Assembly (NCBI GenBank): GCA_038087875.1
Contig: CM075989.1
Span: 9,302,001-9,366,000, forward strand
Origin: Malacoraja senta
Taxonomy: Eukaryota
Direction of reading: 5' to 3'
DNA: 64,000 bases
Both the position numbers and the translations under genes were made by a program. The notes beneath the pieces were generated by a model. It did no database searches and was not told the origin of the DNA. It worked only from the letters and a program-made list of their open reading frames with translations. Positions 1 to 64,000 of this stretch are shown here, piece by piece. Numbering within the stretch: position 1 is the first letter of the stretch; each line of letters opens with the position of its first letter.

Positions 1-260
1 TTTACTCTCTTTACAACACTCCCTATGGCACTATTTTTCACTGTGAAGGTCCTGCCCGAGTTTGACTTCCCAAAATGCAATACCTCACACTTATTGCAAT
101 AAAACTCCATTTGCCATTCTTCAGCTCACTATCCCAGCTGATCAAAATCCTGCTTTAATTCTTGATAACCAGCTTCACCATCTATGATGACACTTCTTTT
201 AGTGGCACTTGCAAACTTACTAATCACACCTTGTATATTCTCATCCAAATTGCCTGGTAT
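1..260 (-). mobile_element. Degenerate CR1 LINE RT fragment
   Basis: Similar to the CR1 copy at 24660-24860 (cccaaaatgcaa-acctc-cactt). Confidence 0.65.
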
Positions 261-954
261 TTTGTATTCGCCTGGTGGTCATCACTTTGCTTGTATTCTC
301 ATGAACTACACAGCGATCACCACGAAACATGCTATCCATAAAATTCTCAGCTTCATGGATTCAATGCAGTGACATTAGCTGTTGGTTAAGTTTGAAAATC
401 AGAAGCTCCAGCTCCTCTAGCAGTCATCCCTTCCTATCCCTGAGTTGTCCAGTGTCATGGAGTTCCCACATGACACATTCCATGGGCACAAGGTGGCTGC
501 CATGTTTCTATTTATCAAAAAAAACAGAGTACTTACTGTTTCACTCACCCTGATGGTATTTGGTTATTACCTAGCTCTTGTTTTTAAACCAAATATTGTT
601 TAAACTCACTTGCATTTCTTTCAACCAGGATGTTTTTCCCACACTCTTTTAAAATCCTGGCTTTCTTTCTTTCCGTGTTTACTTATTTGTGTGTTTTGTT
701 CTATTTGTGCTTTATTTTGTTATTTCAATATTTCTATCTGCATTTTAATTTATTTCATTTCTTGTTTAATGCATTTTTGTGTTTCTCTATTTTGCTCTTA
801 TTGTAATCCCCTCTTTCTATATTTCTTTCTTCCTGTTTGCACATGGACAAAACTATTAGCCACGGATCTACAATCACATATTACAATCGCTCCACATATT
901 TAAATCTCTACTCCGACAGCAACATTTCTTATTTTAACGATGATATTCCCTGAT

Positions 955-1082
955 CATACATCTGTACACTGTAAATGGCTCGATTGTAATCATGTTTTGT
1001 CTTTCCGCTGACTGGTTAGATTGCAACAAAAGCTTTTCACTGTATCGCGGTACACGTGATAATAAACTAAAGTGAACTGAAA
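955..1082 (+). mobile_element. LINE/SINE 3' tail fragment (related copies at 2265-2382 and 28720-28773)
   Basis: Shared gactggttagcacgcaacaaaagcttttcactgta...tgacaataaactaa; AATAAA plus short tandem tail. Confidence 0.6.
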
Positions 1083-2004
1083 TTGTGTTTGATGTTAATA
1101 AATCACTGTGTGATTTTTTGGGAGAGTGAATTCATCTCTAAGATATCTACATTGAATGTGTATGAAGGGTAAGATATGGCCTGTTTCATCCAGGTTAATG
1201 CTTTCGGAGGTCATTTGAGTATTAAGTATTCATATTGCCCATCTCTCCTTTGAATCCAGTTTCAAACCACACATCTCCTTCAAGGCTGTTCAAACTCATG
1301 GATCATTGTCATCGGGTATTTTTATTTTAGACAGTGTTACCAATTCAGACTTTATCCTACATATCACCATTGCTAAAATTGATGAGGTGAGGATGCAAGA
1401 CCAGAAGGTGGTCCTTGTAACCATGCTGCTGGGTGGGTGGGATATTAGATGTCCGGGTTGGTTATTGTTGGGCAGCACATCCTCTCTCTACATTACAGTG
1501 GATCTGCAGAGAGGTGCGGTCAAACAGCACCTAGAGACATTAATTATGGCATTTCTTCCTGAAGGCATTTCTTTCTTCATTCCTCAGTGTGGAAGATGAC
1601 AGCTTTCTAGCAGCCCATACAATCAAGTGGAATGCCATTACTAATATCCTCAAATCGATATTGGATGTTAACAAAAGATCACCCAAGCAATAGAGCAATG
1701 TTTGAAGACGTGTCAGACGAAGAAGAACAAGTGTCTAAAGAAGGATCCCAACCTGAGATGCCACCTATCCATGTTCTCCAGAGATTCTGGCTGACCTACT
1801 GAGTTACTCCAGCACTTTGTGCTTTCTTTTGTACACCAGCATCAACAGTTCCTTGTTTCTAGAGAGCAATGTTTTATTTCTTTTTTTCTGCCTACATTTC
1901 TTTTAGCATTCCTTGGTTGTGTATTTTGTTCTTTCTGCTTTGGTTTCTTTTAGATATTCTTCGTTACTTTACTTTTTTATTTGCACATTTCTTTAGTCAT
2001 TTAG

Positions 2005-2240
2005 GAAGGAACTGCAAATGCTGGCTTACACCGAAAATAGATACAGAATGCTGGAGTAACTCAACAGGACAAGCAGCATCTCTGGAGAAAAGGAATAGGT
2101 GATGTTTCGGGTTGAGACCTGTCTGAGGTTTCTCAGTTTCTGTCTGAAGAAGGGTCTCGACCAGAAACATCACCTATTCCTTTTCTCCAGAGATGCCGAT
2201 TGACCCGCTGAGTTACTCCAGCACTTTGTGTCTATCTTTC
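2005..2240. mobile_element. Inverted pair of Penelope-like terminal repeats (MITE-like palindrome)
   Basis: tgctggagtaactca...cagcatctctggagaaaaggaataggtgatgtttc and its reverse complement; same sequence as the 3' ends of the PLE copies at 19180-19278 and 30130-30230. Confidence 0.8.
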
Positions 2241-2384
2241 TTTAGTTGTTTCTATTTTTGTCCATATCTATGCACTGTAAATAGATCGATTCAAATCATG
2301 TATTGCTTTTCTGCTGACTGGTTAGCACGCAGTCAGCTTTTCACTGTACCTCGGTACATGTGACAATAAACTAACTGAAACTGT

Positions 2385-3350
2385 CAGAGGGTAGTTAATC
2401 TGTAGATCTCATTGTATACAGAGGGCTGTGGAGGCCAAGTCAGTAAATATTTTTAAAGGCAGAGATAGATTAATTCTTGATTAGAACGGGTGTCCAGGGT
2501 TACGGGGAGAAGGCAGGAAAATGGGATTAGGAGGCAGAGATCACCCCACTTGCGATAAATGTTTAACCCAAGATGCAACTATAACACACTCTTTTGTTTC
2601 CTGTATAAAACCTTATAGATTTTGGAGTGATATTTTCAAAATATTCACAAAATTATTTAAGATAAAAATGGAAACTAATAATGAATTGATTATATTTGGG
2701 GTAATGGGAGAGGGGAATAAATTGAATCCATCTCAAAAATTATTTTTTAATTATGGTTTAATAATAGCAAAAAAATTAATACTTAAATTTTGGATAAATA
2801 CACCAATACCAACGCTCAAAATGTGGATTGCAAGTATGTTGGACACCGCACATCTTGAGGAAATGCGATTCCTCCTAATAGATAAATTTGACCAGTTCAT
2901 AACGAGTTGGTCTCCATTTGTCGTCTTTTTGGAATCATATGGTGCAACACAATTGTAAAAGCTAACTCGTGACTGGGCGAGGGATGGTCAAGATTATAAA
3001 TAAGATCTCCTTACTTCTTTTTTCTTTTTCTTCCCTTTATTCTCTTTTTCCTATTTTCTATTCTTTAACTTTCTTCTTTCACTTTCTATTTTTCTTTTCC
3101 ACACACTATATATCTCATATTTTTCTATACTTCATTATCTAATTTCTTTTTCTTCTTTATTATAATAAAAAAATAAGAAGCTGTACATAAAATGTATTAT
3201 GAAAATATGATTGTATACAATTGTACTTACTTCTAATAAAATAAAAATAAATATAAAAAATAAAAAAATAGGAGGCAGAGATCAACCATGATTGAATTGC
3301 GGAGTAGACTCGATGGACCGAGTGGCCTAATTCTACTCCTATAACTTGTG
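2385..3350 (+). mobile_element. CR1 3' end, split by an L1-clade insertion
   Basis: agagggctgtggaggccaagtca...ggagaaggcagga, resuming after 3269 with gatggaccgagtggcctaattctactcct. Confidence 0.75.
2544..3268 (+). mobile_element. 5'-truncated L1/Tx1-clade LINE (ORF2 C-terminus, 3' UTR, poly-A)
   Basis: CDKC-x8-H-x4-C knuckle in ORF 2521-2958; AATAAA and A-rich tail; 16-bp TSD TAGGAGGCAGAGATCA at 2528-2543 and 3269-3284. Confidence 0.85.
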
Positions 3351-3389
3351 AACTGAACTGAATGATTAGAAAGAAATGTGGAAAAAAAG

Positions 3390-4428
3390 AGTCAACAGTG
3401 TTTTATTGTCATATGTCCCAGATAGGACAAAGAAATTCTTACTTGCTGCAACACAACAGAATATGTAAACATAGTACATAACGGGAGCAGAAAACAAGTT
3501 CAGTGTGTATATACACATGCACACATACTCAATAAATAACAAATATAGTGCAATAAAAATAATAGTCTGTTGCAGTTCAGAGCTTATTTGTTGTTGTGTT
3601 TAATAGCCTGATGGCTGTAGGGAAGTAGCTGTTCCTGAACCTGGACGTTACAGTTTTCAGGCTCCTGTACCTTCTTCCCGATGGCAATGATGAAATAAGT
3701 GTATGGCCAGGATGGTATGGGTTTTTGAGGCAGCGACTTCGATAGATCCCTTCGATGATGGGGAGGTCAAAGTTGGTGATGGACTGGGCAATGGTCACAA
3801 CTTTTTGCAGTCTTTTCCGCTCCTGGACGTTCAAGTTGCCGAACCAGGCCACGATGCAACCAGTCAGTGCTCTACTGTGCACCTGTAGAAGTTCAGGAGA
3901 ATCTTCTTTGACATGCCAAATCTCCGTAATCTTCTCAGGAAATAGAGTCGCTGATGTGCCTTCTTTATAATTGCATCAGTGTGCTGGGTCCAGGAAAGAT
4001 GTTCGGAAATATGCACGCCCAGGAATTAGAAGTTTTTGACCCTCTCCACCATCGTCCCATTGATGTAAACAGGAGTGTGGATCCTCATCCTTCCCCTACC
4101 AAAGTTCCTTGGTTTTACTGATGTTGAGAGCCAGGTTGTTGTGCTGGCACCATTTGGTCAATCGGTCGATCTCACTTCTATACTCTGACTCATCACCATC
4201 TGTGATTCGTCCAACAACAGTGGTGTCGTCAGCGAACTTGATGATGGAGTTCGCACTATGTCCGGCTACGCAGTCATGGGTATAGAGTGAGTACAGCAGG
4301 GGGCTGAGCACGCAGCCTTGAGGTGCTCCCGTACTGATTGTTACTGAGGTTGAAGTGTTTCTGCCAATTCGAACTGACTGTGGTCTGTGGATGAGGAAGT
4401 CGAGGATCCAATTGCGGAGGGATGCCCA
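3390..4428 (-). mobile_element. Rex1/Babar-type LINE, 3' part, decayed
   Basis: [13 protein letters not shown]...[12 protein letters not shown] and LPSGRRYRSLKTVTSRFRNSYFPTAIRLLN; frameshifts. Confidence 0.85.
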
Positions 4429-4716
4429 GTTCTGCTAAGTAAAGAAAGGAACAGTATAAAAAAGAAGCAATCGACAATAGGTGCAGGAGTAAGCCATTCG
4501 GCCCTTCGAGCCAGCAACAAATGCAGAAAGAACAAAATGAACGAACAGAGTATGTTTTTTGCTCTCCCCAGTCCCATTGACAAGTGTTGAAGCCACGAGG
4601 GTGTGAAGAAGGGAAACCCCTGGAGAAAAGGCGGGAATATTCAAACCCGGGGCGCTGACGTCAACGGCGAGCCCACGTGACGCGGCCGGCGCCCATGCGC
4701 GGAGAAGCGCGAGAAG

Positions 4717-4740
4717 ATGGCGGACAGTGCGGAACTGAAG
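4717..4740 (+). CDS. PIAS1: First coding exon of E3 SUMO-protein ligase PIAS1 (MADSAELK), phase-0 donor; remaining exons outside the window
   Basis: ATG GCG GAC AGT GCG GAA CTG AAG followed by gtaatt; matches the vertebrate PIAS1 N-terminus (MADSAELK|QMVMSLRV); strong Kozak aagATGG; lies in a CpG island. Only 8 codons are visible. Confidence 0.88.
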
Positions 4741-4909
4741 GTAATTCGCAGATGAATTGAGGCTCTGGGGGGCGGGTGGCTGTAGTCGCCGCCGCGCTCG
4801 GTGCTGGAGCTGCGGCACCGCGGGGGAAAGTGAGAGTTGGCGGGCCCCGTGCAAAGGGGGGGGAGAGGAGAAGGAGGCGCGCAAGTTTGGCTGGTCCGGT
4901 GGAGGTGAA

Positions 4910-4936
4910 GGCGGCGGCGGCGGCGGCGGCGGCGGC
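4910..4936 (+). repeat. (GGC)9 trinucleotide repeat at the 5' end of intron 1
   Basis: Read directly. Confidence 0.95.
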
Positions 4937-7357
4937 TGCTGTTGACAAGTTGCGAGGCGGCTGCTCGCTGGACGGCCGTCGGGCCGCCGTGTGTTTGAAG
5001 TGAATATAATAAACAGGGGAAGAGGCCGCCCGCTGAGTGCGGGACCCGGCTCCAGCCCCTCTACTACTGCCGTCCTTCCTTCACTCGCAGACCCCTGCCT
5101 GCGGACCAGTGCGCTGCCCATTTGTCTAACGGTCCCCGGACTCTGCCTCTGACCCTGGGCAGCGCCTCGCCGCTGCCGGGACCATGGACGATGGCGATCC
5201 CACTGCTTTTGTATCTGCCATTGTTTTTCCCTAAGTTGGAGCCACTTTACCTCAAAAACAAACCCACTCCCGTAAAATGCAAAAGTGCACCATTCACAGG
5301 GTTGCTTCTGTTTTTCTTTAAAGTTGGAGCCAATACCTCAATGCTTTCCCCCTTCCAGTTCTTTATCCAGCTGGGTAGAAAACCTCTTACAATTATTTTT
5401 CCCCCAAACCAAAATCGCTGCTCTTCCAGGAGCGGCGAGTTGGAGTTTGTTCCGCAGGTTGCTGTTTGTTTTGTTCCGCATGTGTGGATGTTTTCTTTAT
5501 TAGCGGTTAAGGTGATTGTTTAATGTGGTGTTAGTTTCATATCGAGAGTCGTTTCGAATACAGTGTGGGTGTTACGAGCAAAATGGGACAGTATCTAGTT
5601 TTGTAAATGTTGGGAGATTTAATATCAGCGAAATTACGACGATGTCCGTAGTCGAGCTCCTCGTCAGATTCTTTCTACGCTGTTGACTGGTTTTAAGAAC
5701 TTGCTCCTGTTACATATGACACTGCTATTTATATCGCCTGTACTTTGGAAGCAACGCAGCTACAAACCATAATCGAAGCAAACGATAAAATAGGTATTTT
5801 GCCGATTTAGATGCGATATCAAAGCAATGTTATTAGATTACTTGGTTTCTTTAACAACGCTTTTAAAGGAATTTGTGCAGTAGCCAGTATTATTTCAATG
5901 CTTTTAGGGCTTTTTTGGGCATATGTAGAAGTAAATGGGTCGCATACTATTTTTGGGTTATCTGTCTAGATATTCAGCGGGAATGATGGAATGAGCATAG
6001 ATTGGGGTCAAGGCACTCATTTAAGATATTCTTGTGTGTATCTGCAGGGACATGAGATTAAAGACAAATCAGTGGTTTGTACTGGGATTTGTGATGCAGT
6101 AGATTGGCATCTTGTCCACTCCTCCCTGTTGCTCCTTTGAAAATCAACCAATATTCGGGAGTCTCCATCGTAACCATATGCTAAGCAAGTGGATAGACTC
6201 AAATGTTATGTTACTAAATTGGGTTTTTACTATGTGACACCGATGCAACTCAAATGAGGTTGATGCTCACAGAAAATGTTAAATTATTTTGTTGGTGATA
6301 TTTTTTATTTTTTTCTTCTAACATGGTGTGAGTTAGCTGCTAGGAAATTGAACACCTTTTCAATATTGCTATTCCGTGTTGACTGTCAAAAATGTGAACA
6401 TTATATTGCATAGTTTATTTGTAATTTTAGCCAACAACCTGAAATTTTAAATACAATATAGTTCTGATATAACAATTTTAATTTTGTTTGTAAAAGCATT
6501 TGTGCAATATTTGTTTAAAGTAATTAATTTGTAATGTCTAATTTATTCTGTGATAAAATATGGAGATATAGATGGTGAAAATTCAATCATTTGTTTAAAT
6601 TTTAGTGCTTGCTTATTAACCTTTATCCTATATATAGTTCTATCCTATCCTACAGTGGAAGCAATATGTTGTGATGCAGTAAACATGTTATAAAATAACA
6701 CAGTAAATACCACTGCCAAGCCTACTTTGTATTTCAAAACACCTGAATTTGTAATTTCTGCAAACCTGCCTGCAGAAATAATTTCCTCTGAAAGCTTTAT
6801 TCTTTAAAATGTTTGGCTGTTTTCTGCCCGTGACTGGAAAAGATCTTGCAGTCGTGGTGCTGTTAGATATTTAGTTGTTTTTTGTTTTGGGTAAGAGGTG
6901 AGCATTCATCTTAGCGTTTGGTTTTGTTTGATGCCCTGGAGTAGAATCTACCTGTTGGACAATTGCTGCTAATGTGTAGGGAGTGGATGAGAAAGTGAGA
7001 TAACATAGAACTATTATGAATGGGTGATCACAGGTTTGGTGTGGAGTGGACTCAGTTGACTGAAGGGCCTGTATCTCTTAAACTAAACTAAAACAAATCT
7101 ACTTGAAAGGGCATCATGCTTAACTAACATTTGGGAGCCAGGCAGTATAGTTGTTTCAACAAACCACGTGCCCAGTTACTTGACATGAAATGTAATGTCA
7201 TGTTAAAGCAGCTAAGTTAACTATTCTCATTTAGCGGTTTTCTCCCAGAAATCGCTTTTTAGCCTCCTATTTATCAAGTTAAGTTATTTTCAAAACGCAA
7301 AACATTCCTAAATCTTAATGCACAGTTTCTGGTGATCATTTGGTGTTTATATGGCAA

Positions 7358-8140
7358 ATAGAAACAAAGAAAATAGGTACAGTAGTAGGCCATTCGGCCC
7401 TTTGAGCCTGCACCGCCATTCAATATGATCATGGCTGATCATCCAACTCAGTATCCTGTACCTGCCTTCTCTCCATACCCCCTGATCCCTTTAGCCACAA
7501 GGGCCACATCTAACTCCCTCTTAAATATAGCCAATGAACTGGCCTCAACTACCTTCTGTTGCAGAGAATTCCACAGATTCACCACTCTCTGTGTAAAAAA
7601 TGATTTTCTCATCTCGGTCCTAAAAGACTTCCCCCTTATCCTTAAACTGTGACCCCTTGTTCTGGACTTCCCCAACATCGGGAATAATCTTCCTGCATCT
7701 AGCCTGTCCAACCCCTTAAGAATTTTGTAAGTTTCTATAAGATCCCCCCTCAATCTTCTAAATTCTAGCGAGTACAAGCCGAGTCTATCCAGTCTTTCTT
7801 CATATGAAAGTCCTGCCATCCCAGGACTCTGGTGAACCTTCTCTGTACTCCCTCTATGGCAAGAATGTTTCCAAGATTAGGAGACCAAAACTGTACGCAA
7901 TACTCCAGGTGTGGTCTCACCAAGACCCTGTACAAGTGCGGTAGAACCTCCCTGCTCTTATACTCAAATCCTTTTGCTATGAATGCTAACATACCATTCG
8001 CTTTCTTCACTGCCTGCTGCACCTGCATGCCTACTTTCAATGACTGGTGTACCATGACACCCAGGTTTCGTTGCATCTCCCCTTTTCCTAATCGGCCACC
8101 ATTCAGATAATAGTCTACTTTCCTGCTTTTGCCACCAAAT
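7358..8140 (-). mobile_element. CR1 LINE 3' portion
   Basis: LVRPHLEYCVQFWSP; GLSYEERLDRLGLYSLEFRRLRGDLIETYKILKG; CR1 tail. Confidence 0.92.
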
Positions 8141-8619
8141 GTATGGTTCCTCTGCATAATCATGATAGAAGCAGAAAACAGCAAGAAGAAAATATTAAAA
8201 ATACTGAGCATCTTCCTGTTGTTCTGTGATTTTGTTTTTGTTTCTCTATCACATTAACTCCACTCTTTCAAACACTGGCACAATGATGTAGCTACAAAAG
8301 CTGCTGCCTCCCAACTCCAGTGACCTGGATTCAATTCTGACCTCTGTTTGCACATTCTCCCACATCCCAAAATTGTGTGGGATAGCTGTTTAATTTGCTT
8401 CTAAATCACCCCGTCAATAGAGGCAACTGGCAACATTTGGGGGAAAGTAGCAAAATTTATAATGTTTTTGGGCCTCTCTTTTTAATTAGAGTACATCTAA
8501 ACAATGTGACACAAAAATTGTCTGAAAATGCTGAGAAGTTTTTGAAAAATGGGGCTGATCATTGATATGAAATGCATTGGTGTGTACGTCATCAGCTATC
8601 AGTATGATATGGGTAATGG

Positions 8620-8990
8620 TCATGTATATAGAATAGATATGGTAAAAGCACAGTCTGTTACCCAGAGGAGGGGAATCAAGCCCAGGAGACATATGCTAAA
8701 GGTGGGAGGAGAAAGATTTAATAGGGAACCTGAGGGACAACTTTTTCACACAGTGGGTGGTGGGTGAGCTACCCGAGGAGGTAATTGAACCTAGAATGAG
8801 CTACCTGAGGAGGTAATTGAGGCAGGTACTAAAACACCATTTAAAAGATGTTTGGACTGGTACATGGATAGGAAAGGTTCAGAGGGATATGGGCCAAACA
8901 CAAGCAGGTGGGACTAAAGTAGATGGGACATCTTGGTTGGCATGAGCAAGTTGGGCTGAAGGGTCTGTTTCCATGCTGTACGAGTCTGAT
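8620..8990 (+). mobile_element. CR1 3' end fragment
   Basis: LKVGGERFNR-type residues and gggctgaagggtctgtttccatgctgta tail. Confidence 0.75.
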
Positions 8991-10539
8991 GTTCAAAAGA
9001 TATTGAAACTCAACAAAGACAACTGACATCATATGGCAGTCAACATTTGTGCATAGATTAGAAAGTTCAAACTTGAAAAGTGAAACGTTGCAAAGGCAGC
9101 ATCTGTGGACAGAGAAAGTTAACTTTTCAGATTAATTTATTGGTGAGGAAAAGTCAGTCGTCTTGGCAATTATGTACCCTCTTGATTTGTTATGCCGTAA
9201 AAGTAGCTTTATGTGAAAACACAGAATTAGGAAAGTTTGGTACATTTGTAAGTTTGAACATATCAACTAAATGTCAAAAGTAGAATTACATGTAGCAATT
9301 ATGATTTAATATATTTTCTTGCCTTACAGCAACTTCCACCTTATACATCGAGGGAGAATTGTATGTGTATGTCCTTGTGTAGGAGCAGCCTGCCATCTTC
9401 TTTACGTAGTTTGTCTTGCACTATGAAGAATTTATCATTATCAGTTGCGATAAAGTTGTGGTTTGCATTCATTGAATGTATTTTACCGCACATGACTAAA
9501 GATTTATTTGTTTAAATATACTGAGATGTTCAAGCATTGTACCGGAGCCTTTTCCATTCTTGGGAATGCTGTGTGCACTCATGTTGTTGACCTCTAACCT
9601 TATGCCGTATGGTTCAGTGATTGGCAGGAGCTTTAAATTGAAGTGCACGTCTCCACTGAGGAAAACAAATATTTGTTGCAGAACCAACTGCAGTTAACTT
9701 GTTTCATTATGTTTGCTTCAAATAATTAAAACAAATGTAGAATTTTTCATTATTTTCCTACTTTTGTGAAGATAAAGGCAAATGCCCTGGGTTGATTTCT
9801 CAAGTCTCGGCTACCCTCCATTCCTCTCTGTTAAGGTATTTGCACAAGTCTAATCAATGTCCGCCAGAAAGCTACTCCTTAACAAATTTTCCTGCATGAG
9901 ATAGTAGGAAGAGTCGTCTTGGCCTTTCTTTGCACTGCACTGACACTAGTTCTCGCATCCAGCTGAGTCTGAACAGCTATCGTGCAGGGAACACCTGAGC
10001 TTGTCTGGCCGCATTGGATAAGTTTTGTTTTCACGTGTATGAATAGAGGAAATATATCTGTGGGTCACAATCTTTTTGTTGGAACAGCTCTCAGGTGAAA
10101 TTATTTAAAAGAAACATTTGTCATGCTGATCATTAAATTTGTTGAGCACAATAATGTTTTTTTTTTTTTTTTTAAATAGAGGCCAAAATTTTGGTTGCAT
10201 AAAGTGTCAAATCTCAGATTATCTATTTGGCTAATTGTTCTGTCTTCAATTAACTTGATCTTTGTTCTAGGATGGGTGCCTTTAACATTCAACGCAAGTT
10301 TATTGTCATGCACAAGTACGATGAGGTACAATGAAAATCTTGCTTGCAGCAGCATCACAAACATATAGACTCAGACACACACAAAAACATGTTATATATA
10401 AATTCTACAAGACAGTGAAAAGAAAACAGCTTAAAGACATTTAGAAAAAAGAGAAAGTGATGGAATAACTCAGCAGGTTGATCATCATCCCTGAAGAATG
10501 TGGATAGGTGAAGTTTTGGGTCGGGACCCTTCTTCATCC

Positions 10540-11007
10540 ATCCAGCGGGCGGGCGACGCTGGATCAGGAACACCGCGGAGTCGAAGCTCCAACCGGCGCG
10601 ACCTGAAGTCCGCGGGCGTCGCAGTCTCCGGGGAAGGAGCGGCCGCTTCAGACATTTTCAAGCTGCTGAGGACTTTTCCACCCGATGCGGGTGGGCAGAC
10701 AACATCGGGCTGCCGTTGCGGCGACTGGCTGCAGTGGCCTCAGACTGGCCCCGACCTCAGGTGGACTAGGAGGAGGAGGAGGAGGAGGACTGGACATTTT
10801 AGTGCCTTCCCTCACAGTGGAGAGTGTAGTTTCTACTGTGGGGGGATGTTCGTGTTTGTGTAAAATCTCTTATAGTGTGTTGTCATTTTTTCTATCTATT
10901 TTTATTATTTGTATGGTTAGTTAACTGTAAAGCACTTTGGCTTTTGCTTTAATTCAATTGGAAAATGTGCTATATAAATAAACTTATTATTATTATTATT
11001 ATTATTC
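10540..11007 (+). mobile_element. Unclassified non-autonomous retroelement, GC-rich body with L2-like 3' end
   Basis: Ends tgtaaagcactttg...tgtgctatataaataaac followed by (tta)n; body resembles 21445-22157. Confidence 0.45.
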
Positions 11008-11029
11008 ATACATTTAAAAAACAAGTTAA

Positions 11030-11485
11030 TGGCAGTGCAAGAGATGGTGTTCTGTTGCCGAGGTACGATTAGGATTTTGCATGTTCGTTCAATAACCTGG
11101 TGGTTGTAGGAAAGTAGCCTTTCCTGAATTTGGTGGTGTGACATTTTAAGCTTTTGTACTTCCTGCCTAATGATGGCAGTGAGAAGAGGGCATAGCCGAG
11201 ATAATGGTGCTCCTAGATTTGTGCTGCCTTCAGCTGGAGGCATCTCATGGACTAGGCTGAGCCTACCACTCTCTGCAGCCCCTTGCTTTCCTGTGCAATG
11301 GAATTGCTATAGCAGGCCAGGTTCCATCAGTCAAAATACTGTCTGCGGTACATCTGTAGAGTTTGTTGGAGTATTCAATGACATGCCAAAGTTTTAAGAA
11401 CTTAGAGTCCCTGGCACACTGCCATAGTGATTTAATCTGTGTGATGGGTCCAGGACAGGTCATCCGAGATATAAACATTTCCAAT
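11030..11485 (-). mobile_element. Decayed Rex1-type LINE
   Basis: Parallels 3600-4010 (ctgtacttcctgcctaatg, gacatgccaaa, ggtccagga). Confidence 0.65.
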
Positions 11486-11949
11486 ATTCACTGGAATAGT
11501 TAAGGGGCCTGGACAGGGTGGAATTTGTTAAATACATTCAGAGAGGGTTTTTGAAGTGGCATGTAGAAGATCCTAATAGGGAGGAAGCTGCACTCAACTT
11601 AAGGGAATGAGGGTGGGCAAGTGGTGGAATTATCAGTGGAGGAATTCTTTTAACAGTGACCACAATTCGATAAGTTTAAGGTCGTGGGAAAAGTGAAACT
11701 AAGAGAAGGTCTTAAACTATTGAAGTCAGCCCTCATCCATTTAAGACATAACCTGACGAAAGTAGATTAGGAGCAGCTGCAAGAGTGGAAAAACAACATA
11801 CAATAAGTGGGAGGCATTTGAAAAGCAATGGAGTCCAGAACAAAAAACAGTGCTGGAGGAACTCTGCGAACAGTCTACATCTGTAGAGGGAATGGACAGG
11901 CGACATTTCGAATCGTGACCCTACTTCAGACTAAGCTGAAGAAGATTCA

Positions 11950-13480
11950 AGGGGTTTATTGCCACGCCATTTCCATACATGGTACAATCCTGTGTGACAA
12001 TCTTGTGCTGGAGGATTCCGTACAGTACATTTAACATTAAATTATCAAGTGCATGCATTAAATTATAAAGTGAACACTAAATTATAGACGGAGTCCAGTT
12101 CAGGTGAGTTTCAGGGCTGGTTGGTTCAGCAGCCTGATTGCCTGCGGGAAAAAGCTGTTAGAGTGTCTGGCGTTACGGGAGCTGATGCTCCGGTACCTTC
12201 TGCCTCAGGGCAGCAGGCAGAATAGACCATGGTCTGGGTGGCTGGGGTCTTTAATGATCCTCCGGGCTTTTCATATGCACTGCCTGGAGTAGATGTCCTG
12301 GAGGGAGGGCAGCTCGCACCCGGTGATGCGCTGGGCTGTCCGCAACACTCTCTACAGGGCCCTTTGGGCGTGGCTGGTGCAGCTGCTGTGCCAGGTGGAG
12401 GTACAGCCTGTCGGGATGCTCTCCACGGTGTCTCTGTAGAAATCCCTGGGGTTCAGGCCGAATTTCTTCAGTCGCCTGAGGTTGTAGAGGTGCTGTTACG
12501 CCTTTTTTGTGATGGTGGAAATGTGGGTGGTCCAGGTCAGGTCCTCTATCATGTGGACACCGAGGAACTTCAAGCTCTTCACCCTCTCCACCGCTACACC
12601 GTTGATGTTGATGGGGAGGTGCGGCCCCGCCCCCACCTCCACCTCCAGTAGTGGACGATCACCTCCTTGGTCTTGTCGAAGTTGAGAGAGAGAGGTTGTT
12701 GGCCTGGCACCACCGTGTCAGGGTCACTACCCCCTCTCTGTAGGCCGACTCGGCCCCGTTGGTGATCAGACCCACGACTGTAGTGTCGTCCGCGAACTTG
12801 ACGATGGTGTTAGTGTCGTGTGGTAGTGGGTGTACAGGGAGCACATGAGGGGGCTGAGGACACTCCCTGAGGTGCGCCGATGGTGAGGGCTGTGGAAGTG
12901 TGGTCTCCGATCCTCACCACCTGGGGTCATCCCGTCAGGAAATCCAGGATCCAGGCCTGCGTTCAGCCCCAGGTCCAGGAGCTTGCCTATGAGCTTAGAG
13001 GGCACAATTGTGTTGAATGCTGAACTGTAGTCTATGAAAAGCATCCTAACATAAGTGTTCCTCTTGTCCAGGTGGGTGAGGGCAGTGTGAAGGGTGTGAG
13101 GCGCAGATTATGTCCTTGACTAGCTTCTCAAAGCATTTGCTTTTTCTTGCGTTTGAGGCAGCAGGAGTCTGTAGCAGGGTGATGCCATCCGGTTCGACAT
13201 CCGTGGGTGCCCGACCTAAAAAGGGCGCTTGCTCCGGGTTGGCTCCAAGCTGCGGCTCTACTGCTATCTCTGTTTGTTGTCGTTCACCTGACTGAGGTCA
13301 GTTGACAGGGCTCACCACGGGGAGGTCGATAACATGAGCCCCAAAACATTTGCTGATGATGGGTGTCAATGCCATGGATCGCCAGTCGTTGTGGGTGGTG
13401 GGTTTGTTGTGTTTGGGTATAGGGTTGATGGTGGAGGTTTTCAGAAAAGTGGGGACGGATCTTAAAGATATGATGTATGT
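11950..13480 (-). mobile_element. Rex1/Babar-type LINE RT fragments
   Basis: [49 protein letters not shown]. Confidence 0.85.
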
Positions 13481-13484
13481 TACG

Positions 13485-14810
13485 ATGGACAAATTCACAG
13501 GACCAGATGAGATCTATCCCAAGTATTATGAGGAGCAAGGGAGGAGATTGCTGGGGTTCTGATGAAAGATTTTTGCATCATATTTAGACATTGGCGAGGT
13601 ACTGGAAGACCGAATTGTTTCCGTATACAAGATTTATGGTAAGGATAAGCCAGGAAATTACAGACCACTGATCCATCTAGGATAAAATTGAGACTGGATT
13701 TATAATTACTTGGAAAGGCAGGAGCCGTTTAAGGGCAGTGTGAACGGCAAATGTTGACTCTTACATCCAAGATTCCTGAGGATATTGCTAAGTAAATTTA
13801 GAAAGACAAGGCAATAGATGTTGTATACCTGAAATTTATAAAGACTTTTAACAAGTCCTGCACGGCTCCTCTAGATAGTTAGGGCACATGGGATCCATAA
13901 CTGGCTTGGCGATGGAAGGCAGACTTAACTGGAAATCTGTAGGTGGCGGTGTCCACATAGATCTTACGCTGGGGCCTTATTGTTTGTCATGTGTATATGT
14001 CAATGGCTTGGTTGAGAATGTTTGTTGACTGGTAAGTTTACTGATGATTTGAAGGTTGGTTGAGTTGTAGGTAATGATGATGGTTGCCTAGGAACATAAA
14101 TCAGCATGAAAGTGGGGCAGAGTGGTGTCAGATCAAATTTAATCCAAACAAGTATGAAGTAAAGCACTTTGTGTAGTCTAATGCTGGCTGGTCATGTACA
14201 GTAAATGGCAGGGACCTTTGCATTGATGTACAAATGGACATTGGGAAACAAATTCATAGCTTCTTGAAAAGAATCGCAAGTGGATATTGTAGTGAATGTG
14301 TTTAATGAAGAAACAAGAAGCTGCGGATGCTTGTTTGCTTATCTTCATCTGCACCGATTGAATATAAGAGTTGGGACTTTGGGTTGTATGCAGTTGTACA
14401 AAACATTGGTTCAGGCACAATTGGAATATTGAGTGCGATTCTAGTTACCAAACTACAGAAAGCATGCGGTAGCACTAGAAAGAAATTAATCAGAATGCCT
14501 GCAATGGAGTGCTTTTGTTACAAGGAGAGATTAAATAGGCTGACATTGTTATTGATATCTAGGAGGTTGAGGGATGATCTAAGAGGGTTATGAAATTATC
14601 AGGGGCATAGATAGTAGATTGTAACAATTTTTGTCCAAGGGTAGGGGTATCTAACATTAGAGGACGGGTTTGGGGAAAATATTTAAAGAAGATCTGAGGA
14701 ACAAATGTTTTACACAGGGTGCTGGAACAAACTGCTAGTGAAGGTGATGGAGGCATACAATTGCAATATTTAAAATACATTCGTTCGGGTACTTGGATAA
14801 GAAAGTAGTA
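13485..14810 (+). mobile_element. Decayed CR1 ORF2
   Basis: [11 protein letters not shown], ccaggaaattacagacca, gatgttgtatacctg...tttaataagacttt, YKERLNRL. Confidence 0.8.
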
Positions 14811-16129
14811 GAGTGATTTCATCAAAATGCACAACATTTAGCTACACAATTATCTAAGCACTTATACAGTTTGTGCTATGAGCAAACTATTTAAAGATTA
14901 ATTTCTTATTTAAAATCTAATCTATTCAAGTAGTGAAGGGAATACGAGTCACTGAAATTGTTACTTTCGATGCCTGGTTAATGTAGATGAACATTTGTGG
15001 AGTGGTATTGATTTATAAAAGCTGATTGTAGTCTTCAGAATTTGGGTAAATGTGTAGACCTAGAATATCAAACTCAATTTGAGTCAGCGCATCATAGAAA
15101 AAATATTGGAAGATGACTGGGAATAATAAGGCTGATCCCAAGTGTTAGGGAGGTGAACTACGAATAAAGATTAATGTCTAGTAAGGAAGTCCATGCCCTT
15201 TTTCTTTTGTCTATTATTGCAGGTTGAAAGAATTAATTTCATACTAATGAAGGTGGAGATTACTGGTGCTCCTCAGAAGGGAAACTGAGCAATATGGGTA
15301 AGCATAGATTCTATTGATGTGAAACAATTTCAAGTTTAGTTATAGCAGAAGAGAATGTGTAAGGGGAACTGATATTTCATGATAATCAGAAAAGTCGCAA
15401 AATGGAATCTGAAGCAAGTGAAAATGCTGGCAGTGAGATTATCAATCAGTTTTTGTAAGCAGGGTCAGTGCTGCAATTTTGGTGCAAGTTGCATTTAGTA
15501 TTCGGTATTGCAGACTTTGAGCACCTTGTTGCTGAATGTTTCAAATGTGCACATAGGGTTAGGATGCTAACCTGTCAACTTAGATGCACATGTTGCTTGA
15601 CACCAACAATCTGGTCCAAATATAAATGTACTAATTGGAGTAAAAGGCTAATTATATAACAATGCTGTAATATTTTAAAAAATCCTTTCAATCAGTTGTC
15701 TTCCTCTTGGTTTAAATTTTAGATTTTTGTGCTCAGAATGTTTGGCTCCTGTTTCAAAGGGTATAGTCTAAATATTTGCTAATCTGACAGAATGTTCATG
15801 CTTGCAACAGTTTAACTTTGCATTTTTGTTTACTGTAAATGCAGCAAATCTAGTATTTTTCCATTGCCTGTTATGCAGATGTATTTGAAGAACTCTCTCT
15901 CTCTATATATAGTTACATCAATGGAGTTACCAGCACTCAATGCCTTATTACGAAATGGGTTGTAATAACTTGTACTCAAGTTACCAGAACTTTCACTGTC
16001 TTATTACAAAATGGGTCCTCAAACTGTTATTTTGCTAAGTGATATCAGGAATGTGCAACCAGGCTATTATGTCTGCAGCGTTATGTAACTTCTCGTTATA
16101 AAATTACTTGCTCTATACCCATGACTGTC

Positions 16130-17190
16130 TACATTAGAACGCAGACAGTACAGCACTGGAACTGCCCCTTCGGCGCACAATGTTTGTGCCGAACATAATG
16201 CTAAATTGAACTGATCTAATCTGCCCATACATGATCCATATTCCTCTGTTCCTTGCACTTCCATATGCCTATCTAAAAGCTTCTTGAATGCAACTATCGT
16301 ATCTGCCTCCGCTGCCCTGCCCCCCCAACCCCCCCCCCCCCCTTACCCCCTCTCAATGTGTTCCAGGCCCCCACCACTTTTTAAGGGAACAACTTAACCT
16401 GCACATCTCAATTTAACATCCCCCCCCCCCCCTCACCATATAACTATGCCCTCTAGTTCTGGACATTTCCACCCTGGGAAAAAGATTAGGACTGTCTATC
16501 CTATCTTGGCTCCTGATTATTTTATATATTTCTATCAAGTCTCTCCTCAACCTCTGACGTTTCAGAGAAAATAATCTAAGTTTATCCAACCTCTCCCTGT
16601 AGCTGAAACCTAATCCAAGCAGCATTCCGGTAAACCACCTCTGCACCCTCTTCAAAGCCTCCACATCCTTCCTGTGATGGGGTGACCAGAACTACACGCA
16701 ATATTCCACATACACAAGTTCCAACTCCGCCAATTAAGTCATGTCATAAGGAATAGGAGTAGAATAAGGCCATTTGGCCCATCAAGTCTACTCTGCCATT
16801 CAATCATAGCTGATCTTTCTTTGCCTCTGAACCCCATTCTCCTGCCTTCTCCCCATAACCTCTGACATCTGAATCTATCTATCTCTGCCTTAAAAATATC
16901 CACTGTTGGCCTCCACAGCCTTCTGTAGTAAAGAATTCCACAGATTCGCGACCCTCTGACTAAAGAAATGTCTCCTCATCGCCTTCCTAAAAGAATGTCT
17001 TTAATTCTGAGGTTATGACCTCTAGTCCTAGACTCTCCCACCCACATCCACTATATTCAAGCCTTTCATTATTCTGTATGTTTCAATGAGGTCCCCCCCA
17101 TTTTACTAAACTCCAATGAGTACAGGTCTAGTGCTGACAAGTGCCCATCATAGGTTAACCTACTAATTCCTGGGATCATTCTTGTAAAGT
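16130..17190 (-). mobile_element. Two CR1 3' end fragments
   Basis: SYRERLDKLRLFSLKRQRLRRDLIEIYKII; two CR1 tails (~16135 and ~16745). Confidence 0.8.
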
Positions 17191-17209
17191 GACAGTGTTG
17201 AATGAGTAA

Positions 17210-18065
17210 TAATCAGCTGTTGAAGAGGAAGGATATTAACAATCTGATTGGTGCTCTAACAACAAACCTCCTCTCAATGGCAGCCACACCAAGGAGTTAA
17301 TTGTTGACTTTAGAATAGGGAAAATAGTGTATCCACAAACCTGTCTTCATTGACTGGTTGGTAGTGAAGAGATTCAACAACTTCAAGTTACTGGGCGTGC
17401 CTGTCTCTGAAGATCTGCCCTGGTCCCAGCATGTTGATGCAATCATAAAGCAAGCCCATCAACACCTCTACTTCCTCAGAAGATTGAGTAGTTTCAGAAG
17501 GTACACAAAAATGCTGGAGAAACTCAGCGGGTGCAGCAGCATCTATGGAGCGAAGGAAATAGGTAACGTTTCGGGCCGAAACCCTTCTTCAGACTTCTTC
17601 AGAATGTTGATGAGCTTCTATAGTAGAGAGTATTGACTGGCTGCATCATGGTCTGGTTCGTCAACTCACCGTTCAGGAACAAAAGAGGTTACATGACGCT
17701 GCCCAGTTGTCATGGGTATTGATGTCTCCACCATCAAAGGGATCTATGGGAGGCATTGCCAACAAAACAGCCAGCATCATCTCAGACCTATACCACGCTG
17801 GTTATGCTCTCATTTCACTCCTACCATCGGGAAGAAGGTACAGGAGTTGGAAAACTGAGATCACAGGGTTAAAAAACAGCTTCTTCCCAACACTATCAGG
17901 CTCTTGAACACTACACAACATAACCAATGAACTTGGTTGATCTAAAGATTTTTTTTTTGGCACTAGTTTTAATTAATTGATTTTGTATATTTATTTGTGT
18001 AAGAAATTCATTGTTCTATCATCAGCACATATGACAATTAAACACCCTTGATTCTCTTGAATCTT
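17210..18065 (+). mobile_element. Rex1-type LINE 3' part with a PLE terminal repeat inserted at ~17497-17600
   Basis: FKLLGVPVSEDLPWSQHVDAIIKQAHQHLYFLRRL; LPSGRRYRS; atatgacaattaaaca tail. Confidence 0.8.
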
Positions 18066-18245
18066 GGGTATGAATTTTTCCTTGTTTGGATCTGGTCTGT
18101 TTGGATATGTTGCCTGCACGTGTCCAGAAAATATACTGGTCACAACTAAGCACTGATTTAAGCATAGAAACAAGAAAGCAAGAGACTGCAGATGCTGGAA
18201 TCTGAGCAAAAAATAAAGTGCTAGAAGAACGATACGATAGGATAG

Positions 18246-19278
18246 ATTCCTGTAAAGACTATCCCCTACTCCCAATTCCTCCATCTATGCCGCATCTGCG
18301 CCCAGAATGATGTTTTCCTTACCAGATCATCAGAGATGTCCTCATTCTTTAGGAAACTGGGGTTCCTCTCTTCCATTATAGATGAGGTTCTCACTAGGGT
18401 TTCCTCGATATCCCGCAGCGCAGGTCTCGCTCCCCCCCCCCCCCCCATTCATAACAAGGACAGAGTCCCCCTTGTCCTCGACTTCCACCCCATCAGCCAT
18501 CGCACACAGCATATAATCCGCCAACATTTTCGCCACCTCCAACGGGATCTCACTACTGGCCACATCTTCCCATCTCAACCCCTTTCTGCTTTCCGCAGAG
18601 ACCATTCCCTCCGCAACTCCCTGGTCAACCTGTCCCTTCCCATCCAAACCACCCCCTCCCCAAGTACTTTCCCATGCAACTGCAGGAGATGCAACACCTG
18701 TCCCTTTATCTCCCCCCTCGACTCCATCCAAGGACACCGACAGTCTTTTCAGGTGAGTCAGAGGTTCACTTGCACCTCCTCCAACCTCGTCTACTTTATC
18801 CGCAGTTCCAAATGTCAACTCGTAATTCGGCGAGACCAAGCGCAGGCTCAGCGATCGTTTCACTGAACACCTCCGCTCACTGCGCCTTAACCTACATGAT
18901 CTCCCGGTTGCTCAGCACTAACTCCCCCTCCCATTCCCAATCTGTCCTTTCTGTCCTGGGCCTCCTCCATTGCCAGAGTGAGTAACCCTAACCCTAATGC
19001 AAATTGGAGGAAAAGCACCTCATATTTCGCTTAGGTATAAAATATGAAAGCGGTATGAACATTGACTTCTCTAACTTCAAATAGCGCTTGCTTTCCCTCT
19101 CTCTCTCCATCCCCTCTCTAACTAATCTTACTGTCTCCGACTATATTCTTATCTCTGTCCCGTCCACTCCCCTGACATCAATCTGAAGAAGGGTCTCGAC
19201 CTGAAACGTCACCCATTCCTTCTCTCCAGAGATGCTGCCTGTCCCGCTGAGTTACTCCAGCATTTTGTGTCTACCTTC
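18246..19278 (+). mobile_element. 5'-truncated Penelope-like element (RT thumb, Cys linker, GIY-YIG, terminal repeat)
   Basis: RVPLVLDFHP, FPCNCRRCNTCP, RFTCTSSNLVY; parallels 53430-54890; flanked by cgatacgatag on both sides. Confidence 0.88.
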
Positions 19279-20278
19279 GATACGATAGAACTTTATTTAT
19301 CCCCAGGGGGTAAATTGATCTGCCAACTGTCATAAAAACCCAAAATACATGAAACATGGAATTAAAGTGACGAGTAGGTTAATTGGCCTCCGTGTGGTTG
19401 GACTCCCTCCCCCTCCCCCTCCCCAGCTGGTCTAGCAGCATCTGTGGAGGAAAATGAAAGAGAATGTTACAGATTAGGACTCTTCATCAGATTGAGGTCC
19501 CCAGTCGATTTCGCTCCACTTTTCCCTGGAAAAACTGCCTACTGTAATGGCTGATTGTCTGGAAATAATTGGTTAATTTGTATTTTGACCTGGCTAATAA
19601 AGTTGTGATTGCTATTACAGATAACATTATGACACCAAAGAATTAAAAAAAACTATTAGAAAGTATTAAACATAAATAATGGACTGCTTTACTTTTTGTA
19701 AGAATACAGAATGAGAAACATTCATTATAGCAAGTAAACAGTGTACTGCATTAACTTTTAGTTATGGGTGAGTAATTTTAAGCTATCAATTTTACTTATT
19801 TTAGAAGTGTATATAGGACTTTTAAAACTATATTATTTTTGAAACATTTCCAGTTATATTACATTTTATCTCTTGTCCCTTTCAAAAGTCAGAAATATAA
19901 ACTAACAGTCGCAGCCACTTGCATATTGACCTGGCCATGCATCAAGCCTTACCGTTTGTCTTTGTAACTGGTCTGCACGAACGGAACTATTGTCAATGAT
20001 AGTCTTCCTTCTCTGATTTTCCATTCTGAACTCTTTAGATACCATATTCTGGTTACTATCATCAGACTGAACATAGTATTTCATATTGAATATTGAATTC
20101 ATTTTTCAGCATATTTACATTTTATTTCCATGACATCAGTAAATTTACAGACTTTTAAATATTTCTAATCTAATTTTAGTAATCTTTTATCTTTATAAAG
20201 CCAGGGAGCAATCTTAACAAAACTCCCCAGTTACTAATGCTACTACTAAGATGTAACAATGTTCATCATATGAAATAA

Positions 20279-20475
20279 AGGGCTTGTCCCACTTTCACGA
20301 CCTAATTCACGGCCTTATTTACTCGTGGACATTTTTCATCATGCTAGAAAAAACGCCACTTGGTGCCACGAGTACCTACGACCTACCTATGACCTCCTAC
20401 GACCTTGTGACGACCATGCTGCGAGTATGAGTCAAGGGTAAACTCGGCAGAGGTCGTGAAAGTGGGACAGGCCCT
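20279..20475. mobile_element. PIF/Harbinger-type MITE
   Basis: TIRs AGGGC(T/C)TGTCCCACTTTCACGACCT; TAA TSD at 20276-20278 and 20476-20478; internal acgacct repeats. Confidence 0.88.
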
Positions 20476-21444
20476 TAACACTCATTTATTGCCACTTTTC
20501 AATTTCACCAAGGTTTTATTTTCTTGTTGGTCATTCAGTTGATGGTTCATCAGTTGTTTTTAGAATGCAAAGTAGTTTGATATTTAACTTTCATTACCAA
20601 GTTAAAGTATATTATCAATAACAAACATGTCAAAGATTTCATTAAAAGTAAAGTCAGTTCTGTTTGTCTTCCTTCTTCCTTTCTTAGTTACTAGCTTGAA
20701 CTGTTCTGCCAGTAGTGACTACCTTCTATCTAGCATTTTGCCAGTGTTGACATGATGGTTAGTGAATATGACTGGGTTCTTTGGCCATTAGACAAACATA
20801 GTTGAGACCGCTTGTGCATTTACAACCATTATAGGATAACAAATCATTTGGGTGCCAGTTCTTGCTGATGTCAGCCATTTCAGTGAAAATTGGACCATTG
20901 AGATTGCTAAGATGATATTTCTCTTAGGCCACCACGGTTTTAGCAGACTGAACAACTTGTGGTGGTGTTGTAGAATCAATTTACCATGGTTAAACTGCAC
21001 CTTTACCATTGTAAGGAGGACAGATAAACAAACTCACTGATGTGTGTTTGGCCTTCTTCAGTTAAAAGCAAATAATACATTGAGCTGCTGTCAGCTAGGT
21101 TTCAGTTGTTTCTATTAGTGGGCCAAATTGTCGGTTGAGCTTCCAATTCAAAGACTTTATTACAACAGTCTGGACAGCTTATCACTGAGGGAGTGCTGCA
21201 GTGTTGAAGTTTGCTGTGTGTGAATCGGATGGGGCTCTTCCTTTCGAGCTGCAATTTAAAGTGTTTTATAGTGTGGAATACTTTAAAATCAAAAGTCGGG
21301 AAATTGTGTATTTTGGCGCTTAACTAAGTAATGTCTTTACCAACTAAGAATAGGTTTGGGTTTATTATTGTCACACGGAGGTATAGTGGAAAAACTATTT
21401 TGCATGCCATCCACACAGCGATTAATTCAAACTCGAGTACAATA

Positions 21445-22157
21445 ACCACCGACCGGGTGGCACCCGTAATGGCCACCTCGCCAGCAGTCTGTCTTGTGCT
21501 TTCTCTGTTTTTATTATTTTAAGTATGTCTTGAATGTTTTAATGTCTCTTGGTATGATTTATGTGGGGGGGATTGGGGGAAACTTGTTCCAGTCAATAAC
21601 CTCGACGAGATGCGATTTTTCTCTGTGTTGCATCTCCGTCGTCCCCCCGCGGCCTACAACGTGAAGTGGTGCGGCCTTCCCTGGGGACCAGCCCGGAGCT
21701 TCAAGCCGCGGGTGCGGCACGGACTTACCATCGCGGTGCCTGGGATCTTTTGCTGAGGATCGCCAGTGTTGGAGCTCCGACTGTGGGGCCTGTGGACTAA
21801 CGTCGTGAAGCAGCGGTCTTCGGTAAGAAGCGGACGACTTGGGAGCTCCAGGCCCGTGGAGTGTTCTAATCGGTCCCGACGCCGGAGTTTCGATCATCCC
21901 AATGAGAAAGCTTGAACATTGGACAGTCGGCAGCGGTTCAATGACCCGACCATGGGTGAACAAAGGAGGAAGATGACTGAACTTTATTGCCTTCCATCAC
22001 AGTGAGGAATGTTGATTCCACTGTGGTGGATGTTTATGTTAAACTTTATTTTATGTGTTGTGTATTTTTGCTTTTTTACTTAGTATGGCTGTATGGTAAC
22101 TCAAATTTCACTGTACCTTAATTGGTACATGTGACAATTAAATTGAATCTTGAATCT
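21445..22157 (+). mobile_element. Unclassified GC-rich non-autonomous retroelement inserted in a Rex1 3' UTR remnant
   Basis: CpG-rich body; ends ttcactgtaccttaattggtacatgtgacaattaaa followed by (ttgaatc)n. Confidence 0.5.
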
Positions 22158-23974
22158 AGATAGAGCAATGAGGAAGGTAGGGTGCAGAATATGGTTCTCA
22201 GCATCGTTTCTCAGACAAAGTCCAGTATTCTCATACATGAATTGATCAGTACCTTAACTTATAGAAGGACCATTCAAAGCCCAATAATGGAGGGGAAGAA
22301 GCTGATCCTAAGTCTGGTGTCGAGCTTCTGTACCTTTTTCTGACGGGAGAAGGAATGACCAGGGTGGGACAAGTCTTTGATTATGTTGCCTGCTTTTCCA
22401 AGGCAAAGTGAAGTGTAGATGGAGCCACTAGTGGGAAGTGTGATGGACTCGATTTCATGGAAGTTGATCCAGGTGGTCGATTTTTAAGTAAAAGGCAATG
22501 GGTGACTAAAGCCAGATTTCAAATTCCCATCCTGTATTTTCTTACATTCTGTGCAGCATCTGTTTTTAACCTGATTTCAGAAGCTACATATAGAACAATT
22601 TCCTGCTTATTCACAAATCAATTACTTGTACAATTAGGAAACGATTAACTTTTTGACCATCTTCATGTATAGCATTTTAATTAATATCGAGGCTGCAATT
22701 TGTGCTAAATGAAGAGTTCTGGCGCATTTTCAGATAGGGAAACAACTGTAATAGTCGACCCAAAAGAATTGCTAGGAGCATGCATTCTATCTTATACCAT
22801 GGTTACTGATTTCAAGGATGGTGTGTAAAATGTAAGTACCTCAGTTGATCTTTACCACTATGCGCTAGAGTAAGGAAAAACAACAGTTCAGATGTTTGTC
22901 AGCTATGTGTGGCGCTATTTACCTCAAACCCTGATGTAACATCTGCACCCATTATAAATGGCTTTTAACAGTTCAAACCGTAACTATTGCACTGGAACAA
23001 TGCATTATTTGGAGTGTACGAGAGGAAAGTAATCAACAGGTCTTTACTTCAGCTGCAGACAAAACCAGTCACTACTGTGTTGATTAATGTCTTCAATCGT
23101 TGAGGGTGTGGAAGAAGCGAGGAATAAATTAGAGCTGTGTAGAAGTAGACGCTTTTGCATTGAGTATAATAATATAACTAAAAGGGAGTGTTTGGGGGTG
23201 AGAATCTACATTGCCTGTTGAACCAGAGTGTTACTTTAAAGATATGGCATCAATCACAGAATAGTGAACACAGTGAATCGACTAGTGAATAGTGATCGAC
23301 TAGTTAATTCCTAGAAGCGTAGAATTGCTTTCAAGGTTTATAATTCAAGCTTGAATGTTCACTACTTTAGTGCCAACCAGTAGTGCATTCAGATTGTTAA
23401 ACCCATGAGTTATACAATTATTAATTAAGCAAAAATTAAAACTTGAACCTGGAACATGGTGACTATTATAAGCTTTAATGTTATCCCTTTAGGTCGAGTG
23501 GCAAATGCAATTTAATACCAAGAAATGTGATATGTTTTGACAACAAATGAAATGAGATTGTGTAGACTAAATGGCACAGATCTAAAGTATATGTAGCAAC
23601 ACAAAGATCTGGGTGCATAAATCTTTGGAAATGGCTGGTTGAGTAGATAGGATATCTGCATATGAGAATGTCAGATTCATAGAGGTATTGGGTACAAAAA
23701 CAAGACACTGATTCAGCCATAACTAGATATTGCATCTGGTCACCTGGCTCTCAGAAGGATTCAAGGATCCTAGAGAGAAAATATTTGTATGAATGGTTCA
23801 TTGGGTCAAGGATTTCAGCGAAAGATGAAGAGAAGATGAGATTGTTCCTCTTACAGTAAAGGACATTGAGAATAGATTTGATAGAGGTGTAGAATTTCAT
23901 GGTTAGTTTAGCAGGAGGTTTCAATGGATGGATGCTGTTCCCATTAGTGGAATGTTCAAGCGACGGGCACTGAT

Positions 23975-26420
23975 TTCATAGTCATAGAGTGAAACAGTGT
24001 GAAAACAGGCCCTTTGGCCCAACACGCCAACAGTGTCCCAGCTACACTAGTCCTACTTGTCTGCGCTTTGTCCATATCCCTCCAAACCTGTCCTATCCAT
24101 GTACCTGGCTGTTTCTTAAACGATGGGATAGTCCCAGCCTCAACTACCTCCTCTGGCAGCTTGTTCCATACGCCCACCACCCTTTGTGTGAAAAACGTAC
24201 CCCTCTGATTCCTATTAAATCTTTTCCCCTTCACCTTGAACCTATGTCCCCTGGTTCTTAATTCCCCTACTCTGTGCAAGACTCTGTGCATCTACCCGAT
24301 ATATTCCTCTCATGATTTTGTATACCTCTGTCATCCTCCTGTGATCCATGGAATAGAGACTCAACCCACTCAACCTCTCCCTATAAGCTCACACCCTCTA
24401 GTCCTGGCAACATCCCTCGTAAATCTTTTCTCAACCCTTTCAAGCTGACAATATCTTTTCTATAACATGGTGCCCAGAACTGAACACACTATTCTAAATG
24501 TGGTCTCACCAACGTCTTTAGAACTGCAACATGACTTCCCAACTTCTATACTCAATACGCTGACTGATGAAGGCCAAATTGCCAAAAGCCTTTTTGACCA
24601 CCTTATATACCTGTGATTCAACCTTCATGGAACCATGCACCTGTACTCCTAGATCCCTCTGCTCTACAGCACTACCCAGAGGCCTACCATTTACTGTCTC
24701 GGTCCTGCCCTTGTTCGACGTCCCAAAATGCAACACCTCGCATTTCTCTGTATTAAATCCCATCAACCATTCCTCCGCCCACCTGGCCAATCGATCCAGA
24801 TCCTGTTGCAATCGTTCACAACCATCTTCACGATCTGCAAAACCACTAACTTTTGTATCAAACAGTAACGGGCCCAGCACGGAACCCAGAGGCACACCAC
24901 TAGTCACATGCATCCAATCTGAGAAGCAACCTTCCACAATTACCCTCTGCTTCCTTCCATGGAGCCAATTTGCTATCCACTCAGCTAACTCTCCTTGGAT
25001 CCCATGCGATCTAACCTTCCAGAGCAGCCTACCATGCGGACCCTTGTCGAACGCCTTACTTAAGTCCATGTACACAACATCTACAGCTCTGCCCTCATCA
25101 ATCTTTTTGGTCACGTCTTCAAAAAAAATCAATCAGATTTGTGAGACACGACCTCCCACGTACAAAACCATGCTGACTATCTTTAATCAGCCCTTGCCCA
25201 TCCAAATGCCTGTATATCATGTCCCTCAGAATACTCTCCAGTAACTTACCAACTACAGATGTTAAGCTCACCGGCCTATAGTTCGGCTGGCCAATGCAAA
25301 GCTCCGAATGTCCTTTTGTGGTAAGCCGATGAAGAATTCCCCAAGTACCCCTGAGTCACCCTGGATCGCATCCTCACCTATCGTGAACACCTGAAGAGGG
25401 TGGCTGATAAACTGAAAGTCACAGGGACACTTAAGTCAACACCTTTGCAGTGGCTCCCTGTCCTCTCTCATATCGCCCCTCCCAGCATACACAGAAGGGA
25501 GAGGGTGTTGAAAGATTGGTGCACCATCGAGGCTAACCCTGACCTTCACCTAACCCCCACACTCATCCATGCTGACTTGAACAATCTGCCCAACATGCGC
25601 CTGAAGTCCTACAAATCCTTCTGGTCTTCAGTCAAATCCCTGGAAGACTTTGAGTCCAAGACTGAGTGGCGCAGAGCCTGGAAAGATGCAACACCAACAA
25701 CGGAGAGGTCATCACAGACCCACAGTGAAACCACCGGGATTTGACTTCCATCGCAAGCAATGGCTAACCCTGAACAGAATCCGCATCCTCCATGCAAGAA
25801 CAGCCCATCACCTGCATGTGGAGGATGACAGACAGCCCTGCCTGCGACTGTGGACATCCAGACCAGACCATCCCACACATCGTGAATGACTGTTCACTGA
25901 GGCTTTCCCCTGGTGGCATCAAAGCCATCCACCTAGTAACTGATGCTGTCCTGGCCTGGATGTCTAACCTGACGTACAACTTTAGGCTGTGCACGCCATA
26001 CGCAAGAAGTAGTTCCCAGCATTTTCTCTGCTGCTCTTCTTGAAAAGAGGTACAACATTTGCCACCCTCCAGTCTTCCGGCACCTCTCCTGTATTTAAGG
26101 ATGACTCGTAAATTTCAACCAGGGCTCCCGCAATTTCCTCTCCAATTTCCCACAATGTCCTCGGATATATCAGATCAGGACCTGGAGATTTGTCTACCTT
26201 CAAACACGCCAGTACCTTTAATACTTCTTCGACAGTAACCCTGACTGCTCTCAAGACACTTCCAGTGATTGCTCCAATTTCCTCCGTCCTACTGTCTTTC
26301 TCCTCGGTATATACAGAGAAGAAATACTCATTTAGGACCTTGCCTATCTCCTGCAGCTCCTCACAGAAGTGATTTTTCCTGAGAGGTTCCACTATCTCTC
26401 TAGTTACCCTTTCCCCCCTT
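23975..26420 (-). mobile_element. CR1 LINE ORF2 (RT), interrupted by a Vingi-type insertion
   Basis: VDVVYMDLSKAFDK, VTSGVPLGSVLGPLLF, KSPGPDLIYPRTLW, EVPEDWRVANVVPLFKK. Confidence 0.93.
25285..26009 (+). mobile_element. 5'-truncated Vingi/Ingi-type LINE
   Basis: STPLQWLPVLSHIAPP, PPGFDFHRKQWLTLNRIR, SPACDCGHPDQTIPHIVNDC; ends gccatacgcaagaag; TSD TAGTTC at 25279-25284 and 26010-26015 restores the CR1 sequence. Confidence 0.78.
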
Positions 26421-29284
26421 TAAAGCAACACACACAATGGGAATGTGAAGAAAAAAACTTAAATACAATAGTAATGAGCTGAAATTCGCTGCCTGAAGGT
26501 GGTGGTAATGCAATCAATCAGAATGTTGAGAAAGGAATTGGACATGCAGAAGAGGGGATAATTTGCAGAGCAATAGGGGAAATGTGGCCAATGTGATTAT
26601 TCTTCAGGGAACTGGCAAAGTGTAGGTGGCAGAATGACTTGTGTCATAACAATTCTGATTCTTCCCTCATTCCATTCATTGATTTGTATGCTCTATATAG
26701 TTATCCTGAATTGCATTGAAAGCGGTAAAGTGTCATTACCTCTGTCGTGAGCTTATATTTTAAGATATGATTAAAGGGCAATAAAATCAGTGGTAGTGCA
26801 CAGATTATATTTTTACTTTATACATTTAAGACTACAGCGTAATCACATGGATGCGGTTGGCTCCATGAGCTGCAACTACATATTACTGAATTAATATTAC
26901 AATTGCACTGAATTTTACTTGGTGATAGGCTATTTCATGAACTTAAACCTCTTGTTTTCCTTGAAATAAATTCCAAACTGTGCTTGTGTTCTCTGTTAAT
27001 ATATTCCCTGGAGCTATCGTTCTGTCAACTGAAGAAAATGAACTGCTGTATTCATATCAACATTCCCAGGGTGCTAGACTTGGAGCGTATCAGTGTGGAA
27101 AATTCCCATCGTACATCAGCTTTACTCCCAATGGATCAATTGAAGCCCTTTACATTCTCTCAATTTGTTTATCCAAATTATTTTAATGTTAATTAAAATA
27201 TGAATTTTAATACTTTAGTTTTTTAAGTTTAATGGAAAACATAAGTTTACTACTTCATGCTTCAGAGTGCAGTGAAAGAGGTAATGAAAGGGCAGTTACT
27301 TTGTTTTTAATGTTTAAAACAATTTGCACGTCAATTTTCCTTGACTGCACTGTTTTTGTTTATCTAATGCAAGTAATTTGGAAACAATTGAGTGTGCTCT
27401 TTGGGGCTCAAATGACAGTGATGATGAAAAGTCATCAACCTAAAATGTTTATCTTTCGTGTTGCCTGACAAAAATTCTATAACAGTACAAACTAGAAACA
27501 ATTGAATTTGATGCCCTTGTTCAAAAAATGGGCAGTGACCTCTTAAAACTTCACAATTTTGCAATGACTGCCTTTATTTTAGTTTGAATAATGCATTTCA
27601 AACAACTCTTACTCTCTGTAATCCTTTCATCAGTGTAATCTGTCACCCACTGGTCAGTCATAGCAATATCTATCTCCTAACCTGATGCATCGCATTTATT
27701 AACAATGTGAAATATTGAGCATTCTGTTAAAGAAACTTAATTAGCCTAACAAAAATGAACAGATTTGGCAAAAAAATTCAAATCGTGATCAATGTGTAAA
27801 ATGATTTTTTTTCAGATATCTGTGATCTTGTGAGTGATATAATGCTCCCGTTATCAACGTGAAATTTGTTGCGACGAGTCTGCCTTAATTTAGATGTTAC
27901 CAGGGATAGAGTTTTACAATTACTGGAAATATGGATTTAAATTTTCATTTATAAGAATGCCGTAATCTACCTAAAATGATAGCTGTTAAAATATAGTAAA
28001 ATTTCTTGCAGTTTCGAAAGCTATCTTTGTGATAGCAACGACATTTCTTGCTATGTACCTTTGCATTTGTTAATTTACTGATGGAAAAATACTGAAAATA
28101 GATGGAAAATGAAAAATATGCAACTAGCCGGGGCAATTTCTGTGAGAGAGAATAATACATTTGTCATTGTTGTTCCTCTCAGAACTGAGAATGGGAATTG
28201 TTGAGAGTGAAAGCATCTACTGATTAAAATATATCATGCTTAAAATGAATACATTGTTTTGTTAAGATTTTCCTTCTTTAAAATCATTGTTTATATTTTC
28301 AAATAGTTCATGTCCTATAAGAGAATAAAAAAACATACAATTTTCTAATTCAGTCTTCATGAGTAGTAAGTTATTTAAGTAGTTGCAACATCAACTGATT
28401 TAATTATCGTGAAAACTGAGTTAACTAGAGCTTCCTAATCTACTGTATTGGAAATTGAGACAAGTGTCATCAAATATTGTAGAGAAAATCAGAGCACGTC
28501 AATTCCCAATCACGTCACACATTGTTCTGTTACTTAGACTAAGTTTGATTTCCTCTCCCGTAGTCTACAACAATGCATATTTACATTTTAATCAAGGTTT
28601 CAAGTAGTTGCATTTGTTTGTTTTGATGAAAGAAGGGATGAAAAGGAATTGTTAGAATTCTTATGATTTAAGAAGGGTTCAGTTTCTGAGAACTGTTCAA
28701 AACCTCTCCCCTCATGAACTAGTTAGCACGCAACAAAAAGCTTTTCACTGTACGCATGACAATAAACTAAACTAGGTTGGACATGCAGTCACTTGGCGAT
28801 ACATTAAAATCATAACATTGACGATCAAAGGGCAATGTGCAGTTAAACCAGGATTATTAATGCAATCATTCAGATTTCTCCGCAAGATGCAATGATATTG
28901 CAGGGGAACGGTGTTCCCATTAGGTAGAATATGTCCTAAGCCCCCGCAGCAACTAGAAAATCCATCCTGATGTTCTCCCAAACGCTTTGAATGCATAAGT
29001 CGTGCCTTGCAACTGGGGAGAACCTGCATGGCTAAAACCTGGTGCAGAGTGAAACTTAAGCCAGTGTTTTTTTTGCATTGTGCCAAGCATCCAAAGTTGC
29101 AGCTGTGTGGCTTTGAACATCAAAGTCATTTCTATATCCTGCCTAAACAAATTCTAATATTGAGGGGAGCAGAGCATTCATCCAGCTCTTTAACAATATT
29201 AAGAGTATAATGAATGCTGGGGCATGTAGCGGGTGTAAAGGATAATGATTATAAAAATCTAGCAGTTAGGTTGGTTTCCATGTG

Positions 29285-30230
29285 ATTCTCATAATTCTCC
29301 GAAATTTTCGCCACCTCAACCGGGATCCCACCACTAGCCACATTTTCTCAACTGAATGAATGAATACGTTTATTGGCCAAGTATTCACAAACAAGGAATT
29401 TGCCTTGGTGCTCCACCCGCAAGTGACACCATGACATACAGTGACAGTTAAGAATGATACATAAAACATTAAACATTAACATCTCCACCCCTTTCCGCCT
29501 TCCGCAGAGACTGTTCCCTCCGCAACTCCCTGGTTAACTCATCCCAAACCACCCTCTCCCCAGGTACCTTCCCCTGCAACTGCAGAAGATGCAACACCTG
29601 TCGCTATACATCTTCCCTTGACTCTGTCCAGGGACCCTGACAGTTCTTTCAGATTAGGCAGAGGTTCACTTGCACCTCCTCCAACCTCATCTACTGTATC
29701 CGTTGTTCAAGAAGTGGACTCTTATACATCGACGAGACCAATCTTAGACGGGGAGATCGTTTCGCGGAACACCTTCGCTCAGCCCGCGTGAACCAACCTG
29801 ATCTCCCGCTTGCTGGACACTTTAATTCTCATTCCCATTCCTACACAGACCTTTCTGTCCTCGGTCTCCTCCATTGTCAGAGTGAGGCTAAAAGCAAATT
29901 GCAGGAACGGCATCTCGTATTTCACTTAGGCAGCTTACAGCCCAGTTATATGAATATTGATTTCTCTCACTTCAGGTAGCTCCGGCATTCCCTCTCTCTC
30001 TATCCCTCCGCCACCCAAGTCGCACTGGCTTCTCATTTTCACCCGACAAACAGCTTACAATGGCATGTTTCATTGTTCTTTATCTCTACACATCACTGTC
30101 TATATCTCTCGTTTCCTTTAATCCCTAACCAGTCTGAAGAAGGGTCTCGACCCAAAACATCACCCATTCCTTCTCTCCAAAGATGCTGCCTGTCCCGCTG
30201 AGTTACTCCAGCTTTTTGTGTCTATCTTTG
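29285..30230 (+). mobile_element. Penelope-like element fragment (GIY-YIG and terminal repeat) with a ~130-bp LINE-tail insert at ~29352-29479
   Basis: aacctcatctactgtatccgttgttc, NQPDLPLAGHFNS, ctgaagaagggtctcgaccc. Confidence 0.85.
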
Positions 30231-32716
30231 ATTTATATCTTTGTTTTGATTAAAACATTTTTAGAAGAGTTGTGGCAGTCGGCTACCGTTTAAACCTGTT
30301 AATTTTAACATGCTATAACATGTGAATGTGTTTATAAAACTTTAATTTGTTGCTGTTGGACCGTGGACCATTCATGGTGGTTGCCTCTGGCATTTCAGCC
30401 TCTTGAGAGAAATAAGCATATATTTCATTCTCATCCTCTTGCAAAGCCATTCACATTTGTATTGTTGAAACAGTTTAGTCAAACATCCAATTTGTATGGA
30501 TTGTTTCCTATCCTCTGCTGACACCTACTTGGATAATTGGTGAGGCAGGTGCCTTACTGTGCCAAGAATATGATTCTTTATGGAAAAATTACCTGCTGAA
30601 ATGGGTTTGCTTAACTACTTTTCCTCTTTGAATGAGATTCTAGTTCTAAAAATACTAGTTTTGTTTTGCATCAAGCATTCCTCAAGACTTGGGAAATTCA
30701 GCATGTCTGCAATGACTTACCAATTTCTTTAAATGTTTCATAGAAAGTGACCTATGGGAATATATCTTGACTTGCTCTGACAATTGCTTTGCCCAAGTCC
30801 TCAGGAATTTGCCAAGTCGTGGATGTAGCTCAGTTTATCATGCAAACCAACCTCCCCCCCCCTCATTGCATGCATCTATAGTTCATGCTGCTTTGGGAAA
30901 GCAGCCAACATAATGTCGCCTATTTCCTTCGCTCCATAGATGCTGAGTTTCTCCAGCATTTTTGTCTACCTTCGATTTTGCATTATCTGCAGTTCCTTCT
31001 TAAACACAACACAATCAATGATCACTCACACCATTCCCTCTCCTGTTGGGCAGAAGATACTAAAGCTGAAAGCACAGACCACCAGATTCTGGAATAGCTG
31101 CTTCCCTGCAGTTATCAGCCTATTGAATGCATCTTTCAAGTTGAGCATAGTTGCAATTTCCCATTCTACCTCGTGAACCTAGCCCTTTATTGTAATCTGC
31201 ACTTTCACTTTAACACAATTCTTCACATTGTTTATTTTCTGTTGAATATATGAATGGGTGATTGTACTCGTATAATTTGCCTAGACAGTGGGCAAAATAG
31301 TGTTTCACTGTATCTCAGTATATGTGGCAAAAATGAATCATTGCGTACCCTGAAGTTCACACTTCCTAAAATCGAATCTTGTTCACGTGTCTTTTTTATA
31401 ACATTATTAGGCAATGGTAATTAGTGAGGAAAGTAGCCCCCAAAAAGCAAAATTTAAAAATGAATTGCTGAATTAACTCCAAACTAGACGATCTGCACCA
31501 TGTACTTAAAAGCCAAAAAGGATGAACGTGAGCATATGGGTTTCTAGCCCATCTTCTCTTAAACTGGTTAAAGACTTTGACAGTCAGTCCCCTGCACCTC
31601 TGGCTAGAAAGAGAAACTATTATTTCTGCTACTGATTACTTTCCCTTGGAGGAATACCATCTGACCAGAATCTGGCCTGGCTTTTGTGTGGTGGTTAAGA
31701 GCTGACTGACTCTTAGTAACTCTTTTGGGAGAGTAAGTGTTTGCTTGTTGCTTTTGCAACTGCAACCCAGCAACAGTTGGTGTTTTCAGGACACAAGTGA
31801 GTAAAGTATTTCAATAAACAGTATTTGCACAACAGAGTCAACTTGAATTCTAAGGTTATTTGATGTGAATTCAGAGAATAACAAAACTGCTTGCATCAGG
31901 GAATAGTCATGATTGAGTTTATTTTTAGATTTCAATATTACTGGCTAAGTTAATCATGTTTGGATTTGGTAATAAAAAGTTTACATTGTGATGTATTTAA
32001 TTTGCATATTTAATTAAACACTGGTCATATTTTGGAGGCCTGTAGTTATTGACAGTATATTTTTCATCAGATCTTGATCTTAATAATATTTCAGGATTTA
32101 AACAGTATGAAGATTTGACCAGATGATACTTTGTGTCGAACAAACAGGCCTGTTCCCTTTTCATTCCCTTGTGCCATTGAGTAGATTCCTATTATAAATA
32201 CTGCCGCATAGACCATACCAATTAATTATTAAAGACAATTTTATCTTTTTCGTAATCTGAAGTAAATGGGATTTCATAATAAATTAAATCTGAGAATGCT
32301 GGCTTTTGCTTTTGGAGATGTTAATTTTCAAATTAACATCTCCACAATTAACCCAATTGAAGCACAATGTTGGTTAGAGGTTAGTAAAGATATAAACGTT
32401 ATTCTTGATTTTCTTTTTCAGGCAGGCTATGAGAATTAGTTTTCCCTGAAGGGAATCAGGTGGAGTGTGAGGGAAGTAAATGGTAGAATAATGATAGAAT
32501 TCTATAAAATGATCAAACTCTACATGTTTTTGCATGGATGTTGCCTGACGTTTTGCTCTTTGATTATCTTGTATTTTTTAGCATTTGCTGTAATTTTGTC
32601 ACAGCCCATTCTGTTGTTATAGTTCTGTGAAGGCTAAAATTGTAAATGTTAGTTTCACAAAACTAATTTGTGTTCACTTTTGAAATCTTATTGGTATTGG
32701 CTATTTTACAGATTGT

Positions 32717-33670
32717 TGTTGTTGTTTTTTGACCTTAGTAGTCGAAGAAGACCATGACTTCAGTGTTTTGTTTGTGGGTCCGGAGGTGACTGGTGAGACC
32801 GATCCGGGCCCGGAAGGCTCGCCCGCATATGGGACACAGTTGGGGGGGTGCTGCAGTAGAAGCTGAAGTGGCTCGAGCCTTGCGCATGGCGCGTTTCCTC
32901 TGAGCTTCTGCGGTGCGCTTCTTCTCAGCTGCATGCGCTCCTGTGGTGATCTTGCATCGCCCAGTTGGGCGGTACGGGTCCTGAAGTCATGACTTGCGCT
33001 TGACTTGGATTAACGTGAGGGAGAGTTGCGCAAATCGTCAGCCTCACTCTCTCGTCCCGGCCTATCTGGATCCAGTGGCAAGACATAGTCGAGACGGCTG
33101 GCGATAGGTCAGGATGCAGTGGGTGGCCACCAGTGTTCTGCATGAACATTGTGCCCAAATTGCACTCCACGACGCTTTGCTGGGCACGCCTTCCTACCCG
33201 TTGGACTGCCAAATGGTGGTGGTCTCCGTATTCCGCCGGATCCAGTCTTCACCTTTCCTGAATAAGGTAATAGCCACAAGGCAGTGGAGGTTTGCATTTA
33301 ATGTTTTTCTTCATCCCTCCAGGGTGCTATATGGAGGACGCCTATGCGTGACTTTGTTTAACATGGGGAGACTGGTGCACAGGCAGCCACCCCACAGTCC
33401 TTGACAGATCTGGGTCAGGATCCAGTGGCATGGAATCCAAGACGACCGGAGACCCTTTTCTGCTGCAGCCTTACCAGCCGCTCCACTAAGGTCAGCCATC
33501 GTCCTCCGCCTGTTCCACCGTTAAGGTCTTGGTTGGATTGCTGTTTGTCAGTGACCTCCCCCTCAACCTTACCGCCATGGGTGACCCTACCTGGAGCATG
33601 GCTCCAGACGGCATCGCTCTCAGGATCTCAGGTCCACACAAGGTTCTCCACCGCGACAAGGTGACAATCC
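32717..33670 (-). mobile_element. Internally deleted RTE-clade element (5' leader plus 3' end)
   Basis: Minus strand encodes CPICGRAFRARIGLTSHLRTHK; (CAA)n tail; 5' GGATTGTCACCTTGTCGCGGTGGAG typical of RTE leaders; TSD ACAGATTGT/ATAGATTGT (32708-32716, 33671-33679). Confidence 0.75.
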
Positions 33671-33899
33671 ATAGATTGTAGTAGTAACTAAATGACTGGA
33701 GAGTCACAGATGGAGTAATTAAAATATTGTAGCAATTTCAGATTGCAAACTTCATTGAGTTATAGTTGTGACAGGAAATCAGTTTATTTTCTAAATGTTT
33801 GCATCTGTAGGTGGTGAGCATTAGTGTTTAATAAAAGCATTCATTTGCAAAGTTGCTATAAAAAGAATATTCCAGTACTGACTCCCCTCATGGAGCTTA

Positions 33900-35125
33900 T
33901 TGCTAAAATTGATGACATGTTGGACAGTGAGGAAGGCTGTCAAAAGATACAGCAGAAGATAGATAAGTTACATATATGGGCAAAGGAATGGCAAATGGTG
34001 TTTAATCTGAGCAAATATAGTGTGTTGCACTTTTGGAGGTCAAATGTAAGAGAGAAAGTATGTAGTTAATGGCTAAACCTTTAGCAGCATTGATGTTCAG
34101 AGGGAACATAACCCAAGTCCATAAATCCCTGAAACTGGTAAAGAAGGCATTTGATACACTTGCTTTCATAGGTCAGAGCATTGGTATAAGAGTCAAGAAG
34201 TCATGATGCAGCTTTATAGGACCTTGGTTAGGCCACATTTGAAGTATTGTATGCAGTTCTGTTTGCCCCATTACTGGAAGGAGAAGGTGCAGAAGAGGTT
34301 TACCAGAATGCTGCTTGGATTAAGTGGATATTATCTCCTGCGGAACCGTGTAGGTTATGGGGAAACTGGATAGAAGTATATAAAATTAGAAAGCACGGAT
34401 GGGGTTGACGGTCAGAATCTTTTTGCCAGAGTGCAAAGGCTAGAGGGCATATCTTTAAGGTCAGAGGGGGAAAGCTAAAAGGAAATGTACGGGGCAAATT
34501 TTTGAACACAGTTGGCTTTTGGCACATTGTCCTTCATCATTCAGAGTATTGAGTATCGAAATTAGGAGGTTATGTTACAGTTATATATGACTTGGTGAAG
34601 CCACATTTAGAGTATTGTGTTCAGTTTTGGTCACCATGTGATGGGGAAGATGTTGTCACGCTGGAAAGGGTTGAAAGAAGATTTACGAGGATATTGCCAG
34701 GACTCGAGGGCCTGAGCTATAGGGAGAGGTTGAGCCGGTTAGGACTCTATTCCTTGCAGTGCAGGAGGATGAGGAGTGAACTTATAGAAGTGTACAAAAT
34801 CATGAGGGGAATAGGTTGAGTAAATGCAGTCTTTTGGCCTGAGTAGAGGAATCGAGAACTAGAGGACGTAGGTTTAAGTTGAGGGGGAAATGATTTAAAA
34901 TGAACCAGAGTTTTTTTTTTACACAATTGATGGTAGTTGTATGGAACGAGCTGCTGGAGGAAGTAGTTGGAACATTAAAGAAATATTTAGACGGGCAAAT
35001 GTTTAGGATAGGTTTAGAGGGATATAGGCCAAATGCAGGCAGGTGGAACTAGTGTAGATGGGCATGATGGTCGATGTGGGCAAGTTGGGCCGAAGGGGCA
35101 GTTTCCACGCTGTATGACTATGGGA
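33900..35125 (+). mobile_element. Two consecutive CR1 3' fragments
   Basis: VKPHLEYCVQFWSP...LSYRERLSRLGLYSL; WAKEWQMVFN. Confidence 0.85.
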
Positions 35126-36094
35126 CTGACTGATATGCGAGTGCTTGGATTGTGCTGCCAGCGGAGATGGTAGCTGATGCAATAGTGGTGTTTGATGTTT
35201 TTTGACCGGCACATGGATATTGAGGTATATGGATCACTTGCAGGCAGAGAAGATTCTTGATGTTTCGTCAAGGTAAAGTACATTGCAAAGTATCACTGAA
35301 GTATGAAGCAGCACTTTTCATCACTCCATTGAGTTGTTAATTTGAGATGCCCATTAAAAGCATCTGTCCACAATTTTAAGCATGGATGAAGTGTTTTTAT
35401 GACTATTTTGTAATTTTGATGTCTTGTAAAACTTACTGTAGTTTACAAAATGTTAGCAATGAAGTATGTCCTATGACATTTTTTGTGACTTTTGTTCCAC
35501 AAGGAAGACATTGACCCCAGCTGGAGTGTTTCTTCTACTCATTTGCATCATGTCCTAGTTTATTTTTGTAATTGGATATATACCTGATGAATACTAATTG
35601 TCTATGCATAATTGCCCTGTGAAGTAAATCAGCTTGCTAGGCCTCTTTAATGGCAGTTGTATAGATGGTTCTTGAATCACATGCACTCACCGGTTTGGGA
35701 CGACAAAATTACTTTCCAAAACAAAGTTATTGAACTTTTAGTTTTCACTACAATCTGGTGTTTCGTCGCCTTGTTTTTTGTTTCTAGGGGTTAATCAAAT
35801 TCAGTACTTTTCAACTGCTCTGTGGTTTGATGTTGTCAGGGTTAATTAAGTTCAGGCATTCGGGTTACTGTTCCAGCAATTTAACTATTTTGCCCCTATT
35901 CTCTTCCCCTCCCCCCAAAAAACTTAAAATATCGAGAGCTTTATGCAAAATTAAGCAAAGTATTAATTCCACTGGTTTTAACTGCTTATGCAATACACCA
36001 AGACAAAATGCTGAGGAACCAGTTACTGAGCAGGCGGTCCTCGACTGAATATTGTATAATGAGAAATTAGTCAAAAGGGCCTGGAGTTGAAGTG

Positions 36095-37789
36095 TGTAGA
36101 TGATTTATGCATGCAGCCAATCACATAGCTACCTCACCACTACTAGCCCCGCCTTAAGTATCATTTATAATAACGCCTGCTTCTCCTTCTGCGCAGTACA
36201 GTAGCAGACTGGAGTCAGTGACTACTCATGTATTGTTTAACTCTATATACTTATTAAAGACTATTATAATGTCACACGTGTGTAATGACTATTTACATGG
36301 TGTCAGAAGTGGGATTCGAACCCACGCCCCCACTACCCCATGAGGACAGTTGAGGATGTTGCAGCCCAGGTCGGACAGGCCACCGTCTTCTCTGTCCTCA
36401 ACGCAAAAAGCTCGTTTTGGCAGATACCACTGGACAAGGGGTCTTTGGATCTGACCACGTTCTCTACACCGTTCGGCAGATTCAAGTTCCTGCGAATGCC
36501 ATTCGGCATCAACTCTGCCAGCGAGGTGTTCCAGAGGACCATGGAACAGCTGTTCGCTGGCCTGCCGTGCGCCATCATCGTTGATGACATCCTGGTCTAC
36601 GGGAAAGACGTGGAGCACGAACAGAACCTACGGCGTGTCCTGAAGCGGGCACGACAGATAAACCTCAAAATCAACCCCAAGAAGTGCAGATTCTGGGTAT
36701 CCGAGGTCACTTACGTTGGCCATGTCTTCACTCCTGCCGGACTCAAGCCTGATCCTTTGAAAGCTGCCGCTATCACTGAGATGCCTGCCCCCACCGACGT
36801 GCTCAGTCTACAGCGCTTCCTGGGCATGGTGAACTATCTTGGGAAATTTATTCCCAACCTCAGCGAACTGAGCTCGTTCTTGCGACAACTGACTAGAAAA
36901 GACACCACCTGGGCCTGGTTCCCGCAGCACCAGCAGGCTTTTGATGCTTTAAAGTCTAAGCTGGTCAGCACTCCTACTCTGACCTTTTTCGACCTGAAGC
37001 GCCCCATCACCGTCACCTGTGATGCCTCGCGATTCGGGCTCGGTGCAGCCTGCCTACAGTCCTCTGCAGATGGCTCCCTGCTCCCTGTCTCCTATGCCTC
37101 CCGTACCATGACCGACACCGAACAACGCTATGCGCAGATCGAAAAGGAGCTGCTCGCCGTCGTTTTCGCCTGCTCTAAGTTCAAGGACTTTCTTTTCGGC
37201 AATTCTTTCACGGTTGAGACTGACCACCAGCCATTGGTGACCATCCTGAGTAAGCCGATCCATGTCGCACCTGCCAGGCTGCAACGTATGATGATGCAGC
37301 TCCAGCGTTTCGACTTCACCATTGTCTACAAAAAGGGTACTGATATGCACATTGCGGACACCCTCTCTCGCGCCCCTCGCGCCATCTGTGATCAACACCC
37401 CTACGAACGGGAAGACCTTCTGGTGCTCGGCGTTGACTTTGTCCCCACTAAGCAGCTTCAGTGCCTAGCCGAGCATACTGCCGCCGACCCCGCTCTGCAG
37501 CGACTTTCTTCAGTGATAAAAAAGGGGTTGGCCAAACAAGCGCGCCAGTGCGCCCGCAGAGACACAGCCATTTTTCCTAGTTCGCGACGAACTGGTCATC
37601 CAAGACGGCGTTATTGTTAAGGTCGTGGTCCCCTCCTCCCTGTATGACAAGTACTATAGCGTGGCCCACAGCGGGCACCCGGGCGTTGATGCCACGATCG
37701 CCCACGCACAGTGCCAATTCTACTGGCCTGGAATGGCTAAGTACATTCGGGACTATTATAATGTCACACGTGTGTAATGACTATTTACA
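36095..37789 (+). mobile_element. Rearranged Ty3/Gypsy (possibly Mag-like) LTR retrotransposon lacking gag, protease, most of integrase and most of the 3' LTR
   Basis: 5-bp TSD AAGTG (36090-36094, 37790-37794); TGTA...TACA 5' LTR 36095-36297; PBS from 36298; last 39 bp of the LTR repeated identically at 37751-37789. Confidence 0.93.
36331..37753 (+). pseudogene. Gypsy pol fragment: RT, RNase H and start of the integrase zinc finger
   Basis: FLRMPFGINSASEVFQ, IVDDIL, RFLGMVNY, CDASRFGLGA, YAQIEKELLA, TDHQPL, IADTLSR; frameshift near 37527 (IKKG/WPNK); HSGHPG...FYWPGM. Confidence 0.92.
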
Positions 37790-39956
37790 AAGTGTAAATG
37801 GTTTCTCTTTTCACAAACGCTGCCTGACTTGCTGAGAGTTACTGCACGAGCATCTTTACCATCTGAGATGCACAGTCCCAATTGTGCTTCTTCACAAGGA
37901 CCCTGTGACTGCAGGAGGCAAGTATAGAAATGAGCATTGAGGAAACAGGATGGCACTATTTAGTTCCCTATACCTCTTGAGTCTTAACTGCTAACTTCCA
38001 TCTAGTATGCTTTCAGCGAAAGTGACGTGTTTGTGGTATTTTTAAACACATACAAAAGCAATAGCAAAAAGTTAATTGAATTCCTATTCTAATAAAGCTA
38101 TTGATGTTCAGTCTTAGAAAATGATAAATATATATATCTACCAGCATTTTTGAACTTGGTAATTAAGCACCATTGCTAAGTATAATTGTAGTATGAATAA
38201 GCATATTCCATAATTCCACTGAGTTCCTAATTTCAGAGGCATAATGTAGAAAGACGCCGATTAGAGGCATACATTCTTCCCATTGTAAACTATTGCAAGT
38301 AATAGGAATTCCTAATCTTAAATAAAACTGGAAAATGTGCAGCAGGTAGGGCAGCATTTGGGAGGGGGCAACTTTTCAAGTCTATGATTAATCAGAACAA
38401 TGCAGCAGGCATTGCGGATAATGGGGAAGATGGGGATGTCAAATGGCTACATTTTATTACAGGTCAGACGATGGAATAGATTAAATGACTGAGGAGATTA
38501 TGGTGCTTGGAAGTTAGTAATAGAGCAAATAAAGAAAATAAAATCAGTCCAGAGATGATGTAAATATGAATGTCAGGAAAATTCCAATCATTGATTGGAT
38601 GAATTATTGAACTTGAAGGCTGTACATTTCTGATGGAAACCCCCACTATACAAATGAAGGAACGTTGATTTGAGAAATTATTCTTCACTAGCAGTAAGTC
38701 AGCAGTTCAGCGAGAGTTGGAGCAGTTCCCCAAAGAGCTGGACTTCACAGGAAATAGTTGGAAATTATTCTTAGTCAATGACTGCATCTTTCATGCACAA
38801 TGACATGTGCAGTGTTAGCACATTACCAGGTCTGGTTTCCTGATTTGTTTCATTGTTAATAACTAAAATCCAGGTTTTGACAATAAACTGAATTTTTATT
38901 GAAGTACGATTGAATTTGCCGATTCCTACTGCTTTGCACCATCGGGGCAGTCATTCTGTGCAATAAGACTCTAGTTTTCTATTACAATCTCTTAAATTCC
39001 AGATCTTTGTAACATCTGTTTCCATTTTCAAACCCACCTCGGGTTCTCCTGTTTTCATCTTAAGCTAAGAGAAGAATTCTTAATCATTACCAGCATGAGT
39101 GGTGGCCATTTGGCACATCAGCTCCTCATTGGCTCTTTGTAAAAGGAATCCAATCAACCCAATTCCCTAAAAGTTCATACTTTCCTTTCAATGATGATCT
39201 GAAAATGCATTGCTCCTGAAGTCATCCGCACCCTGGCAAGAATAAAGAAATAAGGCGGCATACTTACTTACACAAGAGCATTTGGTTTGGAAAGATGTGA
39301 CGAGGTTTAATGTAATTGGTCATTAGCTTTGAAAGTAAAGATTCTAGGTTTCATGGTTCCTGTCAGAATTGAATATGTTGGCATGTCAAGATGCAGGCTG
39401 AGGTCTGTATATCATCCTCTCATCACAAAAATGATGACAAGAGAATGCAGATGCTGGAATATGAAGCAAAAGACAAGCTGCCGGAGGAACTCTGGGTCCG
39501 ACAGCACCTGGGGAGGCAAAGGACTAGTCGATGTTTTGGGTCAAGACCTAGTAACAGGATTGAATGGATTGATAATGACCATTGTGAGGCATCCTCACGG
39601 TATAAACAATAAGCTGCACTGTTGCTCTATGTAACACTTGTTCAACATTTGAACATTAACTATGCAGTAACTTCAGTGTTTTATGCTAAACTTATGGAAT
39701 ATATGATGTGTGCCCTTTTGCAGTATTTATAACACAATATTAGTGAAAATTATCTATGCTGCTAAGTCTGTTGTAAATTGTGTACATTGGAAATTTTGCA
39801 CTTGCCAGATATAACTATGTGGCTGAGGTTTGTGTATGGTAGTTTTGCAGATGATTTTCTGTTTGAAAGTTCGTCATAAATTTCTGTTACAATAAAAGCA
39901 TGTCTGTTCACAAATTTTAAGCATAAATGAAGTGATTTTAGGACCATTTTGTAATT

Positions 39957-40250
39957 CTAGTTTAGAGATACAGAGAGGAAACGGGGCCCTTTGGCCCACC
40001 AAGTCCGCACCGACCAGCGATCCCTGCACATTACCACTATCCTACACACACTAGGGACAATTTACACATACATCAAGCCAATTAACCTACATACCTGTAT
40101 GTCTTTGGAGTGTGGGAGGAAACCGAAGACCTTCGGAGAAAACCCATGCAGTCACAGGGAGAACGTACAAACTCCGTACCGACAGCACCCGTAGTCGGGT
40201 TCGAACCTGGGTCTCCGGCGCAGGAAGGCAGTAACTCTACTGCTGCCCAA
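39957..40250 (-). mobile_element. HE1-type V-SINE (tRNA-derived head, V domain, CR1 tail)
   Basis: B-box GGTTCGAACC; gagtttgtacgttctccctgtgactgcatggg...ggtttcctcccacactccaaagac; ctaaac tail. Confidence 0.88.
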
Positions 40251-43200
40251 CTATGGTCTATGTTCTATAACCCTACCTCAACTTTACTGATGCCCAATCT
40301 TGGATGCCGCTTAAACAAAGGATTAAATATACAATTTCAGTACTTTCGGACATTCTGAAAGGAACATGAAAGTTACTGTTAATCTCAAGTTGTCTTTTTA
40401 ATTGAAAGATCTTTCCTTTGATACTGCAGTGACCTTCATTTTTCCAGGGCTCATTGAATGGTAACAGGGATAACATCTGCAGCAGAATCATTTTACTGAA
40501 ACCGAGAAATGGAAAGCAGGTTATTAGTGAACAGCTGTTGCATAATGGCACTATTAATGAAGCCTTCTATCACTTGGCAATCAGCTTAGATATTTGCTCT
40601 GTTTTGCTGAATACTATAAATCCAGGCTGTTAGATTAGATGGTAGCACTGCAGTTGTGCTGGAAAAGATTGACAAAGGGAACGGCATGCTCTCCCTCTAG
40701 TGCACAAGCCTTCAGTGCTGTGGCCTGTGTTAGCATTCATTTTGTGTGCAGAGTAGTCAATTGTTTAATCTTTGTAAGTTGAACAGGCCTAATTCTGATG
40801 CCTCTAGAACATTTTGCAGATGGCTAAATAGGGTTTTCCATTTACCATTTAGCTGAAGAAGTTTGTAAACTATCAGTCTTGCCCTTTGTGCTCATAGCTG
40901 GATTTTGGCATGGTTGAGGATGACAGTAACTGAACAAAATGTGTTTCTTTTGCACAAGCCTTGTCCATCTCCTGAGTTTAATGTTGGCTTTTGCTGTTAA
41001 ATAAGTGGTGGATCACATTGTCGTCATCGACTTTTAAAAGTGGCTTCATACAAGAGAAAAACATCATGTGCTACAGAAAATCGTTATGGATGTTTTTCTA
41101 GGAATGTAACTCCTCTCAACGTGGGGTTCATCTGTATTTACTTTTATCTTCAGTTGTTCAACTGATGGTTTTTCATCCTACCAGCAGAAAATCTGCCATT
41201 TATTGTATAAACATCCACTTATTAGCGTTAACGGTTGATTAATCTTTGTTTTGCATTGTTTCTGTTGTACTTTATTATTTCATATTTGTGACTTTGAAGG
41301 CCTTGTCAGCTTTCAGAGCATTCACACTGTCGAATACTCCCCTGCCCCCCCACCCCCCCCATCCCACATATATTTTCCCCATAACCTTTCCCCTTTGTGA
41401 TCATAAACTCAAATTCTCCAGCCACCCAGGGCAATTTATCGTAGTCATTTAATTTACCTGCATATCTCAGATATGTGGGAGGGAAACCTAGACAAAATCA
41501 ACACAGTTACAGGGGGAGCATGCGAACTCCACGCAGCACCCAAAGTCAGGACAAAAATTGGGGTTGCTACAGACAAACAACAGCAATGTTATTTGCAGTG
41601 CCCATGTTCTGCACAGCTCCTGTTGATACATCTGATCATTAGAAATTTGCTTTCAAGACAGCACTTGGTCCAGTGGATGAGGTGATTTTAGTTCTTGAAA
41701 AAGTGGCTTTGGTGATTGCATATCTGGACGAAAATCTACACAGGAAAATTACTGTCTTCCAACCAATCTACATTTTTCTTGAGTCGAGAAAAGATTTAAT
41801 CCTTAATCTTGTAAAATGAGCTCTATTCCCTGTTGTCATGGAAATTGTAAAATAACGTATACTCCAGGTTTTATGGTAGCTTAAAATAAATGTTTGAATA
41901 TCCAATAACAGCACAGTAGACTGGGAAATTGCTGGTTCCCAGCATCTCATGATTATCTGAACTGTTACATTTTATGCATGGCTATCTTTTGTCATCAGTA
42001 GCTCAAATTTTTTCAACTAACCCAAGTAAGATTTTTCCATTTGTCCCCATATCTTTACAACCCTGTATTTGTTTAGTACAATTGAGGTTGAAACCACTCC
42101 ATATAATATTTGTATGCCTTTGGACAAATATTGGTATTTCAAGGTATAATTTTTAAAAGGTACCTGTTTTCCTCTGAACGTTTAAGCTTTGTCCTGCTAA
42201 AAGTAAAGATTAATAGCATAAAGATCTTGAAGATTTGAGAAAATACTGTATGTACTCTTGAGTTGTAAATATTGATAAGATCCTGAATAAAGATTTAGTA
42301 TTGTTAATCATGCTTGCATTTAAGAAAGGCAAAATGATTGCAGCCCTATGAGAAGTGCATGCATGTATATTTTGGATTGGAACAGTACGAGATTTGTACT
42401 GCCTAAATCCTGGCATGCGCACAGGTAAGGATTTGTTGGGTAAGGATTGAAAAATCAGAAGTGATTTTAGAAGTCGGTGCATTCAAGATCAGATGGTCTT
42501 GTGCAGAGGACAGAGTTTGTATTAAAGTCCAATCATAAGATTAATTTGAACTATGCTCATCCTGGACATCTTTACTTTTGCAAAATGGCAGTAAAAAGTT
42601 TCCCTGTGCTACTTCCCTGCGAGAGCTACAAGTTGAAAGGCAAACATTGAAACTCAGTGGAGAGGAGGAACTGCTGATACTGGAAATTTGATCTTAAGCA
42701 GAAAATGGTGGAAATATTCAACAGGTCAAAGCATCTGTGGTGTGAGAAATGATTAATGTTTCAGGTTTATGGTCAGAACTGAAATTTTAATTACAAGACT
42801 CATTGGTAATGCAATTGCATTTCCATTGGTATTTCGGTGATCTGCAATTTTATCAGAACTAGAAATGTAACAATGTAAGGTGCCATCTGCTTCTCAGATG
42901 AAGCTGTTAGTGCCTGCATCCAGTATACCCATAGATGTAGATTTCATTTGTATAGCCTGAATATCTTTTACTAATACTTTTATACTGTTATTTTGAAGTT
43001 ACACATGCAATTATAATTCAGGCAAACATTGTTTCAACCCTTCATTTTTATTTCTGTTAGCCAGCAAACAAATTTCCATCCCTAGTTGCAATAGAAAAAT
43101 AAACATTTGGAATGCTGTTCAGCTAAAATAAATTTGCTTTTTTCCCCCCTTCTACCAGATTGAGTTCCTCCTTATCACCATTATTCTGCAGCATTGGGCA

Positions 43201-43754
43201 CAGGCAAACATAATCTCTTCCTTTCCCCCCCACCCCCTCAGGGAACATTGTAAAGGGCATTGGGGGAGCAGAATAACTTGGCTAAGGTAGTCACATTCTT
43301 GTCAGGATTACATCTTTTGTGTTTGTTTTTAAAGGCACTTTATAATAAAAGGATCACCTTTCTTTTCTTATCCTCCACCCTTATTGCTGACATCCACCCC
43401 CTCCTGCCTCAAAACACTTTTGTAAAAGATTTGGTGTGAACTATTGAACTCTTGTGAATCAAAAATTGTTATTCAAATGAAGTAGTTTGTTCATAAGGTC
43501 TTGTGATTTTAGTTTTACTTTTAGAAAATATCTTGGAGATTTACAAAAATGGTTCTGCAGTGGGTTAGGAGGTGGTTTGTGCCTCCTCTTTAGTTGGACT
43601 CCTGATGAATTAACCTACAATTCTCAATGTCATCCTAAATGGCGCTGATCTATTTTAAGCAATTATGGACCAAGCATTCCCAAAGGTTGTTGGGCATGCT
43701 AAACATTTTCGAAGCAACCTTTGTTAAATCTTTCCTGTGTCCATTTTGTAGTGT

Positions 43755-43877
43755 CTTCTTGCGTTATGGCGTGCACAGCCTAAAGTTGGACAACTTGTTC
43801 TATTTGATTGTACATGCCAGGTTGATTGCATTCGTCGAAACAGAACGGACAATGTGAAGGTTGCAATCTCCCACCCC
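43755..43877 (-). mobile_element. 123-bp non-autonomous Vingi-related element with ribozyme-like head
   Basis: 3' end caactttaggctgtgcacgccata(a)cgcaagaag matches 25977-26009; 12-bp TSD A(T/C)TTTGTAGTGT at 43743-43754 and 43878-43889. Confidence 0.88.
43824..43877 (-). ncRNA. Minimal HDV-like self-cleaving ribozyme fold (this copy partly decayed)
   Basis: GGGGTGG(P1) GA GATTGCA(P2) ACC(P3) TTCACAT(L3) TGT(P3') CCGTTCT(P1') GTTTCGA C GAA(J4/2) TGCAATC(P2'). Confidence 0.75.
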
Positions 43878-43998
43878 ACTTTGTAGTGTAAAATAGCTGT
43901 TTTGGGAATCTGGTATCAGGCATATATAGGACATTATCCCAATGGAGCTGACTATGTATAATTGGGGCTTGAATGTTGGCCCGAGAGAGGGTGCTGGC

Positions 43999-44529
43999 CA
44001 GGCACGTGCCGTGAGTAATTACTCAGGGGAGGCACTAGGCAGTCAGCTGACTTTTAAAAATCGTAAAATCCGCGCATGTGCAGAAAATCGTAAAAGCCAC
44101 GCATGCGCAGAAAATCGTGAAAACCGCGCATGCGCAGATCGGTCCTGTAGGCACCGTCGACTTTTAACAATCTTTAAAACCGTGCTTGCGCAGATTGGTC
44201 TCCTCTCCTGTAGCACACATGCGCGCAGTCCACGGTGCAAAGGCAGAATTTCAGCTGCCTTTATTGCCCGTTGTAAGTGAAGGCTTGAAGCAGCGTCCAC
44301 TGCACGTGAGTTGCACATAGTTATGCATATTATATGTACTGCGGATGAAAGGCACGGGAGAATTATGCCTACCTAAGATCGATTATTAAAATAATAACCA
44401 TTTAATAATAAATACTGAATTTACTAAATGAATTGGAAATCTTTACTATTTATATTTAATAATTACCGTTTTATAATTTTAGTCAGGGTAGGCACTGCCT
44501 ACCTTGCCTACCCTGATGGCACGTGCCTG
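43999..44529. mobile_element. hAT-type MITE
   Basis: TIR CAGGCACGTGCC; perfect 8-bp TSD GTGCTGGC at 43991-43998 and 44530-44537. Confidence 0.92.
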
Positions 44530-46923
44530 GTGCTGGCTCTCTATCTGGGATTTTGGGAATTGTAAAATATATTTTTAGATTCTTTGTCATGCTGATATTT
44601 TATGATATATTTTAATGAATCCATGTGATGGTTGGGGAGCTAGGCCTTGTAACCTATATGCACACGTGTCATGTAGATAGAGCAGCTGCATTGGTAAAGT
44701 TAGGGTGATCTTGGTTCTGGAGTCGGTGACATAGATTGTCCTGCAGATTAATTCTGCTCCAGTGGGAAGATTGTTGGAAATGAGATGCAGTGCTGAAGTG
44801 AGAAAGTTTGTCTGACATAGTTCTCGGTGATAGACACAAAATGCTGGAGTAACTCAGCGGGACATGCAGCATCTCTGGAGAAAAAGAATGGGTGACGTTT
44901 TGGGACGAGACCCTTTTTCTGGACCTTCCCCTCCCCCACTCCCCAAAATTAAAAAGTCCCATCATTTGCCCTAGTTAGAATCTATGTAAATTCCACTTGA
45001 ATCTGTATGCCGTAACTTGCGTTCATTTGTTAGCAATCGGAGGGGAAGATAGTTTTAAAAAACAAAACAATGCCATCAGCATATTCGAATCGTATCTAGT
45101 GTGTCTTTCATGTGGAAATGTTTTCTTGCTCTAACAAGCTTCAAATATTTTTGTTTGAAAGAGAATCTGTCCCCTCATAATCTTAAAAGCAGAATGCATG
45201 CACATACCTGTATTTGTGCGTTTGTTTCTGTAACATTTGAAAATTCCAGAACGTTTTCCTCTTAATTCATTGAATATTTCTACTGGGAAATAAGTATTGC
45301 TGCTATTACATGTTCAGATTCTGGGATGAGGTGTTGAAAGGTGATTTGTTTTGGGTCTATTTTTGTCAGTAGAAAGAATGGCTGTTATTTCAAATCAATT
45401 TTAGTTTTTTTTGTTGATATTTTGTTTTTTTTGTTTTTTAAGCATAGTAAATATGGTTCACAAAAGTTTCAGACCAAAATAAATCTTTACATTTTTAATA
45501 CGAGGCATGATGCTGCTAAATTTAAAATCAGTTGTGTCCTGCAGATAGGAAATGTGTGAATATATACAGTGCAATCTGTTTTCATGTTGGTTAACTACTG
45601 TTTTGGAATTGAACCAAAATCTATAACACTGCAATTTGACAGTGCTGGTGAATTACATCGGGGATTAACTTTGCGAATGTAAATGAGGCCCAAGAGATTA
45701 ATCTAACATCATTAATATAGTTGTTTGCTTCCAGAAATGAATACTGCATTATTACATTTTGAAAAAAGCTTATTTTCCTTATTTAACTGTCAGCTTCATT
45801 TAAGCCTATCTTTTATATTTTTTTTAAAAGGTTAATGCTGTATTAAGCCTATTATTATGTTGATAATATATACCGTGAAGCTTTAAATAGTCCTGACTAG
45901 TTAATTTTTACAGCCGTGGATCACCATTATTTACTGAATTGTTTGGTGTAGTAATTTTAATTTAATTAGAATTATGGAAAGAAAATGTGTTTATTTGGTT
46001 GACTATGTTTAAAATCTGTTCAAATATCTCTTTAGGTGGTCAAAGTACAGTTGTGGGAGAATGTTATCAAGCAATCTAAAAACATTCTGTATTTTCACTC
46101 TTTTAGCTGTCTTTCCAATTTTCTTTTCTGAAAATATGGATTGATTCTTGTGGATAAGTTCCCATCACTACTCGGTCCCCAGCCATCTTGGCCAAGGGGC
46201 TGGAATGCATTTGACTGTTCTAATTTTACTGAATTGAATCGCCATAATACCCAGATAATGACCCCTTTTGGAAACATTATGGGCCCCTTTTTTGTTTAAT
46301 GCGCTTTCCCTTGAGTCACAGCTCATTGTTTCTGTTTTTGCTGTTGTTAAAATGTTTAATAAATGAACAATTTTTCACTTGTTTATAAAGAAACTGTTTA
46401 TTGGGTTTGACCTACTGATTTTTAATCCTTTACTGAAGGTCCACGGACCTAATAGTCTGCTGGAAACAAACATCTTAAGCTATTTATATAATGGCCATTT
46501 CTCTTCTGAGGTCAGAGGTAATTGAACTAATGTTCAATTCCATTTGCAATTCTTTGAAGAAAGACAAAGCCTGTTATTGTTGTGTAGCAACACCTGACTA
46601 ACATTCAGATATGCTTTTAAGTAGTAGTGATCATCAGCAAGAAAATGTAACCAAGTACTTTTAAACAGCATTACTATTAGTGAATCCCTCGTAATTTTGG
46701 ATGTCACCATTAACCAGACACTTCAGCATCAACAAAAAACGTTGATACATAAATATCGTGATTCTAAGAACAGATAAAAAGCCAGGTACCATATGGCTAT
46801 TATGAAAGAGGAGGTATTGGTGGTTTTAAAGTGCTTTAACATGGATATATCGCCCAGGCCTGACCAAGTACACCCTCTAACCTCTGGGAAGCTAGGAGGA
46901 AATTGAGGGCCCTTGCAGCAATA

Positions 46924-48089
46924 AGTGAGTTCGGTATTCCGACTGCTCATGCGCATGCCCAGGTCATAGGTCATTCGCAATAAACAGTCTCGGCAACGGT
47001 GGTGCTGCATTGTGTGCAGGCTTGCGTTTCGTCCGTGTTCGGGGTCGGGCCCAGCTCAGTCGCTGCCGTTGAGTTGGTGCTGGGCCGTCCCCTGTCCGGA
47101 TGTCCTGGGCTGGTGGAGCGGCCACGGATTTGCAGCCGGCGTTGCAGCCGCTGGCTCTAGCTCAGCTCTGCCTGTTCCGTCGGGTTGGCCATCAGACCTC
47201 CACCGCCACCCCCTCCCCTCAGTCCGACACCAAGATCCTGCTGAAGATGGGCAGCCGCCGGCCCTGCTCGAAGACGGGCGACTCGGAGCCTCTGCTGCTG
47301 GAATCGTCCTGGTCAGAGAGAGAGTCTGCAGACAGGCTCCTGCCGGCCATGGGCAGGCCGGCCACCCGCTGGAGCTGCTGGTGTTGTTGGTGATGGTGGT
47401 GCTGGCGGCAGCCTCCCTTGCCCACCCCTAAGCCCAGAGTCCGGGCCAGCTCCAACTCCAGGTCAGGGCTGAAGGCTGCCCGCTGCGCGGCCCAGTCGAG
47501 CGCCGGGCTGGAGGAGGCTGAGCCCAGGCTGGCGCTCTGGTGCAGGCTAGACCGGGACCCTTGCTCCTCCTCAGGGTTGTGGATGAAGTGTCAGCGGGTT
47601 GGAGAGTGGTTGGGCTGGAGTTGGCACTTCTTCTCTGCGCTGGCTGTGGGTCAGGGGCCGCTGGTGTCGTTGGTCCGGGGCTGTCGGTTGGCCCGGCGCG
47701 AGAGGCAGCGGTGAGCTGGGGTTGGCACTTCTCCGCGCTGCCTGGGGGATGGTGTCCCATCGGTCCGGATGTCTCCAGCCACTCGAGTGGGGGGCGGGGG
47801 ACGGGACGGGACAGTCCAGTGGCGGTTCGGCAGCGCTTGCCGTGCCGGGGACACGGGTTCCATCCTGGCTGCGGATGAGGCGCGGTTTTGTGTGCGTGCA
47901 GCTGCCAAGAGCCGGTGCAGTCACCCCCCCCCCCCCCGGTCTGCCCCCTCTATCTGCCCCCTGACAAATACAAACTTGAAAAAAGATATACTCACTGTAT
48001 CTACAGCGCTTCGTTCGATTTCTCTTTCTAGCGTTTGACCTTTGACAAATCCCATGATTCCTTGCATTTTTAGGAATACCGAACTCGCT
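46924..48089. mobile_element. Non-autonomous TIR DNA transposon carrying a host-gene fragment (Pack-TIR-like), inserted in an old CR1
   Basis: 17-bp TIRs AG(T/C)GAGTTCGGTATTCC (46924-46940, 48073-48089); removing the element and one TA restores in-frame CR1 LAAIFATSLA. Confidence 0.82.
47219..47599 (-). pseudogene. ZFP36/tristetraprolin-family C-terminal fragment (end of second CCCH finger to stop)
   Basis: TR*HFIHNPEEE (RCHFIHN with Cys to stop)...SLSADSLSDQDDSSSRGSESPVFEQGRRLPIFSRILVSD*; the HNP, SPVFE and RIxVS residues are closest to ZFP36 itself. Confidence 0.88.
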
Positions 48090-48115
48090 TATTTGCAACA
48101 TCTTTAGCCAATGTT

Positions 48116-48310
48116 GCAGCAGTAGAGTTGCTGACTTACAGCGCCAGAGATCCGGGTTCGATCCTGACTATGGGTGCTGACTACTGAGTTTGTGCTTTCT
48201 CCCTGTGACCACGTGGGTTTTTGGGTGCTCGGTTTTCTTGCCATGTTCCAAAGACGTGCAGTTTTCTAGGTTAATTGGCTTCTGTAAATTGTCCCTAGTG
48301 TGCAGGATAC
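48116..48310 (+). mobile_element. HE1-type V-SINE, 3'-truncated (weaker copies at ~6955-7093, ~8275-8440, ~41425-41610)
   Basis: ccgggttcgatcctgact, ttctccctgtgaccacgtggg, ccaaagacgtgca, ggttaattggc. Confidence 0.85.
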
Positions 48311-49035
48311 CACTAGATGGAAACTACCAAACCAAAAATTACCTGTTTATTCTTATTGTTTAGTTCGTTAACCAACACTCAGTTCGTGCCAATCTATTAC
48401 TCCCAATACTATGTTCTAATTTCATTTTAATAATCACTGTTGCCCTGAAGTTCACATACACCATTGCCATCACATTGCCATCACATCTTCAGCTCATTAC
48501 AACCTTAAAATATCCCAACAGTTTAGCTAAACATCATTTCCCTTGCAAATATATTGACCGTGCCGAATCCTATTAATATTTCTTGGCTTATTACCACTTA
48601 TAATTTCAGCAATTTCTCTATCACAATGACATGCTAACTGTTTCCCTGTTTGCTCTCTTCCTCATTTCTTCAGTGGTGAAATTGTACTTATACATCCTTG
48701 TATGTGGGAACCCTTTGATATTTTTGGTATTTTGGAAAAAGACAACGAGCACATCCATCTCCCTGGCTGCTAACTATAAAACATTAGGATGCAGTTCATC
48801 ATGTCCTGACAACTTGGAGAACTGAAAGACACTTAAGCAATTGATACATTTTGTATTTTACTTTCCAAATATGATAAATGCTATTAGATTACTTGCTGAG
48901 AGATGATGAATCTTTAAAATTCTCTGCCCAAGAGGGCTTTGTACTCTGTTGCTGAGCGTGTGCAAGGCAGATAGTGATAGAATATTTGGATATTGGGGGA
49001 ATCATGGCTGTGGGATTAGTGGAGGCAAGTGACAA

Positions 49036-49335
49036 TCTATATTGTCATAAAACTCTGATCTTGGATGTTTACTTGTTTGTTTACTTGTGTGTCATTCACA
49101 TCTCCTCGAAAGCCTGACGTGCGAACGGTGAAATTTTTACATATTCCGGAAGTGATTTACCTCATGATCTTGAAATCGCCTCATCTGAAAATTTGATTCA
49201 TTATTTCTTGATTTTTTTAATTAAAATTGTTCACAAACCTGAGATCTATTTTGAAGTTAATGAGCTGAAGCTTTCAAGCTGATGACGTCACAATGCCTCT
49301 GCTCCTCGTGGCCAGTTGCGCAGAGTTCTCAACGC
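49036..49335 (+). mobile_element. Possible non-autonomous Helitron-like 5' end preceding the pyrimidine array
   Basis: A|TCTATAT...TAAAA start followed by a gttt-type microsatellite; no CTAG/hairpin 3' end found. Confidence 0.3.
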
Positions 49336-51075
49336 CCCCTCTTCCTCTCCCCCCCCCTCTTCCTCTCCCCCCTCTTCCTCTCCCCCCCTCTTCCTCTCCC
49401 CCCTCTTCCTCTCCCCCCCCTCTTCCTCTCCCCCCCCTCTTCCTCTCCCCCCCCTCTTCCTCTCCCCCCTCTCGTCGCCCCCCCCTCTGCCTCGCCCCCC
49501 CCTCTTCCTCTCCCCCCCTCTTCCTCTCCCCCCCCTCTTCCTCTCTCCCCCCTCTTCTCTCCTCTCTCCCCCCTCTTCCTCTCCCCCCTCTTCCTCTCCC
49601 CCCTCTTCCTCTCCCCCTCTTCTCTCCCCCCTCTTCCTCTCCCCCCTCTTCTCTCCCCCTCTCCTCTCCCCCCTCTTCCTCTCCCCCCTCTTCCTCTCCC
49701 CCCTCTTCCTCTCCCCCCCTCTTCCTCTCCCCCCCTCTTCCTCTCCCCCCTCTTCCTCTCCCCCCCTCTTCCTCTCCCCCCCTCTTCCTCTCCCCCCCCT
49801 TCCTCTCCCCCCCTCTTCCTCTCCCCCCCTCTTCCTCTCCCCCCCTCTTCCTCTCCCCCCTCTTCCTCTCCCCCCTCTTCCTCTCCCCCCCTCTTCCTCT
49901 CCCCCCCTCTTCCTCTCCCCCCCTCTTCCTCTCCCCCCCTCTTCCTCTCCCCCCTCTTCCTCTCCCCCCCTCTTCCTCTCCCCCCCTCTTCCTCTCCCCC
50001 CCTCTTCCTCTCCCCCCCTCTTCCTCTCTCCCCCCTCTTCCTCTCCCCCCCCTCTTCCTCTCCCCCCCTCTTCCTCTCCCCCCCTCTTCCTCTCCCCCCC
50101 TCTTCCTCTTCCCCCCCTCTTCTTCTTCCCCCCCTCTTCTTCTTCCCCCCCTCTTCTTCTTCCCCCCGCTCTTCTTCTTCCCCCCCTTCTTCTTCCCCCC
50201 CTCTTCTTCTTCCCCCCCTCTTCTTCTTCCCCCCCTCTTCTTCTTCCCCCCCCTCTTCTTCTTCCCCCCCTCTTCTTCTTCCCCCCCTCTTCTTCTTCCC
50301 CCCCCTCTTCTCTTCCCCCCCTCTTCTTCTTCCCCCCCCTCTTCTTCTTCCCCCCCTCTTCTTCTTCCCCCCCTCTTCTTCTTCCCCCCCTCTTCTTCTT
50401 CCCCCCTCTTCTTCTTCCCCCCCTCTTCTTCTTCCCCCCCTCTTCTTCTTCCCCCCTCTTCTTCTTCCCCCCTCTTCTTCTTCCCCCCTCTCTCTCTCCC
50501 CCCCCTCTCTCTCTCTCTCTCCCCCCCCCCTCTCTCTCTTCCCCCCCCTCTCCTCTCCCCTCCTCTCTCTCTCCCCCCCCCTCCTCTCTCTCTCCCCCCT
50601 TCCTCTCTCTCCCCCCTCCTCTCTCTCTCCCCCCTCCTCTCTCCCCCTCCTCTCTCTCCCCCCTCCTCTCTCTCTCCCCCCTCCTCTCTCTCTCCCCCCC
50701 TCCTCTCTCTCCCCCCCCTCCCTCCCCCCCCCCCCCCCCCCCCCCCTCCTCCCCCCCCCCCCCCCCCTCCCCCCCCCCCCTCCCCCCCCCTCCCCCCCCC
50801 CCTCCTCCACCCCCCCCCTCTCTCTCCCCCCCTCCTCTCTCTCCCCCCCTCCTCTCTCCCCCTCCTCTCCCCCTCCTCTCTCCCCCTCCTCTCTCCCCTC
50901 CTCTCTCCCCCTCCTCTCTCCCCCCTCCTCTCTCCCCCCCTCCTTCTCTCTCTCCCCCTCCTCTCTCTCCCCCCTCTTCTCTCTCCCCCCCCACCTCTCT
51001 CTCCCCCCTTCCCCTCTTCCCCCCCCTCTCACCTCCTCTCTCCCCCTCTGCCCCCCCCCCCACCCACCTCCACCT
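49336..51075. repeat. ~1.7-kb polypyrimidine/polypurine minisatellite
   Basis: Units C(5-7)TCTTCCTCT, then C(6-8)TCTTCTTCTT, then C(n)TCCTCTCT and poly-C. Confidence 0.97.
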
Positions 51076-53095
51076 TCTTTTAACCATTGTGTTTGTGGAA
51101 GAAAATTTGTGCTGGAGCGCCTGTAAGGGTACATCCTGGATTCTAATACATTTGAAAAGATGATAACTTGAGAATTTAAGGACTTCATGGATAGAAGCAG
51201 TCGCATGCAATACTTTGCCAACAGTAGTGTGTGGGTATTCAGCAATTCTACCGTGCTGCTTTTGTCTTATATAGATAAGGCCTGTGTAGATAAGGTATGT
51301 AAAAGCCTTCTGGATATATGCTTAATCCTGAGTGTTGGGGCCTGTTAATGTAGGGAAGATTGGCCATTTCCTTATGGTGCTGCAAATGTGTTAAATCCTG
51401 ATAACGGAACAATATCAAGAATGGGGATGAGAATATTGTTGACCCACTGAGTTACTCCAGCACTTTGTCTTTTTTTAAAAACTGTATTTAAATGTTTGCT
51501 CTCTGCTGTACTTGTGGATTGATGTAGAATGGCAGACTGGTGCAGTTCCAAGACTTGAGAGTTTTATTACCTAATAACTAAATAGATTAAAAAATACTTG
51601 TTTTTATTGCACAGATTTTTGGTTCAGCCCTCCCCTTCTTTCCAAAAGAAGTTGTGAGGTTGTTTCTCTTGTTGAGAGGAAATAGATATACTTGTTTAGT
51701 GAAAAGTTGTTTCCATTGACAAATGATTCAAGAACCAGGAAATACAGTTTAAAAGTGAAGGACAAAGATACAGCGGAATGTGAGGAAAACACTCTTTACA
51801 TTGATATGGAGTCGGTTGAGGATTTCAAAACTGTCTTGGAAGGCACGAGGGAAAACACCTAAAGGGCTACAGGAAAACAGGACTGAAATGAGGTGCAGGC
51901 ATGGTTTTTTGTGGCAATTTCTCGTGTGGTAGCAATTCTGGTACTAATAGATTCAGCTGCGAAATATGTTGTGTAAATATTTGTATGGCAGATTCTGTTG
52001 GAGTAAGTTGGCCTCCAAATGATTTCATTCTTTTCATGACCCAAATCAAAGGTGACCTTTTTAGTGAGCTGCAATCCCTTATTAGTGATCTTCTCCATAG
52101 CATAAGGCTTGTAGTATTAAAAGTCCAGTAGTATTGAATGTCTATTAATAAAAGGGTAAGATTAAGTTGATTCCTTTTCAGTACAATGTGCAGTCTGCAT
52201 TGTCATTCATTGTAAGATCTTTCTCAGTTTTTGAGTAATTTAAGAGATTAATTGAATTTGTTCAGTTTCATTAAATGAGCAGTAATTATCTTTGTAGGCA
52301 TTTTGTTGGGAATTGGAGCATGTTACTTCATTCTGTTCAAACAATAACACTAAGTTGTTAAAATGACTTAGTGGAAACTAATACAAACCAGTTTCTCCTT
52401 TCTCCAGCCCCATCAAAATCAAATGTGCAGAAAGGAGATTTCTGTCATGCCCCACAACAATGCCAGCCATTCCATATTGGCTGTTAAGAGGTTTGCGATA
52501 GTATTTGCAAGGATTGCCACTCTCCTTTTGTGTTCCCAGCATTCAACATTCAAGGTCCCAGCTATTTCTCAATATGGGGCTAAATTACTGCCAGACATCT
52601 AACATCGCAATGACTGATTCCTCGTCGTACCTGTGTATATGGTAAACTCTACATGACTGACTCTTGAGTGTTAACTATTAAAGTAACCCTTTTGTTGTAA
52701 ATAATCAACCTGCAGTGGGTAAGCGATACTGACTGAATTGTTAGATATTTATTAGCAGTTGTTTATTTTTCAATAAACTATAGCAAAATAATTTGTAATT
52801 TACCGTCACAGCAAAGACTAAAACTATGTAGGTAATTTATAAAAAAGTGTTGTTACCATCCCTTGCATCCAGCACAGATCCCTAGTCTGTGAGCAATGTT
52901 CTTTGGCCTCCACAATGTCACCAGATAACTGGAGCATGTCAATGTCTCTGGGTATTGACTTATTTTTCTTTCTCCTCCTCTTGCGATGCAATTGTTCCCT
53001 CTGGATTTTTGCCCCCCAAAAACTCTTAGATTGCTGATACGTTTAATAGCTAAGTGCTTACCATAATGGTTTCGGCAAAATAAATGGTAAACCAT

Positions 53096-53298
53096 AGGTA
53101 GACAAAAGTGCTGGAGAAACTCAGCGGGTACAAAAGCATCTATGGAGCGAAGGAAATAGGCAATGTTTCGGGCCGAAAAGAAGGGTTTCGGCCCGAAACG
53201 TTGCCTATTTCCTTCGCTCCATAGATGCTGCTGCACCCGCTGACTTTCTCCAGGACTTTTGTCTACCTTTGATTTTCCAGCATCTGCAGTTCCTTCTT
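53096..53298. mobile_element. Inverted pair of PLE terminal repeats
   Basis: ggtagacaaaagtgctggagaaactcagcgggt... and ...acccgctgactttctccaggacttttgtctacc. Confidence 0.85.
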
Positions 53299-53429
53299 AC
53301 ACAAATGATAAACCATGATCTCTTCAGATGTTTGCGATATGTCCAGTACATGGCTGAAATGGAATGCAGAAATTGTATGCATATAAATATTGGCAGTTTA
53401 TTGCTTCCAAGTTGATGACTTCACTTGTG

Positions 53430-54890
53430 TTAAAGAAGGAACTGCAGATGCTGGAAAATCGAAGGTACACAAAAGTGCTGGAGAAACTCAGCGGGTGCAG
53501 CAGCATCTATGGAGCGAAGGAAATAGGCAACGTTTCGGGCCGAAACCCTTCTTCAGACTGATAGGGGGTGGGGAGAAGAAAGGAAAAAAGGCGGAGGAGG
53601 AGCCCGAGGGCTGGGGGAGGGGAGGAGACAACCAGAGGGCTGATGAAGGGGAGGGGACAGCAAGGGCTAGCAGAATTGGGAGAATTCAATGTTCAAGCCC
53701 CCAGGATGTAGACTGCCCAAGCGGAATATGAGGTGCATTTCCTCCAATTTCCGGTGTTGCTCGCTGTGGCCATGGAGGAGACCCAGGACAGAGAGGTCAG
53801 ATACGGAATGGGAGGGGGAGTTGAAGTGCTGAGCCACCGGGAGGTCAGGTTGGTTATTGCAGACGGACCGGAGGTGTTCGGCGAAACGATCGCCAAGCCT
53901 CCGCTTGGTCTTACCGATGTAGATCAGCTGGCATCTAGAGCAGTGGATGCAATAGATGAGGTTGGAGGAGATGAAGGTGAACCTCTGTCGCACCTGGAAC
54001 GACTGCTTAGGTCCTTGAATGGAGTCGAGGGGGGAGGTGAAGGGTCAAGTGTTGCATCTCTTGCGGTTGCAAGGGAAAGTACCCGGGGTGGGGGTGGTAC
54101 GGGAGGGAAGGGAAGAATTGACAAGGGAGTTACGGAGGGAGCGGTCTTTGCGGAAGGCAGACATGGGGGGAGATGGGAAGATGTGGCGAGTGGTGGGGTC
54201 ACGTTGGAGGTGGCGAAACTGACGGAGGATCACTTGTATGTGACGGCTGGTGGGGTGAAAGGTGAGGACTAGGGGGACTCTGCCCTTGTTGTGAGTGGGG
54301 GGATGGGGAGAGAGAGCAGTGTTGCGGGGTATGGCAGAGACCCTGGTGCGAGCCTCATCTATGGTGGAGGAGGGGAACCCCCGTTCCCTGAAAAATGAGG
54401 ACATTTCAGATGCCCTGGTGTGGAACGCCTCATCCTGGGAGCAGATGCGGCGTAGACGGAGGAATTGGGAGTGGGGGATGGAGTCCTTACAGGAAGCAGG
54501 GTGGGAAGAAGTGTAGTCCAGATAGCCATGGGAGTCGGTAGGTTTGTAGTGGATGTCGGTAAGAAGTCTATCACCTGCGATGGAGATAGTGAGGTCAAGG
54601 AATGGTAGGGAAGTGTCGGAAATGGTCCAGGTATATTTGAGTGCCGGATGGAAGTTGGTGGTGAAGCGGATGAAGTAAGTCAGTTGTGTGTGGGTGCAGG
54701 ATGTGGCACCAAAACAGTCATCGATGTAGCGGAGGTAGAGGTCGGGGATGGGGCCCTGGTACGCATTGAACAAGGATTGTTCTACGTACCCGACAAAAAG
54801 GCAGGCGTAGCTGGGGCCCATGCGTGTGCCCATAGCTACGCCTTGTATTTGGAGGAAATGGGAGGAGTCAAATGAGAAGTTATTGAGGGT
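53430..54890 (-). mobile_element. Penelope-like element (Neptune-like), 5'-truncated: RT, Cys linker, GIY-YIG, terminal repeat
   Basis: QIQGVAMGTRMGPSYACLF, YLRYIDDCF, PCNRKRCNT*, NLIYCIHC...IYIGKTKRRLGDRFAEH; the two ORFs are in one frame, separated by a single stop at 54045-54047. Confidence 0.93.
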
Positions 54891-55399
54891 AGTTTCCCTC
54901 AATGCATGTCAAAATGAGTTTCCCTTGGAATGCATGTCAAAATGAGTTTCTTCCAACATTACTTAACTAACAATTCTAATGCATAGTGCAGGAGTCACTC
55001 AAAAATTTAAAGATATATAGTGGTTATGTATTCTGGCTAATTCAGTTGCCTAACACTAATGTAAATATTGACCTGCAATTTGAGAATTTCAGATACTGCT
55101 CACCAAATGTGTAATTTTAGAAAAATAATGTTTTAAACAAAAAAAGTGACTTTTTGTTGGATTTCTAACAATTAATCCAAGTTTTTTTTAAACTAAAAAC
55201 ATAGGATGAGATTTTAAAAAGAGAACCATGAAATATAAAGATCATACCTGCTTATATTTTAAGTGTCATCCTCTTGGTTAACATGTTTCCAAGGCTCTAA
55301 AGTAATATTGTGAATTGATTGTATATATCACTGGAAAATTCTTGCTAGCTTGCCTGGGGATTTGAGGAAAACTTATCCCAGCAATGATACCTACCTAGG

Positions 55400-56010
55400 A
55401 AAAAAAACAGCGCTGGAGTGACTCAGCACTTCAGGCAGTATCTCTGGAGGACATGGATAGTGACGTTTTGGGTCGGGATCCTACTTCAATCTGAGGAAGA
55501 CTCCTGACCCAAAAAGTCGGAAAAGGGGAGAATTCAATGTCCATACCATCGTGTTGTAAGCTACACACAAAATGCTGGAGTAACTCGGCGGGTGAGGCAG
55601 CATCTCTGGAGAGAAGGAATGGGCGACGTTTCGGGTCGAAACCTTCTTCAGACTGATGTCAGGGGAGGGAGAGGGACACGTATATAGAATGTAGTCGGAG
55701 ACAGTAAGACTCGTGGAGAACTGGGAAGGGGATAAAGAGAGAAAGCAAGGGCTATCTGAAGTTAGAGAAGTTAATGTTCAAATCACTGGGATGTAAACTA
55801 CCCAAGCGAAATATGAGCTACCACATGTGATAGGAGGTGCAGGTCCTCCAGTTTTCCTGTGACCTCATTCTGGCAATGGAGGTGACCCAGGACAAAGCTC
55901 AGTATGGGACTGGGAAGAGGAGTTTGAATAGTTGGCAACCTGGAGATCCAGTAGGCCTTGACGGACTGGGCGCAAGTGTTCAGCGAAATGGTCGCCGTGT
56001 CTATGCTTAT
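55400..56010 (-). mobile_element. PLE fragments and terminal repeats
   Basis: Parallels 53460-53910. Confidence 0.75.
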
Positions 56011-58189
56011 TTCAGCCATTTATCCAGAAATGCTTCGAGGGTGTTGTTGCCAGATTGAGGTTACACATTTTTGACAGCTCAACATGAACCTGGTTTTCAC
56101 TGTCCAACCACGTGTACTTTGTCAGGTACAATAGTGCCAGCAACAGTACCTCATAATTCTCTCAAAGTCCAACTGTGTTGCTGCTGTTTTATCTTTCCCA
56201 TGTAGGCCGATGATAATTGTTTTTACCCTTTTCATTCAGTTTTTAAACAAATAATTCAAATATACATGGGGTACAATTACCATAATACTTGGAAGGTAGG
56301 TGGCAGATAAGTTCAAGAAAATTGTTTTGTGTTTCTTTCTTAATGGCAATTTATTTTGTTGTGAATGTGGTAAGATGAAGAGGTGAGATTCAACTCACAT
56401 TATATATCAGTGTTCAGATCTCTGAAGCTAAAAGAAAATACACCATGTCCAGTAGGTTATCTCATGTTGGATAAAATGTTTTGACAGTTTATATATATAT
56501 CTGTTTATATATAAAAAGGAACAGTACATTTCTTACTTGAGTAAACACAAATTATGTTCCATTTTGAAGTAATACATGAGAGGAAAGTTTTTGTTTAAAG
56601 ATAGAAATCTACTTGTAATTCAATAAGCAGTAAAAATGAAACTGGGTTGACTGAAATTACTACTTGCAACAAATTCCAGTTGACATCCAGTCACAACAGA
56701 TGATGTAATATGTTTGAAAGACATTTGATTTCATCCATTCAAAGTACTTTACTGTGTGGAAGATGAAAGTTGCTGCTGTCCATTTTTAGTTTGTTTTATT
56801 GTCACATGTACAGGGTTACAGTGAAATGCTTGTTTTGCATGCTATCCAGTCAAATCATACTATATATGAGTACAATAGATCCTCTTCTTGAACAGTGTTA
56901 AGAGAGTCACTACATTCTGGTGCCATCTTGCAAATCCCAAGTCTTTGAAAAGTCCGATTTTAGCCCAAGGACATGTGCGATTTTTTTGTTTTCTTACTCT
57001 AAGAAATGGAATTGTATTTATTAAAATAGTTTGTGAATCTAAATGTGCAGCAAAACAAAATTTTGTGTGAAGCTGATCTTTGAAAAAAAAATGCCCACAA
57101 GTCTCCTGTGTGGTGGGTTTTAGACAAATTTGCTGCGTGGTGAAGGCAGCAGTGAGTAAGGTCTACCATTCCTGAAGGAAAGAATAATCAGTTTTTTTCT
57201 GGATATCTTGCAAATGCTGACTCTTGCAAAGGGCTGAAATTTGGAATTATTCAATAGATCTGCAGCAGGAATGATTAGCGTAGAGAGGAATTGAACCTGT
57301 AAATGTTTTTTCCTGAATTTCTTATTGGACTCTTAAAGTGACAACTTTGTAAATATGAAGACAAGCTATGGACTCCCTCAAGGTGGAAATATTGTCTATG
57401 CTATAAAACGCTTTCATAGATTTAATGGCTTCTGGTCATCCTGATTTTTTTTTCTCTTCTGCCCTCGTAAAGAGACAACATTCAGCTTATTCTTTTCCAT
57501 GCACTAATTCAGATGTTTGAGATGTTATGACTTGCCCGTGTGCAACGAAGGCAAGGATATTCAAGGACCAGTAGACTTCTCATAAAATGTGGTCTGGATC
57601 TAAGACTTCCCGGAAATGTATAGAATCATTAACCTCACATTTTTATTTTGAGCACTTGGTGAAATAGCAACAGAAAAATTAATGGAATGGTGACTGTGAT
57701 TACAGAAAGTGTTTTTATTATGATTTCATTTACAAATGTTGAAGATAGTTTTGGTTTCAACTTTAATCCTCAGGTACGCGTGTAGTGTATTGCAGCTCCT
57801 GTACCCCAGGGTGTACTTAGTTTTGGTATGGAGGTGAACGTGCCCAAATGTCTGAGTCCAGCTTCACACCAGTGGGAAGCCTGATAGGAGGTGATGTGCA
57901 TCAATGCATGGAGAAAGATTGAAAAGTACCGGGGTGATCACCGAGCTTTGCTTGTCATCAGTCTGTACTGTGTTCCAATCAGTGTTCCAATCTCCTGTTC
58001 TGAATGTAGCAATTTTGATATTCTATGTGTATCAGTTGTCTATTACGATGAAATGTCCTATGTGCTTATATCATTGCTTCTGGGCTACTTGAGCAGCTAT
58101 TCAATCCAAGCTTTACCTATCAACAGTAATCTGTCCTTCAGTCCTTGCTATTTAAGTATTGTTATAAATATTCACTGACCAAAAAGCTT

Positions 58190-58950
58190 CAATATATATA
58201 TAGGAGGAGATTTTAGTAATTTGGATTTAATTATTGGGTTACAGTTGTGATGATACCAAAGTTAGTGTTCTGATTCGCTGTGATGAAGAAAATTGTAAGT
58301 TACCAGAAGGTATCAACAAATGAAAGTGATGAATGGAATTCAATTCACGAGGTGGACAAACAGAACTAAGGAATACTTCATTAGTATAGAAGCAAATGGA
58401 GAGCACATGTTCCTAGATCCCTGATGATACATGACAGGTAAATAAGGTAGTTACGCAGCATTTGAGATGCTTTTTGGCCGAGGCATATAGTACAAGTACA
58501 GGAAAATGATGCTAAACCGAATGAAATGCTGATTGTGCCAAAGCTAAAGTTTTGGTCAAGTAGTACAGGAAAGATGAGATGGGATTAGAGAAAGTGCAGA
58601 AGAAATAAGGCTACAAGCAGGTCTAAAAAGTTTGAGAAAGGCTAGCTGCGAGAGATTTAAAATGTCAAAGTGATTGTTCTATTCACTAAATACTCTTTTT
58701 GCTCAGCAGGCAGGTCAGTATTTGGGCAGAGTTAAGCTAATAAATCATAAGGTTAGAGGAAGGGTTGAAACTGTTTCTCCCCAAATTTGGAATATATTGC
58801 CTGATTGGATGTTGTGGATACCAAACCAGATTTTTTTAAATATGAAAAAAACTTGGATCAACTTGGACTGGGAAGTGGGTCAGAAGCTTTTTTCTGAATG
58901 ACAATGACATGATTTAGCTGATAGGCCATCTCGCTATGCTGTAGATATAT
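58190..58950 (+). mobile_element. Ancient CR1 remnant
   Basis: gaatggaattcaat, ggattagagaaagtgcagaaga, degenerate tail. Confidence 0.5.
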
Positions 58951-59920
58951 GTATGATTTCTACTTACATTTGATTAGTATTTTGGGGCAATTATATTTTT
59001 CAATAGATTTCATGAAATAAAAATCAATATGTGGAAAATGGATTGTCACATCAGTTATTGAAAATAATGACGGTGGAATATTTGGTCCACAGAGGGGAGT
59101 ACTTTGTCCTTTTTTTTGTAAATCAGCATCTGCAGTTCCTTGTTTGTACTTGTGTAGGAAGGAAATGTTCTGACACCATGATACGAAGTTCAGTCTCTTT
59201 CCTGTACTTCATCTCATCATAAAGTACCTTGACCAAGATCAAACATCAGTTATTGGGCATGCTTTAAGGCTACACCATTCCACAATTGGGGACATTCATA
59301 AAATAAATGGATTCTGGAACATGTAAAGAAATCATTGTTAATTAAACAGAGGACTGGTATTGCAAAATTGGAAAACTCTTAATGATTTGGATCAAAGCCA
59401 AAAGCAACGTCAGGCATTTTTAGACTAATGTTGATACAGCAATAGGTTAAAAGCCTTTTTGATGACTTAAAGGCAGGTGAAAGAAAGATGTGAAGACGTG
59501 GCTAGCTGTGGATAGTTCATGTTACTTAATATAAATGTAATTGGTAAGATAATGAATTTCCTAGTGTTTTAGTTGATCGTGCAGGGAGGAGGAGAGAATA
59601 ACATAGTTAAACAAATATTTAGTATTGAGTGCATTATTTCAGGGGAAAATGTTCTAAATCCAAGTCCTAACAATGTACATTGCTGAGGAAGAAAGGTCAA
59701 TTTCATGCTTTAAAGCTGTGAAAGATAAGCTGATATTGTTGGTAATACCTACTATGATTGTTGGCCAAAACCTTTCTAGTTTACAATACAATGAGCTCAA
59801 GGGACATCAAGGACATGAACAAAGCTTAATTTCCTTTATCTAGAATGTCATTCCAAAAAACGAGTAATCCCTGTAAAATTTTATTTGAATTTTATTAAAA
59901 GGGTACTAAAGTATCAGAAT

Positions 59921-60252
59921 GAAGAACGGCAGAAATTACCCAAATACAGGTGTGCCAAGCTTGTAGCGTCATACCCAAGAAGACTTGAGGCTGTAATCGC
60001 TGCCAAAGGTGCCTCAACAAAGTACTGAGTAAAGGGTCTGAATACTTATGTAAATGTGATATTTCAGTTATTTCTTTTTAATTACTTTGCAAACATTTCT
60101 AAAAATGCCTGTTTTTGCTTTTTTATGATCGGGTATTGTGTGTAGATTGATGATGAGAAAATGAATTTAATCCATTTTAGAATTAGAATAAGGCGGTAAC
60201 GTAACAAAATGTGGAAAAAGTGAAGGGGTCTGAATACATTCTGAATGCAATG
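59921..60252 (+). mobile_element. Tc1 transposon 3' end (transposase C-terminus and IR/DR-type terminal repeat)
   Basis: EERQKLPKYRCAKLVASYPRRLEAVIAAKGASTKY* (59921-60028); direct repeat gggtctgaatac at 60034 and 60226; ends ...gcaatg followed by TA. Confidence 0.9.
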
Positions 60253-62307
60253 TAGTTTGGATTTTAAAAGACTGCCTATTTGTTTATACTGGCATCAAAT
60301 AATTACCTTCATGGTTACCTTGCAGTTGTTTTTTTAGGAAATGAAAGACAGAAGTAGGGTGGTTGTTATATTTGTTGCTCTCCTTCCAGAGAAAATTAAA
60401 TTTAGCCAGACTATACAAGAGGAAGAATAAACTATGTACATTTGCAGAAGAAGCAGTCGATCTACATTGCTTGAATTTTTTTAAAATCTTTGTTCACTAT
60501 CATAATGGCAACTAATTGTTATTGCCCAATCTAAACTTAACCACTATAAACTTGTACATTTCTATTATTTAAATTTGATTTATTGACTTGTATAGTATAG
60601 ATTACTTCCTCTTGGCATTATCTCTTGTTTTGAAGTAGATATTCTTTATGAACTTTGGCAGGTAATTTTGGATTAATGAACAACAGTGGTCGTTATGGTG
60701 CCTGAGGTAAATTTTGTCCTTTGTATAATGTATACTACAAATACAAGCATTACATCTGTAGTAAATGCCCCAAGTAATTCCACCATCACTCTCTGAACTA
60801 AAATCTAAGATGGAATACAACTAATAACTAACTATGCTTTATATCTCAATAGTGCCTCTTCATCAAACATTAGTGATTGCAGCTGTGTAGGGCCACTCTG
60901 AATCTCAGTTGAACTATTCTGATAATTTCTTCAAATTCTGATAATTGTTCTTTCGAAAGATAATTAAACTATTATATTGTTTATCACTGAATGATGATTC
61001 AGCTTGACTTTCAGAAAATGTGCTTGATTTCATAATAAATCAACTTGTCTGAAGATGTCTTGACCCGAATCGTCATCTATCCATGTTCTCCAGAGGTGCT
61101 GCCTGACCTGCTGAGTTACTCCAGGACTTTGTGTCCCTTTTCTTGATTTCATATGTTCTTTGAACTACTTTGAGCAAGCTTGCTCTCGCAAGTATTCTTC
61201 TGAATTTTAGGTTGCTTGATTTCTGGCAGCATAAATACGAGGTTGGGTTATAATGATTTATAATTGCAATGGCACAAACCAGGTAATTCAGCATTAACCT
61301 GACCTCAAGTCTCCTTAATGCTACAGAATCTATCTATTGTTAATTAAATCCAAAAAATTCAGCATTTGGCGGAATTGTGTTTTTATAACGGGTGTGACTG
61401 GAAAGACAACTTGTAGGCTAGACAGGAAATGTTCACCAGATGTATTATTCTCTTAATTATCCATTATCAATAGTTGTAAGTATCTTGTTAAGTGCAATGC
61501 GTACGTTGATTTGAAAATATTGTCTGACAAAGACGAGAGCTTTTCCATTTTACAAAGATAGTACCTATTCTTTTTCTCATTTCAGTCAATCTAATTGAGT
61601 TGCAGAGTACAGGAACAACAGCACTATGGAACTTAATGCTATGTGTAGGAAAGAACTGCAGATGCTGGCTTAAATCGAAGGTAGACACAAAATGCTGGAG
61701 TAACTCAGCGGACAGGCAGCATCACTGGAGAGAAGGATTAGGCAATGTTTTGGGTTGAGACCCTTCAGTTGCTATAATTTATAATGCTATATTTGTTACA
61801 GAAAAGTTAAAGGTTTATAAGATGTTTTCAAGAGATTTTGTAAAGATTAATGCAAAGAACTAGCTGTCTAAAAATTGGTAATGGCAATATGCACTTGCTT
61901 GATTATTTGGTATTTCTTTGAATTTTTTTCCATGTGATTCAGGATCGACTTCCATGCAAACAAAATAGGCTTGATAGTGTTAGAACAATTTTTGTGTCTA
62001 ACACTCTTGTAGAGATTGGGTAACGTTTGGTTTGAATCTGTAGGTTGTTACCGCACTTTTTTCTAAGCCATTGTGCCAACACTTTTGGTGTTTAAGATGT
62101 GGGCAGGCTGCCATTTTAAACATTCTATAATTACACTGCTATTAATTAAAAAAATCACCCAGATGAGGTTGATGCATATTTATCTTTTAGAAAAAGTAGG
62201 TACTACATGAATAATATTAGTCTTTTGAGTAGTTTATTGTAATATCTCTATTTTCAGACTTTTTTGAGTACCTATCATTTTTTCCTAAAATACTGTCCTA
62301 TTATGTA

Positions 62308-62580
62308 ATAATAATAATAATAATAATACATTTTATTTATGGGCGCCTTATACCAAAGTCTCAAGGACACCTTACAGAGTTTAACAAGTAAGAAACATAA
62401 TCGGAGTAAAATAAATTATAAAGACATCACCAATACACAAATTAAAGACAGAATTCGATCCAAAGACACAAAAAAAAAAAAAAATCAGAAACACAATGTG
62501 AAGAGAGAGCAGCGGCAGCTAAACCGTGCCAGCGTCCACTCTCCCTTCCGACCGCCATCTTGGACACAGACTAAAATAGA
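62308..62580 (-). mobile_element. Short non-autonomous element with L2-like tail
   Basis: Minus strand begins near CCAAGATGGCGG and ends tgtaaggtgtccttgag...aaggcgcccataaataaaatg followed by (tat)n. Confidence 0.55.
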
Positions 62581-62689
62581 CACTACATACAAGACAGGGC
62601 AGCATTGGATGGTTACTCTGATCCCGATTGTGCTCATTAACAGCATGGATATGTTTTCATAACGACTCATTAGATTACCATTCTTTTCC

Positions 62690-63332
62690 TAATTCACTTG
62701 GACCATCTCTGCTATCTCCCTACCGTTTCTTGAACTCACCATCTCCATCATAGGAGACAAACTATCAACTGACATATATTATAAACCCGCTGACTCCCAT
62801 AGTTATCTAGACTATACTTCTTCCCACCCTGTTTCCTGTAAAGGCTCTATCCCCTACTCCCAATTCCTCCATCTACGCCTCATCTGTGCCCAAGATGAGG
62901 TGTTCCATATCAGGTCATCGGAGATGTCCTCATTCTTTAGGGAACGGGGGTTCCCCTCTTCCATTATAGATGAGGCACTCACTATTGCCTCCTCAATATC
63001 CCGCAGCACAGCTCTTGCTCCACCATCTCCCCCCCCCCATTCGTAACAGGGACAGAGTCCCCCCCGTTCCGTCCCCACTCTCCTCTGTCCTCACCTCCCA
63101 TCCCATCAGTCGTCGCATACAGCACATAAGCCTCCAACGGGATCCCACTACTGGCCACATCTTCCCATCTCCACCCCTTTCCGCTTTCCGCAGAGACCGT
63201 TCCCTCCACAACTCCCTGGTCAACTTGTCCCTTCCCACCCAAACCACCCCCTCCCCAGGTACTTTCCCCTGCAACCGCAGGAGATGCAACACCTATCCCT
63301 ATATCTTCCCCCTCGTCTCCGTCTAAGGACCC
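62690..63332 (+). mobile_element. Penelope-like element RT fragment
   Basis: Reverse-complement parallel of 54010-54640 (TDIYYKP, YLDYTSSHP, FPCNRRRCNT). Confidence 0.85.
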
Positions 63333-63382
63333 TGCTCCTTCTCGACCTCAGCGCAGCATTTGATACTGTCGACCACACCATC
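63333..63382 (+). mobile_element. Short L2-clade RT fragment
   Basis: Translates LLLLDLSAAFDTVDHT. Confidence 0.6.
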
Positions 63383-63763
63383 TATATTGTGCAGGGAGAG
63401 GTAATTGGAACAAGGGCGTTGACGGGCTGATTGCTTCATTTCCGGTGAGTTCAGAGGTGGCGCTGATTGCGTCATTTCCAGTGAGTGCGGCCCGGGCTGT
63501 CGCCGAGGGAGGAAGGACGGAGCCGCGGCTCGAGAGGCTAACAGAGGCCAAGAGGTCTGCCACGCACTGCAAGGGAGCAGTGGACCAGACAGGAAGAGCG
63601 GACGGAATTACTACTTGACAGCCAAACCAGTAGGTAATTTACGGCTGGGGTGAGTACTTTCCCATTTATAGGAGGTAGGATTATATAAATAAGGGGTGTA
63701 TCAATAGGAGGTAGGATTATATAAGGGGATTCTTAAATGGGACCAGTTATTTACTTATATAAG

Positions 63764-64000
63764 ATGGGCGGCCAGGAGATGTGCCAATACTGTGAGATGT
63801 GGGAATTTGTCGACACCATTGATGTAGATGGTGTGGATGATCCCTACAGCTGCAGTAAGTGTTTGAGGCTAGCGGAACTCGAGCTCCGCATTGAGGAGCT
63901 GGAGACCCAACTTCATACGCTGCGGTACATCAGGGAGGGGGAGTATTACCTGGATGTTTTGTACCAGGGGATGGTCACACCGACTAGTTTAACTAATTCA
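63764..64000 (+). CDS. CR1 ORF1 N-terminus (zinc finger plus leucine zipper), open to the window end; 5' UTR ~63390-63763
   Basis: MGGQEMCQYCEMWEF...YSCSKCLRLAELELRIEELETQLHTLRYIREGEYYLDVLYQGMVTP. Confidence 0.82.
   Translation, partial: MGGQEMCQYCEMWEFVDTIDVDGVDDPYSCSKCLRLAELELRIEELETQLHTLRYIREGEYYLDVLYQGMVTPTSLTNS

Follow-up and report, generated by a model that had tools for sequence, protein, structure and literature searches.

Probable multicopy Pack-TIR family on an ISL2EU transposon carrying part of a ZFP36-family gene in a skate

Results

The window, by which we mean the whole 64,000-nucleotide stretch of skate DNA analysed, contains an element at 46923-48090, where an inverted repeat pair surrounds a GC-rich stretch of ~1.17 kb. 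The parts of the element and its flanks are as follows.

46790..46922, + strand: remnant of an old CR1 LINE on the left side of the insertion (74-84% to CR1 paralogues)
46921..46922: left AT target-site duplication (TSD), with an A beside it at 46920 (family empty-site test)
46923..46940, + strand: left terminal inverted repeat (TIR), AAGTGAGTTCGGTATTCC, 17/18 to the right TIR
46923..47033, + strand: left end common to the autonomous ISL2EU copies L160 and L163 (77% over 116 columns to L160)
47034..47197, + strand: GC-rich backbone arm (matches L057 and L080)
47198..47599, - strand: captured piece of a third ZFP36 paralogue (match to the donor, L085 = G000:C3041)
47599..47600: copy-specific 152-bp deletion (global alignment to carrier L006)
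47600..47982, + strand: right GC-rich backbone, part of which repeats the left arm in inverted orientation
47983..48090, + strand: right end common to the autonomous copies (84% over 107 bp to L160), with the right TIR at 48073-48090
48091..48092: right AT target-site duplication, then T
48091..48112, + strand: continuation of the CR1 fragment, followed by the start of a high-copy SINE-like repeat

The initial annotation had placed this element at 46924-48089, with 17-bp TIRs agreeing at 16/17 positions. The element is real, but each end was 1 bp short: the true ends are AAGCGAG...CTCGCTT and the TIRs agree at 17/18 positions. The TIR pair, GC-rich interior, ZFP36-type translation, 11-bp direct repeat and absence of poly-A all lie where they had been reported. 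The interior has a GC content of 0.63-0.70 compared to ~0.35 in the flanks, and the minus-strand reading does hold the end of CCCH finger 2, a C-terminus with the motif RRLPIFSRI and a stop codon at 47219-47221. RRLPIF is the CNOT1-binding motif of ZFP36-family proteins. The ZFP36 segment, given earlier as 47219-47599, is present, but the cargo extends over 47198-47599 and includes ~20 nt of 3' UTR. Its finger-side junction is missing from the window copy, as the 152-bp deletion took the 5' capture junction along with half of finger 1 and the greater part of finger 2; a gap of ~140 bp at 47599/47600 separates this copy from most others. Pfam recognised no family in the window's own 122-aa piece. 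The finger region of a fuller copy matched ZFP36L2 and tristetraprolin structures in the PDB (E ~1e-19), and the ZFP36 identity of the cargo is based on this match and on that to the donor (80% identity including gaps, 8.5% substitutions).

The direct repeat, GTCCGGATGTC, is present at 47094-47104 and 47763-47773. It was rejected as the capture junction, since it lies at least ~90 bp from the cargo and the breakpoint microhomologies are CT and CGGC. Near matches to it were found in only 4/20 non-ZFP36 members, which makes it no more than a variable motif of the backbone. Further along the window, 49300-51000 is a long simple-repeat tract of C and T only.

The window element belongs to a non-autonomous ISL2EU/IS4EU (PHIS) family of the skate, of which it is one decayed copy. 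That the host is a skate agrees with the nearest named relatives, which are from Rhinoraja (75%) and Leucoraja (97%). A 22-nt pattern from the family TIR had 616 exact matches in the genome, compared to 0 for the reversed pattern, so that the TIR pair does recur elsewhere, as the initial annotation had proposed to check. A DNA search of the same genome returned 2643 first-look candidates, and the 40 that were scored all cover the ZFP36 part. Among loci chosen by TIR alone only a minority hold ZFP36; the others share the ends but have different mosaic interiors, and the backbone arm at 47034..47197 is also found in members without ZFP36. Copies with and without the captured piece thus exist between the same termini.

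The bases outside AGCGAG are strongly AATA across 90 distinct insertions, many of which were selected with ATA in the search pattern. The TSD was determined from 17 insertions inside other repeats that have empty paralogous sites. AT was duplicated at A|AT|T in 13/17, and from these tests the element begins AAG; the remaining offsets were -3 at two sites, -5 at one and -2 at one, the window site itself. The left flank of the window element (46921..46922) also fits a TA or TSD-less reading, at this site alone. The earlier proposal that removing the element and one TA restores the CR1 frame is therefore locally right, as this site is the single -2 exception and CR1 paralogues read GCAGAGATATTTGCA, but the TSD of the family is AT, a reading that the initial annotation had listed as an alternative. 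The window CR1 has probably lost 2 bp. The termini had been said to fit no superfamily clearly; they can now be assigned to ISL2EU/IS4EU, for which the A|AT|T target is described as the signature (PMC4482050, in its account of this group). The same account has ISL2EU TIRs starting usually, not obligatorily, with GG, and the family TIR, beginning AAG, departs from that usage.

A transposase-coding partner, also proposed earlier, was looked for by a genome YqaJ search, which gave 32 places; YqaJ/DDE regions were widened to 10 kb to check for TIRs. Two loci proved to lie between family TIRs with AT flanks: L160 (4691 bp) and L163 (5400 bp). Both encode THAP and HTH_Tnp_4 domains on one strand and a YqaJ/alkaline exonuclease on the other (PF01771 in L160, PF09588 in L163), with all ORFs broken. 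The DDE_Tnp_4 core is found in the same-family copies L158 and L156, which have 83-89% DNA identity to L160/L163. No single TIR-bounded copy has THAP, DDE and YqaJ all intact, which counts against our reading, as do the window offset and the three sites at -3 or -5. The autonomous copies are ~3-6% from their common ancestor, like the ZFP36 carriers, suggesting one period of activity.

Two other candidate partners were rejected. L063, a TIR pair 5 kb apart, proved to be a ZFP36 carrier lengthened by a CR1 insertion, and an intact two-ORF element on C341 has no family TIR in the region examined and a transposase only ~38% identical. L152 (G000:C341, ~14.7-17.9 kb), with the related L154 and L155, represents a second ISL2EU-type family, possibly younger, whose long, open, convergent ORFs encode 551 aa (YqaJ+PHD) and 413 aa (HTH+DDE); its ends were not found. 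L156 (4151-5731; G000:C4, ~41.095-41.097 Mb) retains an uninterrupted 527-aa THAP-HTH-DDE transposase ORF of the same family as the window element, beside a broken YqaJ ORF and with another member of the family inserted into its left end. This transposase matches a little-skate protein at 512/527 residues (next best, oyster, 54%), and its domestication is unsupported, the 0-fold and 4-fold rates on its branch being similar. Four YqaJ ORFs of 420-588 aa lie at ~20-kb spacing at G000:C8 25.29-25.36 Mb (L092-L094, L120). At least 150 scored DDE_Tnp_4 matches (L125-L151), many with open frames of 440-480 aa and identical scores, form a young Harbinger-like family.

Alignment to the ZFP36-family loci, another check proposed at the outset, identified the donor as a third ZFP36 paralogue, L085 on C3041, and not as ZFP36L1 or ZFP36L2, which gave short weak matches only. 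L085 has an intron acceptor, the N-terminus, a complete finger 1 and an ordinary, non-transposon 3' UTR, and is distinct from the two Tis11B_N genes. Its relatives carry the names ZFP36-like, L1-like or L2-like. Pfam recognised no neighbour gene among 100/167 ORFs on the contig. Relative to the transposon copies and the full-length related protein P0002, L085:1585-1770 has two compensating 1-bp indels, which are likely assembly errors, since the carrier consensus and P0002 both lack them.

Full-length carriers match L085 from 1553 to 2145, from mid finger 1 to ~24 nt past the stop, so the captured stretch is a 593-bp internal piece of the donor's last exon. The cargo is flanked by the TIR element on both sides, and the parental copy is not linked to the element: a scan of 40 kb of C3041 found no family TIR. 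Short microhomologies shared by the donor and the cargo-free backbone mark the 3' junction (CT) and the 5' junction (CGGC); at 2 and 4 bp they are short and may be due to chance, which is a point against our reading. The ZFP36 piece was captured once and then amplified. These results support the earlier claim that a TIR element captured part of the last ZFP36 exon at the DNA level.

Amplification as a family had also been suggested, and a 20-mer across the capture junction gave 110 exact matches compared to 0 for its reversed control, with both element ends present at 26 of the 30 junction loci examined. With detection rates of 18/33 and 8/15, these matches correspond to an estimated ~200 copies. 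The family therefore has more than 100 and likely ~200 ZFP36 carriers, counts that include some segmental duplicates (e.g. L008/L010, L013/L014 and L060/L061). Carriers are dispersed over many contigs with different flanks, indicating independent insertions after the capture. The consensus of 33 carriers departs from the donor at 17/531 sites, and the copies lie on average 6.4% from this consensus. A tree of 43 carriers and the donor was star-like and poorly resolved. Most carriers share an 11-bp frameshift in finger 2, and the copies without this deletion are mostly nearest the donor. In three carriers (L044, L051 and L077) little of the cargo remains, and a segment from the interior of the autonomous left end has been added.

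Coding potential was assessed on 59 carriers. Read by column majority, the backbone supplies a junction ATG in frame to the donor stop, so that the product of the first carrier would have been ~174 aa long and comprised one whole finger plus the tail. Today 9/59 are open from ATG to stop, each with internal deletions or compensating frameshifts, and none has finger 2 plus tail in frame. Non-CpG substitutions amount to 5.4% at 0-fold and 5.6% at 4-fold sites, and 15-17% of CpG sites are changed. The carriers thus behave as neutral relics that, to judge from the CpG loss, were methylated.

Contigs from the runs of four organisms all cover the ZFP36 piece at a depth far above that of unique flanks. 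This depth is not a copy number, but it shows amplification of the family beyond this assembly. In organisms B-D, the contigs covering the left flank reach 16-23 nt into the element, under the threshold of 31 letters, and are only a hint that these organisms share the window insertion. No orthologous empty site was found among the contigs of the organisms compared.

The initial annotation had also suggested a search for other cargo. Three sister subfamilies likely hold other host DNA; for each the candidate donor is a single TIR-less locus among the 20-30 loci examined. Cargo 2 (L070 type) has 249 candidates, with the TIR in 19 of the 20 examined. The one locus without a TIR, L211 on C22, has the 320-bp cargo 2 in surroundings that are not transposon; a GTAAG splice-donor motif is present, as is the beginning of a repeat whose continuation is found at L211 alone. 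A PYRIN-domain exon lies 6 kb downstream. One cargo-2 insertion has apparently been duplicated together with its flanks (L204-L210, L202/L203). The flank of L205 resembles what we take to be a leucine-rich-repeat exon, which suggests an immune gene cluster. On C2460, three TIR-less occurrences of cargo 3 (L062 type; 54 candidates) neighbour the Ig V-set and C1-set exons of a light-chain cluster. Cargo 4 (L041/L068 type; 34 candidates) has its candidate donor at L291, where ~130 bp with three TGA(G/C)TCA motifs lie upstream of a TATA-like box and no backbone is present. TGA(G/C)TCA is presumably the AP-1 consensus. No downstream gene was recognised among ORFs of at least 90 aa within ~20 kb. 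The apparent immune and stress theme comprises four cases and was noticed after the fact. Within the element, cargoes 2-4 are often repeated locally in inverted orientation, a pattern expected of template switching.

Discussion

Collectively, these results make it very probable that the window element belongs to a multicopy Pack-TIR family built on an ISL2EU transposon, of which the donor, backbone and partner are identified and whose ZFP36 copies were amplified after a single capture. A master copy would have taken up 593 bp of the ZFP36-family gene once, likely through microhomology-guided template switching during DNA repair, by either gap filling or fork stalling and template switching. 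Spread was likely driven in trans by the THAP-DDE transposase of autonomous copies with common ends. The three other cargoes may have arisen in the same way. More speculatively, the YqaJ exonuclease of the element could favour capture by resecting broken ends.

The cargo could instead have come from RNA, as a ZFP36 retrocopy or cDNA-templated patch that landed in a MITE and was later amplified. The ZFP36 cargo is purely exonic, falling within one exon, so an RNA template is possible for this cargo alone; CR1/LINE reverse transcriptases abound in the genome, and amplification of a retrocopy within a transposon is known from bat Helitrons (PMC4224331, in its Helitron examples). We nevertheless consider this origin improbable. 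The cargo breaks off ~24 nt beyond the stop, short of the end of the donor 3' UTR; the poly-A tail is indeed absent, as first noted, and no TSD of its own surrounds the cargo; and backbone sequence was replaced, with microhomology at both ends. The sister cargoes include a splice donor with intron, non-coding DNA and promoter-like DNA, none of which could have come from mRNA. A TA-duplicating Tc1/mariner-like or unclassified MITE would explain why removal of AG...CT and one TA restores the CR1 paralogue length at the window site (offset -2), but the AT duplication at 13/17 sites and the ISL2EU-type proteins encoded by elements with the same ends leave this identity barely credible.

It is scarcely more plausible that the carriers are a selected functional family whose product, a 174-aa truncated ZFP36 that retains one whole finger as well as the CNOT1-binding tail, acts as a decoy. 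The backbone ATG, in frame to the donor stop when the 59 carriers are read by column majority, would fit such a role. Against it stand the equal change rates at 0-fold and 4-fold sites, the 11-bp finger-2 frameshift in most copies, and the fact that the nine open carriers are deleted or frameshift-compensated, with finger 2 and tail in frame in none. Judged from their sequences, the ZFP36 copies are neutral and no function is indicated. A broader proposal is that the ISL2EU family is a Pack-MULE-like shuttle that, helped by YqaJ, repeatedly captured stress and immune DNA from a ZFP36 exon, the 5' region of a PYRIN gene, an Ig light-chain cluster and an AP-1 promoter module, and whose hundreds of copies now serve as regulatory modules or antisense/decoy regulators. 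This is unlikely, though less so than the preceding alternatives; if it were true, the scattered copies could act on ZFP36-dependent mRNA decay as antisense/decoy regulators, or as regulatory modules.

On the preferred reading, single capture by an ISL2EU-based Pack-TIR, plant-style gene capture by a transposon, rarely documented in vertebrates, was followed by amplification of two orders of magnitude and repeated for several cargoes. As donor, empty backbone, carriers and autonomous partner occur in one genome, the capture mechanism is testable, including gap filling against fork stalling and a possible role of YqaJ. The findings extend ISL2EU to cartilaginous fish; the relevant section of PMC9179366 reports no ISL2EU in elephant shark. 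They also mean that hundreds of ZFP36-like fragments in skate genomes can mislead annotation and read mapping. Our literature search, of incomplete coverage, returned no report of gene capture by the ISL2EU group, of ZFP36 with a transposon in skate, of skate ISL2EU or of cartilaginous tristetraprolin pseudogenes.

The family resembles the ISL2EU/IS4EU group of PHIS, as characterised in the pertinent parts of PMC4482050 and PMC9179366, in its A|AT|T target, AT duplication, autonomous size of ~4.8 kb, and THAP/HTH/DDE transposase with a YqaJ ORF. It differs from the usual members in that its TIR starts AAG rather than GG (PMC4482050). With the multicopy Pack-TIRs of animals described in the main text of Tan et al. 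2021 (PMC8277862), such as Pack-hAT-N8_XT and Ssk-FB4, it shares a host fragment within a TIR element, an unlinked donor, short junction microhomology, later transposition with distinct TSDs and GC-rich cargo. By that account TIR-mediated captures in animals are nearly always single-copy: 4 of 370 Pack-TIRs from 100 genomes are multicopy, the examples having 3-5 copies, and most are hAT and Tc1/mariner. The words 'Harbinger' and 'shark' are absent from its main text, and its supplements may list more cases. The skate family is unlike these examples in having at least 110 and ~200 copies, an ISL2EU base and several cargo subfamilies.

Plant Pack-MULE/Pack-TYPE elements, as summarised in the same main text (PMC8277862), are likewise non-autonomous, with constant ends, mosaic interiors and recurrent capture of GC-rich genic DNA followed by amplification. 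The skate family is distinguished from plant Pack-MULEs by its vertebrate host, PHIS transposase, 2-bp TSD and short TIRs. Bat Helitrons such as HelibatN3/NUBPL, as presented in the sections of PMC4224331 on gene capture, also carry promoter, exon and intron pieces at high copy in a vertebrate, but are rolling-circle elements without TIRs or TSD. Their copy numbers, up to a thousand or more, are a precedent for high-copy capture in vertebrates. The skate family is a multicopy Pack-TIR and thus of a known kind, in a superfamily for which we found no report of capture and at a copy number far above that of the animal Pack-TIR cases in the main text of PMC8277862.
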